This document shows, piece by piece, positions 1 through 64,000 of a DNA stretch of 64,000 nt. Source of the stretch: Picochlorum sp. SENEW3. Taxonomy: Eukaryota. The notes beneath the pieces were generated by a model. That model worked only from the letters and a program-made list of their open reading frames with translations, ran no database searches and had not been told where the DNA came from. The translations under genes were made by a program, and so were the position numbers. Positions within the stretch are counted from its first letter, which is position 1, and each line of letters starts with the position of its first letter. The DNA is taken from positions 992,001-1,056,000 of the forward strand of contig CP120457.1 in NCBI GenBank assembly GCA_034226945.1, read 5' to 3'.

Positions 1-208
1 GCTTTCTAAAGACTACAATAATAGTAATCCTATATATGGAGTGAGAGGTTTTTTGGGAATAGCACGAGATCAAATACAATGGCGAGCCTGTTTTATTTGT
101 ATCAAATTAAGAGTAGACGAATCTCATGGAGCCTGTTTTCCTCATCAGAAGATATCCAGGTCCATCCTATGCTGTAGAATTAAAACCTTCTATACCATTT
201 TGAACATC

Positions 209-1468
209 ATGACGTCAAAAGGGATGGGTCTTGGGATGCGTACGGGAGGGAACACCACCTCACCTCTGCTCCTGCCTAGGCCACGGTCTCTTCTGCTTCA
301 TGGTAGAAGCACCAGAACAGCGAGGACGGTCGAGACGCATGCTGGGCTGTTTGGCATGACAGGGATACGGGAGAAGGCTGCATTTCCAAAGAGGGAGATG
401 GTCTCCATGGGTCCATTCATGTCATCACCCATGGGGTTTGGTACTTGTATGTGACACAGTACATGTATGTTGGTCATATCCATGCACAGAATGTCAATCA
501 ACCATGCATCATGTGCAGGGGCATGGGGAAACAAGCTTTTATGGGGGTATACAGAAGAAGATGATGAAGAGTTGCAGAAAGTCTTCAATCTGATGGTGTC
601 CAATGGGATTAATCTCTTTGATACTGCAGATTCCTACGGGACTGGGCAGTTGAATGGAAGAAGCGAGATGTTGTTGGGCAAATTTGTCAAGGAATATCCA
701 GGCTCAACACGGGTGCGAAATCAGATTCACATAGCAACCAAGCTCGCCGCATATCCCTGGAGGCTGACGCCGAGCCAGTGGGTTGGTGCGTGTAAGAACT
801 CACTCAAGAGGATTGGTGCAGAGAAAATTTCCATGGCACAGTTGCATTGGAGTACAGCGAGGTATGCTCCTCTTCAGGAGCGACTCATGTGGGACGGATT
901 AGTTGCTATATATGAGGAAGGACTTGTTGATGCAGTGGGACTATCCAATTATGGTCCAAAACAGCTGCAACGCATCCATTCCCATCTCAGTCGGCGAGGG
1001 GTTCCCATCGCATCAGTACAGATCCAGTATAGCTTACTAAGTCGAGGGAAACTACAGGAAGAAGCTAAAGCAGCGTGCGATGATTTAAACATCGCGATGA
1101 TAGCATATAGTCCATTAGCCTTGGGCATGTTGACAGGTAGGCATGCACCTGATGATGACAGTACATATCCCTCGTTGCCAAACCCAAGAAGCCTGCTGTT
1201 CCGTCAAATCGTACCAGAGGCGGGACCTCTGTTCCAAGTCATGCGAGAGATTGGAGAGAATAGAAATAAGACAATGAGCCAAGTTGCCATCAATTGGTGC
1301 ATGTGCAAAGGAACGATACCGATCCCTGGTGCCAGGAATCTCAACCAGGCACAGTCAAACTTGGGTGCATTGGGATGGCGATTGTCAGATGGGGAATGCC
1401 GTGAATTAGAAAAAGCATCTGATATGATTCCAAAGGGTATGACCCAAAATATATTTCAAACGAGATGA
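209..1468 (+). CDS. Aldo-keto reductase, pyridoxal reductase (PLR1)-like, with N-terminal transit peptide; intron 447-518
   Basis: Splicing GTATGT(447)..TGCAG(518) yields MGFGTWAWGNKLLWGY. AKR motifs FDTADSYG, IATK, QLHW, VGLSNY, IAYSPLALG and PIPGA are present. Confidence 0.9.
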
Positions 1469-1705
1469 TGATGAAGGTGTAAGTAAAATGTAACATATAA
1501 AGATTTGACAGCCATCATGGTACTGGCCAGTGGGAAGAGTGTACAGTAGAGATCTCAACGCGCCTCGAGGCGCGTCGTTTGTGGTACACATTGCGAGCAC
1601 TTTGTATGCAGAACTACAGATTGCATTTGGTTTAATTTTGTATGTTTTACAAGTCAACATTGGTATCAGTCACTTGTATAGGGTAGGACAGTAATCTATT
1701 TCTCA

Positions 1706-3207
1706 ATGAGAGTCAGCACGTCTAGCACCATGGGTGGCGGTGGTCAATCTGTTTCAGCGGCAGCCATTGCTGTGCTGCTGCTGCTGATTTTTGGAGTACA
1801 AGGTAGACAAGTAGGTTTTCATTGAAATACTATCGTATATAAGGCACTGATGGGCGAGCACGGGCTCCAAAAGTGGTGTTGCCCCTTAGAAAAGGCTCTA
1901 GACGTGTTGTAGCTTTGACGAAAAGTTGGTGGGTGATTTTGATTTCCTTTACATTCCTCTCGTGTCTATTGCAGTTGCAACAGGAAGGAACATGGGATAG
2001 TATGGAGTTTAAAGATGACTTTGTGAGAGTGGAAGATGGAGAGTTTGTGATTGGGAAGGATTGTGCAAGCAAATTTCCTATATCTGGTTTTAATATTTGG
2101 GAAGTGGTTGAGGCTGCAAGCTTGCCTGAAGGGGGTCCAGTGGAGTTGCCAGGGAGTGGACAGTTACCGAATGATTTTGAAAGTGGTAAAGAATTTGTTA
2201 CCAAAGTGCTCGATGATGCAGTTGATGCTGGTTACACTGTTGTTAGGGCATGGGCCCATGGAGTAACGGAAGAATACCAATCCATGGATGCCAGTGGAAA
2301 TATAAATGAACGTGTCATGTCAGGACTGGATTATTTTATGGCTGAAGCATACAAACGGGGGCTAAAAGTTATATTGAGCTTTACGTCGAATTGGACGCCA
2401 GCTGGTGGAGTGGACTTTTATGCTGAAGCTGTTGGGAAAGAGCACAATGATTTCTTCTCTGATCCAGGGGCAAAAGAACTGTACAAGAAGTTTGTAGAGC
2501 AGGTGGTGACTAGAAAAAATACAATAAGGGCTACATCATACTCTGAAGATCCAACTATATTCGCATGGAATTTAATAAATGAACCAGTGTGCAGAGGATG
2601 TGAGGCTGGAACGATTGCCAGATGGGTCAATGAAATGGCTCCGTATGTCAAAGGCTTGGATTCAAACCATTTGCTCACGGTTGGAGAGGAAGGATACTAT
2701 TCAACATCTCTATCATCTGTGATGTACAACCCCATGTATGGGATTTCCGACTGGCCGCTTGAGTGGACTCAAGACTTTGTAGCAGACCATGAAAATGAAA
2801 ACATTGATTTTGCTGCATTCCATGCGTGGCCAGATAACTGGAATTGTATGGACTGCGGTCCATTGTCTCTAGAGTTTTTCAGTCGTTGGATCTCACATCA
2901 TGAAGAAAATTGCAAGATGCTTGGGAAACCGTGCCTATTAGAAGAGTTTGGGAAGGAAAATCCACAGAGAGATGAATACTATGCAATTGCCTATGATGCT
3001 GTTGATGCCTCACTGCGTGAGGGAGGTAGCCTCAAAGGCGCCTTGTTCTGGCAGTATTATTTAGAGGGCCAACAGGCGACACCAGGGGAGATTGAGGAAT
3101 TCGGTGTTGCAGGTCCTTATGGAGTTTACAAGTCCGACACGGCATTTGATATTGCAAAGGAGAATGCAAAAACGACAAAAGAACTGTACACGGGATTCGT
3201 ATGCTGA
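1706..3207 (+). CDS. Secreted GH5 endo-beta-1,4-mannanase-like glycoside hydrolase; intron 1811-1974
   Basis: Exon 1 encodes a hydrophobic signal (AAAIAVLLLLIFGVQG) and joins in frame as GRQ|LQQ. GH5 motifs VVRAWAH, AWNLINEP (acid/base), TVGEEG, FHAWPDNW, LLEEFGK (nucleophile) and LFWQ are present. Confidence 0.88.
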
Positions 3208-3601
3208 TGGTAATCTTTACTGTAAGATCAGTATTACAAAGAACTCAAAACCAGGAAATCGTGTGAGAATTGCGTTTCAGTGCAGTATTGCTTTGGATGA
3301 ACAAGATGAAAAGATGCCTCATGGACATGATGCAAGCATGATCCTCATGATCATGCATGAGGACAGAAGATCAAGACGACATGCCCAACCATTTGATTTG
3401 CTACTGGTTACTACTGAATCAATGCTATATATCTGTCTTATTAATTTATAATTGACCAATTTTTTATGGGGGTCATTCATATCCGTTGTAAAAGAAGGAA
3501 CTGTCAATCAATCCAAGGAGAATTCTACTGCCCCCAAAAAAGACAGGGAGTGTTGTTGCATGTTCTCTTGATTTTCGCTGTGCTGGATACGCTCTTTGAA
3601 T

Positions 3602-3813
3602 GACAGTGAGCCATCAATTGGTGCATGTGCAAAGGAACGATACCGATCCCTGGTGCCAGGAATCTCAACCAGGCACAGTCAAACTTGGGTGCATTGGGAT
3701 GGCGATTGTCAGATGGGGAATGCCGTGAATAAGAAAAAAGCATCTGATATGATTCCAAAGGGTATGACCCAAAATATATTTCAAACGAGATGATGATGAA
3801 GGTGTAAGTAAAA
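3602..3813 (+). pseudogene. Duplicated, disabled copy of the AKR gene 3' end (direct repeat of ~1270-1488)
   Basis: 3610-3813 is nearly identical to 1286-1488. TTA>TAA plus an extra A (gaattagaaaaagc vs gaataagaaaaaagc) and an 8-nt deletion at the 5' edge disrupt the frame. Confidence 0.92.
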
Positions 3814-3827
3814 CGTGACACACATAA

Positions 3828-5559
3828 ATGGACGTATTCTACCGGTGTTCCTTCAGACAGGGACTGAACAACCACTCGCTTTTCAATCGTTCTCATCGGC
3901 CATTGGTACGGATTAGAAATCGAAATACAATACTATGTCAATCTGTGGAAGAGGAATGCGATGTGGTGGTGATTGGATCAGGAATAGCTGGTTTATCGGC
4001 TGCAGCTTTGTTGTCGACGTATGGACAGGAGGTTGTGGTCTGTGAGTCTCACTCGGTGATTGGTGGTGCCGCACATTCTTTCAAAAGAGGCGCGTATCAC
4101 TTTGAGAGTGGTCCGTCATTGTATTCTGGGTTGAAATCAACTGGGACGAAAGCAAATCCGCTGAGTTTGGTGCTCCAAGCTGTTGGGGCAGAGCTCGAGG
4201 TGAAGGAGTACTCTACGTGGAATGTGTACTTGCCCGAAGTGCCGCAAGGGTTTCCTGCAAAGGTGGGACCTAAAGGATTTGATGAGTTGTTCCGAGTGTG
4301 TGGGACTCGGGAAACCCTTGATCAGTGGGACAGGCTGCAGGGGATTGTCAAACCTCTGAGCAAGGCAGCAACGGCTGTTCCTCCGTTGGCTATACGACTG
4401 GATCCGGGCGTGATATCGACGACGCTTGGTCGATATTTTGGTGATATCATAGGCTCTATCACGACCCTCGGTGTCCTGACCAAGCCATTTTCTGCGGTAT
4501 TGGACTCGGCTCAAGTCACTGACAGGTTTCTTATTCATTATTTGGACTTACTGTGCTTTTTGCTGAGCGGGCTGACGTCGAAGGGTACTATTACAGCAGA
4601 AGTAGCATTTATGCTTGAAGAATGGACGAATGAGAATGCGACCCTTGAGTTTCCAGTTGGCGGGAGTCAGGCTCTGGCAGATGCACTTGCTGGTGCTGTC
4701 ACTCGACGGGATGGTCGTGTGTACGTGTCAGAGCATGTGGAAGAAATTCTGATAGAAAACGAAAAAGCAGTAGGAGTGAGAACGAGAAAAGGCAAGGTGA
4801 TTCGTTGCAGGAAAGGTGTTGTGTCAAATGCGTCAACTATTGATACTTGTTCCATCTTGCCAGACCGTCTCAATTCAGCATCGACATGGTCGCAGCAGGT
4901 TGCAGAGACGCCATTAAATCCTAGTTTTATGCATCTGCATATTGGGTTCGATGCACAAGGTCTGGAGGATTTGGACATGCATCATTTAGTAGTCAATGAA
5001 TGGGACTCTGGTGTTGATTCTCAGCAGAATGTAGTTCTCATCTCGATTGCCAGTGTCGCTGATGATTCCATGGCTCCAGCAGGAAAGCATTGCTTGCATG
5101 CATACTATCCTGCGACGGAGCCTTGGGATATTTGGGAGAATCTGTCAAACAAGGAATATGAAGGCTTGAAGCAGCAGAGGTCAGAGGCTCTCTGGAAGGC
5201 TGTCGAAACTGTCATCCCAGACATTCGCAGCAGGGTGGATATATCACTCGTTGGGACTCCAAAGACGCATGCGAGATATCTTCGGAGGCATAAGGGGTCA
5301 TATGGAGCAGCATGGAGAGCAGGCAAGGAGCAATTTCCATTTGGGTCCACGCCATGGAAAGGGTTGTATTGCTGTGGTGATTTTACGTTTCCTGGTATTG
5401 GACTCCCAGCTGTACGTTGTCTTTGTGTATTTTGCGTTGTCATACGGGTCTCATGTGGTGATTGCTCTTTTGTAGGCTGCAGCATCTGGAGCCATTGCTG
5501 CAAATTCTCTTGTTCCAATCAAAAAGCATACAGAACTCCTGGATTCCATCGGAATATAG
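3828..5559 (+). CDS. FAD-dependent oxidoreductase, carotenoid isomerase/phytoene desaturase (CRTISO-like) family; intron 5412-5475
   Basis: Motifs DVVVIGSGIAGL, ESHSVIGGAAH, FESGPSL, SFMHLHIG, GTPKTH and CGDFTFPGIGLPA. The spliced last exon AAASGAIAANSL ends at TAG 5559. Confidence 0.85.
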
Positions 5560-5572
5560 TTCTATTGATTCT

Positions 5573-6984
5573 TTACACATGACTTGATATTGTATTTGAT
5601 TGCTGCCACGCTAATTTAAATGCCAGCCAGTCTTCCAGCGAGGATCGTGCAAACTTTGTGGCAAAAATTGCATCTTTTGCTGCACACCAACCAGTGACTC
5701 CATTCGTTGATCTTTCCTTCGATTGCAAATACTCTGCACGGGATGCTATCCTATCCATACTGTATGATAGAAATCGAGGATGAACAGGCAAGACTGTCGA
5801 GGGCTTTTGACCCAACTGCTTCTCTAAGAAATCCAATTTAGAATGATATGGTTCTGCTGCCGCATTTATTCGCAAACCTCCCGGATATGACGTAAGATAC
5901 CTGCTGATATCGATCGATGTCATGCCTAAATTCTGCAGTGCCTTGACATGGAGCTGAATCGTTGCCAAATTCCTTCCAAATACATCTGGAGCACTGCGAA
6001 GAGTCAGTTTGACCACATCCCTCCGTAACCCAAGATCATTCAACATATAGTGTACAATTGGCTCTATTTTCTCCTCCAAGTTATGAGACGCTATCTGAGG
6101 AAATCTTACCAGAACAAACCTCCAGTCTTCAACACTGTCTAATCCATACTTGACAAGCCACTGCCTAGCTTGCTCGAGTTTTGAAGCTGACAGCCCCACA
6201 ATGGGGGGAAATTTCCATAGAATTTTAGCAAACTCCTCTTCTTCTATGCCCAACTGACGTATATTTGCTTTTAAAGTCTCTATTTTATGAATACTAAGAA
6301 CTAATATTCTTGGAAAACGGAGCACGATAGATCGCACCTGCTCCAAGGAAAACCCCATGCTCTGCAAAAACTCAACCGTTGGTTTCACACTGGAATCTAC
6401 CGGCCTAGACAACACGTATGCATTTGATGATAAAATCTTGCCCAAATGCTTCTCTTCTATACCCAACATAGCCAAGACGCGTTCCCTATTCTCGTCAAAC
6501 GTATCAATCACTGGCCGGGAAGAACCCAAGACAAATGGCGAGTTGCGCACCAGGCGTCCCAACTGTACACCCTCAATCCCTCCCAAAATCTCCAAAATCG
6601 ACCTCACATTACTATAGTCTAGTCCTTCTGGCACATTCTTCTTATACATCTGCAGGAGAACATCATATTTCAAAGAGGAGCTTTGAACCAGGTGACACAG
6701 GCTCTTGAACAACACAACTCCCATACCTGGCCGACAGCGTTAAATCCAATCGTCTCCACAGATGTGATTATTTTATTCAATTCATTTTTACTCAGATTGG
6801 TCTGCTTCTGTAACAGATCCACGCAGGTATCAGTTGTTTCCAGTTCTCTGTCGGTTGAATACCGGGCAGTTGGAGACCAAACCCCGAGTCTATGCAGAAC
6901 AGGCTGGTCTAATCTCTGTAAAAATACCCTAGTATCCTCAAGAGCGAGCGTAACCACCCTATTCAAAAGGGCAGTAGTCCTCAT
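5573..6984 (-). CDS. mTERF family organellar protein; intron 6650-6726
   Basis: Repeated mTERF-like units (IVLRFPRIL, LVRFPQIASHNLEEKIEPIVHY, HPRFLSYSMDRI). A GTATGG..CTGCAG intron joins the two ORFs. Confidence 0.82.
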
Positions 6985-7060
6985 CGTAACTGCGTGCCTT
7001 GTTGAGACCAACGTACGTTGCTATCGCTCTTTTTGAGTCATAATTACACCTCAATCTCTT

Positions 7061-8681
7061 TTAATTATCAAGATTGAATATTTTAAACTTTCTAAAGTAT
7101 GCCTCGACGGTTGTGGATGGCGACCAAGTATCATCTGAACCTCCAAACCAAGAAGCAAAGGTGAATGCAGTTGGGTACACATCTTTGGATTTTCTATAGA
7201 CGAGTTGCTTGTACTCGATCTTCGTCTCACCATTGACATCTAGACGGATGTATCCATTGGATTTGCCGATATCGTTCATGCCGACTGCAACTCATAAACA
7301 TGAATGAGATGTTCCCTCTGGACTGTGCATTATACATACATACTCGGTGGACATGCGTACCTGTAATTGCAAGATGCACCCATTCATTTCTTGGATACTT
7401 GAAAGCGCCTCTCATGAGAGACATTCCAGCATTTGTGTTGCACCTGGTGCCAGGTGTCTCACAAAGGTCCTTAGTCCAGGTATCCTTTGGGGAATACAAG
7501 TAGATTTCTCCATCTCCATCTCTTCTCCACATCATCCTCACTGCACGTGGCATCCAATACAATTTACATACATGTCATGATGTGAATTATATGGTGCAGT
7601 GAAGCATACCTGAGAAGCAATCGTCAGCATCATCTCCTCCTCCACAGCCAGTTCTGCCACCAATTATTCCGGGAAGCTTACCTCCTTTCACCCATGGAAA
7701 GTTTTCTGGAAAGTAGACCTCGTATTCCAGTCGTACAACATCTCCGAGGGATTTTCCTTTTCCATCTGGCCATGCAAAGAACAAAACACCGCCACCACTC
7801 TTTCCTGGAGACCAACGTCCCTGCAGTACACGGAGAGTCAAACTCATGCTTGAACAAGCGCATGGCATTCCTTACTCACAAAAGCATGCCTGCGTACCTT
7901 TTCGTACATGGCTCGGACAACAGGCTCAGAGCTGTCGCATGTTGGGTTCCTGACGACATACTTGTTGTCTGCCTTGGAGTTTGTTGAGATTTCCTGGCCA
8001 AAGGATTTCAAGGTATGATCGCCTACTGTCAAGGTTGGTTCCCATATAAGTCGTCCCTCTCTATGGTATACATCTTCGGATATCATCACTCCAGATACGA
8101 TCTTATCTCGTGCGTCCCTGTACCAACCCCCTCTAGTCTTTGGGTAGCAAATCTTGGTTCTTGGAGACCATGTCCATGCACCGCACTCTGGCAAGCATGC
8201 GCATTGGCCACAACATTCCGATGCTGTAATGCCATGTCAATATCATGTGTAGTGGGTGAAGAAGACATGCCATGGATCGGTGTGACGCACAAAAAATAAA
8301 GATACACACCTGACTCTACAGATTTTATTCTCATGGTGCCATCATTCAACGTGGCGCCAACAAAGGCAGTGTTTTCCTCCATCGTACACTGCCCTATAGT
8401 ACCAGTACTCGTCACAACGGCATCAGAGCTGTATGATACTTCCAGCTTTTTGTTTCTCGGGATCGTTCTTGAAGTGTCCAAGAAGGAACCATATACTCCA
8501 CCCATTCTTCCTGGAGGCAACAACAGGGATTTGGCAATATACACAGTCAACGAGTGCCTTTATGCGACATTAGTAGCATTGTATCTAACGAACCAGTGAT
8601 AGGAAGAGGAACTTTACAGGATACATATGTTGAGCAGAAACATGATATGTAGAGCAAGGTTTGAAACATCTTTGTCGTCAT
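7061..8681 (-). CDS. Secreted PAN/apple-domain + polysaccharide lyase family 14 (alginate/glucuronan lyase-like) protein, about 6 exons
   Basis: Signal-like MTTKMFQTLLYISCFCSTYVSC. PAN-like ECCGQCACLPECGAWTW..CYPK. PL14 motifs YEVYFPENFPWVKGGKLPG, RMMWRRDGDGEIYLY, SNGYIRLDVNG and FASWFGGSDDTW. Introns near 8511-8593, 8224-8309, ~7820-7896, ~7541-7609 and ~7285-7359. Confidence 0.82.
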
Positions 8682-8864
8682 CAATGTGTCCTGAGCGTAT
8701 CAGAATCTCCTCTCTCAGAATATATCTTTTTTATTCAACCGCACCGAAGAATGGAACAATGTAAATTCCTTTTCACTAGAGAAGAACAAGACACAATGTA
8801 CATCTACCCCACGCATGCAAGCCTTGACATTGTCGAGCCTTGGGCTCTCTCACGAGGCAATACT

Positions 8865-9660
8865 CTATGCAGCTTCCTCCTCCTTCTTCACCTCCTCCTC
8901 CTTCACCTCCTCCATATCCATACCTTCCATTCCACCAGAAATCGATAAATTAAATCTAAATCTCGACAGCATCTGAGGGAGAGACGCAATCACCGGCCCA
9001 TATCTCTGAATATGGTCATATATTTCAAACAATGGCACTGCAATCAGTTTGTAATTCTTCGGAACAGAGAAATAACACTTTTCTGGCAAAGGCACCATGT
9101 ATAAATTCCTAATTTCTTTCGGGCGCTCAATATGCGGTGGCACATATGGATACATGATATTCTCAAAGTTTGGCCTATAATAGGTTCCCACACATTCCCC
9201 AATCTTCCAGTCTGTTTTCAAATGCGCTGCCTCCGGCCCTAAATTCGTATCAAGCTTTCTAATCAATCCTTCTACATCTGCACCATACCAAACATATGGT
9301 GTTTCTTACCATAACCATGCGCACACACACAACAAATGGCCATTCTTCTCACACAACACTCTCTTGTACACACACGCACATACCTCCTTCTCCTGGCCTC
9401 AAACGCCCCCCAGGGAGCTTGAAGTACGAAGTACCTACTTGAAATAATAAAACATGGGGATGCCCATGTTCATAGACTAGAACCACAGCATCAACAGAGT
9501 GCCTCACTCCTTCCTTCCCATATTTGTCTTTCAGCCTCTCCAACCTAGAAGCAACGCTATTATCACGATCTTTCTTCGCCTCCTTTGACCCAAAAGAATA
9601 ATTATTGATCGGGTATATTACAATTTCACTCTGTCCAGGATGACGGAGAGCGCTTGCCAT
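8865..9660 (-). CDS. NUDT21: Cleavage factor Im 25 kDa subunit (CFIm25, Nudix); intron 9278-9383
   Basis: Motifs IYPINNYSFGSKE, HGHPHVLLFQ, FKLPGGRLRPGE, YYRPNFE..MYPYVPPHI and LIAVPLFEIYD..RYGPVIASLPQMLSRF. Confidence 0.96.
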
Positions 9661-9994
9661 GATTCGTCTTGTCTTTCTTTTCGAGTTGCCCAAGAAAGAA
9701 CTGACGACTACTCGATCGGCAGAACTACCCCTTTATTATTGTTCTAAGAACTATCTATATTTTTTAATGAATATATTTGTATATATAGAGACGCATCAGT
9801 ATAATTCCAAAATAAAAACCATGACGACATTGAAGACAACATGAGCATCCCATCAACCAGATGTTTAATAGGACATATACATATGAGATTGATGGACATG
9901 CTTGTTCACCCATGAAACGTTCATCGTCTCCACAGTATCGGCCATCCCAGTTGTAAATCAGACTTTTATTGGACACAAGGTGATACTATTGGGT

Positions 9995-11818
9995 ATGGGG
10001 TCAAATGCCATGGAGACAGAGCATGGTCAACGCACGGAGGAATGTTTGAAACTCCTCGAGATTCGTGACAGTGACGACGATGACGATGCAACCTGCGTTA
10101 TTAAGACAAAAGAAGAAGACACTGAAGAGGACCTGCGGTATACGTGGGATAGTAGCAGCATTGGTTCAAATAAGAACGGGCAAACAGCTGTGGTGAATCC
10201 TTTGGATGGTGCCATGGATTCGCGAATCATGGAGAAGAAGAACAAAGGGAATGAATGCTTTGCAAACAAGGACTATAGAGGGGCTCTGCGGTGTTATTTG
10301 GAGGGCATCGAACTATGCAAAGAGGGAGGAAAGGAGGGCTTGGCCAATCTGCTTGCGGTGCTGAATTCCAATGCCTCTACAGCGTCATCTCGCCTGAAAA
10401 AGACTGATAATGCTATACAATATGCTGAAGAGGCGCATCGTATCTTGCCTGAGTGGACCAAGCCTTTGTCTCGACTGGCTGAACTGTATATGAACAAGGG
10501 GGACTATGTCGCTGCTCTGGATGCTTGTGAGAAGTGTGAGGGTCTGTGTCGAGCGAGTTCGACAGGGAGAACGGAATTCACGGCGCTTCATGATACAATT
10601 GTAGTGATGGGATCACAGATGGGTCAATCAGATGCGATGTTCAGAGGGAGAAGGCTTGAAGTACGGAGTGCTGGGGAAGAGGCATGGTTGGGCAAGCCTG
10701 CTCCACATGACCCTTTGCTCGATGGGCCACTGGATGAAAATACCGCGTTGCCTTCTGATGATCTTGACAAAGTTCAGGCTCCGACAGCATCGTCACAGGA
10801 AGGGTTACTGACAGATGGCACGTCTGTCAGGGGAGATGCCTTGGCTGACTGGAACTTTTCCAACACTGCAGTTGCTATACAGTCTAGACGAACGAGTTTT
10901 CGGTGCGTGAAAGAAGCATATGATGCCGCCAAGGATGGCGACAAGATTGTTCTTTTGCAAGGGACCCATAATGGATTGGGAGTGACGGTCTCGATAAAAA
11001 AGAGAATCTTGATTGAAGGTGAAGGGTATCTGGGAGAGACTGTTATTGATCAGAGAGCAAATGTGCCAACATTTAAAATCGAAAGGGGTGGTGTGGTCAT
11101 TCGCAATATTGATTTGGATCAGACAGGGTTTCGAGAAGCTATTCTCATCGATGGAGATGAGCATGTCAATCCGCTAATCGAGAACTGTGATCTTAAATGC
11201 AGTGGGGATGATTGCATTCACATTGGAGGGCGTAGCAAGCCCATTGTGCGACTCTGTAAGGTCAACGCCAAGAAGACTGGCATTAAATCTTTTGATACCT
11301 CACATCCGACTCTCCATGGATGTTTTATTGAAAAGTGTGGGACACAAGGAATAGAGATCATGGACAAGTCGGTCATGATGGCAACACGGTGCTCGATCAG
11401 TTCTTGTGAGGAGGATGGCGTGGTGGTTATGGGATGCGCCACGGGGACTCTGGTACAGTGTAAAATCAACGATAACAAGGGGCCGGGCGTCGATTGTTCC
11501 GATAATGCTGTCGTCACCCTGCGCAATTGCGATATTCATGATAATGTTGGAGGGTGCTGGGCATGGGATTCTTCAGAGGTTCATGCTGAGAGATGCAAAT
11601 TATCTGGAGGCCCAGCTCATGTTATCTTATCTGGAGGCAATGGCAAAATACACGCAACTCGTTGTGATATCAATGGTGTGGCGCATGCACCGGAAAAAGT
11701 CTGGAATGATGGCTTGCTGCATGGAAACAATTCGTTTCATGATCCAGATACAGCAGTTGACTTTCCCATTGAAGCAGGCGCATTTGTGTGGGAGCCCAGT
11801 CCATACACCAGTCTTTGA
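9995..11818 (+). CDS. TPR + right-handed parallel beta-helix domain protein
   Basis: TPRs (KNKGNECFANKDYRGALRCYLEGI...) followed by AYDAAKDGDKIVLLQGTH and repeated beta-helix strands (CxIxxCxxxG). Confidence 0.8.
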   Translation: MGSNAMETEHGQRTEECLKLLEIRDSDDDDDATCVIKTKEEDTEEDLRYTWDSSSIGSNKNGQTAVVNPLDGAMDSRIMEKKNKGNECFANKDYRGALRCYLEGIELCKEGGKEGLANLLAVLNSNASTASSRLKKTDNAIQYAEEAHRILPEWTKPLSRLAELYMNKGDYVAALDACEKCEGLCRASSTGRTEFTALHDTIVVMGSQMGQSDAMFRGRRLEVRSAGEEAWLGKPAPHDPLLDGPLDENTALPSDDLDKVQAPTASSQEGLLTDGTSVRGDALADWNFSNTAVAIQSRRTSFRCVKEAYDAAKDGDKIVLLQGTHNGLGVTVSIKKRILIEGEGYLGETVIDQRANVPTFKIERGGVVIRNIDLDQTGFREAILIDGDEHVNPLIENCDLKCSGDDCIHIGGRSKPIVRLCKVNAKKTGIKSFDTSHPTLHGCFIEKCGTQGIEIMDKSVMMATRCSISSCEEDGVVVMGCATGTLVQCKINDNKGPGVDCSDNAVVTLRNCDIHDNVGGCWAWDSSEVHAERCKLSGGPAHVILSGGNGKIHATRCDINGVAHAPEKVWNDGLLHGNNSFHDPDTAVDFPIEAGAFVWEPSPYTSL

Positions 11819-11883
11819 CAGTAGATCACTTTCAAAATTGACGATAGCATATTGATAATAATTTAAGTACAACAACAAGGCAA

Positions 11884-14309
11884 CTAACTTTTTGCATATT
11901 TGACACCTGTTTCATTGTCAATGATTATGTTCATTTGCTCACTCCCACCAGGTGGCAGATATGAAAAACTTGAAGAATTGAGCACGTCATCACTCCTGAG
12001 CCTGGAATCTGGTGCGTTTTTCTTTCTTCTTTGCAAGAGAGCTGTAACCTCTCTGACAACCAAACTACTCAAAAGCAGGCCAGCAGCCAAGGCTGATCCA
12101 TAGAGCATGGCAAACACATTGTCAAAGCCTCCTTTGAGTTCTGAAATGTACCCAGTTGCCATTGGACCCAAAGCTGCTCCAATAGATCCCATACCGTCGA
12201 TAATGGCGGTCACAGTAGCTAGCGCTTTCTCGCCCTTCTTCTTGACAGATTCAGATGATCCAAGATCAGCAGAAACTGCTGTTGTGATGAGGGCATATGG
12301 TCCATTCACAAAGAATCCAGCCAGCATCATCAGCAAAATATTCACAGAGAAAGAAATGCTTCCGTATTCTCTATAGAAATAAAGTACAGGGATGGCCACG
12401 TACACAAACGAGCAAGATACGATGGCCGGTGATGCTGAAGCATCTGAAAGAAATCCAGCAACAATGCCACCAATCACTCCACCAACATCAAACAGTATTG
12501 ATAGTTTGCCTGCCTCTTCCGCAGAAAGCGATCTCCCACCAACTTTTGTGGATGAAATATAATATGGAAGCCAGTAGAGGAACGTATACGCCACAAGTTT
12601 GGCGAAAAACAATGTGAAAGCATAAACAGCCACTCCAGGCAACCGCCAGGCAGCAAAAAATGATACACCAGATTTCCCTCTCTCTGATGGAGCCGCTGAA
12701 CCCCCAATAAGAGCAGCCTGCTCATCATCCGATTCGCCCTGCAACATTGGCACAAGAACTTCAATAAAAAATTCCACCTCAGCAACAGATTCACCATACC
12801 ACAACGTACATCAATTGAGTCTCTGTCATCATTCACCATAACCAACGTAGATCCCATGGCTACCATACCATGTTGAGGTCTCCTAATATGATGATGCGCT
12901 TCCATTGATGCTGCCACCTGTGAAGGGACCATTCCATCATGGGTCTCTGCAATATGGGCAAGCCGACGTTCCAATAATTCTTTATCACTTGCAGAAAGTT
13001 GGTTGTCGTCTCCACGTGGTGTCCCCGCTTCAGATGCAGCAAAGCTACCAAGATGACTTCCTGACTGTGGCATGAACCCAATATCTTGTGGTTCTACAAC
13101 CAGGAAACTAAAGATCAGGATCCCAGCAACAATAATGAGCAGCCCTGGTACAATAAACGACCATCCCCATCCATATTGAAGCATCGATGCAGCCATCAGA
13201 GAACCCAAAATATTTCCAACAGATGTATGAGCATTCCAAACCCCCATGATCAGACCTCTCTTTCCATGCCCAAACCAATTTGCCATCACCGTGACAACAC
13301 TAGGCCATCCCGTCGCCTGAACCAAACCTCCAACCAACTGAATGCTGAGGAAATACGGCATCGCATGAATGTCAGCAAAATATGCCACCCCAAATAAACA
13401 GACACACGTGCCACTACCAATCATTCCCCATGTCAGAAACTTTCGAAGATCCAGTCGATCACCCAAATGACCACTGACAAACATGCCAATGGCATACGCT
13501 CCTAAAAACGCCACATCAAGGTCTCCCAAAAGAACATTTCCATTACGAGGATTGTCGAATGGCGCCCATCCAGAACCAGAACTGGTATTACTGTGCTTCC
13601 CATGCTTGTTCTCCTCCCACAGGGCATCCCCAATAATCTCTGCCATCAAACGCCTCCCATTCGAATCATCACCCATATTTGTAGAATCCTTCATCGTCCC
13701 ATGAAGCACACTCTTCACAATAGACGGCGGCTTCCTCGATGCATGGTACGACATGTAACACAAGAATGTCAACACAAGCACAAGCATCCTATTCGCCCTC
13801 AACGACAGCCCTTTCCCTCCTCGAACCCATTTCTCTAATATTCTGTGCCCCAAAGGAGCACTATACTTCCATTCACTCTCCATCTGTCCCTGCAATAACG
13901 TCCTCCTGACAAAATCAGCCTGCCTGTCCTCACTGGTATGAAGAGGTGCAGAATCACCAGTCGCAAGATCAAACACCGAGCTACTGAATGAAACCTTTGC
14001 CTTGTTCGCGCTTCTCTTCAACGGAGTCCTACTCTTCCGCGATCGCTTGGATACTGATGTAAAACCCCCTTGCTGTCCTTCTTCTAATACCCTCACAGAC
14101 GGAGTCTCCACAGAGAAAGGCGCAACCACTCGAGAAGGATCAGACGACGTCCGTGGTATTGAGTCAATACTACTAGCACCACTTCCACTGGATGAATCTC
14201 CGGCACTCGCACTCTGCTCTCGCTGCACTTGTCGCCGACGTGCTCCAAGAGGTCCCGTCCTTTTAAAAGGGGGCTGGTCGTCGTTGGATTCTCCAGCCAG
14301 GGTTAGCGT
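11884..14309 (-). CDS. MFS glycerol-3-phosphate permease (G3Pp/SLC37-like); intron 12739-12809; first exon unresolved
   Basis: Motifs YHASRKPPSIVKS, GHLGDRLDLR, NWFGHGKRGLIMGVWNAHTSVGNI, KLVAYTFLYWLP, NGPYALITTAVSADLG and VTAIIDGMGSIGAA. Confidence 0.93.
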
Positions 14310-14882
14310 CTACTACACTACAATATGTATCAATCTATACGAGTATATCTATATCTTTTGCTCTGTGGGTCAGTATCAGGTACGAGGGTGTCCGTTTTCA
14401 ATGAAAACGAAAGACACGCATAGAGTCAGATCACGGGTATTCGCCCTATGCTATCGCTTTTTTACCCTTGAAAACTATTTTATTTTTCATTCATACACTG
14501 CAGGGTTGGCGTGTGTAGCCTTTACTCGTAATTCCAACATTTTAGTCTACCCCGGCGGGGTTGGTCCAGATCCCACTGGCCAGTGCAAGCACATGTGCTT
14601 GCATATATATGGTAGTAATGCATCCATCGATACGCATATGCGTGCATCATGGCCTAGTTGTGCGTAAAAAGAGAATTTCAATACAGTCTGGGTGATGATT
14701 GTATCATCCATTGTATGTGCTTGATGACGACAAATAGAAGCCTTCTTCTCCCTTGATGGAGAGGAAGGATCCACACACACAATGTGGTGATGTGTGCATT
14801 ACCTGGATCAAGAGTCTTCTCTTTGTACATGAGCAAGATAAACCTATTAAAATCTATTGTATATTTCTAATCAAAAACGATT

Positions 14883-15140
14883 TTAGATGTCTCGGATCCT
14901 GGAGGTGCTGCAACAGGGCTTTTGCTCCCCATCAGGACATTTGGTGCACACGCAGTTGCCATCCTTTATGATTTCCTCAATCGGTACACCCGTCATGATG
15001 GTTCCAACTGTAAACTCCGTGCCGCACTCTGGTGGGCATCCAATAGTTTTCTCATAGATGACAACTGGGGAGCAGACAGCACTGCTCAAGAGCGAAGCAA
15101 TGAGGAAGGCCACGAAAAGCATGGTGTATTTGGACTGCAT
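14883..15140 (-). CDS. Small secreted cysteine-rich protein, 85 aa (paralog 1)
   Basis: Signal peptide MQSKYTMLFVAFLIASLLSSAVC. IGCPPECG..PIEEIIKDGNCxCTxCxDGE is shared with the adjacent paralog. Confidence 0.8.
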   Translation of the reverse strand: MQSKYTMLFVAFLIASLLSSAVCSPVVIYEKTIGCPPECGTEFTVGTIMTGVPIEEIIKDGNCVCTKCPDGEQKPCCSTSRIRDI

Positions 15141-15591
15141 GTCGTACACAAGTAATTCTTTGACGGAGTTATACTGGTCGGTGATGATATTATCATGTTT
15201 TAATTTGTTTCCGGTACCGCTTGGACTGCAGCATAGTTGGAACATCAGAACACATGTGGATGACGCAATCTCTGATGTTTGCATCGAATAAGGCCCTTCT
15301 CTCTCTAGGAGCATTCCTTGGATGTGACGAAAGGATGTCCTGCCAAAGAAATTACCATAGGGTTGTTAGCCAGGCATTTGTACCAAGACTGGTCCAAGCA
15401 ATGGAGCACAAAATCTTATACATCATTGCCAAGAGATGGATTGGGAGGGGTGAGACTGTTACATGAGAAGAAGAATCAATGGGAAAGACACATCATCTGC
15501 ATCTTACCGTACAGTGAACATGGATCATGCATCTTCTCTTTGTACATGACAGTCCAATAGACGATCCTGCTACGATTATCGAAACCTCTAT

Positions 15592-15882
15592 TTAATCAAA
15601 CGTGATGACGTTGCCTGTCGTCTCTGACCCTGGAGCAGCTGCAACCACAATACAGGTTTTCTCTTCCCCATCCTTGCAGTCGGTACACTTGCAATTGCCA
15701 TCCTTGATAATCTCCTCAATCGGCAAATCAGTCGAGATTCTTCCAATGGAGTAACTTTCTCCACATTCTGGTGGGCACCCAATGGATTTTCCGTTGATTG
15801 TCAAGGCGGAGCAGGCAGCGCCGCTCAGGAGCAACGTGGCAAGGAGAAGCACAAAGAACTTGAACACGTAGTTGGACAGCAT
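15592..15882 (-). CDS. Small secreted cysteine-rich protein, 96 aa (paralog 2)
   Basis: Signal peptide MLSNYVFKFFVLLLATLLLSGAAC with the same Cys pattern as 14883-15140. Confidence 0.8.
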   Translation of the reverse strand: MLSNYVFKFFVLLLATLLLSGAACSALTINGKSIGCPPECGESYSIGRISTDLPIEEIIKDGNCKCTDCKDGEEKTCIVVAAAPGSETTGNVITFD

Positions 15883-16179
15883 TTTTTCCAAGTAGATATG
15901 TGAGTGTGGTATTACGTAAGAATTGCGTATTTGATATATGTAGTAGTAGTAGAGTTGAGGTGACAAATGATGACATCTGCCGATGACGGATTGTATCCAT
16001 CCGAGATGCGTCTCAAGAAGAAGCCCAGTCTTGGAAACTTCCTCGGATGTGACGATGGCAATCCTTGGGGGGTCCAGCGCGATAGCATCCTCAGGCAGCC
16101 ACCTGTACGAGGTGGACAAAAATTACATTTTTCACAAAGTGATATATACAGTTATTGAGAGAGCCTTTGATACGCAACA

Positions 16180-16855
16180 ATGCTGAAGAACCCAGAAGAT
16201 GCCCTGCAAACACCCACTGTGGGGAAGGCTGGACTCGAAAGCAAGGGTGTCGAGGGGGATACTCTGAACATCCCTACCCCGACTATTGAGAAGAAAGGTA
16301 CTGTGTTTATGATGTCCGAAGACGTGCGACCTGCTCCGTCATGAATCCAAGAATGAACATGGAGCTTTGTCACCATGGTGGTGGTGGTGTCCTCATCTCA
16401 TTTCTTTTTCTACACGTGCGGGACTATTACTCTTCGCATAGCGTTTACGATGATTATACCCGTATCAAGATCTATGTATATATGTATGTGATGTTGCAGA
16501 TCTGAAAGCAGCCGACAAGCCAAACCTGGTTGATCTGAACAAGGCTCGCAGAGGCCTCCAATCAAGCATGAATGCCCCTGGACTGCAAACATTTAATAAC
16601 CAGTACATGCCATTTGCATCCGGATTTGAACACCAGATTGACGAGATGGTGGCATACAGAAGCTCACGCAAAACCACTGTAAACCCTACGGCAGCTGTGT
16701 CTGATGACGTCAGTTATTACTATGAGCTGGACAATGGACGTGTGACTCCTGCAACAGTTGCTGCCGACCCAACCACATATGAGGAATTCGTCAGGAATAC
16801 ATCCACAGCCAGCTATGGAGGATTCTGGCGTAAAATGCTTAGACCCATTGATTGA
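16180..16855 (+). CDS. Hypothetical protein, ~157 aa; predicted intron 16298-16499
   Basis: CAACAATG start. The AAG|GTACTG donor and TTGCAG acceptor join the 16180 exon in frame with the 16568-16855 ORF. No family recognised. Confidence 0.5.
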
Positions 16856-16884
16856 TAGCACCAACCATCCAATGGAGGATGCTC

Positions 16885-16886
<2 letters not shown>

Positions 16887-16916
<30 letters not shown>

Positions 16917-16945
16917 CTTGTGTGAAAACACATCATCATCATCAT
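16887..16945. repeat. Microsatellites (CTT)11 and (CAT)5
   Basis: Directly visible trinucleotide repeats. Confidence 0.95.
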
Positions 16946-17138
16946 CCATCAAGATGAAGGCCATCAACATGAAGATCCAACGTGTGACCATATTCTATTC
17001 AATAATTTGCATGTTATATCAATCATAGTAGTAGATTGAACTTGAATGTAGAGCTGTTGTCTTGTGACGACACCTTTTTTGTTTGTTTGCTGCTAATCGG
17101 TCCAAAACAATACCTCGGCTTTCAGGAGCAGCAGCAGT

Positions 17139-19505
17139 ATGGGGAGTCTGGACCAATTCTCAAGTAAAGATTTTGATCCAAAGACCTTTATTAATGGGTT
17201 ATGTGAATCAAAACCAGAGGATGCGTCGCTTGATAGGTACGATCGTGACATTTCATGATTGATGTCGTCAATTATATGCTATGAATACGTGCCCGATGAC
17301 GATACTATTTGAATATATACACAGATTTCTTACGGATCATGAGATGAAACTGCATATCGCGGCAGAGGACCTAGGTCTCTACTTGCACGAGGAGTCTCTT
17401 CGTTCCACTGTGAAGCTTCCATCAGCTGCGCGAGAGCTGGCTCGAATCAAAGAGGAAGTATCTGTTGTCAAGATGGGTGTGGAGTCAGCGTTGCGAGGTG
17501 TGGAGTCGAAGAGCCGAGACCACCAGGCGAACGGTGTGTACTTGGAGTTGCAGCAGTTGGTTGAACTGAAGACACGGATGGAGTCTGCAAGGGATACGTT
17601 GCAAGAGGCTGCGAGCTTATCCTCCATGTTCAAGACAATAGATTCTATGCTTCATAGCAATGATTTAGTGCGACTTGCGGATGCGCTGCAGAGATTTAAT
17701 AGAGGCCTGGCGATTGTTGGGGATTCGCTGGTGGAGTTCAAGCGAGGGAGGGACAAGGTGGCCAACTTGGAGGAGAGGGTCCTTGATCTTGCCGTTCAAA
17801 AATTGGATAATGCTCTTAAAGTACAAAATGGGGATCATTGTCGCACTGCCTGCAGCGTGCTGGATCAGCTGGATAGAAGTCAGTTGATAGCCCAGCATTA
17901 TTCCAAAATTCGATCAGAACCTCTCATAGAAGTTTGGGATGGATACTCGCCAGAGAATCCATATGTTTCGTGGATCCCAGGTTTTTATGACGAAGTGTTG
18001 CGTTCTATATCTACAGAGTGCGATTGGTGTGAATCGTACTTGCCAGAGTATTACCCTAGTATTGTCTTGGATATGTTGATTAGCTTTTTCAGGCGTATAG
18101 AAGTTCCGTGCAAAGCGCGTTTGGCTGGGGCGACGTCTCAGTCATCCATATCATCTTTGCAGTCGATTGAGGCTATGGCGCAGTCTGTTGAGTCGACGGC
18201 GGATTTTGTTGATGCGCTGTTTGACTGCCTGCGAGATGCACATGCTCTTGGCAATCAGTTGGGTGAGAAGGATCTTCTCAAAGCTATCATCGTGCCATAC
18301 GATGATGTGTTGAAGAATTACCCAGCGAAAGAATCGAGTCATATGAAGTATACGCTCGAGCATCAAATGGGCTTGGGTATGTTGGTGTACAGATGCCCTG
18401 TTTGTGTCTTGCTGATGTCGTTCATGGTTTTTTTATTTGTCTTGCAGTTACGAAATCGCTCGCAGCAGGTGTTGAATCGAAAGAGGATGTGCTTGAAAAG
18501 TCGTTGGAGATGGTATTTGGCATGGTTGTTGACAGTCTTCAGCGTTGTTTCTCTACAACAAGAGGAACAAGTTTGCCTGAGATTGTCAAGGTTATAGATG
18601 GTGTGCTTGAGACATACATCAGTACTTTGGCTAGGACTGTAAAGCCCGAATTGTTCTACTCTAAAGAAGACTCTAAAGCATCTGTAGTGACTCATGACTT
18701 TGCTGCAATGTTGTTTTTGCCTCCTCTGCTAGCAAAGATTGAGGCACACATGGCAGCTTTGCATGGACAGGTGAAGGACCGTGTCAGGAGCCTGTCGTCT
18801 TTGGTGGAGAAAGATGTCAGCGGAGAACTACTACTTCGAGGATCAGAGTTTCTCAATGTCGCGCGTTTGTCTTGGAACATTGATCTGAAGAGATCAATTG
18901 ATGAGATGTGCTCGAAAGATGATGTTGCATTGTTAGGAAAAGCAGAGGCTTCGCTACAATCGTTGTCTAATCAGATTGATTTAATGATTGAAAAATCATT
19001 TATTGATAAGCTTGAAGAGTATTTTGGAATGTCTCTGCCCAGAGAATATTCTGCAGAACCAAAGGCTGCCACAGACACATTATCATTTTCAGCATATCCG
19101 CTTCAGTATGTCATATCTGCTGGAGAGCAGCTGATGATGTTACCTCAACTCTTTGAGACAGCCTGGGGCTCCAATGAAACTGATGAAAATATGCAAGAAG
19201 ATATGATTGGAGACTGGATTGACAGGCTTGCAGCTTCATCTGCATCACTGTATGCAAAGTATTTAGGGCAGATCACATCGCTGCCCACGGAGAGCTCACG
19301 CCAGCTTACAGCTGACATCGAGTATTTTTGCAACATATTGAGCTCCCTGGGACAGGAAATTCCCGTTTCCCTTAGTGCCTGGCAAGCAGCTTTAGCAGCA
19401 TCTGATTCTGAAGCTATGAAATCACTAATCAGCAGAATTGATGATACGAGTGATGGGCTGGACATTGTCATGCTTGTGTCGAAATTGAGAAATATAGATT
19501 TGTAA
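17139..19505 (+). CDS. COG7: Conserved oligomeric Golgi complex subunit 7; introns 17237-17324 and ~18377-18447
   Basis: N-terminus MGSLDQFSSKDFDPKTFING..LDR|FLTDHEMKLHI. Also KTRMESARDTLQEAA, FSAYPLQYVISAGEQLMMLPQLFE and QLTADIEYFCNILSSLG. Confidence 0.9.
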
Positions 19506-19531
19506 ATAACGTATCCTAGCAAACCTTTTTG

Positions 19532-22500
19532 TCATGTGAAGGTGTCTGCTGTAACATGGACTCGAATTTCAGATGGCTCTTGGTTCTGTGAGGTCTCTGG
19601 ACCATCATCCTTTGTCCCAGGTTTTTCCTTTGGTACTCTTGACTGGCGCCATTTCGAGATCAATCGATACACTCCATATGCAATGAGCGTGACTCCTACA
19701 AATACGACAAAGGAGGATAGCAATAACTGCACCGCAGCCAAGGCTCTCAGACCTGTACTGCTGACATCTGCCCAAGTGCTTGCGCAACCAGAAAGTAGCA
19801 GCAGATTAATGACTGCACATGTTTAGTACCTGTCAAGCCTTGCACAAATGGGAACGATTGATATGCACTGAACCTACCTATTTGAGATGTAATCTCTAGA
19901 TAATTGTCTTCTCTGGTAGCAAATGGCTGAATCCACACAGTAGCAACGAGTAAGAACATGGCAATTGCTTGAGCAATGGTGCCCTGAAGGCTTCCGTTCG
20001 CATTTGGGCTGACAAATACTGGTATAAAGGCAAAGATGAATCTTCGCAACATCTGCACTGTTTCCCAATAGGGTATCCTTCTATTATAAGATCCATAGAG
20101 GAAGCCATAAGATTTGGCAATGATGGGATCGTCAAGTGATTTTCGGTGTCGCCAGATGGTGAGAAAGCAGAAGAGAGGAAAACCCAATGCTAATACAACA
20201 AGCAAGATTGCCCCAGGTATCATGTATCCAATGTATGTTTTTGTAAAATTTCCGTCATCATTGCGTATTTTTATCGAGAAATCATTGGTTAAGAAAGTGC
20301 CGACGTCCAAAGTTTCCCATGAGAACATCTGTAGAGCCAGGAAGCAAGTGCTTGGATATAGCAATGTTATCAACCAATATGCGTTTTTATAGCACCTTAT
20401 TTTTAACCCTTTCAGCCAGGATGTAAATTTGCTTTCGTCTGATGCTTGCTTTTCTCTAGCATCAAGCAACGCGGTGGCTAGTTTATAGACCCCAAAGCAT
20501 AATGCCAGAGCTGCAAATGGGAGAGAGATTTGAATAATCCACGCCATCCAAAAGTTATAGTCCTCTCCAATGATACACTCAGGGGCAATCATGCTTGGAC
20601 CAAAATCAATAAGAGAGAGCCAAGAAAACCCTTCAGAGGTATCTGGGGGCCACAGGATATCATATTGCTTGAGCAGAGAGATTATTTGGAAATGCATGAG
20701 CAACACCTTGACCTTTGAAAGCAAACCAGGGCCAGCTGGATCGCCAAAGTCCCAGCTTCGGGCGAAGAGCAAAATTATTATGATTCCGATTGCGAAAATC
20801 GATAGCGATATGAAAATTTTCGACTTGCCATTCTTATTGCATTCTTGGCACTTGCCTGCAAATTCAAACCATCCATCCTGGCAGACTGCACAGAGAGGAC
20901 CAGCATGACCTTTAGCACAAGACTCGTCACCGCTTTTTGGACCAGCCTTGCAAACGTCGGGGAATCTACATGGGAAAAACTCCAAACTATCATTGCCCGA
21001 TCTCCACCAGTTTTCATCGGACAGTATAGAGTCTCCTCCAGGACAACTTGCTCCTCTCGGGCATGCTTTGCACTGCTTTCCATCCAAATTGAAGGTACCG
21101 TACTGACATCTCAAGCATAAATCTCCCTCACCAGACTCTGTTGGTGAATATCCAGGAGGACAATCGATTATTTGAACAGAGAAAACAGCCGGAGGCAGGT
21201 CCCTGAATGCCAATATTCCGGACAAGTCTTCATTTCGCACTTGGCACCGTATTTCCAAATCGTATGTCTCGCCTATCTGACCAATCAATTGGAGTTGTGA
21301 GAAGTATACAATGCCCTCACTTAGTGGTGACTTGGAACCGACCGCTCGAATCGATGGCGGTTGCATCCCAGCCTGTGGTAGGCTAACGACCCCACACTCC
21401 CCATAGTCAGAGGTGCTGACCTCCCCATAATAATCCACAGCGTGTAGCATGAAAGGGTCAAACAAACTGCCTGACCGAAGTAACGTCGGTACTTCTGACG
21501 CAAAAATTACCTCAATCGCTTCTGTCGCTATGGAAGACGGATCTGAACTTGTGGATATTATGGAGTTTAGTTGCAGTGAGAGCTGCTGCGATTCAAGCCT
21601 CTCCCAATACACATCTAGGCCATTGTCAGCGACGTTGCTGGACATGAAAATGTTGTCCATTGATAGAGGTATCATTGAGCTGAAATTGGTGGAAATGTAA
21701 ATGCCTCCTCCAAGCGATGCAGAATTATTCGCGAATTGCACGTATGTCAAATTTGTACCAGGTATGTCAATGTAGGCTCCACCTCCCAGCCCTCTTGTGG
21801 TATCTTTCTTTGCATTATTTCCGACGATATTGGTATTTTTAATAACTATCATGCTCAGAGGATTGAAACCCGATAGATACATACCAGCACCTGCTGCTTC
21901 AGCTACATTCCACTTAACTTCTGTGTCTTCAAATTTGCCTTCAACGATTGAACACATCTGGTCCACGCAGTTCTCTATTATCCCTACCGCGCCCCCTATT
22001 CCTCCCCTGAAACCTGGATTGCCAGCAGAATTTCTCTCAAAGCTAGTCCTATTGACGTATAATTTGCCGGATTCCATGAATATGGCGCCACCTGTATGCT
22101 GTGCAGAATTTGACACGAATGAACTGTCAAATATTTCCATCGTCGCATTCTTTGTCACAGCTGATGATGAACACGAGCCTTCCAGAATATACTCTTTTTG
22201 CCCAATGACGATAGCGCCACCTTTAAGTGGTATCTGTTGACGATCGCAGGAGCTCCAGCCATTCTCAACAAAAGCAGATGACCTGATAACCAAATCTGTT
22301 CCTTCACCGGCCAGGACTGCTCCACCTACCTCTGCCGCGCCATTTCTATGGAACTGGCTTGATGTAATGTGCAATTTGCAGGGATGTGTGGCATAAATTG
22401 CGCCACCCTCTCGACCTCTGTTCTCACCGAAATAAGAATTCTCAAATTTTGCAGGGACGCTGGACCTGCACCAAATGGCCCCTCCTCGCGATGCTGCAGA

Positions 22501-24296
22501 AAAAACTAGTTCAGTAAATGTCACCCATTGCACAGATTGCTAAAGGACATATTTGTCTTACCTGTGTTATTCCTCATGATTGTCTGGGAGACGAAAACTT
22601 CATTCAATTCGTGCAGGAAAAATGCAGCACCTCGCTCTGCAGTGTTGTTGGCTATTTCAGAGGCGGAGACGTACACATAGGTCTTCTCGGAGGACAAGGG
22701 ACCCTGAGTTGTGATATCAAATGCAGCGCCATATTCATTGGCATAATTATTTGCAATTTTTGAGGCGTTGACGTAAGCTACCCCTCCAAGAACTTTGATG
22801 GCTGCTCCAGCTTTGCCCGCTGAGTTCTTGATGAATTCTGACTCTGTGACTGTTAAATTTGATGAGGTAACCAAAACGCCTCCTCCAAACACCGTGGAAT
22901 GGTTCTGCAAATTCATTCGCATCCCTCAGGACTTGACAATATCAAATTACAATTAATGGAAAACTCATCATACCTCGATGACGCTTGATTTCGATAATGT
23001 CATCGCAGAGCCGAACAAATTGATACCAGCGCCAGTGTTTGCCACAGTATTGTTCCTCACAATGACTCCGTTCAAAGTGCCAGTACTTGCGTCCAGCATG
23101 ATACCGCCACCACCAAATGCCGATATACAATTTTTTATAACACTGTTCTCAATTATAACGCCTGCAGATAAGGCGTAAACTCCGCCACCAAGTCCAGTCC
23201 CTGATGCACATATCCCGAGGTCAATAGATGAGTCAGATATTTCCAGGGTCGCTCCATCCGTGACATGCACTGCTCCTCCTTCATTGGCTCTATTATAATA
23301 AAATAGAGATCCAGAAACGCGAGGTCTCGCCTGTGTACCTTGCACGTAGATCGCTCCGCCCCTGGCAACGCCAGATGTCGCCTGACACCCAACAAAAGCC
23401 ATATCGAGCATTGCTGGAGAGGCTCTGTCAATATTGACACAGCCACCTTCTGCGGCCACTCCCCCGTATATTGTGAATCCCTCTATTATAATCTCAGAAC
23501 TATCGCCAGAAGTAATCGAAAAGGCTCGAGCATTTGATTCGGTACAGTTGATAACGGTGTACTGTGCTCCATTCGTTGTTGTGATTCTGACTGGGCCTGA
23601 ACTGAGGGTGATCCCAACATTCCCATTACCAATATATTCCCCTGCAAGCATTCAAAACACGCAAAATTTTATTTGAAACCATTCTGAGTACTTATGGTGA
23701 CGAATTTTGCACGCACCTGGGGTAGCATAGACTGTCGCTTGTTGGATTTGAGCTTGATTCACAGCATATTGAATTGTCGCGCATGGCCCTGTTAGAAGAT
23801 TGCCACAGCTCTCAAAATCAAATCCTTGTGGGGAAACGATCACTGTATCTTCCTGATCAATGGCTTCCATAGCCAAAGACCGATCAAGAAGATTATCATT
23901 TTCGGAATACACCTCAACCTTGTAGTACATTGAAGTGCCGTTCCAGCCATCAGCAACAATGAATACATCTCCTACCCGGGATGATTCATCAAATGGCACT
24001 AAATCGTAGTCATCAAATGAGAGTGCCGAAGATTTCAAAACGCTGAATCGTAGGTCCGTTACCCCGGACTCGACGCTAGGCCATGAGGCTGGAAAGACAA
24101 TCTGTACAAGCCAAGACGCAATTATTCAGATTGAACGACAAAAATCTTAGCACATCAAACGAGGACTTACGCTCACTAATTGATCTTCTTTTACGGCAAA
24201 TAGCCAATAACTAGGAAGGTCAAAGTACGTAGTACTCGCTCCAACGTAGAGCAAGCCAAGAAGCAGGTAGAGAGTGGTTATGGTCTTTGTCATCAT
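19532..24296 (-). CDS. Large secreted-ectodomain membrane protein: GGA(I/V) beta-helix (Pmp-like) repeats, Cys-rich region and ~7-9 TM domain; multi-exon
   Basis: Signal MMTKTITTLYLLLGLLYVGA. Many FxxNxAxxGGA repeats. Cys-rich CxxCxxGTFN..CKACPRGASCPGG..GHAGPLCAVC. TM region with HFQI, YGFLYGSY..YWETVQMLRR and QPF. Confidence 0.8.
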
Positions 24297-24521
24297 CAAA
24301 CTTTCGTGTCCAATTTCACATACGTTTCTCAGGGTGCTGCTATTTAATTGGATATTGCAATTCATATTTTGATTTCAATACCAGGGAGGCAGGTAAATAG
24401 TCGACTTTTTGGGTGACCACCTGTCCGGTGGTCAAATGTTGGAGACACCAACTGGTGTACGGACATCTGTAATAGATTTCCCATCAGTCTGCCGACAGTT
24501 CAAAAACCTCTTCATTGGAGT

Positions 24522-26391
24522 ATGAAAGTAGATGTTTGTATCGTTGGGGGTGGGATTTGTGGAGTTCTAGCTGCCCATGGATGTATTGAAAGAGGCCTCT
24601 CGTTCGTGTTGTTGGAGAAGAATTCGAGTTTGGGAGGATGCTGGCAGACTCTGGCAAACGATCACTCGACCCTTCAGGTAGGTTCTGTAAAGATTATAAT
24701 TTAGTTTTCTTTCTACCGAGTAAACGCAACGTTCCACTATCTTCGAAGGCTTTTGAGCCAAATTACAGGTGGCACGAAGACTACAAGCTGAGCAAAGACC
24801 CGTTGACTCGAAATTCAGCAGAAACAGTAGGTTCCCTTGTATTTGCGATACTCTGATAACGATGCTTCTCCAACTGATGACGTCATATTGCCCCAGGTGC
24901 GGACAACGATGAAAAGATTTGTCGACGACTTTGGTATCAATGAGCACACTCATCTCATGACACGGGTGGACAGCGTTGACAGGGACGGAGAAGGCTTCGC
25001 TGTATCCGCCACGGACCTGATCACCGGGGACAATCGTCATTATTCCAGTGACTTTCTGTTCGTGGCTTGTGGAATTTTATCCCATGACCAATGGACCCTT
25101 GAAGAACGTGGAATTGATGTCCACCAAGATTTCAATGGGAAAGTCATGTACGCTGCGAGGAAAGATGGGAAAGACTGTCCTATCGCCTCGATGGACCTGA
25201 CAGGAAAACGAGTTCTTATCGTTGGCTCTGGTTCCTTTGCTGCAGAAGCAATGGAGGCCGCTGAACGGCAAGGCTGTGAAGATATAACAATGATTGGGAG
25301 GCCGAGATACCGACTCATACTTCCTTTTTCAAGACAATATACTGTCAGTGCCATTGCTAATTGTCCTTTGGTGCCTTGGAGTTTGCGGATGAGGATTGCC
25401 CTGGTACGACTGCAATACCATATCAAATTACCTTGTCACCTCGCCAACATAATTAGCCCAACATAATATGCAGAGCTACATTAAACGATCATATTATAAT
25501 CCATGCAATCTGTCCCACTGGGCACCCAAGGGCAAGCCCGATGAGATGGATTTTGCGGGACAATGCAATGATGGAATATTCAGACTCTCTCACACTGGTA
25601 AGCTCAAATGCGTCGTCGGTCGCTTGAATGCTCTCTCCGATGGACAAGCGCATCTTGAATCTGGTGAATCAATACATTGTGATCATGTGATTGTTGCTTC
25701 GGGACTGAAGTATAACTTGACGCCTGATTTTCTTTATGCCAACCTTGGGCTCGGTACGTTGCACACAAAATCCAATGCTCAATATGAGGCATGTCTTTCA
25801 CTCAGATTCAATCCTTCGCAGACTTTACAAAGTTGCATAATTTTGCATTTCTGGGCAAAAACCCTCGTATTGGCTGTGCGGCTGATTTTCTGTTCGCCTA
25901 TGTCCCATTTGGCCCCATGAAACAGCTGCAAATGTTCTTCCATGCCGTGGATTGCTGCAAGAAAGGACTAGAAAAGGTGAGTCCCGCGATGATGACCACA
26001 AGACTCCAAGTACACGTAAACAACACTTTTCTGTTTCTCACAGGAGATTACCAACGCCTTGCATCCGACGCCATTACCAAACCATGGAGATGGCTTCCTC
26101 AGTGGAGGCCGAATGGCTGGGAGCTATACTTTCTTCGAGTATTCCCACTGGTGGTCGATGCAAAGCAAAGCTTTAGAGGCGCGCATCAACTCTATGCTTC
26201 GAACATTGGACGTAGGCCGTAGTATGCCACAAAAAATCGCCTTACGTTTGGGATTCTTGTCTGAGAACCTTGTTGAATGGACTCGCTGCATTGGCAGGAG
26301 CTACCGTGAAATCACTCGCTTCAAGGTATTCGGACAGAGCAAATCACACAATAGCGGTGCAAAACGTTCAACGATTCATGTTACATGTTAA
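24522..26391 (+). CDS. Flavin-containing monooxygenase-like oxidoreductase, multi-exon
   Basis: FAD motif VCIVGGGICG..EKNSSLGGCW and NAD(P)H motif GKRVLIVGSGSFA. Several short GT-AG introns link the ORF fragments. Confidence 0.72.
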
Positions 26392-26393
26392 CC

Positions 26394-27497
26394 TCATTTG
26401 CTAGATTTCTTCTTCGATTTGGTTTCCTTTTCATCTGATCCTAAAATCTCTACAGCTGCTTCCAAAGCCTGCCTAAAGGAAGCTGTCGTATCCTTTATCT
26501 GCTCCTTCAATACTGAATTCACAGCCTCTACATCTCGAACTGCCTGTGTGGAATTTATTTTCTCTGCCTCCGCCATGGCCAAGGCTTGCTTAAATTTCTT
26601 TGCCTCATCTCTGGCGATTCGGGCCTCCTCTTGTGCAGTAACAAGCTCCATTCTTAATTTGCGCAACTCCTGACGCTGCTGAATCACCTGACTCTCCAAA
26701 TCCGTCGCCCATGATAGTAACTTCTTCTCCCTCGTCACAGGAAGATTGCCTCCAGCCACAACCTTTGCCCCAGGATTCCCTCCCCAGTTATCATGGACTT
26801 CCATCTCCTCATCCCCATCAGAAATGGCCAAGACTGAATTATTCCCACTTTGCCACGCAACAGCATGCCCACCTTGCCCAACAACAACATATTTGTACTC
26901 GAGTACGCTCGTCGAAGGCAACTCAACCGTAGCATTCCATATATCCCCTTCAGACCAGGTGAGATTGATCGCATCAGATAAAATCCAGGACCCCAATTCA
27001 GGCATGCTCCCAACGAGGCAAATATGCTGCCCATAATCAACGTGAAACTTCAAGAAAAAGGTCACGTTGACCATACTGCGAGCAGGAACCATCTCTGCCG
27101 GTACCGCTGGACGCTGTGCTGCCCTGGACTGAAGAGCCCCTCCAGCCTCGGATGCATTCATTTCCGTCACTTGACGCTCCGCCCTCCTCTGAAGAAGCTC
27201 TCTCAATGCAGCACTGCTTTTATGAAGTCTATGAAGGCTATGAGACGCAGTCTCTGCACCATTCTGTGTTTCAGATACGCTACTACCGTTTCCTTGAACT
27301 CGACCTACACCCAACACAAACACCGTGATCAATCCAATGCCCAATTTTCATGCCAAAATTTAGATCCATCAAGGTAACCACGCACCCATGAAAGAGGAGA
27401 GACTTTGTCGGCCTGACCCAATTTGAGAAAGGGGCCTTACCCTCGTCGTTGGTGCCGAGAACCGCATCGAACCAGCAGTTGGAAAACCCATATTCAT
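26394..27497 (-). CDS. Plastid-targeted CBM20 starch-binding + coiled-coil protein; intron ~27305-27385
   Basis: Transit-like MNMGFPTAGSMRFSAPTTRVRP. CBM20 VTFFLKFHVDYGQHICLVGSMPELGSW..LTWSEGDIWNATV..LEYKYVV..WQSGNN. C-terminal heptad coiled coil. Confidence 0.85.
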
Positions 27498-27863
27498 TGT
27501 TGATATACTATTGGTTTATCTAGCGAACAAGTCCAACGATGCAGGAGTTCTAGGGTGAAAACTCTGTTTCTGGCAAGAGTAGAGACGGGTTTGAACAATC
27601 GGCTCCAACTCTTGTCAATGCACCTGTTGTGTGCTAAATTTAAGAATATGAAATTGATTTTGTTCTCTAGGAGTGCAGACAGATGTAAAGAATGAGGATG
27701 GGTGGTTGATCCAGGTCGAGATGCTTCAGTCCAAGACCATGGGGTTTACTTGATCCAAGAGTCAATATAGCGTGACGGTATTTGGACAGAGGGCCATTAA
27801 GTTATTATTATAGATTCTTAGGCATTTATTGAGGCCATTGGCAGATACTATACTCTTGTGGGT

Positions 27864-29250
27864 ATGGGAGAAGCAAGAGCAGAGGAGCAGCAGGTGGTTG
27901 CATTGGCTTCCACATCTGGAGCAACGGATGCTGTGAATAGAAGAAGGCCTGTTAAGAGGATTGTAGGGCAACAGGTAAAGAATTCATGATTGATTTGAGT
28001 CTTGTATGCGTGGGCTATAGTGTCATGCACGGACATGTGTTGCAGATACCTGACGATATTTTGAAGAATGAATCGTTGAATAATGCGATTTCTATTCTTC
28101 CATCGAACTATAATTTCGAAATCCATAAGACTGTGTGGAGATTGCGACAGGCAAAGGCGAGGAGAGTGGCGCTGCAGTTTCCTGAGGGACTGTTGATGTA
28201 TTCGTGTGTGATTGCAGACATTTTGGAGAGTTTTGCGGGTATAGAGGGAGCACTCATCATGGGAGACGTGACATTTGGTGCTTGCTGTGTGGATGATTAT
28301 TCAGCGGAGGCGTTGGATGCCGATTTTTTGGTACATTATGGTCATAGTTGTCTGGTTCCTGTGAATGAAACTCGGATTCCGTGCATGTATGTTTTTGTCG
28401 ATATTAAGATGGATTTGGAGCATTTTGTGGAGTCTTTCAAATTGAATTTTGATCCATCGATGCGGATTATCTTGGCTGGGACCATCCAGTTTGCTAGCTC
28501 AATGCATGCAGCCAAGACAATGCTGAGTGCAGAGTACCCTCATATAACCGTTCCTCAGTCGCGGCCTCTGTCTCGTGGAGAAACGCTGGGATGCACAGCA
28601 CCTGTTGTTCCTGGGAAACATGATGCGATTGTGTTTGTCGCGGATGGCAGGTTTCATTTGGAGGCACTCATGATTGCAAACCCATCAGTCAAGGCATATA
28701 GATATGATCCCTATGGAAGGGTGTTCACTGAGGAATCGTATGACCAGGTGGGTATGAGGAAACAGCGACAAGAGGCAATACAGAAAGCTCGAGGTGCAAG
28801 ACGCTGGGGTATTATATTGGGAACATTAGGACGGCAGGGTAATCCAAGGATTCTTGACAAGGTGAAAGGAATCATGGATTCGCTTGGGTATGAATACGTG
28901 CTGGTGTTGCTCTCTGAGATCTCTCCTCAAAAGTTGTCGATGATGTCGGATGGGATTGATGCGTGGATCCAAATCGCATGCCCTCGTCTGAGCATTGACT
29001 GGGGAGATGAGTTCACCAAGCCAACATTGAATCCATACGAGGTATGTTTTGTGAAACAGAAGTACTTTTTCTTGAAGTGTTACGTATTGAAATATATGAA
29101 AACTTGAATATTGTACAGGCATTTGTGGCGTTGGGGCAGATTGATGGCTGGTGGGAAGGTGGCAGTGATTATCCAATGGACTATTACGCGTCTTCAGGAG
29201 GTGAATATAGCAGTTCATACCATAGGAAAACACCACAACCAGCCCGTTGA
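27864..29250 (+). CDS. DPH1: Diphthamide biosynthesis protein 1; introns 27975-28045 and 29042-29118
   Basis: Motifs LPSNYNFEIHKT, VALQFPEGL, GDVTFGACCVDD, HYGHSCL, GETLGCTAP, ILGTLGRQG, ACPRLSIDWG and YPMDYY. Confidence 0.96.
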
Positions 29251-29259
29251 TGCATTGAA

Positions 29260-31395
29260 TTATTTCAATCCTTTAATCTCTAAATGTGTCGAGGATGCCA
29301 TGAGCTTCTCCAAAACATAGCATTTGATATTTGTATCGCATAGGCACAGCACCTTCAAATGAGGCAAGCTCGACAGAAGCAAAAGACCCGCGTTTGAGAT
29401 TTGGCATTGCGAAATGTTCAAACTCTCGAGATTCTTCATTGTCAAAAGATATGTCATGGACCCATCTGCGATTCTGTGACTATATGCCAGAGACAAGTGC
29501 TTCAAGTTTGGCAACCTAGCCAACTGACGGACACCATACGAGGTGATGATACTTCCACTCACATCCAATGTTCTCAGTGTTTTAATGCTTGATAAAATGG
29601 TGCAGACCGAATCTGTCACACGTGACCCGAATAAATTCAAACTCTGCAAATGTGGAAGCCTTGTCAAGTTTCCAAAACTTGCATCTCCGAATGGCGAGGA
29701 GGATTCCAATGAGAGATGCTTCAGGGGTGAAATTCTTCCAATATATTTCAATCCCAAATCATCAACAAGTGTATATGATACATCCAAGCGTTCCAAGCAT
29801 GGGAGCTGTCCAAGAACGTCCATGGTGGTGTTTCCGGCATCAGTGTCTTGGCATTGAAGACTTTTAAGATGCCTCAAATATTGTACATGTACGAGACCAG
29901 CATCGGAGACACTGCAGGACTCGACATCAAGCTTTTCAAGAGACGTTAAGCGAGGAAGAGCATACTGCAATCCAGCATCAGATATATTTGTAAACATAAT
30001 ACTCAGTCTCTTCAAGCATGCAGATCCTTCTTGGGCTTTTGCAAGTGCTCTAAGCATACTATTCCCAGCTGAAAAGCATCTTGACGCATTAAAATCTTCT
30101 AGTTGTCTCATATCTTCTATGCACGCGGCAATGGATGCATCTTGGACTTTCAAGCCGGATATTGAGAATTTCTTCAATCCTGTCAAACCTCTCAGCTGAA
30201 CAAGTCCATTATCATTGATCCCAGTGTTCCTCACATGAAGAACCTTCAGGGTCGACAACTTGCCAATATATATCGCATCAAAGTTCCTGATGGAATGACA
30301 ACATGCGAGATTAAGTTCTTCAAGGTGCTTCAAGTATTTCAAATGTTGCATATGTGACACCTGTAAACAGGATTCCATTGACAACTTTTTCAACTTTTTT
30401 ACTCCTCCAATCAAAGGAACGGACAGATGAGTAACCTTTTGACAATGATTTAAACTCAACACCTCGAGATTGGGCAACCTGGACAGAATTATCAGTGAAT
30501 TATCAGTCACACAATTGCAACAATCCAGAAATAGTTCTTTAAGGCATGGGAACCCTGGCAAATTCGTGACAAAGAAATCATCCACAATAGTACGGCTCAG
30601 AACAAGCCTTTCCAATGTCTCTCGAGGAAAGATGCCGAAATCCTCTGATATCAGTAAATGTGGAAGTCCATTGACAAAGAACTCATCCTTGTATCCATCC
30701 AAGTGTAAATCATAAAACGCAGCTCCACCCAAGAGCACTGCACTCTTCTCATCCAACCGCTGCTCCATGATTATCTTATCCATAATAAGTTGGATCAGAT
30801 CAGCTGGCAGGCTTTTGATTTGCTGCCGGACCAATGCAGCTCGTTTCCTATACCTCCCATCCTCCTCATCCAACTCTCTACAGGAGGCTCTATCGCCACC
30901 ATCGGAGGAGCAGGATGCCCTTTTCAATTGACGATGAGAAGACGATCCCGCTATACAGTCTTTTGATTGTCCTTTCGAGAACAAGGCCCTCCTCATCATG
31001 GTCTTTGATATACACGAATCAAAGGGCGCACAATCCTGGCTCGGGGACCCAGGATCTGATGCCTGGCCATCCGAGCTATTGCTCGAGATACTATCCAGTG
31101 AGTTGGAAGAACAATGACAATCACATGAACCATGATCGACCGCTGCTCCTAGTTCATCCCATGTCTCTGGGAAGAGTGTTTGATGACAAATCACCTCCAA
31201 ACACCGTGCCATCAGTGTATTCTTCTTCACATGCACCCGTATCCATTCCTTTTCCATCCTTTTTACTCTCTTTGTTCCTCTGCACACGTCATCCCTATTC
31301 AACACCATCTGATAATATTCCCTGGTGGCAAGAGAATCCTGCCCATCCTCCTGTCCCCTCACATGCCCCACCACCTTTGATATCACCACTCCCAT
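29260..31395 (-). CDS. Leucine-rich repeat protein (RNI-like/F-box-LRR type)
   Basis: About 15 LxxLxxLxLxxCxxVTD repeats in an intact 711-aa ORF. Confidence 0.85.
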   Translation of the reverse strand: MGVVISKVVGHVRGQEDGQDSLATREYYQMVLNRDDVCRGTKRVKRMEKEWIRVHVKKNTLMARCLEVICHQTLFPETWDELGAAVDHGSCDCHCSSNSLDSISSNSSDGQASDPGSPSQDCAPFDSCISKTMMRRALFSKGQSKDCIAGSSSHRQLKRASCSSDGGDRASCRELDEEDGRYRKRAALVRQQIKSLPADLIQLIMDKIIMEQRLDEKSAVLLGGAAFYDLHLDGYKDEFFVNGLPHLLISEDFGIFPRETLERLVLSRTIVDDFFVTNLPGFPCLKELFLDCCNCVTDNSLIILSRLPNLEVLSLNHCQKVTHLSVPLIGGVKKLKKLSMESCLQVSHMQHLKYLKHLEELNLACCHSIRNFDAIYIGKLSTLKVLHVRNTGINDNGLVQLRGLTGLKKFSISGLKVQDASIAACIEDMRQLEDFNASRCFSAGNSMLRALAKAQEGSACLKRLSIMFTNISDAGLQYALPRLTSLEKLDVESCSVSDAGLVHVQYLRHLKSLQCQDTDAGNTTMDVLGQLPCLERLDVSYTLVDDLGLKYIGRISPLKHLSLESSSPFGDASFGNLTRLPHLQSLNLFGSRVTDSVCTILSSIKTLRTLDVSGSIITSYGVRQLARLPNLKHLSLAYSHRIADGSMTYLLTMKNLESLNISQCQISNAGLLLLSSLPHLKVLCLCDTNIKCYVLEKLMASSTHLEIKGLK

Positions 31396-32180
31396 GTGGA
31401 CACAGCTGCTCTATATTCACCTCGACTATATATACAAGAAGATATTCAAAATGACTCAGATGCAGTCCCTAGACCAAGCAACGGGTGTACACACGACTCA
31501 ACCCAGAACAACCCTTGCATATTCAAACAGGGCCATAACGTGTGCTGCAATGCCTTGGAGCCCAATACCATTCAAACCCTGCAATACACAGTACATGTAC
31601 TAAATCTGGAATGTACCAATAGCGTCAATCGACCACCACCCGCTCTTGCGTCGAGCGGACTTGGGTCGCCACAACAGTCAGCCGACGACACCGTACCAAC
31701 CCAACACCAATGTCGACTTTGGTTTGGTTTCGGAAGATGAATAGTATACCATTATCGTATCTAGTGCATTTGCATTGGATCGAGACTCTTCTATTCCCGT
31801 TGAATCCGTCGCATTGCGACATCCACGTGGGCACCGACACGACAATGGGCCAAGGGCGGGTATCTTAGGGTTTTCATGATTTGAAAAACCCTAAGATCGT
31901 TGGCACACGCCCAGCGTACGCCGTTGGCGTGTGTGACACACGATGTATCAGTTTGGACCCTACTGGACTGGAAGCAGTAGAATTATTTATTAGTTGTAAA
32001 GTATATTTCATTTTATGAACAAAACGGTATCGGGAACCACTCCAGACAGACGACGTGTGGTTCTGTGATATACCAGGCAGAAAATCCCATTCCTTTCTGT
32101 AGACTGTAGAAATCGCTGCGTGTTTCTATACATGGTTGGGGTGGTCTGAATTTTAGTTTAAACAGCATTGTATTAATTTA

Positions 32181-33104
32181 ATGGCTTTCGCTGGGATACA
32201 GAGTGGGAAGGTGCTGCCCGTGGTGGTGGACACACAAGGGGTGAGGGCACCCCTGTACCAAAAGAGGGTTATTCCCTCTTCAGGATGGAGCGTGTCTTCA
32301 TCGTATGTGGCGACGAAGAGGCGTATGAATGTTTCGATGAACTCTATCCCCGCCCAAATGAATGTAATGCCGCGTATGAATCATAGTAATACAAGTACTA
32401 ATAAAGGAGATGCCCAGTATGAGCACCACACGAGGAATTTGCCATGGTTTCAAAAGGCTGTGGAGGATATTGTACGAAAATTAGATGGGCGAGTGGATAC
32501 GGATCAGTTTGTTCAAGTCGTCAAGATGGGTAGTAATCCATGCCAGGCGGATTATATGGCAACCTGTGATATCACTGCATCTGGACACCCAACGTGCAGT
32601 GTGGACAATGTGGATGCTGTGATATTGGTGAAAAGGATAGCGACTGGGGTTGATCTCAAGACGCATTTGGATGTGGATGTGGTGCAGACTGATGCCGTGA
32701 CCGAGGAGCCATCAAATGGTGATGTCCAGATAGCTTGTGATCAGCTGATGCGGTCTGATGTTGGGAGGAGAATACTGCATGGACGTGTGGGTGAATGCTG
32801 CGAGAGGCAAATGCCTTCTGGAGACTCTCCTAGTGCCGCTAGTGTTCTTGTCAATCAGGCAACAAGGCATGCAGCGAGCAGAGAAGCAGTAAAAGCAGCT
32901 GCATTACCCAAAAAGCCATTCCAAGGATACTGGGGTGTGGTGGTTCAGGCAAAGGAAAAGTCCAGCATAGAAGGATGTTATTTATTAAAAGCAGGATGTT
33001 CTGTTGTAGATGGAGGGTGTTCGTGCACCCATTTTTCTCTGACTCGAGTGCAATCTGAACATGTGAGTGTTCATCAACAGTTTGTAGATTCGTGGAGAGC
33101 ATAA
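32181..33104 (+). CDS. Conserved green-lineage protein of unknown function, probably plastid-targeted
   Basis: Ser-rich transit-like N-terminus. The C-terminal WGVVVQ..EGCYLLK..CSCTHFSLTRV..QFVDSW resembles an uncharacterised plant family. Confidence 0.7.
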   Translation: MAFAGIQSGKVLPVVVDTQGVRAPLYQKRVIPSSGWSVSSSYVATKRRMNVSMNSIPAQMNVMPRMNHSNTSTNKGDAQYEHHTRNLPWFQKAVEDIVRKLDGRVDTDQFVQVVKMGSNPCQADYMATCDITASGHPTCSVDNVDAVILVKRIATGVDLKTHLDVDVVQTDAVTEEPSNGDVQIACDQLMRSDVGRRILHGRVGECCERQMPSGDSPSAASVLVNQATRHAASREAVKAAALPKKPFQGYWGVVVQAKEKSSIEGCYLLKAGCSVVDGGCSCTHFSLTRVQSEHVSVHQQFVDSWRA

Positions 33105-33234
33105 TAATGAGGGAGTTTGTTTTTTCAACGATACTATTGATCGGTATAGATGATGATAATAACAAATAAGCGATTACAAAAATGTAATAAGTGTATCCAT
33201 TCGTTGATGTATGTCATATATTTGAAGCATTCTT

Positions 33235-35157
33235 TCAACAAAGCCCATCCGTTGATGTATCATCATACGACTGCTTTCTTTTCCGTATCAATCTATTGTT
33301 ATCGGATGATGTTGAGCATCCATACTGATTGCATTTCATTTCAATTTGGTCTGCACCTGAAGAAACTTCGCAGCTTCCGAGTAGCATCATGTCATCTCTG
33401 ATACCATTGTGCTGTTGAATCACACGGCCTGCTTTGTTGAACGAGGCAATTGAGCTTGCCCCATGGTTCTCAACCTTTTCCTTTCCTATCCAGACAATAC
33501 TTGACGATTCAGGTAATGGCACTGTTGCAGGTCGATATGGCCCAGCCGATTTATCAGGAGATGACTGTACTTCTGCTTGAGCCACAACATCTGCAGCTTT
33601 ACTCAATGTTCTCTGAGCTTCATCATGGTGTACTACAGGAAGAGGATAATCCTCTCCAAGTTCTATACCTGCATCCTCAAGAACCTGCAATGGCGCCGTC
33701 CATGGCGCGTGTATATACTGCGTTGGCAGGCGTGCCAAGACTGGCAGCCAGCGTCGAACATATGCTCCTTTTGGATCAAACTTTTTCACCTCTTCTTCCA
33801 AGTTCATCACCATTGCAAATTCATGACCATCAGACAAGCATCCAGCGCAGTACTGCCAACCGAGTGCATCACATTCCAAATCAGCATCAAGCAGCGCATC
33901 CCAAAAATGTTTCAGGCCCCATTGCCAGGGGAGCAACAGATTTTTCACAAGAAATGAGGCACATACAACCCTGCATCGATTATGCATCCATCCAGTGGAC
34001 CATATTTCTCGCATACCTGCATCAATAATCGGATACCCTGTATTGCCAGTCCTCCACGCTTTGAACAATGTCTGATCATATCTCCATGGGACAGCTCTCA
34101 AGTGCTCCAACATAGAACGTTCATGCGTGAATGGAAAATGAAACGATAAATATCTAGAATACTCTCTAAATCCCAATTGCTTATAAAAGCTTTGCAGATG
34201 CTCTGCCCTCTCTTCTACTGACCATGTAGCTGTTGCCTCCATAATGGCATGCCGAACTTCTCGAACCCCAATTTCACCAAAGTGCAAATGAGGCGATAAC
34301 TTTGAGGTAGACATCCGATCAGTTTTCGCTTTATTATCGCTAAACTCGGACAGCTTCTTCTCCACAAACGCCTCAAGCTGAGACATGCCCCCTTGCCGAC
34401 CTGGATTCCAATACACCTCCAACTGAGCATTTGATGCCTCTTCTTGAGGAGACATGATATGCAAGTCATCCACAGACATCGCCCGTTCACTTAGATGTTC
34501 CATCACAGGACTTAATTGCAAAGGTGCCGGGGCAGGTATCGGCGGAGGCTGTGGCAATGACTGATGTGCTTCCCAAAACTTGTCAAAACAGGTAAATGGC
34601 AGTGCGCTGCCATCATCCTTCCTATCAACAACATCCCAAGGCTCCCGTAATGTATCCCCATTAAAACTCTGACACAGAATATGCTTCATTCGAAACACCT
34701 CTTTCACTTCATTGTCCCTCACCATGGATATTGGGTCATAAAAGTGATTAAAAAACACGGCATCCGCCTTGTACTCCCTCACAAGATGCTCCAACACTTC
34801 CTTCGACTCCACCCCTCGATAACACGCCAAAGTCGTATTATACTCTTTCCTCAAACTTGCATCCAGAGACTTGAGACTGCACGACAGCCACCACCGACTG
34901 CATCGCCCAGGCTGAAACTGACCCTCCTCCTCTGGCGCATAGATATACACTGGCACCACCTGCTCTGCCACAACAGAGGCAGCCAACAGGGCAGGATTAT
35001 CATGAATCCTCAAGTCTCGTCGAAACCACACAAGTATCCGTTTATAAATTTTCGAACCTTCTGGAGCCACTTCCGGCACCGTATTATTATTCCCCACCTC
35101 CACCCCAGCACTCTCAGAGAGCTGCAATTGTGTTTTGTTACTCGTCGCCGCTTCCAT
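33235..35157 (-). CDS. Plant-type cryptochrome (pCRY/CPH1-like)
   Basis: Motifs VWFRRDLRIHDNPAL, EEEGQFQPGRCSRWWL, TSKLSPHLHFGE, REYSRYLSFHFP, WSTGWMHNR and FWDALLDADLECDALGWQY, plus a C-terminal extension. Confidence 0.95.
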   Translation of the reverse strand: MEAATSNKTQLQLSESAGVEVGNNNTVPEVAPEGSKIYKRILVWFRRDLRIHDNPALLAASVVAEQVVPVYIYAPEEEGQFQPGRCSRWWLSCSLKSLDASLRKEYNTTLACYRGVESKEVLEHLVREYKADAVFFNHFYDPISMVRDNEVKEVFRMKHILCQSFNGDTLREPWDVVDRKDDGSALPFTCFDKFWEAHQSLPQPPPIPAPAPLQLSPVMEHLSERAMSVDDLHIMSPQEEASNAQLEVYWNPGRQGGMSQLEAFVEKKLSEFSDNKAKTDRMSTSKLSPHLHFGEIGVREVRHAIMEATATWSVEERAEHLQSFYKQLGFREYSRYLSFHFPFTHERSMLEHLRAVPWRYDQTLFKAWRTGNTGYPIIDAGMREIWSTGWMHNRCRVVCASFLVKNLLLPWQWGLKHFWDALLDADLECDALGWQYCAGCLSDGHEFAMVMNLEEEVKKFDPKGAYVRRWLPVLARLPTQYIHAPWTAPLQVLEDAGIELGEDYPLPVVHHDEAQRTLSKAADVVAQAEVQSSPDKSAGPYRPATVPLPESSSIVWIGKEKVENHGASSIASFNKAGRVIQQHNGIRDDMMLLGSCEVSSGADQIEMKCNQYGCSTSSDNNRLIRKRKQSYDDTSTDGLC

Positions 35158-35541
35158 ATAAAATTTATTAAATATACTTCATCTCGAATATACTGTACGA
35201 GGCAATATTGCAATGCATACAAGCAGCGTGAGTTCTTTGCGGTTGCGATGGACGTCCGTCTTCGTCAGTCTCCGATACGTGACACCCTGTACAATTCACG
35301 CAAATACTGGAGTCATATAAATTCTCAGATGAATTAATTCCGGTGTCGGATGCTGCGTAAAACAGGGTTTAACAGAATACACGTCGCACTGACAATCACT
35401 CGACAAAATCCGTAAATAGATTATTATGTAACGTACTTAATTACGCAAAATGCCTCTCCCGGCGACATGTTCATGCCTCATGAGCACACATACTGAACAA
35501 TAATGGTTTCCTTCATAAACTCATAGTTCAGGTATAGAGGC

Positions 35542-36338
35542 ATGGTACGTGTATTACACAGCACTCAGTCATCTGAAAGCATGTCTCGAGTGTGTTGTCA
35601 AAAACAGAGCAAAGACTGGCCCCACATGGACGATGATGAATAGATAGATCTATTTGATGAATGAATGTCACACTCAGTCTGCCCTCTGAGATGGCACCGG
35701 TGTTTGACCACATCTCTTTACACCTCTTTGGTCACTTGGAGGACCACAAGGACGGCAGGGATTGTTCCTTGGCATCTGAATGGACAATCTATACATATGT
35801 TGATGATCACGTGTCTTATCTGTCTGTATATCTGCAGGGTGATCGGCGTCAGGCAGCTGCACAACTCCCCTCTGGGGGTGCTGTTGCAACACCTCAGGTG
35901 CATGTCACATTAGAAGATCAGCAGAATATAAATACGTTTAGCAGACTGAATTCTCAGCTACAGGAAATTAGATCAAAGCTTACTGCGAAGAAGAGGGCGG
36001 TGGAGGATTTGGAGGAGGCTGGAAATGAGGCCATGTTGGTGGATGATGATGTGGTGCCGTTTGTTGTAGGCGAGTGCTTTGTTCGGCTTCCACAAGAGGA
36101 TGTAGAGAGCAAGATTGAAGAATGTACGATGAATATTGATGTATAGAGATATATGATGATGAAGGCGGCGTGTATTCTGTATCTGAACATGGTATTGTGT
36201 CGTCATGCAGTGAAAGGGGCAGCAGAAGCAGAGGTGGCATCATGTGAGCGAGAGATGGAAACCATTGTGGCCTCTATGAATGATTTAAAGACCCAATTGT
36301 ATGCCAAGTTTGGTAATACAATTAATCTGGAGGAGTAG
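35542..36338 (+). CDS. PFDN4: Prefoldin subunit 4; predicted ATG-only first coding exon, introns 35545-35837 and 36124-36210
   Basis: Motifs VTLEDQQNINTFSRLN, EDLEEAGNE, VPFVVGECF and LKTQLYAKFGNTINLEE. ATG|GTACGT donor at 35545. Confidence 0.9.
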
Positions 36339-36549
36339 TAGGTGGGCAGTAATGTGTATGCAATGATATAAAAAAAAGCCATTATTCAATTGATTGCAAA
36401 ATCTACAAAATAAAGAGTATCCTTGCGGCACTACAAGGATCCCATGAGGATGCCAATCGTATATTCAAATAGATACATGATGGTGAAAGTATCCAATTGT
36501 AACCATTAATGCGTATATACGAGTGCTGACCGAGAGAGTAGGACGTAGC

Positions 36550-39500
36550 ATGGCACTGTTTGTGCCATTCCGAGCTCTTGGTCTCGTGACCGAGGATGCT
36601 CCGTTTGTTACCCAGAGGAGAGGTAAAGAAACATTTATAACATTGAGTGTGGGTGACTCATGGCAGGTATGTTTTAATGGGGTGATTGTTCAGAAGACGA
36701 TCAAGAGTGGCATGCATGTGTGCCAGAGAGAAAACTGCTTCTCACGATTTCATTTCCATATATTCAGATTTACAATGCATCAAATCTGCGATTGCGGTTA
36801 ATCGGACCAAAATTGAAGGGAGATATCACGTCTCTGGGGTGCAAAGGCGATTTGACATTTGCTGCCGTCGGGGAACGAATCATTGAGACGCGAAGGGTTC
36901 ATATTCAGGGGGTCTATCGGTCTTCTGGAGGTACTGTTGAAGAGATCATGGTATTAGGAGATTATGTTATCGGTAGGACACGTGCAAGGCAGGTGTTGGT
37001 GTGGAGCATTGGAGACTATGGGGAGCCAGTGTCAGAGTTGGACCTTGGGGATGATTTTACCCCAACGTGCATGGCTCACCCCCAGACATATCTGAATAAG
37101 ATTGTGATCGGGTCGAGTGATGGACGTATGCAATTGTGGAATTTTGTGTCGGAGAAAAAGGTGTATGAGTTTGCATCGCTCAACTCTGGTGTGTGCTGCA
37201 TTGTTCCCTCTTCTGCACTGGATATTGTCGGTATTGGTCTGGGTGATGGCCGAGCTATTCTCAAGGACTTAAGGCAAGACAAAGTATTGCTTGAACTTAG
37301 GAATGCAGCTGGGTCTGGGACCAAGGCGGACAGATTTCTGTCAAAGTCTGCAGATGAGGTGTCACACAGATCTGCTCATAGTCCATGTACGTGCATTGCT
37401 TTCAGGACAGGGGAAGGCCTTCCGCTGATGGCAACCGGGGGTACAACTGGAGTAATCTCTGTGTGGAATTTAGAGTCTCAGAGTTTGCATGCCATCATGA
37501 GAGATGCTCATGATGGGCCCTTGACACGGTTGGAGTTTCTTGGAGGCCAGCCGGTGCTGGTTTCTACTGCACGGGATAATAGCGTGAAGGAATGGATATT
37601 CGATGGGACAGATGGACAGCCAAGACTTCTTAGATATAGAAGTGGCCATGCGTTGCCGCCTACAATCGTGAGGCATTATGCAGATAGCACACGGTTGCTC
37701 TCTGGTGGTCAAGACAGGGCATTTAGGTACTTTTCGGCTATTCAGGATGCACAAAGTAGAGAAATGAGCCAGGGTCACATCCAGCGTCGAGCGAAAAAGT
37801 TGAAAATTGCAGAACAAGAATTAAAGCTGCCCAGAATAATTAGCCTGGATGCATGCGATGTTCGAGAACGAGATTGGTCGAATGTGATTACGGCCCATGA
37901 AGATGATTGTGTGGCCTATGTGTGGAGGATACAAAAGTTTGCGCAAGGCGAATTTGCGTTACTTCCTCCAAATGTCGAGAAAGAATCCTTGACTCCAGCA
38001 TCATGCGTCTGTCTCAGTACATGCGGGAACTTTGGGTTTGTGGGTTCTTCCTCTGGAAGAATTGATAGATACAACATGCAATCAGGGCTTCATAGAGGGA
38101 CCTATCGCTGCCCTGGCGGATTCTCTGCTCACTCGGGAGCCGTTACAGGTCTTGCAGCTGATGGATGCAACCGTTACCTCGTTTCAGGAGCGCTCGATGG
38201 TCTATTGAAATGTTGGAATCTCAAAAACCTCACGCTTGAAGGCCAGGTCGATGTGGGGTCAAAAATCAGCAACATTGCCCTCCACCCAACCTCGTGTCTT
38301 GCCGCCGTTGCCTGCGATGACTTGAGCATTAAAATATGCGATGTGGAAGCTCGGACAATCGTGAGACGATATAGAGGTCATTCAGATAGGATCACAGATC
38401 TGCAGTTCAGCGAGGACTGCAGGTGGTTACTGACCTCCAGTATGGACAGCACGCTCCGCATATGGGATGTTCCAGGTACGTTTACGTCAACCCACTATCT
38501 ATAAACATGGCATAATACACACGTATCGGCAATGATGGTTTGTCTCGTTCGTCGTAATGCGATTCCTACCAAGATTCACAAGCTTGACGACAAGCATTAT
38601 ATCACCACCCATAAACTGAGCCTTTACTCTAACCCCATGAACTGTTGCAATGATGTTACACTTTTATTAATACACGTTAGACTACGGATTGGCTTTGCCA
38701 AAATGAGTTATAACTCTCTTTCTGAGCAACATGTTGTTTCCTGGTAGAATTCTGACCTTGATGTGGACGTGTATGAAAATGATGATGTATTTCATTGCAT
38801 GCAGGATCCACAATTTTACAAGTACTCAAGATGGACTCGCCAATCACATCACTTAGTTTATCACCTGCAATGGATATCCTTGTCACCACACACGTGGAGA
38901 AGAGGGGATTATACACATGGGCAAATGGACTCATCTTTGGTACAACAGACGCTATTGAGGCTTCTGATACACCGATTTCGATCAAGATTCCAGACATGTC
39001 TTCAGCAGATATTCAGCATGACAAAACATCACGTCGTGATTCCCAAAGGAGTACCATGTTGCAGCATTCGAGCATGCCACATCAGGAATCTACTCCAACA
39101 GCATCCGAGAATTCATCCGAGGAGATTCATCACCGTGTTGATCTCTCGGATGATGCATCGACAAGCTCAGACTCAGAAGTAGATGATGCAATGGAAAGCA
39201 ATGATACGGTGAGCATGAATGATCGAGATGCCCATGTCTTGACAGGAACTGCCCCAGTGGCACCTGACATGATCACTCTCTCAATGCTCCCAAGATCACA
39301 GTGGCTAAATCTGGTACATATTGACACAATAAAAACTAGAAATAAACCAATAGAGCCTCCAAAAAAGCCAGAAGCTGCTCCATTCTTCCTTCCAACCGTG
39401 GCCGGGGCCAATGCAGGAAGAGACCCAGTATTTGCTGTACCAGATCCTGACAGCCATGGTAGTGATGATGATGTCCGAATCGCCCAACGAGCCGCGGCTG

Positions 39501-39985
39501 CTTGGGGAGATGATGATGATACTATTATACAAGAGGAGGATCAGCAGCAAGACGACAGCAGGGTGAGGAAATCCAAGCCTGGAAAGAATGGGCACCTGCT
39601 CTCCTCTTTACTGGAGACATACACACAGCACAAAACATGGAAACCTTTGCTAGAGCATCTCACATCCCTGTCTCCATCTCAGCTCGACGTTCAATTGAGA
39701 AGTTTGGATTTATCAGACCAGGGCGAGGACCATGAAACAGACATGCTTAATTTCCTATCCTTTCTCTCTGACGCAATTGCCTCAGACACCCACTTTGAGT
39801 TCCTCCAAGCCCTTCTTAGAGCATTTATTCTCATCCACGGAGAATCAATTGCCCAGTACCCAAGGATACAAGAGCGAGCTCAGTTTGTTGAGGAACAAAC
39901 ACACAAAGCTTGGACCAGACTCGAACAGGCACTCCAGCATACCCTCTGCATGATTGGCATCTTGGGAAGCATGCAGCAGACATAA
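36550..39985 (+). CDS. WDR36: U3 snoRNP-associated WD40 protein UTP21/WDR36; introns 36667-36767 and 38476-38804
   Basis: Motifs LFVPFRALG, HPQTYLNKIVIG, PRLLRYRSGH and REMSQG; Utp21 C-domain LSMLPRSQWLNLVHIDTIKTRNKPIEPPKKPEAAPFFLPT. Confidence 0.95.
38528..38622 (+). ncRNA. Intronic box C/D snoRNA (two 18S rRNA guides)
   Basis: GGC/GCC terminal stem, C box ATGATG (38532), C'-like TGACGA and D box CTGA (38616). Guides GTCTCGTTCGT and CACCACCCATA are antisense to conserved 18S ACGAACGAGAC and UAUGGGUGGUG. Confidence 0.85.
38644..38730 (+). ncRNA. Intronic box C/D snoRNA (LSU rRNA guides; snR58-like D' guide)
   Basis: GTTGC/GCAAC terminal stem, C box ATGATG (38650) and D box CTGA (38722). Guides ATACACGTTAGACT (vs LSU AGUCUAAC) and TAACTCTCTTT (vs LSU AAAGAGAGUUA). 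Confidence 0.87.
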
Positions 39986-40035
39986 TGATGTATATTTATT
40001 GATGATCCAATAGGATTCATTGTAACACAACATTT

Positions 40036-40314
40036 TTATTTACCCCACAGGGATTTTCCAGACATTTTTTTTGTCTTCTTTGAACTCAATTTGGCCACTT
40101 TAGTCTCCATACGATCAGCGATCGACAACGCCTTCTCCATCATCTTCTTCTTCTTTTTCTTCTGAGCCTTTGTCCGCTGACCCCTCGTCCCAGCCCCCTT
40201 CTTCTTCTTTTCCTTGGTTCCATTGTCAACATCCATGTCGACACCACCACCACCACCACTCTGGTGGTTCATCTCATCCTCCATTATTGGAGTAGTAGTA
40301 GAAACACTCTCCAT
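40036..40314 (-). CDS. Small basic Lys-rich protein, Alb1-like ribosome biogenesis factor candidate
   Basis: The C-terminus TKAQKKKK..EKALSIADRMETKVAK..KSLW resembles the Alb1-type pattern; similarity recalled, not searched. Confidence 0.6.
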   Translation of the reverse strand: MESVSTTTPIMEDEMNHQSGGGGGVDMDVDNGTKEKKKKGAGTRGQRTKAQKKKKKKMMEKALSIADRMETKVAKLSSKKTKKMSGKSLWGK

Positions 40315-40943
40315 TATATATGCAATCCAATCTATATCGCCCTCGATCGGTGATGAACCGAATCCAAGAGATTCAGAATTCTTGTGTGCATGCAATATTG
40401 CCTGTTTTGCAATTATCGATGTGCAGAAATACCATACTACTACATACCACGCATGTACTACTTTTGATACAAGGATGGTACAGCACACTCGGTCATGACA
40501 AACTGTAACGAAGCGACTGGAATTTCTTTGTACAGCACAAAGTCCGTATTTAAAACATTGAGAAGGCGCCACCAACGAATATTGAGTTCAATGAACTCAA
40601 CTCGGTGAGTCCAGAGACTCGAATACTCTTGTTTTTTGACAAGTAACTCACCTCTCGTCATCCTCTTGACATCCTCATCTGCACGTCGTCTTTTTCTACG
40701 CGGTACTTTATATTCACATGCATACGCATATACTGTCGTACATTATAATTTCATGGACCTGAGTCTGATATCCGATTGGATAACTACAGTACAGGTGCTT
40801 GTGTGTCGTGCCAGTCAAAAGGCACGTTCATGACAAGACTCCGGTGTTTTATCTGTTCTATTCATGTCCAGAGCATGATTGATTCATGCATTTAGAGAAG
40901 CCAGATATATAATTCTACTGTTTCTGTTTATTATACAACGTGT

Positions 40944-41555
40944 ATGGTTCCAGCATTGACCATGGGTGGGAGCAGCTACGTTCAACCAGAACACGACGAC
41001 TCGTATGGCCATCCATCGTCACCACCAAACACATCATCAGGATATGGAAGCTATTCTGGGACAAGTCCAGTGCCGGTCATGTATGGGGCCTCCATGATGC
41101 CCATGTACATGCCACCAGCAATGATTGCCCCCAGAGAGCTTCCACCCTATGTGTCGAAGAAAAAGCCCATCCAGGATGAGGCTGATGATGATGATGATAT
41201 GAATGATGATACGAATGATGATATGATATCAAATAAAGATGATGCAAATGATAGCAGTATGCAAAAGGAAAAGCCTCCCCAACCTTCATCAGATCCAAGA
41301 GTGTGCCAGTTTTTTGTCAAGAATGGTTCCTGTGCCTATGGAAGTTCGTGCAAATTCCAGCATCCGTTGGAGCTTGCACCGCCAGTGTTCTACAATAGCT
41401 TTGGGTTGCCTCGTCGGAGTGGAGAGCCTCCGTGTAAATTCTTCCTAAAATACAGACGATGTGCGTATGGTCACACCTGTCGATATGACCATCCAGAGAT
41501 CCGTGGCCTTTTGCCTCATCAGCAGTTTGATCATCAGAATGCGCTATGGTATTAA
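40944..41555 (+). CDS. Tandem CCCH zinc-finger protein (5' end uncertain)
   Basis: Two C-x8-C-x5-C-x3-H fingers (CQFFVKNGSCAYGSSCKFQHP and CKFFLKYRRCAYGHTCRYDHP) linked by YNSFGLPRRSGEPP. Confidence 0.85.
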   Translation: MVPALTMGGSSYVQPEHDDSYGHPSSPPNTSSGYGSYSGTSPVPVMYGASMMPMYMPPAMIAPRELPPYVSKKKPIQDEADDDDDMNDDTNDDMISNKDDANDSSMQKEKPPQPSSDPRVCQFFVKNGSCAYGSSCKFQHPLELAPPVFYNSFGLPRRSGEPPCKFFLKYRRCAYGHTCRYDHPEIRGLLPHQQFDHQNALWY

Positions 41556-41598
41556 ATTGCATGTAATAATATAGAAAAATTTTATCCAGTAAAAGGCA

Positions 41599-42723
41599 AT
41601 GAAGAGGAACGACGACGATGAACTGGACAAACTGCCAGTGTTTGATCTGGCACCGTTCCTCTCTGACTCGGGTAGGAATGAGGCAGAGATTCTGCCCTTA
41701 TGCAAGTCTATTGCTACGACATTGAAAGAGACGGGGGTATTGGTGGTGCGGGATCCGAGGGTGGATGCGACGAAGAATGACGAATTTTTAAATGTCATGG
41801 AGACGTATTTTGCTCGAGCGGATACGGTGCGGGATGCTCGGCCTGAGCTCGCGTATCAGGTGGGGTTAACTCCTGAAGGGATTGAGAAGCCGAGGTGTTT
41901 GAATGATGAGTCTATGCGAGAGGTGATTGAGAGGTATGAGCCAACGCCTGTAAGGCAGGCTGATCCAAAGTGTCGATATTTCTGGCGTTTGGGGGAGCGA
42001 CCTACGGCCACGAGATTTCAAGAGTTGAATGCTGATCCAGTGGTGCCTGATGGGTTTGAGAATTGGGAGCAGGTGATGGATGGATGGGGATATCTCATGT
42101 TGGAGACGGTCGAAACAGTAGCAGAGATGGTTGCCTTGGGCTTTGGGTTGGAGAGGGATACGTTTACGCAACGGATGCATCTTGGACCGCACTTATTAGC
42201 GCCTACAGGAACAGATTTAGAAAAGTATGGCAAGGTTGGGACGGTGTTTGCTGGGTTTCATAATGATTTGAATTTTTTGACTATACATGGGAAATCCAAG
42301 CATGCCGGGTTGTTCATATGGCTGCGTGATGGGAAAAAGAAGATTCCCGTGAAGATTCCCGACGGTTGTCTGCTTCTTCAAGCTGGAAAGCAGCTTGAAT
42401 GGTTGACGGGTGGCGTTGTGCAGGCGGGGTACCATGAAGTGGTATGCACAGAGGACACTCTGGCAGCCATGGCCAGGTGTGGTTCCACGTGGAGAGTGTC
42501 TTCCACTGTGTTTAGCCAATTAGCGAGCGATGAAGTCCTGCGCCCATTACCGTGTTTCGAGACTGAAGAGTCGATAGAAAAGTATCCTCCTATGGCGGTG
42601 GGAGAGTTTGTGGAATCTGAATTAAAATATATCAATCTGATGCACGGGGAGGGGAATGTCCCATCGGCAGGGGTTGATCATCCGGTGCGGATCTCTTCTT
42701 CCCCCTTGCACGGGATGCCGTGA
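41599..42723 (+). CDS. 2-oxoglutarate/Fe(II) dioxygenase, isopenicillin N synthase-like
   Basis: LPVFDL, HxD in FHNDLNFLTIH, distal His in AGYHEV, and RxS in WRVSST. Confidence 0.88.
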   Translation: MKRNDDDELDKLPVFDLAPFLSDSGRNEAEILPLCKSIATTLKETGVLVVRDPRVDATKNDEFLNVMETYFARADTVRDARPELAYQVGLTPEGIEKPRCLNDESMREVIERYEPTPVRQADPKCRYFWRLGERPTATRFQELNADPVVPDGFENWEQVMDGWGYLMLETVETVAEMVALGFGLERDTFTQRMHLGPHLLAPTGTDLEKYGKVGTVFAGFHNDLNFLTIHGKSKHAGLFIWLRDGKKKIPVKIPDGCLLLQAGKQLEWLTGGVVQAGYHEVVCTEDTLAAMARCGSTWRVSSTVFSQLASDEVLRPLPCFETEESIEKYPPMAVGEFVESELKYINLMHGEGNVPSAGVDHPVRISSSPLHGMP

Positions 42724-43244
42724 TGGTCAACTCCTGTGGCATCTCATGATTCAGCAATGTCAATCACAGTGAAGGGTACTTTAAATTATTATATTCTCAT
42801 ACTAGTAGTAGGAGTATTTGTATCTGTGGCCAGTGTTGTGGAGACATCGATCGCCACACAGTACAAACTTGTTTGTTTGTACCTGGCAGCACAGCAAGCC
42901 TCTTTTCTATTCTGCGAGTCAATTGTCGGAGTTGGGGGCGTATTGTATCTTCATTATAGTTATTTATATCTTCAAAATATACCATGCTTGGATTTCGCGA
43001 GGAGGTACGTCTCTGGTGTCTGCCTAGATGGATTCCTGCTTCCTGCATTTGTGTGGCTTCTCGAGTCGGTATGCCATGATGGAGTATACAGGCTATGCGA
43101 GGTTTCATGATGCATATCTATCATGGATTTGAGTTTATAGGAGGTCGATCTGCTGTTTTAGGCATGTTCCCCTCGTCCTGCACATTCGAACCCCTCAATG
43201 AGATCTCTTCTTCTGACATGGCTTGATGTGACTTTTTTCTGCAG

Positions 43245-45398
43245 GTTTTGAGGTATGGGGATACGGATGTGGTTAGAAATCTTCTAAAAATTATAACTGG
43301 AAAGTATGAGAGGGATGGTCGCTGTGAGGAGGAGGCGACTCGATTCTTGGGGGATCTCTTGGTGACCACTGCTCAAAGTGAGGGAAGCGACGTTGTGCCG
43401 TGTCTCACGCTGCAGGCTATTCTTGCATGGATTCAGACTATTCCGCAGTCTAAAGGTCTTTTTATTCGGCTTGGAGTCATTCCTGCTGTTTGTACAGCCT
43501 TACAGGTATCACTTCCCAGAGCATGCTGTGATGAGGTTGCCATGCACACTGTTTCTGCTGCAGCCAAGGTGATACTCTTCTATTTGCGGGACAGCGATGT
43601 CGATGTGATTGTGGAGGATATAGAGAAGTGTGACGGAGTTGGGATTTTGTTGGAGGCATGTCGAGCGCAAGGGAGCTGTCCCAGGTCTATTTGCATAGGA
43701 CTTCATGTGCTCAAACACATGACAAAGCGTTCACCTCGCCTTTTGCACCGTGCTATGGAGGCACATGGTCCAGAGATTATATGCAATGTATTAAGAGAGA
43801 ATAAAGATGCAGATATGATCAAGTTTGGAGCCCTCACGCTGAGTAGGTGGGCTGCATCCCCAGGCACACAAGACCAGCTGTTTGCCTCTGGTGCATATGA
43901 GCAGTTATGGGAGATCCTGAGAACAAAGGAAAAATACGAATCATCCGTGTATGCATACGTCATGTTGGCGATTTGTCTGTTGATGGGGAGTCGAATTGAA
44001 GAGGCTAGTGATTCATTTTTGGAGAGGCCTCAGGACTTTGTGAGATTCTGCAGAGCTGTTGATCACTATGATGCCAGTTTCCAGGAACAGGGGGTTGTGC
44101 ACCATACCCTGGGACTCCTTGTCTGTTCATCAAAGTCATTTGATCTGATAACGGAGGCAACCAAGAATGATGTGATCAGTGTTCTTGCAAAGTCAAACGT
44201 GCGGTGTGGGTATATTCTTGATATCCTGTATCAGAATAGGGACAGAATTCGTGACATTCATGACATACAAGTTCGCCTGAAATTGGCTGTGTTTTTGGTG
44301 GAGAAGATGGCACTGTATCCAGATGCATCTCTTGGTGTATTATTTTACGGAAATGATGATGCTTTGATTGAGACATTGGTGGCACATTCATTTGAACACC
44401 TCATGGTGGCCAACATGCATGTGACTGATGATGAGAGCTCTCAATCTGACTCTGACGATGAGAAGATGCATCTTACAAAGTTTAGTTGGGAGAGTCAATC
44501 AATTGTATTCGACAGTCCAGGAGGATTTCATATGGATGGAGTATCTGCGAAGGATGGGCATGACTGCTCCTCCCATCCGCAGGAGTCGGAACACCACACA
44601 GAGGAAGAGGAACAGCAGTTGGGACATGCATGCTTTAAAGCTTTTGCTTCGGAAAACAGTGTCTTAGGGTCACTGATACTGTTATGCAAAATTTCATCAA
44701 AGATGAGGCAAAGGAATGCATCGAATGAGAATCTCGTATCAGTCAAAAAGAGAAAGTGTTTTGGCACGAGGTACGAGACGCCTCAGCAGCAGAAGAAAGC
44801 AAAAGCGTCACATCCCACAGCCCAGTCACCCACAGGGCGTATGCGCCGTTTCATCGTTGGAGGAAAGCAGTTTGAGATTGAAGAGGCCTCTATCTGTGCA
44901 ACGTCACACGTGGTAGCGTCCATGTGTGAAGATGCAGACAGCAATGAAGATATCCATCTACCTTGTTTGCATCATCTCTCTACCTCAGATATGGTCCTTT
45001 CCTTCACACGGATTCTAGAATGGTACCATACCGGTGATCTATCAAACCTGAGCACGATGGAAGAGATACAGGCATGCTGGATTGTCGCAGATTATCTGGG
45101 GATGCCCTCTCTAGAAAGGCACATTGGTCAGCAAATTAACAACCTCGTGCAATCTCCAACCTGTGACCGTACACATGTTTTTGCAAAGCTTCACGAGCTG
45201 CATGATGCGTTTTACGGCTCGTATACTCTTGAATCAATCATTGCTGAATGCATCGTGACTGAACTCAGCACGTGTGGGCCAGGAGATGACACCATTTCAA
45301 ATGGTGTTGAGTTCCTGAAAGACTTTGTCCTCCACCCAACGATTGCAGACAGAGTCGCCGAGGTGTTGCAAAAGACATTAGTAGCGAGCGATATTTGA
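43245..45398 (+). CDS. ARM-repeat protein with a C-terminal BTB/POZ-like domain; upstream exon unresolved
   Basis: Helical ARM-like repeats (GVIPAVCTAL, GVGILLEAC, GAYEQLWEIL). BTB-like FIVGGKQF..FTRILEWYHTG..WIVADYLGMPSL. Acceptor CTGCAG at 43244. Confidence 0.65.
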   Translation, partial: VLRYGDTDVVRNLLKIITGKYERDGRCEEEATRFLGDLLVTTAQSEGSDVVPCLTLQAILAWIQTIPQSKGLFIRLGVIPAVCTALQVSLPRACCDEVAMHTVSAAAKVILFYLRDSDVDVIVEDIEKCDGVGILLEACRAQGSCPRSICIGLHVLKHMTKRSPRLLHRAMEAHGPEIICNVLRENKDADMIKFGALTLSRWAASPGTQDQLFASGAYEQLWEILRTKEKYESSVYAYVMLAICLLMGSRIEEASDSFLERPQDFVRFCRAVDHYDASFQEQGVVHHTLGLLVCSSKSFDLITEATKNDVISVLAKSNVRCGYILDILYQNRDRIRDIHDIQVRLKLAVFLVEKMALYPDASLGVLFYGNDDALIETLVAHSFEHLMVANMHVTDDESSQSDSDDEKMHLTKFSWESQSIVFDSPGGFHMDGVSAKDGHDCSSHPQESEHHTEEEEQQLGHACFKAFASENSVLGSLILLCKISSKMRQRNASNENLVSVKKRKCFGTRYETPQQQKKAKASHPTAQSPTGRMRRFIVGGKQFEIEEASICATSHVVASMCEDADSNEDIHLPCLHHLSTSDMVLSFTRILEWYHTGDLSNLSTMEEIQACWIVADYLGMPSLERHIGQQINNLVQSPTCDRTHVFAKLHELHDAFYGSYTLESIIAECIVTELSTCGPGDDTISNGVEFLKDFVLHPTIADRVAEVLQKTLVASDI

Positions 45399-45524
45399 CC
45401 AAAACAATTTATTTATTTATTCAACGACAAAAACTACAGAATTGTAAGCGCTGTGACTGTGTACTCTGCATATTTGCTCGAAGTTCAGTATCTTGAAGCC
45501 AACGGCGCTGTTCAACTCGGTGGA

Positions 45525-46967
45525 ATGAACGTTTATCCTCTCAATAATAAGCCTCTATCACGAGGTATAGCATCGGAACGACTGTGTACACGGGGAGGTG
45601 CGTGAATCCTAAACTGCTCGGAACAGTTCGGAGAATGTGCCTGCGATTGTAGCCTGATGCTTGCGTATGCAGTGTACCTGAGCCTTGAAAGATCATTAAA
45701 AATCACTGCGATGAGTAGCAGAACTGAAGATGGGCTTGCTGTTGATACCACGCTGAATCCAAGGGTGGCAGCTGTGAAGCCTTCCAAGACAATGGCATTG
45801 ACTGATTTGGCATCTTCACTGCGAGAGCAAGGGGTCGATATTATCGGGCTTGCTGCGGGGGAGCCAGATTTCGATACACCAGAGCCCATTATTGAGGCAG
45901 GAATCGAAGCTTTGAAAACTGGGGTGACGCGGTATACCCCAAATGCAGGTACTGCCCAATTACGAAGAATGATTTGCGACAAGCTGCTCGAAGAGAATGG
46001 ATTGCAGTATAGTCCAGATGAAATAGTTTTAAGCAATGGTGCCAAGCAATCTGTGTGGCAAGGGCTTTTAGCCGTGTGCTCTCCTGGGGACGAAGTTATT
46101 ATTCCTGCACCGTTTTGGGTCAGTTACCCAGAGATGGCAAGAATGGCAGGGGCAGAGCCCGTTATCGTTTCGACAGACGCTGAGCAGGGATTTTTAATGA
46201 CACCAGATCAGTTAAAAGCATGTTTGACACCCAAATCTAGACTATTGATCCTGTGCTCCCCGTCAAATCCATCTGGGGCAGTGTACTCTGAAAGTCAGTT
46301 GAAGGCTATCGCTGAGATTGTGCGGGAGCATCCCAGGCTCATGGTGCTCTCCGATGAAATATATGAGTATATTATATATAATCCAGCTCGTCATGTGAGT
46401 TTTGCGGGGATCCCAGGCATGCTTGAAAGAACTCTGACAGTCAATGGGTTTAGCAAGGCATATGCAATGACGGGATGGCGCCTGGGATACCTTGCGGCCC
46501 CACAGCATTTCGCAAAAGCATGTGCCATCATTCAAAGTCAAAGTACATCTGGAGCAAGCAGTATAGCGCAGCATGCGGCTATGGCAGCTCTCCGGATGGG
46601 CAAGCATGGCGGCCCCATTGTGGAGGATATGGTGGCAGCCTTCCAGATGAGGAGGGACTATGTTGTCGACCGCCTCAAGGGAATGAAGTATATCAAGATC
46701 GTTGAGCCACAAGGAGCATTCTATGTTCTTCCTGATATCAGTGCCATGTTTGCGAAGGGGTGTTATACGGATGATTTTGGACCCATAGCTGACTCTGATA
46801 CATTTGTCAAGTACTTGATTGAAAAGGCAAATGTGGCCACGGTGCCTGGCCAGGCTTTTGGAGCCCCGTCTTGTATTCGCATCTCATACGCAGCGTCCAT
46901 GGAAACATTAGAAAAAGCCCTTGATAGAATTGAACATGCTATAGATTTGCTTAAAGAAATGAAGTAA
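45525..46967 (+). CDS. Bifunctional aspartate/prephenate aminotransferase (class Ib, PAT-like), plastid; intron 45598-45672
   Basis: Motifs VKPSKTM, LAAGEPDFDTP, SNGAKQ, CSPSNPSG, SDEIY and the PLP lysine in NGFSKAYAMTGWRLGY. Confidence 0.93.
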
Positions 46968-46983
46968 CGTTATTACATGTGTA

Positions 46984-48201
46984 TTATTCACTGTCACTTT
47001 CCATGACAACAGCTCGCCTTTTCTTTGGCTGCACATTCATCTCTTCGTCACTTTCCTCTACAGGCTCTGCAGATTCTTTGTCCTCTATCTTTGGCATATC
47101 GTCTCCTTTCTTAATCTCTTCTAATCGTGCTGCACCCTGTTCCTCCTGATCTTCATCAAACACATCTTGCACATCCTCAATGTCCTCCTCATCTACATCC
47201 TCATCTACATCCTCATCGTCAGGAACAATGAAACCATCGTCTTCTTCACCTTCATCTAGTACATGGCCCTCGTGTGGCATATCGTCATCCTCTTCCAAAA
47301 ACGCAGCACTAAGGTAACTTTGTCGCCGCGGTGGAACTTTTGCCTGCATAATCGAGCGCCTCATATGCTGCTTCTGTTTCTCCTGCAATTTCTCCTTATC
47401 CTTGATTCGAGCTTCTTCCATCTTCTCTTTCATCTCTCTCTCTTTCACTGGATCCACTAAAGTTGCCGTCTGCTTCACTTTCACCTTGGGCCCACCGCTA
47501 TCTCTTGGCCGAACCTTTGGCCTATCCGCTCTACTAATACCAATAGGGTTGAACAAAAACTTTTCCTTGAACTTTCCTTCACACTGTACCAGATTACCAT
47601 GCCGAACATACAAGAACGTATGGTCCCCTTCCACATCAACGCCCCTCACTTGAAACACATCCTTTCCCACAGAGAGTGTCTTGCTCCCGTCCGACCAAGT
47701 CACAACGCGAGCATTACTCTCCTTGAACAACTTTCCATCTGCATTCAATTCATACCGCCACCGAATCACCGGACCATTGAAGTCATCTCCCTTGAAATCC
47801 TCCCGTTCAAATGCATCAGGTTCAATACGAAGTGAGTTGGGAAGCTTTGCAACGCGCAGCTGCGACAATGGCAACGCATCCCGCAACTCCACCTCAATAT
47901 GCATGGGCCCAACCTCATCCCGTGTACCTCCCTCCTCTTCCTCCTCTTCCTTGTCTGCCGCTACTGCTGCAACACCACCACCTTGCTCTCCCTCCTGCTG
48001 CTTGGGTGGTCCCTCCCCCACGATATCCTCATCATCGCTACCAAACAATTCCTTCATATCAACATCTGATGTCTGTTTATTCAATTCTCCATTCTGATCA
48101 TCGCCTTCGCTATCGCTCCCAAATAATTCTTGGAGCATTCCTGAGGTATCATCAGCAGGAGCCTGTGCCTCCCCCGAGGTGGCCTTCTCCTCTTCCATCA
48201 T
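46984..48201 (-). CDS. LEO1: PAF1 complex subunit LEO1
   Basis: Acidic ELFGSD repeats and the Leo1 motif IRWRY..ESNARVVTWSDGSKTLSVG. Confidence 0.92.
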   Translation of the reverse strand: MMEEEKATSGEAQAPADDTSGMLQELFGSDSEGDDQNGELNKQTSDVDMKELFGSDDEDIVGEGPPKQQEGEQGGGVAAVAADKEEEEEEGGTRDEVGPMHIEVELRDALPLSQLRVAKLPNSLRIEPDAFEREDFKGDDFNGPVIRWRYELNADGKLFKESNARVVTWSDGSKTLSVGKDVFQVRGVDVEGDHTFLYVRHGNLVQCEGKFKEKFLFNPIGISRADRPKVRPRDSGGPKVKVKQTATLVDPVKEREMKEKMEEARIKDKEKLQEKQKQHMRRSIMQAKVPPRRQSYLSAAFLEEDDDMPHEGHVLDEGEEDDGFIVPDDEDVDEDVDEEDIEDVQDVFDEDQEEQGAARLEEIKKGDDMPKIEDKESAEPVEESDEEMNVQPKKRRAVVMESDSE

Positions 48202-48431
48202 AATAAATATACTCTTTTTTTCCTTTTATGTATGACCATGTACAGGACAAGCGTGTCTTTTGCCTGGAGACATGGGCTCTCTACATCAAGGATATAGATG
48301 TACCGGTCAAAGAAATACTTCGACCGTGCCCCCTGTAAAAATCCATCTCTCAATCTTCTTGGAGATCCGTTATACCCTGCATCCGGTCTCTGACCTTGTC
48401 CAACGTATTCAAAAATAATACTGGTGAAAAT

Positions 48432-48896
48432 ATGAATGCGATTTCCACTGGTACGCGTCAGCTGTCGGTCTGTCGGCAGACCATTGCTGCCATGTTTTCA
48501 ACGCAAACAGGGAATACTCTCGCCACAACGAAGGACCAGGTATCAAAAGTGGCTCATGAACTGACTCAGTCAGAACCTCAGATTACTGTACCAGGGCAAG
48601 CATTCTCGGGGGACTATAGGTCGACATCGGCTCTCGGCACAGGGGATGGCCTCTCGAATCACACAGCGAAATGGTGGCAGCCAGAGATGGGTGGAACACA
48701 GACGAGTCCTTTGGAGTATTGCCAGGCTGCGGAGCCAATCAAGGTGGATTCTATGGTGGTAGCGAGCACGGGTAGCGATGATGCTTCGCTGGGATGTCCA
48801 GTAGAGTATATTAGTCTGAAGGGCACAAGCAAGGAGAACCCTGCAGTGTGCAAATATACGGGTCTCAAGTATTACAGTGATGCGTGGAGGCATTGA
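48432..48896 (+). CDS. NDUFS6: Mitochondrial complex I 13-kDa-A subunit (NDUFS6)
   Basis: Presequence-like N-terminus, then HTAKW..SPLEY..PIKV..LGCPVEYISLK..PAVCKYTGLKY. Confidence 0.82.
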   Translation: MNAISTGTRQLSVCRQTIAAMFSTQTGNTLATTKDQVSKVAHELTQSEPQITVPGQAFSGDYRSTSALGTGDGLSNHTAKWWQPEMGGTQTSPLEYCQAAEPIKVDSMVVASTGSDDASLGCPVEYISLKGTSKENPAVCKYTGLKYYSDAWRH

Positions 48897-48951
48897 TTGA
48901 TTTATCCTCTTTTGATATGTTTTTTGATATGTATTAGTATTGTTGTTAGTC

Positions 48952-49722
48952 TTATTTCCTACGTTTGCTCAGCCTGGATTCGTCCACGTCCCTCTCACCC
49001 AGGGGCCCCTGCTTTGGAGCCAATTTCTTGCTCTCAGCAACCGACGCGAGCACCTTTTCTCGCGCCTCCTGAACCTTTTCTTTCCTATACGATTGGACAC
49101 TATCACGCTTTTCCTGCGCAGAGTCGATATTGTTGGCCTGCTCCTCCAGAAAGTAGGCCACCTTTCCAGCCTGCTCGAGCCACACATCCAACGACTGAAT
49201 CATCCCCTCAAACTTCTCTGGCGACACATCTCGAGGGATGGCGCTCAGTACGTGTATCCTACCCATCTGCTGATCTAATCGCCCCTCTACAAGACCAGTG
49301 TAGATGCACTGATGCACCACAAACGACTCCAGCTCCTGAACACTGTGCATATCCAGGACATTCATAACCTCTTGATACTCTAGATACTTTGTATTCTCGC
49401 ACATCGATACCAGAGTGAGACATTTTAATTTCATCTCCTGATTCTTGTCCAGTGTAATGTACTTGTTTGTTCCTTGCGCACGTACATAGTCCGGCCAGGT
49501 CCCATGAGCAAACAGTACCAATGTCTGTAGCCAACAAGTGCCCTCTTCGCTTCGAATGACTGACGCTAATCCGCCATCAGAAGAACTCGTCGTTGCATGT
49601 TGATCCTTATCAGTGACCCCATTGTGTAACAGAGATCCGAAATGAAACCTAGTTGGTTCTGAAATTGCCTGACTAATTAACTCAATCGCTTGGGCTTCTT
49701 CTTCTTCTTCTACAGGCGCCAT
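48952..49722 (-). CDS. CSN7: COP9 signalosome subunit 7 (PCI domain)
   Basis: Motifs FHFGSLL, LFAHGTWPDY, KLKCLTLVSM, ELESFVV..IYTGLVEGRLDQ and RDV..L..W. Confidence 0.9.
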   Translation of the reverse strand: MAPVEEEEEAQAIELISQAISEPTRFHFGSLLHNGVTDKDQHATTSSSDGGLASVIRSEEGTCWLQTLVLFAHGTWPDYVRAQGTNKYITLDKNQEMKLKCLTLVSMCENTKYLEYQEVMNVLDMHSVQELESFVVHQCIYTGLVEGRLDQQMGRIHVLSAIPRDVSPEKFEGMIQSLDVWLEQAGKVAYFLEEQANNIDSAQEKRDSVQSYRKEKVQEAREKVLASVAESKKLAPKQGPLGERDVDESRLSKRRK

Positions 49723-49940
49723 GGCGTTTCTATATAGACAGGTATATGTGTCTAGGATTTTGATGTCTAGTCTCGAGAGTATTCTTATCTTTTAAGCGAG
49801 AAGATTCAGCTTTTTTGAGGAGAATTCAAGACCGTGGATGTTTTTTCTTAAAGTTTTATACAAGGAGTTCCACTAGATTCAAAACCAATGCTTGGTTCGC
49901 AGAACGTTCTAGATGTTATGAATGAGGTAGATGTAATTCG

Positions 49941-50819
49941 ATGGCATTATTGCTAGGTACCGCTCTTGCGCAACAGCGCGTGTCGTTGACGAAACCACTG
50001 TCTCGACGTTTGGTCGTCTCTAGAAGTATTCAACGACGGAAGGGCAAATATCCCTTGGTGATAGCATCGTCACCTCTAGATAAAAGTAAATTTCATGAAT
50101 CTAGCAATGGGAGCGGGTCGATCAGTCCGACGTCGAAAGCAAGTGGCAAAGGAGACTACGACACGTCCTTGTCGTATGTCAAGGAAGACTATCCCACAGG
50201 ATTGAATGCCCAAGGTGAAACTAATAGTATCAAGAGTCGTGCTGGGATGGGGAATGGCGTATTTCTGATGCTGATGGTCAACTTTGCCTTGCACACGGTT
50301 GCATACTTTTGGAATCCTACCTGGGTTCATTCCCTGGCACTCTCCCATTCAAGCCCAAAGATTTGGCAATTTGTGACAGCTGCATTTGTGCATGCAAATT
50401 GGGATCATCTATTTGGTAATGCCTTCTCACTCCTTGTATTCGGGCGTATGGTGGAGGAAGAAGAGGGAGCTCTGGGATTGTGGGTGACATACATTATTTG
50501 CGGGATTTCTGGAAATATTGCATCATACTTGTCCAGTCCTGGATCTGCGACGATTTCTTTGGGTGCTTCGAGCGCGGTGTTTGGCCTTTTCATGGTTGGT
50601 GTGCTCACCAAGCTGAGGCCAAGTGTGAAGCAGCTGTTGGAAGCTGCTATTCTGGGAAGCTATGTGGTGAAGCAAGTACTACAGGAAGTACAAATGGTGG
50701 CATCCGGGGCGTCGATCGTTGCGGGCCAAATGACGGTGGGACATATGGCTCATTTGGGCGGTGCTGCTGGTGGGGTATTGCTGGTGATTTTATTATCTCG
50801 TTTGCCCCCAGTTCCGTAA
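49941..50819 (+). CDS. Rhomboid-like intramembrane serine protease, probably plastid
   Basis: WQFVTAAFVHANWDHLFGN, catalytic GASSAVFG and HMAHLGG. Confidence 0.92.
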   Translation: MALLLGTALAQQRVSLTKPLSRRLVVSRSIQRRKGKYPLVIASSPLDKSKFHESSNGSGSISPTSKASGKGDYDTSLSYVKEDYPTGLNAQGETNSIKSRAGMGNGVFLMLMVNFALHTVAYFWNPTWVHSLALSHSSPKIWQFVTAAFVHANWDHLFGNAFSLLVFGRMVEEEEGALGLWVTYIICGISGNIASYLSSPGSATISLGASSAVFGLFMVGVLTKLRPSVKQLLEAAILGSYVVKQVLQEVQMVASGASIVAGQMTVGHMAHLGGAAGGVLLVILLSRLPPVP

Positions 50820-51493
50820 ACTGCATCATCTCAAATGCCTCTTCTGCAGTGTCTAATGTATTTCATAGTTATTGAATCTGTTCGAGGCGTATCGTATGGC
50901 TCACACAAGGTTTCATTAGTCAATTCAGGAGGAACCATGAGCAGCTGAGGGACGCAGTAGCAACTGAAGCCTACTAGATTGTAGGGGGCCTGCAATTGCC
51001 ATAGCCAGTCCAACGCAGTTGGAACCGACCCCAATTATGTTTCGTAGTATTTGTAAAACAGTGGAAATTCTAAAAGGATGAATGTTTCCATATGAGATAG
51101 CCAAAGCATCCTTGGTATGATCAACCTGCCCTACTATGTATTTAGGAGAATGCTCTTGACAACAGCTGTAGTCATCAAGATTACCTAAGATGCCAGGGGT
51201 TCGTGATCTTTGAAAACAGCCATAGATGCGTGAACCCTACTCTGCCCAACCCTCAAATACATATTGTCTGGAATATGTATAGACTTTGAAGCCCGTGCAA
51301 ATCGCAGGAAATAGGAAAACGCTGATATCTATCCACTGTGGAAGACTCTGCAGTACTGCGCATCAGTGTTGCAAACCGTACACATCGGTGGGGTACTTTC
51401 GCCATATTTTTTTTAAACTCTTTACAAACCTTGAGAGGAACCCTCTGGAAAGTGTAAAGGTGCTCCGCCCCCAAGTCATTGTTGCCGCGTCCC

Positions 51494-54289
51494 ATGGGTC
51501 TCCTACACTCCGCTGCGACACTGCTGTTGCTGATTGGCGGCATCAGAGCTGCTACAGATCAATCTATATGCTCTTGGCAAGAATTTGAGCTCCCTGCGAA
51601 GGGAACTTGGGTAGAGCCCCTGGTGTACAAGTTACAACTTGATGTGCTAATGCAAGAACCATGGACAGTCACAGGAGAGTCTGCTATTGACGTCATTGTG
51701 CATCAGCCGACAAAGTGCGTGGTTCTCAACTCTGTTGGAGTCAATATCACAGAAGCAGGGGCACAGGATCTTGGTTCTGCTGCCCTTTCATATAAGGAAC
51801 AGGTGGAGCAGGTGACTTTACAATTTGACAGGCCTCTGCCAGCTGGAAATCATACTTTACTGTTTCAGTTCAGATATGAGATGAAGAAGGCCCTAAATGG
51901 ATTTTATAGGAGTACGTACGTGCAGGATAGAGAGGAAAAGACCATAGCAGTCAGTCAGTTTGAATCAGTGGCAGCAAGGAAGGCTTTTCCATGCTTTGAT
52001 GAACCCAGTAGCAGGTCTGAGTTCGAAATTTCTATTACGACTGATAAAAAGTACACAGTACTATCTAATATGCCACCTGCTCAAGTAATGGAATCAAAAA
52101 CCCACAAAGCATGGTTCTTTGAAAGGACCCCTCCCATGTCAACATACTTGGTTGCATTTTTGGTTGGGGAACTCGGAACTAGGATGACCACTATCCCGCG
52201 CTATGACAATCAAACTGGTGTGGAAAAGACTCCAAAATATTGGTTTGGTGGACAAAGTCCTCGAAACCTCTCTGTTTCCGGAAATCCTGATCAAACAAAA
52301 GACGCTGAGTATGGCTTGGATAGTGCCGCTCAGCTGTTGCTTGCCATGGAAGACTCTTTCAAGATAGCATATGCCCTTCCAAATATGAAACTAGTTGGTT
52401 TGGCTGACTTTAGTGCAGGAGCAATGGAAAATTGGGGTCTCCTCACATATAGGGCAAGTCTCATTCTCGCTTCAAGCACCACATCATTTCTTGGGAAGCA
52501 GGAAATATTGACAACAATAGCTCATGAGGTTGCACACCAGTGGTTTGGAAACCTCGTCACCCTTGAGTGGTGGAATTCTTTATGGGCCAAAGAATCGTGG
52601 GCTACTCTGTTTCAATATCTTGCAGCAGACGTTGTCGACCCAGAAGGAGGCACCATGATTGATTTCCAAACAGGTGTTTTGAGAGGAAGCTTCCAGGAGG
52701 ACCTCAAGGAGCCAATTGCTCGCTCACGCAATGCAATAAATTCTCCTGGTGATATTGGGGCTCTGTATAATACTGTTGTATATCAGAAGGGTGCCAGTAT
52801 CGTATATATGCTTCGCCAGTGGGTTGACCGCAATGAATCATCTCAGATTCTGAACCCCATGCTTGATTCTAGCTCTTTGTTCATGGATGCGGTGAGGACA
52901 TATCTCTATAATTTTAGCTATGAGGCTGTATCCTCAGAGCAGCTGCTGGAGAATTTTGGAGAATCCTTGGGAATGGACATCCCTGGAATGATGCAGACTT
53001 GGTTGTATGAACCTAGCTATCCAGTTGTCTTTGTGCGCAGAGATCAAGAGACTGGGCAGGTGTGGCTGGTCCAGAGACCAATGCTGGATAATGCTACATT
53101 CGGCAACTCATGTGATGAAAACAGTCTGTGGTGGATTCCTGTGGCGTTTAGAACCAGCATGGCTCCTGAACAGGTTATGTGGACACAGATTGAAACATGC
53201 CAATCCTCTGTACCTATCACAATACTGCCGGACGATGCATGGATCTATGTGAACACAGGATCATATGGTCATTACCGTGTGATCTACGACTCTCACTTGA
53301 TGGGGAAATTAATAGAAGCTGTCCCTGTTCCCGGAGCTCTCCCGGATATTGATCTTCTCTCCTTGATGCAAGATGTTACAGCCTTACCGGCAGATGGTCG
53401 AATTGGGGCGTTCATCACATTGACTCAGATTGTAAAGTCTAGGGCAATAACAGACAATTTATCTTACGCTGAGGCATTGCGTGGTATGGTGATGCTTGCA
53501 CGTAGATTGAATTGTTCTGAGGATCTTGGCAGGTATTCACGAAGGTTCATTTATGAACCAATGCTGGAGTTGCCGGTGCCTGGTTATCCGAATCTCACCG
53601 GCCGGGATGTTTTGGGAGTCCAAAACTTGAGTGAAGATGTTCCAGCCAACATTCAAATATTGAAATCAAAGCTCTTCGGCTTGATTGGAGATCTGGATGG
53701 ACCCACTGTACCAGAGATCGATTTCCAGGGGTACTTTGATCAGATTTTAGATGGGAATATTGAGCAGGACATCGATCCATCCTCGTATTTCTTCATCATG
53801 AATCAGGTGATGAGAACAGGACGCCAGGAGGTACTTGATAAAGCCGTCGAAACGTTGCAAAACACGAATGATGCATCCCTCAAGGTTGAGATATTGAGGG
53901 CAATTCCATATTTCCCAAATCAAACCCGCATATTGGAGCTGGCTCTCTCTCCATCGATTCGTGGACAAGATACCTTGAGTTTGATTCGAGGCACAGCAAG
54001 GAACCCATCTGCTGGGTTGACCTGTACTGAATGGGTGGCCGAAAATTTTGAACAACTCTCTGCAAAGATTGGCCCTACTTTGGGGAGTGGATTGGAGTCG
54101 GTATGCATAAACGTTGTCACCGATGAACGCGCCATTTCCGCGCTGAAGAAAATTGCTAATGCCTTTCCAGACTCTTTGAAAAATGTGGAAAACGCGATAG
54201 CAAAAGTCCAGCGTAATAGAGCTTCAATCGAACAGATCCAAGGTGTGTGTTCCATTGTGTCTGATATTTTGGTCAGCAGGATTGAGTGA
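51494..54289 (+). CDS. Secreted M1 family aminopeptidase N (ERAP1-like C-terminus)
   Basis: Signal peptide, SQFESVAARKAFPCFDEP, GAMENWGL, HEVAHQWFGNLVT..E and YQKGAS. Confidence 0.93.
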   Translation: MGLLHSAATLLLLIGGIRAATDQSICSWQEFELPAKGTWVEPLVYKLQLDVLMQEPWTVTGESAIDVIVHQPTKCVVLNSVGVNITEAGAQDLGSAALSYKEQVEQVTLQFDRPLPAGNHTLLFQFRYEMKKALNGFYRSTYVQDREEKTIAVSQFESVAARKAFPCFDEPSSRSEFEISITTDKKYTVLSNMPPAQVMESKTHKAWFFERTPPMSTYLVAFLVGELGTRMTTIPRYDNQTGVEKTPKYWFGGQSPRNLSVSGNPDQTKDAEYGLDSAAQLLLAMEDSFKIAYALPNMKLVGLADFSAGAMENWGLLTYRASLILASSTTSFLGKQEILTTIAHEVAHQWFGNLVTLEWWNSLWAKESWATLFQYLAADVVDPEGGTMIDFQTGVLRGSFQEDLKEPIARSRNAINSPGDIGALYNTVVYQKGASIVYMLRQWVDRNESSQILNPMLDSSSLFMDAVRTYLYNFSYEAVSSEQLLENFGESLGMDIPGMMQTWLYEPSYPVVFVRRDQETGQVWLVQRPMLDNATFGNSCDENSLWWIPVAFRTSMAPEQVMWTQIETCQSSVPITILPDDAWIYVNTGSYGHYRVIYDSHLMGKLIEAVPVPGALPDIDLLSLMQDVTALPADGRIGAFITLTQIVKSRAITDNLSYAEALRGMVMLARRLNCSEDLGRYSRRFIYEPMLELPVPGYPNLTGRDVLGVQNLSEDVPANIQILKSKLFGLIGDLDGPTVPEIDFQGYFDQILDGNIEQDIDPSSYFFIMNQVMRTGRQEVLDKAVETLQNTNDASLKVEILRAIPYFPNQTRILELALSPSIRGQDTLSLIRGTARNPSAGLTCTEWVAENFEQLSAKIGPTLGSGLESVCINVVTDERAISALKKIANAFPDSLKNVENAIAKVQRNRASIEQIQGVCSIVSDILVSRIE

Positions 54290-54664
54290 TATCTCGTGCT
54301 GACGAATAGTACACTACTTGCATACGTCGTATGAAATACTATTTTTTTCATATTGTAACTCAAAGCTCTCTTTATCTCTTTATTTATATGTGTGTGTGAA
54401 GTAAGGTATGTTGTTCCCTGAAGATCTCTCTCTGTTTGAACTGGACCAGACCACCCACACCGGATGGGGACCCTACCAGGCGTCAACTTCGTGTCAGCCA
54501 CATTGTCTAACTTATATATGCATACTGGGCTGTATAATATCGCTCGTATAAGCCTCAAAATCCTTGGTATAGGCCAAAATCACAATTCGATATGTTTATA
54601 TTAGTGGAAAAATTCGGGATTGACATTCACGTAGTTTCTCGCGCATGTCCCATGCGGTGTAGCC

Positions 54665-54770
54665 ACCAATAGGTCCCCCGTTCGACTCGGGGTGGTCGGA
54701 CTATCGATGTCTCCATTCATCTAATGGATTCACCGACCATAGCTCAGTTGGCTAGAGCGATTGGCTGTAA
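54665..54770 (+). tRNA. Circularly permuted tRNA-Tyr(GTA): 3' half at 54665-54700 precedes 5' half at 54733-54770
   Basis: 5' half CCGACCA-TA-GCTC-AGTTGGCTA-GAGC-G-ATTGG-CT-GTA-A. 3' half A-CCAAT-AGGTC-CCCCG-TTCGACT-CGGGG-TGGTCGG-A. All four stems pair perfectly, and the C1-G72/A73 Tyr identity elements are present. Confidence 0.92.
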
Positions 54771-54778
54771 ACTTCATC

Positions 54779-54783
54779 TTTTT
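54779..54783 (+). terminator. Pol III terminator (T5) of the permuted tRNA
   Basis: TTTTT 8 nt after tRNA position 37. Confidence 0.7.
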
Positions 54784-54901
54784 GCGTCGTTTTTGATCCA
54801 TGATCCACCGCAATATGTGCACATGGCCAGCAGGAGACTGCTGCTGCAAGACTGCCTCAGTCTTCTACAAATGTTGACTTCTTCGATGATGTTTTGCATC
54901 G

Positions 54902-54955
54902 CACACACACACACATATATTTCGAGAGAGAGGGTAAAATCTATAGCATTCTGGG

Positions 54956-54986
<31 letters not shown>
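54902..54986. repeat. (CA)n/(TA)n and (TA)n(TG)n microsatellites in inverted arrangement
   Basis: cacacacacacacatatat ... atatatatatgtgtgtgtgtgtg. Confidence 0.85.
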
Positions 54987-55252
54987 AAGAGAGCGAATCG
55001 AGACTGGTGTTTTGTATTGAGAGCCAGCTCTTGGGATTTTGGGCGCCACTCGTGATCATCCACCTCGAGGTGGTTGGTTGGTCGGTCGATACCCTTGATG
55101 CAACGATAGGTGGATGGACAAGCATGCTTTGCGCATGATAAGAATTAAATATTACATTTGGAATATTTGACAGGTATCGAACGTGGTATCGAGTCTGCCG
55201 GTGTGTCAGTGGTCACAACGACGAGGTGGATTTTTCTCTTGGATACTAGACA

Positions 55253-56530
55253 ATGACAGACAACCATAGCAAGCTTGCTCTTAGAGATCTTAGCAATATT
55301 CAACATGGAAATAGCATTGTGGGGAAGAAGGGGGTGTCGTTGGACTCGGTGTCGTCGGTTGGTGCGTGGTTGTCATGTGGATGGGTACTTGCGGTATACT
55401 ACTGCTACTGACGTATGTGAAATATTGCAGATATCAGTGCGCTGATGAAAAAAGCCATGTCTACGCAGCAGGATAATGCATGTCGGCCTCGAAAGGAAGC
55501 GACGGTGGCTGTGTATCAAGATTTTGATGACAAGGAAAATGCAGTGGGACAACGTACGTCTGGTGGCAATGGAAAGAAAGGGCTTGGTCATCGGCGCCCA
55601 GAGACGAGGAATAGTATGGTTCAGAGGCCGGCGCGATATGGTGATTGGTTTGATGGGGATGATGCTGAACTGGAGAAGATGGTTGATGAATTCAATGACG
55701 AGCAGGTACAACAAGGGAACAAGAAGGATGGTTCGGATGTGGCTCGTCATGTGAGGGAAATAGCGGATGGATTGTGCAGTCAGTTGGACTCTTTGATTGA
55801 TGAGAGTGAGCTGGAGGGCAGTGCTGATGAGCAGAGTTTGCGGGACAAGTTGTTGGAGTCTTGGGAGGGCAAGAGTTATTACGATAGGCTGCTGCAAATG
55901 ACTGGTAGCAATGAGACGACTAGTACATTGATTCAAAAATCGCTGGAAAAGCAAGGGAAGGCACGCTGCCAGCAAGACAAGGCGGGGAGTCCATCTGATT
56001 CTTCTGATAGCATGCACTCCACAGAGCCGCTCCTTTCTCCTCCAAAAAGGAGGGGCCATAGATCAAAGCAACAAAGCCTTGAAGTGAAAATACCAGACCA
56101 TCCTCTGATTCCAGAGGAAGCATTGACTGTAGTAGACAAGAATAAAAGGAGCACAACTCAAAAGCAGCAACCGACTGGGCCAGGGCTATTGAAAGTGTCT
56201 GCTCGTGGGTCAAAAGCGGGAATGGCACCGTGGGAAACAAAACAGGACAGTACGATGTCTCGCAAAGCCCAGGCTGCGAGGAAGCAGCTTCGCAGCCATC
56301 AAGGAGCCTATGCAAGTGCAGAAGGCAGTGCCAAAGCCCTTGGGATGAAATTGTCCAGCCTCAAGGAAAAGCCGGTATCGTTGAAACATGCGACTGAAAT
56401 AAAAAAGGAATACGACGCAATGCATTCAGAGGTGCAATCTTTGCTCGCAGCCGTGACCAGCCTTGCCAGCAGCATCTCTGCTGGCAGGGCTCAGATTGAC
56501 ACTGTTGTGACATCACTTCAAAAGGACTAG
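55253..56530 (+). CDS. Hypothetical protein with C-terminal coiled coil and APC/C degron-like motifs; intron 55362-55430
   Basis: G|GTGCGT..TTGCAG|AT joins exon 1 (KLALRDLSNI) in frame to the 361-aa ORF containing DKEN. Confidence 0.7.
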
Positions 56531-56646
56531 GCCTTTAATTTCCTCTCTCTTTAACACAGACTAACACTTGTTCTTCTTACACTTTCGTTATCAAAGGGCA
56601 TGTCATTGAAAATCCAACATAGTAATGTACATACATCCTGCATTGT

Positions 56647-57891
56647 TTAAAACTCTGGAGGCAATGTGTGTCTTCGGAGGCACCGACCAGATGCTTGCTT
56701 CTGCTGAGGAGGCTCCATGTCATCATGAGTATCCTCATGCATGTGTAATGTTGATGCGTGCATGTGGACTGTATGCCTCCTTGTTAAACGCCTCTCCGCC
56801 TTGTCCATGTACGGCACAGAGTACACCCCTCCAAGAACTGATACTTTGGTTTCCACTGGTATTACCTTGCTCGGCGTTGATGCTGTCGTGATGAGATAGA
56901 CTCCACACAGCAAAATCACAGTCCCTACTGCAAACATCACCTTCTCAACAACATTCATGTTTTTGATCTCTTCAAAGTAGATTGATCCGCATGCCATTGA
57001 CAGAATAATCCATCCAACCTGAAGAATGGGCATGATGATGGAGACTGGAAACATTTTGAGACCCTTGTTGAACCTTGACACCCAAAAAAAGGCGGTGCCC
57101 AAGAAGAGAACGACCACGAGCCATGTATACCAATGACCAGCTTGAGAATCTCCAGATATTGTTGTTCGTAAAAGCAAACTCATACTCTTTCCATACAACA
57201 CGCTCTGAGTGCCTATTGTAGCAGCATATAGCATGTACGCTATAGGAAGCCATCGGTACCACTTTCCCATCTGTTCAGGGGTCCTATCCGCATGGCGTGG
57301 AACGCGAGTTTTCCCAAACTTGTACAACACATAGGCCATCAGACACACAACGCTGGCCACGGACAAATAGACAATATACGCCGGGTTACTATAGAGGTCT
57401 AGCAGTTCATCTGCGGTAAATGATGGACTCTCATGCGACCCAAATGCCACGAGCAACACGCATCCGGCCACCACAACCAAGGTTCCAACAACAATATACC
57501 GATTCAAGCGTTCCTTGTTCACCAGTCTCGAAAACACGACATTGCTCACAAATTGTACACTACCTAGAGCTGCAAGTAAAGACTGAGCAGCAAATGCAAA
57601 ACTTGCAAAATTGGCGACATTCGCAACGACAAAGACGACCATGGATGCAAGCCACAACCTGTTGGGTTTGACCTTGAACCAAGCACCTGGACTCTTCAAC
57701 AACCTCGGCATGGGCTCCTCCGACTTTTCCTTTATCCCATTAAATCTTGTATGAGCCAATTTAATGCAGTTCGTAGACAAATTAATGCATAATGACCCCA
57801 GCAGATTGATCACAACGCCAGCCACCCACAAGGTATTACTGGAGGATGACGCCGCATCTTCTTCTTGGGACGTCGATATTCCATCATCCAT
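56647..57891 (-). CDS. NIPA-family (DMT) magnesium transporter-like protein
   Basis: About 9 TM segments, with ANFASFAFAAQSLLAALGSVQFVSN and GSIYFEE. Confidence 0.88.
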   Translation of the reverse strand: MDDGISTSQEEDAASSSSNTLWVAGVVINLLGSLCINLSTNCIKLAHTRFNGIKEKSEEPMPRLLKSPGAWFKVKPNRLWLASMVVFVVANVANFASFAFAAQSLLAALGSVQFVSNVVFSRLVNKERLNRYIVVGTLVVVAGCVLLVAFGSHESPSFTADELLDLYSNPAYIVYLSVASVVCLMAYVLYKFGKTRVPRHADRTPEQMGKWYRWLPIAYMLYAATIGTQSVLYGKSMSLLLRTTISGDSQAGHWYTWLVVVLFLGTAFFWVSRFNKGLKMFPVSIIMPILQVGWIILSMACGSIYFEEIKNMNVVEKVMFAVGTVILLCGVYLITTASTPSKVIPVETKVSVLGGVYSVPYMDKAERRLTRRHTVHMHASTLHMHEDTHDDMEPPQQKQASGRCLRRHTLPPEF

Positions 57892-58620
57892 CCTATTTCT
57901 AGATTCTATTGATTCCAATTAATGGGTGGAAATCAATACACAGCCTCGCACATGCTCTTGGTACCATATCAGAATTCCGCCTCGTCAACAGAAAGTTTGT
58001 TGCAACGACGGGCTCGCACAGATTGAATCAACCATCCAGAGCCTCCTCCGACCGGACAAGGGCAACGCACACTTCAGGCAGACAACACATCACCCACGTC
58101 GTCTTTTTCGACGCCATCTACCGCATTGTATGCATTCTTCAGAGAGAAGACACTGATCATAGAAGAGTACGCGTGCATCCAGGGTGAATTGCCGTTGTGC
58201 AAGGGCAATGAGTGCCATCCAGTATGAGATCCACAGCAGTGGATCAACACCAACAATTTTACCACCATGAAAACAATTTGCTAGACGTCCCTATACTCGC
58301 CTGTTCTGCCTCCTAACTCATTCGTTATTTTATTGAAAAGAATATTTCACCAAAGTAATAAACAATGCATGAGGTTTGATACCGATACGAATTTCGAACC
58401 CCTGGATTTCTTCGTAACCACGTTGAGAAGCTTTGAAAACGAATGTGATCTTAGAATGGTGCAGCATTTGTTTTACTAATACTAACAAGGCTGGTTGTTC
58501 AGATATCAAAGGATTTGAGGGCACTGAAGAGGTCCGGAAGGAGTGACGAGTGACTTTTGTGCTCCAAGTGTTGTCCTTGTTGCATTCATAGAATTGACTG
58601 TTGGCACCGATCAGCCCCCA

Positions 58621-60129
58621 ATGAGTGCAAGTAGCAGCAGTGGTTGTAGCAGTCGAAAAAGTGGGGAGCAGGTGGGAGTGACGCACGAACAGCTGGTTGG
58701 CCAAGCATTTGTCAAGGCTGCTCAGATTATACTGGATGGTCGTGTGAGTCGCCCGGATGCTGATCACAAAAAGACACGAAAGGGTAGGTCTTGGTTTAAT
58801 ATACATGTGGAAGAGATGTGTGATGCCAAAGGGCGGCTAGAGCAGTGGAAGTCAGAAGCAAACCTGGGATTGCCTCTTGTGTTGGATATATTTGTGTGCC
58901 CTACATCCCTGAAGCATCCTCTATCTACGTCGCCGTCAGATGAGTCTAAAATGACGTTGGTCGAGCGATGGTGTATAGGGTATGTCCCTATTGTAGCAAA
59001 GCCACCACTATTGGGCCAATCATATCGCAGGTCCAGCCCTCGGGCATTATACAAGAGAATGTCGCTCATGATGAGGTCCCTGTACTCTTTACTGCGCATA
59101 TTGCCTGCACAGAAACTGAGAAAAATGGCAGAGAGAAACGAGTACGAGGAGTTTGTGCTGGATTACAGAATTCATTCCAGTGTTCGCAAAATAGATGATC
59201 ATGCCGAGGCATATGAATTTGCCCCAGTTGAAACAGCGGATGGTAGATTTACGGTCAAAGTTATGTATGTGGATAGAGAAATAGAGTCTGATTTTATACC
59301 ATGCTCTGCTAGGCGGGGTATATTAAGGAAAACGGGAGACTGTGTCAAAGTAACAGATGATGAAGCTGGTGGTGGAAAGGGGCGATTGCCCAGTTCTCCC
59401 ATGGCCATCCCTGATACCAGCGGAAATAGAATGGAGATATCGAGGAAGCTAAGCCTTCCATTAGATTCAAGAATGTCTTCATACAGACGGGCATATGCTC
59501 ATTCTCCTGGGTCGTCGAGAGAGGGCTTTTTCATGTCTGCAAGCCCTGACTTGCCATTTGCATTCACACCAACGCGGCAGTATGTAGCCACGTTTCCTAA
59601 ATCGAGTCCGAGGACAGATGGAACTTATGGGTCGTCTATAGGTAAAGATTTACAGATAACTACCTTGCGGAGAGATTCGAGTACTCGGTCATACCAGATG
59701 TCAGAGGAAATGTCAAGTATTGGCTACTCGGTGTCCCCTTTACAGGATCAATTGTTTGGAGTCGAGTACTCTCTACCAGATACGCCGACATATCTGCGAC
59801 GGAAAAGTCCGCGACATCGAATCTCTCCCAGGCCCGCGCCAATGCTGCTCCAATCATCGCCCTGGAACGAAGATTCTTCCTTGGGGGACAGAACCACTAC
59901 ATTTGTTGATTCAAAGGAGGATGAGCTACCTTTTGCTTTCAATGATGATTCAATACTAGAAGAAGGCGTGTATAGTACGGATGATATGTGTGCCAAAAAG
60001 AGTCTCGGTGTGCAGTTGGGTATGTTCACACAACTCATGAAGGAACCATCTCGTGGGAAAAGTAGCAAGCCATGTATGAGTCTTTCGAAAGCTGAGAAAC
60101 TCATCGATGAAACGTTGCACAGATTTTGA
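58621..60129 (+). CDS. ATG13: Autophagy-related protein 13 (HORMA domain + disordered tail)
   Basis: Motifs FVKAAQIILDGRV, SWFNI, LVERWCI, LYKRMSLMMRSLYSLLRILPA, FAPVETADGRF and later LPFA motifs. Confidence 0.9.
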   Translation: MSASSSSGCSSRKSGEQVGVTHEQLVGQAFVKAAQIILDGRVSRPDADHKKTRKGRSWFNIHVEEMCDAKGRLEQWKSEANLGLPLVLDIFVCPTSLKHPLSTSPSDESKMTLVERWCIGYVPIVAKPPLLGQSYRRSSPRALYKRMSLMMRSLYSLLRILPAQKLRKMAERNEYEEFVLDYRIHSSVRKIDDHAEAYEFAPVETADGRFTVKVMYVDREIESDFIPCSARRGILRKTGDCVKVTDDEAGGGKGRLPSSPMAIPDTSGNRMEISRKLSLPLDSRMSSYRRAYAHSPGSSREGFFMSASPDLPFAFTPTRQYVATFPKSSPRTDGTYGSSIGKDLQITTLRRDSSTRSYQMSEEMSSIGYSVSPLQDQLFGVEYSLPDTPTYLRRKSPRHRISPRPAPMLLQSSPWNEDSSLGDRTTTFVDSKEDELPFAFNDDSILEEGVYSTDDMCAKKSLGVQLGMFTQLMKEPSRGKSSKPCMSLSKAEKLIDETLHRF

Positions 60130-60134
60130 GCAAT

Positions 60135-62859
60135 TTACATGTGTATATTCCATATTTTAACCGAATGATCATCCCCTACACTGGAAATCTGGTGTTGCCC
60201 TGGTCGCCACTGGACACGTCGTACTGCAACAGCATGCTTCAGGTGCGCTGGAGAGGCATATACCAACTCAATACACTCCGACACGTCTATAACCTCTTTG
60301 AATCTATAGACATGCACATGCCCGTTCTCTAGTCCTGCCGCTATGAGTATAGCTTCTCCATCTTTCTGGCACGACACACTGTGCACGCTTGACTCACAGG
60401 ACATCTTTCCAACAGACGTCTCATCCGCGATCCCTTGTGCATTGACCTTCCAAACTTTGATTGTGGAATCTCGAGACGCTGTCACTATGTATTTGGAGTC
60501 TGGACTCCATGCTAAACCCCATATGATCCTTGCGTGAGCCTTCACCAGACATGCTCTTGAAAACTCAATCCCAGAGCCCCTTTTAAAGATGCACATCTTC
60601 CGATCCCTCCCCGCAGATGCCAAAAGTTCCCCACAAGGAGAAAATTCGAGATGCGTGACGGTCAAAGTATGGCCGTCCAATGTTTCTGAAAGGGTCCAGG
60701 ATTCTGTATTCCAGACAATAATACCTGCAGTGGAAGCAGATTGTGCCCTGCTCGCTGAAGCAACACAGTCACCCCTTGGGCTTGCCGCTACACAATACAC
60801 ATCATTACCATGACCATAAAGCTTGTGAGTTTCAGGCCATAGTGTATTCTGAGATAAATGCTCCTCGAGTGGGGGGCAGGTAACCACAGATGGTGCTGAC
60901 GTTGGGGCCAAATCAGCTCCATCATCATACCCACCACCAGACTGCTCTCTATCACCTTGATCCTCTTCATACAGCACAGCTTTGTTTGATAGTCCAAGCG
61001 CCGGCAAGGTGGCCCCCAATGCTCCACCAGCCTGCTCCTGTGAGAGGGCAACATCGTGTCCTTGCGCTGCCATCAATGTATCCAAAAATGCCCATGGGCT
61101 TTCAAACACTCGTAAAACCTTCTCCTCACTCCCACTGACGTACTTGTATTTCGATGCATCACCAGGCGCAGATACCATCGCGGCACAACTGAAATCATGT
61201 CCATGTATTTGCGGACGGGCAATTTCACACCACTCTCCCTGCGCCCCTGGCTCTGGCCGACTCTCTGTAAAAATTCTCGCGGTCTGATCTTCACTCACAG
61301 TCAAAAGAAACAAACCATCTCGAGACCAGGATGAGTCAACAACCGGTCCCATGTGACCACTCCCAGCAGTCCTTGGAATGAGAGAGCCATCCACACGATC
61401 CCACACATGGAGAGCACCAGTGTACCCGTGCGCAGCAATAGAACTCCCATCACAACTCCACGTGCACGTATAATATCCCAAGTGATTGATTCCAGCATCC
61501 CCAACAACTTCTGACGACAGCCAAACCCCTATACAGAATGATTACAAAGAATGTCATGCATCATGCCAAACCTCGACACACATTACGATATATACATGAC
61601 GAGAAGAACAGCATAACACATTATTACTCTAGCATTGCTTTTGACACCGCATGCCACGACATATATCGACAATGAGGTGCTTCGAACAATGCATATTCCA
61701 CCTTTCAGCATTCAATCACCACACACCTGATTGAACATCCTTCTTCCAAAGGATCATGGTTCTATCCATCGACGATGACAAGAGCGTGAGATCAGAAATA
61801 TCACTACATCTCTTCATATTCCACGCCACACGCATCACCCAGTCCTCATGCCCCACGAGCAATGCTTCCAAAATCACAGTGTACGCTGGCCTACCATTGA
61901 CTCTGATTTGAGGCTTTGGAGCATACTTTGTAATACCCAATTTGCTCAGCATCGAATCACCTTGACTCTGTTCACTCGATGAATCCTCAATAGACCACAG
62001 TCGAACATATCTATCCTGACTGCCAGTCGCCAGCATGAGCTTTTTGTCTGCCACATGAACAAAATCAACTCCCCGAATCCAATTCTGATGACCAGACAGA
62101 ACGCATGCCAGCGTAAAGGAAGACAATGATCCTTTCTCATCCATATATAGCTTTACCAATCCATCCACATATCCCATCGCCACCAACACAATACCATGAT
62201 CACGCGCACTGGGATGCGGCAGCATTCCAATGGCAGCACAATGAACCAACTTTGTCCCAAAAGACAGCCGCTGTGTCTCCTTACAAGACACCACATCATC
62301 CACAATATCCACGCCATACACCACAGCATCTCCATCCCCGCCTCCACTCACTAACACAAAGCCACCATGCCCCATACACTCCACTGCAAGACACGTCACA
62401 GGCCCACCATGCCCCTCCATCTTCAGGCACAACTCCCATCCACACTTCTCACGGACCTTCCAAACACAAATACACCCATCTCCTCCACCTGACACCAGAA
62501 ATCGGCCATCAGTACCACGACGACCGTCAGGCAACCACACCACATTCGTCACCACATCCTCGTGACCCAACAGCGTCCCCTCTACCCTTCCATTCTGCAG
62601 ATATCATGGTATATAGTAGTATTATATGCACATATATACGTCTGTAAATAAGATACCAGTCCCATCCCACCGCAACAGGGGGCATGTCATGCAGCCATGC
62701 AGCAAAATTCAGACAGCAAGAATAGCAAGAAAAAGCTCGCACCTGAATATTATACAGCACAACTACCCTATGAGATCCAAATGCAACAATTCCTTCGTCA
62801 TTCCATGTGATATTCCCAACGCATCGGTTGCAACCAGCACTTGTATATTCCAACTCCAT
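60135..62859 (-). CDS. ELP2: Elongator complex subunit 2 (WD40); introns ~62596-62742 and 61529-61726
   Basis: Motifs SAGCNR, LSGHQNWIR, ATGSQDRYVRLW, EALLVGHEDWV, EIARPQIHGHD, SGSEEKVLRVF, LPALGLSNKA and PPLEEHLSQNTLWPETHKLYGHG. Confidence 0.96.
61549..61693 (-). ncRNA. Intronic box H/ACA snoRNA, snR34/U65-like
   Basis: Hairpin 1 (GCATTG..CAATGC), H box AGAGTA, hairpin 2 (ATGTGTTATGCTG..TGGCATGATGCAT), then ACA+3 nt. Pocket TCGAAG/TCAAAA is complementary to LSU UUUUGA-U-C-CUUCGA. Confidence 0.82.
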
Positions 62860-63779
62860 GGTTTGGTGATTCTCATTCTACAGTGGAATCAACAACAATG
62901 CGGTAGTCCTAGGAATGATTTCCTATCCATAATCTCTGTTTCAAATAATAATCAAATCAATCACCATCTTCTGCGCAGAACACATTCTAGGAATTCCCAG
63001 GGGACGAGAGGGATCTCCAAAGAGGTTCGGTCGAGGGTGATGCTTGAAGGGCCGGAGTATCCAATGCCATATTCTCTCGGTCACTGGACATATTTGATGG
63101 GAACATAGCGAATAGAGAGAGATTGCTGTGCTGTCGGACACAGCCGTCCTCTTGTGGAACCGCTGCCCCCTGCAGTATCCCTCTTCCAAAGCACTTATTT
63201 GATTCACCAATTGGAAATTTTTTCACGTTCGGACGAGACAGCCTGCAGGTACGCGTGCAGTTGTGAATGGGTGCAGTGAACACGGAACGGGGCAGTCGTG
63301 TGATTGTTAGTTACCTGACAGCCTCGTTCACCCAATTGAATGGTTCAATATATTTTTCAATAGACATGGGTCGCCGATTTGGGGGTGAGGGGTGGTATGC
63401 TGGGACGAAAGGTGGCTCCGAACATGGGCGTTGGAAGCATCAAGATGTGACGCCGATGCCTTGAGCGTGGCCTTTCTGGCATTGGGTTGGTTGCGAGTAT
63501 GGGGTGGCCATAGTATCTAATGGATATTTATTGAGTAAAATTGTACCTTGGTTGTGCAGTTACCCCTGTGTGCGGTGTAGACGTGTGAGTGTTGTGAGGA
63601 CGTGTTTCAGAGTCGGAGCTTGTCAGGTATCTTCGGTAGAGGAGGTTGATTTGAGTATTTTTGATCAGGATATCCTGGAATTAATCGATTGACGACACGA
63701 GTCGGCAGTGGTACGTGTTTCGGTGGAACGAACGACAGCGGCGTGAGGGCTTTTTATTTTTTTCCGAAGGACATCTCAT

Positions 63780-64000
63780 ATGAAGCATCAGGCGACGAAT
63801 CTGCCAGCGGGTTTCCCGAAAGGATTGCATGTTTTGGTTGTGGACGAAGAGCAGAATCTCCCCGGTATCGAGGCGCAGCTGCGGCAGCCAGAGTTGCAGT
63901 ACAATGTGACCTGTGCCTGTAATGCCATGGAGGCTCTGGAGTTGTTGCGATATGCTGGTAATGGGCAAGGAGGGCGGCATAATTACACGTCATCGTTGGC
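63780..64000 (+). CDS. Response-regulator receiver-domain protein (type-B/pseudo-RR-like), truncated by the window end
   Basis: Not in the ORF track. Open frame MKHQATNLPAGFPKGLHVLVVDEE..LQYNVTCACNAMEALELLR, which matches the typical FPxGL(R/H)VLVVD receiver start. Confidence 0.8.
   Translation, partial: MKHQATNLPAGFPKGLHVLVVDEEQNLPGIEAQLRQPELQYNVTCACNAMEALELLRYAGNGQGGRHNYTSSL

Follow-up and report, generated by a model that had tools for sequence, protein, structure and literature searches.

Transfer RNA genes whose two halves stand in reversed order were tabulated in 2014, when 34 such permuted genes were listed, 32 of them eukaryotic (Soma 2014, PMC3978253, Table 1). Their eukaryotic hosts in that tabulation were Cyanidioschyzon merolae, two Ostreococcus, two Micromonas, and the nucleomorph of B. 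natans (PMC3978253). The green-algal genes are nearly all of type II, with spacers of 5-64 bp, and tyrosine is represented by none of the 32 eukaryotic genes, the sole tRNA-Tyr in the tabulation being archaeal, a type IV gene from Thermofilum pendens (PMC3978253, Table 1). In the algal cases a linear precursor is cut by the splicing endonuclease, closed into a circle by a ligase, and then processed by RNase P and tRNase Z (PMC3978253, section 6). The junction described for green-algal type II genes has the hBH form (PMC3978253, section 8), and the permuted genes of C. merolae are preceded by TATA-like elements (PMC3978253, section 5). Elsewhere, seven permuted tRNA genes were counted in Bathycoccus (PMC3673656), the permuted gene of the virus BpV1 encodes tRNA-Thr (PMC3673656, Supplementary Table 5), the tRNA-Tyr of O. 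tauri appears among the genes that are not permuted (PMC3673656, Supplementary Table 4), and permuted tRNA genes have been reported in Auxenochlorella UTEX 250-A (Craig et al. 2025, Plant Cell, PMC12636532). The last report makes outdated the statement in an earlier note on the DNA studied here that no gene of this kind was known from a trebouxiophyte.

The window, i.e. the whole 64-kb stretch of DNA that was analysed, is a compact eukaryotic nuclear region of 45-48% G+C, whose long open reading frames (ORFs) include those for an M1 peptidase, a NIPA transporter, ATG13, an mTERF protein and a photolyase, among others. A Dph1-like ORF (27956-29107) encodes a product that shows 99% identity to a protein carrying the name Picochlorum sp. 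BPE23, and its next named matches, at 66-70%, come from Micractinium, Trebouxia, Parachlorella, Coccomyxa and Chlorella, which agrees with the recognition of the host, in the earlier note, as a trebouxiophyte-like alga. Picochlorum strains are used as production algae. Several other features of the window deserve a mention in their own right. Two C/D-box snoRNA-like matches on the forward strand (38527-38623 and 38642-38732; snoZ43 with 41.7 bits against a gathering score of 43, and snoR64 with 37 bits against 45) lie in the gap that separates ORF pieces 36678-38504 and 38786-39985 of a Utp21/WDR36 gene and are probably snoRNAs encoded in an intron of this ribosome-biogenesis gene. An H/ACA snoRNA-like match on the reverse strand (61547-61694; snR46 with 33.5 bits and TB11Cs5H3 with 36.3 bits, both below the gathering score) lies between the WD40 ORF pieces 60135-61541 and 61716-62603 and is probably intronic as well. 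COG7 is spread over two overlapping forward-strand ORFs in different frames (17263-18597 and 18306-19505), which suggests an intron or a frameshift.

The subject of this analysis is a locus at 54608-54783 of the window, which in our opinion is very probably a functional, circularly permuted nuclear gene for tRNA-Tyr(GUA), of type II (37/38), in a Picochlorum-type green alga. This reading, made from the DNA sequence, is supported by the anatomy of the locus and by its conservation in relatives. Its parts are as follows:

54608..54615, forward strand: AAAAATTC, candidate for a TATA-like element upstream of the gene, between 57 and 50 nt ahead of A38
54627..54664, forward strand: conserved 38-nt leader, with a hairpin (54642-54647/54651-54656) and with bases 54659-54662 able to pair with the anticodon loop
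54665..54700, forward strand: 3' half of tRNA-Tyr(GTA), which runs from A38 through the 3' strand of the anticodon stem, a variable loop of 5 nt, the T arm and the acceptor 3' strand to the discriminator A73
54701..54732, forward strand: spacer (intervening sequence) of 32 nt, containing a 6-bp hairpin and no T-run
54733..54770, forward strand: 5' half of tRNA-Tyr(GTA), which runs from the acceptor 5' strand through the D arm and the 5' strand of the anticodon stem to the loop bases C32-A37 including GTA
54771..54778, forward strand: trailer, whose first five bases, ACTTC, are conserved and which could pair with leader bases 54652-54658
54779..54783, forward strand: T5 run, probably the terminator for RNA polymerase III; within 54560-54830 no earlier run of at least four T occurs

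On a single strand, the 36-nt 3' half is thus followed by the 32-nt spacer and only then by the 38-nt 5' half, which consists of positions 1-37 and one additional D-loop base; the 3' half encodes no CCA. When the halves are joined by their coordinates, ARAGORN calls a tRNA-Tyr(gta) of 74 nt in which all four stems are fully paired. The layout of a permuted tRNA-Tyr(GTA) gene, as it had been proposed in the earlier note, holds in all its coordinates and pairings, from the perfect cloverleaf of the rejoined halves, through the spacer hairpin (54712-54717/54723-54728, 6/6 pairs), to the T5 run eight bases past A37. The joined tRNA carries U8, A14, G15:C48, G18G19, U33, T54-T55-C56, and C1-G72 with A73. 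The combination of C1-G72 and A73 is the tyrosine identity set of Eukaryotes and Archaea, and the 5-nt variable loop marks the tRNA as of the cytosolic type, not a bacterial or organellar one.

The gene escapes standard tRNA scanners, as had been expected: in the unaltered 64-kb window ARAGORN reports no tRNA genes and Rfam gives no matches at the gathering score, its tRNA model RF00005 matching the 5' half only, with 12.6 bits. A permuted-tRNA scan of the window, in which 8,584 acceptor-type hairpins were reduced to 92 by a filter for a T arm or a D arm and then expanded into 116,380 ARAGORN trials of joined sequences, gave a tRNA call from the locus 54665-54770 only. Within the window each half is single-copy at up to three mismatches (0 of 100 shuffles matched), and the content of the window in this respect amounts to one permuted tRNA gene and no conventional one. 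A conventional, intron-containing tRNA-Tyr gene was also considered as an interpretation of the locus and rejected, as the order of the halves is reversed and neither ARAGORN nor the Rfam tRNA model finds a gene. Two papers on Picochlorum genomes relied on tRNAscan-SE only (PMC6141220, PMC11092101), and the nuclear tRNA counts obtained with that program for three Picochlorum genomes are 42, 24, and, in P. soloecismus, 75 (PMC6141220, Table 1). Low counts of this kind fit the presence of hidden tRNA genes. Annotations of Picochlorum that are based on tRNAscan-SE probably do not contain the gene described here, and perhaps miss others like it; among the papers listed by a search of the literature, none reports a permuted tRNA gene in Picochlorum.

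The earlier note had further proposed that the leader pairs with the anticodon loop and with the trailer, so as to form a relaxed bulge-helix-bulge (BHB) at the 37/38 junction. The pairs themselves are present: C32, U33, G34 and U35 face leader bases 54662-54659 as C-G, U-A, G.U and U.G, and six of seven pairs can be formed between trailer 54771-54777 and leader 54658-54652. A junction can be drawn from them, with a 3-nt bulge (C, C and A38) that contains the 3' cut site directly before A38, and with a 4-bp helix that includes two G.U pairs. As regards energy, on the other hand, the proposed motif gains next to nothing: the four-pair helix alone costs +2.2 kcal/mol in nearest-neighbour energy, addition of the leader-trailer helix brings the net gain to about zero (-30.0 versus -29.9 kcal/mol), and the conserved leader hairpin, worth -7.1 kcal/mol, competes with the proposed outer helix, with which it shares bases. 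If the leader is taken from 54652 onwards, it is predicted to pair with the trailer, but with a longer leader the hairpin wins; the junction structure formed would depend on where transcription starts. Among the three sequence versions compared (the window and the two relatives called X9 and L001 below), the leader and trailer hardly vary, so they offer no covariation for any junction structure. What these models indicate is that an hBH-type junction can form at 37/38, a strict bulge-helix-bulge being the weaker reading.

The conservation of the locus was studied in four public sequence runs (X2, X9, X16 and X17), all of them consisting of contigs, which were compared over 54300-55300, and in a metagenome contig, L001, which was found by a pattern scan and is far more diverged than X9. 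A contig of 296 nt from X2, a metagenome of another study, covers 54627-54922 without a single difference. A contig of 395 nt from X9, labelled as another organism, covers 54565-54932; compared with the window, it carries 20 substitutions and 8 gap letters. Of the substitutions, ten fall in 54582-54626, five in the spacer (54703, 54705, 54711, 54716 and 54723) and the rest from 54789 on. Both 54627-54702 and 54724-54788 are free of them, which leaves the leader, the two halves, the trailer and the first T-run untouched. At the 8-12% divergence of the remaining columns, the 74 nt of the halves would escape change with a probability of 0.0015 to 0.0001. In X16 the 5' half is identical to that of the window, and the X17 contig covers only 55152-55300; the contigs of these two runs show no joint at the tRNA and, as contig data, have no bearing on expression.

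The pattern scan of metagenomes gave three loci (L001, L002 and L003), of which only L001 is a homologue, and it gave no matches in genome contigs and none in viral contigs. L001 has its halves in the same order as the window. The columns identical between the two number 36/36 in the 3' half, 38/38 in the 5' half, 36/39 in the leader, 15/32 in the spacer (29 nt in L001 versus 32 nt in the window), 9/13 in the trailer and T-run (54771-54783), 72/133 in the upstream flank and 50/138 in the downstream flank, which corresponds to an identity of 36-54% in the flanks. The ORF upstream in L001 shows no similarity to the M1 peptidase of the window (E = 0.14). The upstream divergence stops sharply at 54627 in a variant contig of X2, in X9, in X16 and in L001. 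The halves together are identical at 74 of 74 positions both in X9 and in L001 while the spacer and the flanks diverge, which argues for selection on the gene; to judge from this pattern, both halves, the leader and the terminator are kept by selection and the spacer is free to change.

A few observations made in the course of these comparisons stand by themselves. In X2 there are two variants upstream of the gene (54532-54656), with 1 and 17 differences, and both merge into the contig that is identical from 54627 to 54922. About 130 nt downstream of the gene lies a compound microsatellite of CA, TA and GA repeats (54899-54997), at which the contigs of all runs break or vary and which yields weak matches to miRNA models on both strands. 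The other two loci of the pattern scan, L002 (1226-1271, reverse strand) and L003 (3-48, forward strand), belong to dense arrays of tRNA genes, of which ARAGORN finds 6 and 8 within 1.3-1.4 kb. These arrays start with a T arm and the 3' strand of an acceptor stem, followed 11 nt on by a 5' strand complementary to it, with a D arm and one half of an anticodon arm, and then directly by tRNA-Leu(taa). The contigs are cut inside the T arm, and this start could be another permuted gene or a relic of a tandem.

Against this background one may ask whether the locus could be a dead relic, i.e. a tandem pair of tRNA-Tyr genes that was rearranged or half deleted, with tyrosine decoded by a normal gene elsewhere. 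The energetic weakness of the BHB speaks for such a reading, but a pseudogene would decay like its flanks, whereas here the halves have remained intact in both X9 and L001 next to a spacer and flanks that diverge strongly, and the leader and terminator are conserved too. Moreover, the flanks contain no detectable relics of the lost outer halves (1,343 to 1,975 of 2,000 shuffles aligned to the halves as well). We regard a dead relic as very unlikely, and return to the functional permuted gene.

How this gene would be transcribed can be judged from its signals. No run of at least four T occurs in the leader, the halves or the spacer, in the window and L001 alike, and L001 has a T4 at the place that matches the T5 of the window. 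Since in both sequences T-runs are lacking before the trailer and one follows directly after it, the arrangement fits a single RNA polymerase III transcript. The element AAAAATTC is unchanged in the X2 variant contig, in X9 and in X16, and is retained in 8/8 positions in L001, and the positions on either side of it (54603-54607 and 54616-54626) vary. Because of this conservation, and by analogy with the TATA-like elements of the permuted genes of C. merolae, we propose that AAAAATTC acts as a TATA-like promoter element. A second conserved block, AATATCGCTC, lies at 54536-54545, about 120-129 nt upstream of A38, and is common to L001; one X9 contig has a change within it, at 54539. A scan for promoters and terminators of the bacterial type, which is not relevant to RNA polymerase III, found nothing near the gene.

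The leader shows no differences in X9 and in the X2 variant, and the stems of its hairpin (54642-54647/54651-54656) are the same in L001, where the loop differs in sequence and has 4 nt instead of the 3 nt found in the window. The spacer hairpin is predicted in all three sequence versions (window, X9 and L001). Neither the leader nor the spacer folds better than shuffled sequences (z from -0.18 to -1.05, with 30-73 of 200 shuffles as good); in particular, 44/200 shuffles are as good as the native leader, and 30 and 44 of 200 as good as versions of the spacer.

The same signals bear on the notion of a split tRNA, with its halves made as two transcripts that are joined in trans, the arrangement known from Nanoarchaeum. 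In principle the A box, which lies in the downstream half, could direct a start within the spacer, and the ability of the leader and trailer to pair also speaks for this reading. The halves, however, are only 32 nt apart on one strand, no T-run follows the 3' half, and the spacer is the least conserved part of the locus and holds no conserved element; a single transcript is the rule in all known algal cases (PMC3978253, section 6). We give separate transcription an even smaller chance than a dead relic.

A non-coding RNA of another kind, similar to tRNA but never matured to one (Y RNA-like, with the topology of YrlA), is suggested by a database match, in which the locus 54652-54780 aligns end to end with the Rfam family YrlA (RF02553), with 28.6 bits and E = 0.00016 in a 221-nt search. 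This score falls well short of the gathering score, which is 69, the family is bacterial, and the match rests on the T arm, the closed acceptor stem and the D arm, which are common to any permuted tRNA; in addition, the anticodon stem of the locus is complete and its loop has U33, GUA and A37, features for which a Y RNA has no need. The match is taken as an echo of topology, i.e. of the order of T arm, closed acceptor stem and D arm, and not as a sign of membership, and the probability of this reading is slight indeed. Finally, the swapping of the halves by an assembly error, which had been a concern before, is ruled out for practical purposes, since the same order is seen in three other data sets, namely in the independent X2 contig that spans the locus with 0 differences, in X9 and in L001.

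For the permuted gene, then, a pathway can be proposed by analogy with C. merolae and the prasinophyte cases, from which transcription, the circular intermediate and the enzymes are inferred. A single RNA polymerase III transcript would start downstream of AAAAATTC and end at the T5 run, giving a linear precursor made of the leader, the 3' half, the 32-nt spacer, the 5' half and the trailer. The tRNA splicing endonuclease would cut it before A38 (between 54664 and 54665) and after A37 (between 54770 and 54771). For guidance it would rely on the fold of the mature domain together with an hBH-like motif that pairs C32 with the leader G located three bases before the cut. The tRNA ligase would then join A37 to A38, yielding a circle of 74 + 32 = 106 nt, in which the spacer would form a loop closing the acceptor stem. 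RNase P and tRNase Z would remove the spacer at 54732/54733 and 54700/54701, after which CCA would be added. The A36-A37-A38 motif has a role in the formation of i6A37; since it is split between the halves, a modification that reads it could act only after ligation.

As to the origin of the gene, tRNA-Tyr is the classic intron-bearing tRNA of eukaryotes, and the site of its intron is the 37/38 junction at which the halves are split here. In land plants the intron-bearing families are those of Tyr and elongator Met (bioRxiv 10.1101/2021.12.21.473619). In the model proposed for permuted genes, a gene with an intron is duplicated in tandem and the outer halves of the pair are then lost (PMC3978253, section 10). 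The exact split at the position of the eukaryotic tRNA-Tyr intron fits such an origin by duplication and loss.

Several wider suggestions can be made, although we consider it rather doubtful that all of them hold together: that this is the sole tRNA-Tyr gene of Picochlorum, that permuted genes are common in trebouxiophytes, that the leader and AAAAATTC form a dedicated module, and that a helix stands in for the intron. If the gene were the sole one for tRNA-Tyr, every tyrosine codon would depend on a route through circular RNA, and if permuted genes were general in trebouxiophyte genomes, they would explain low counts by tRNAscan-SE. To go by sequence features, the 38-nt leader with its hairpin may serve, together with AAAAATTC, as a dedicated upstream module for promoter function and processing, in place of the inverted A and B boxes. 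Other eukaryotes need the tRNA-Tyr intron for the formation of pseudouridine-35, and in the permuted gene the leader-anticodon helix may replace it, which makes this tRNA-Tyr a natural test of whether such a helix can take the place of an intron.

Among the described systems, C. merolae is the only one in which the circular intermediate, the aminoacylation and the role of a TATA-like element have been studied (Soma et al. 2007, in PMC3978253). Six of its 11 permuted genes are of type II, like the Picochlorum gene, but it is a red alga, its genes also have junctions at 20/21, 50/51 and 59/60, some contain extra introns, and none encodes tRNA-Tyr (PMC3978253). The permuted gene of T. pendens shares with that of Picochlorum both the amino acid and the anticodon, being a tRNA-Tyr(GTA) gene (Chan et al. 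2011, in PMC3978253, Table 1); it is, however, archaeal and of type IV (59/60), has a 1-nt spacer and a 59-nt intron at 37/38, and encodes CCA (PMC3978253), and the resemblance of the two is clearly independent. Auxenochlorella is similar in that it also belongs to Trebouxiophyceae and in that its permuted genes, with halves reversed, were missed by tRNAscan-SE, and differs in being another genus and in the permuted gene displayed for it, which is trnP-UGG (PMC12636532, Supplementary Fig. S1).

The type II genes of mamiellophytes resemble the present one in being green-algal and nuclear, in having the 3' half first and in the 37/38 junction (PMC3978253, Table 1), and their spacers of 11-64 bp include within their range the 32 bp of Picochlorum (PMC3978253). 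An AT-rich element upstream, a T-run downstream and the lack of CCA are common to both, and the hBH-type junction of these genes is one that can be drawn for the Picochlorum gene as well (PMC3978253). The mamiellophyte genes differ in that they encode other tRNA species, whereas the host of the present gene is a trebouxiophyte, and the conserved 38-nt leader with a hairpin is a feature of Picochlorum that is not described for them (PMC3978253). Permuted tRNA genes having already been reported in green algae, Auxenochlorella included, the locus analysed here adds Tyr and Picochlorum to a known kind. The eukaryotic cases on record are few, and this amino acid and this genus are thereby added to them; together with Auxenochlorella, they extend the trait past the prasinophytes into the core chlorophytes, which bears on the question of an ancient versus a repeated origin of permutation in the green lineage.
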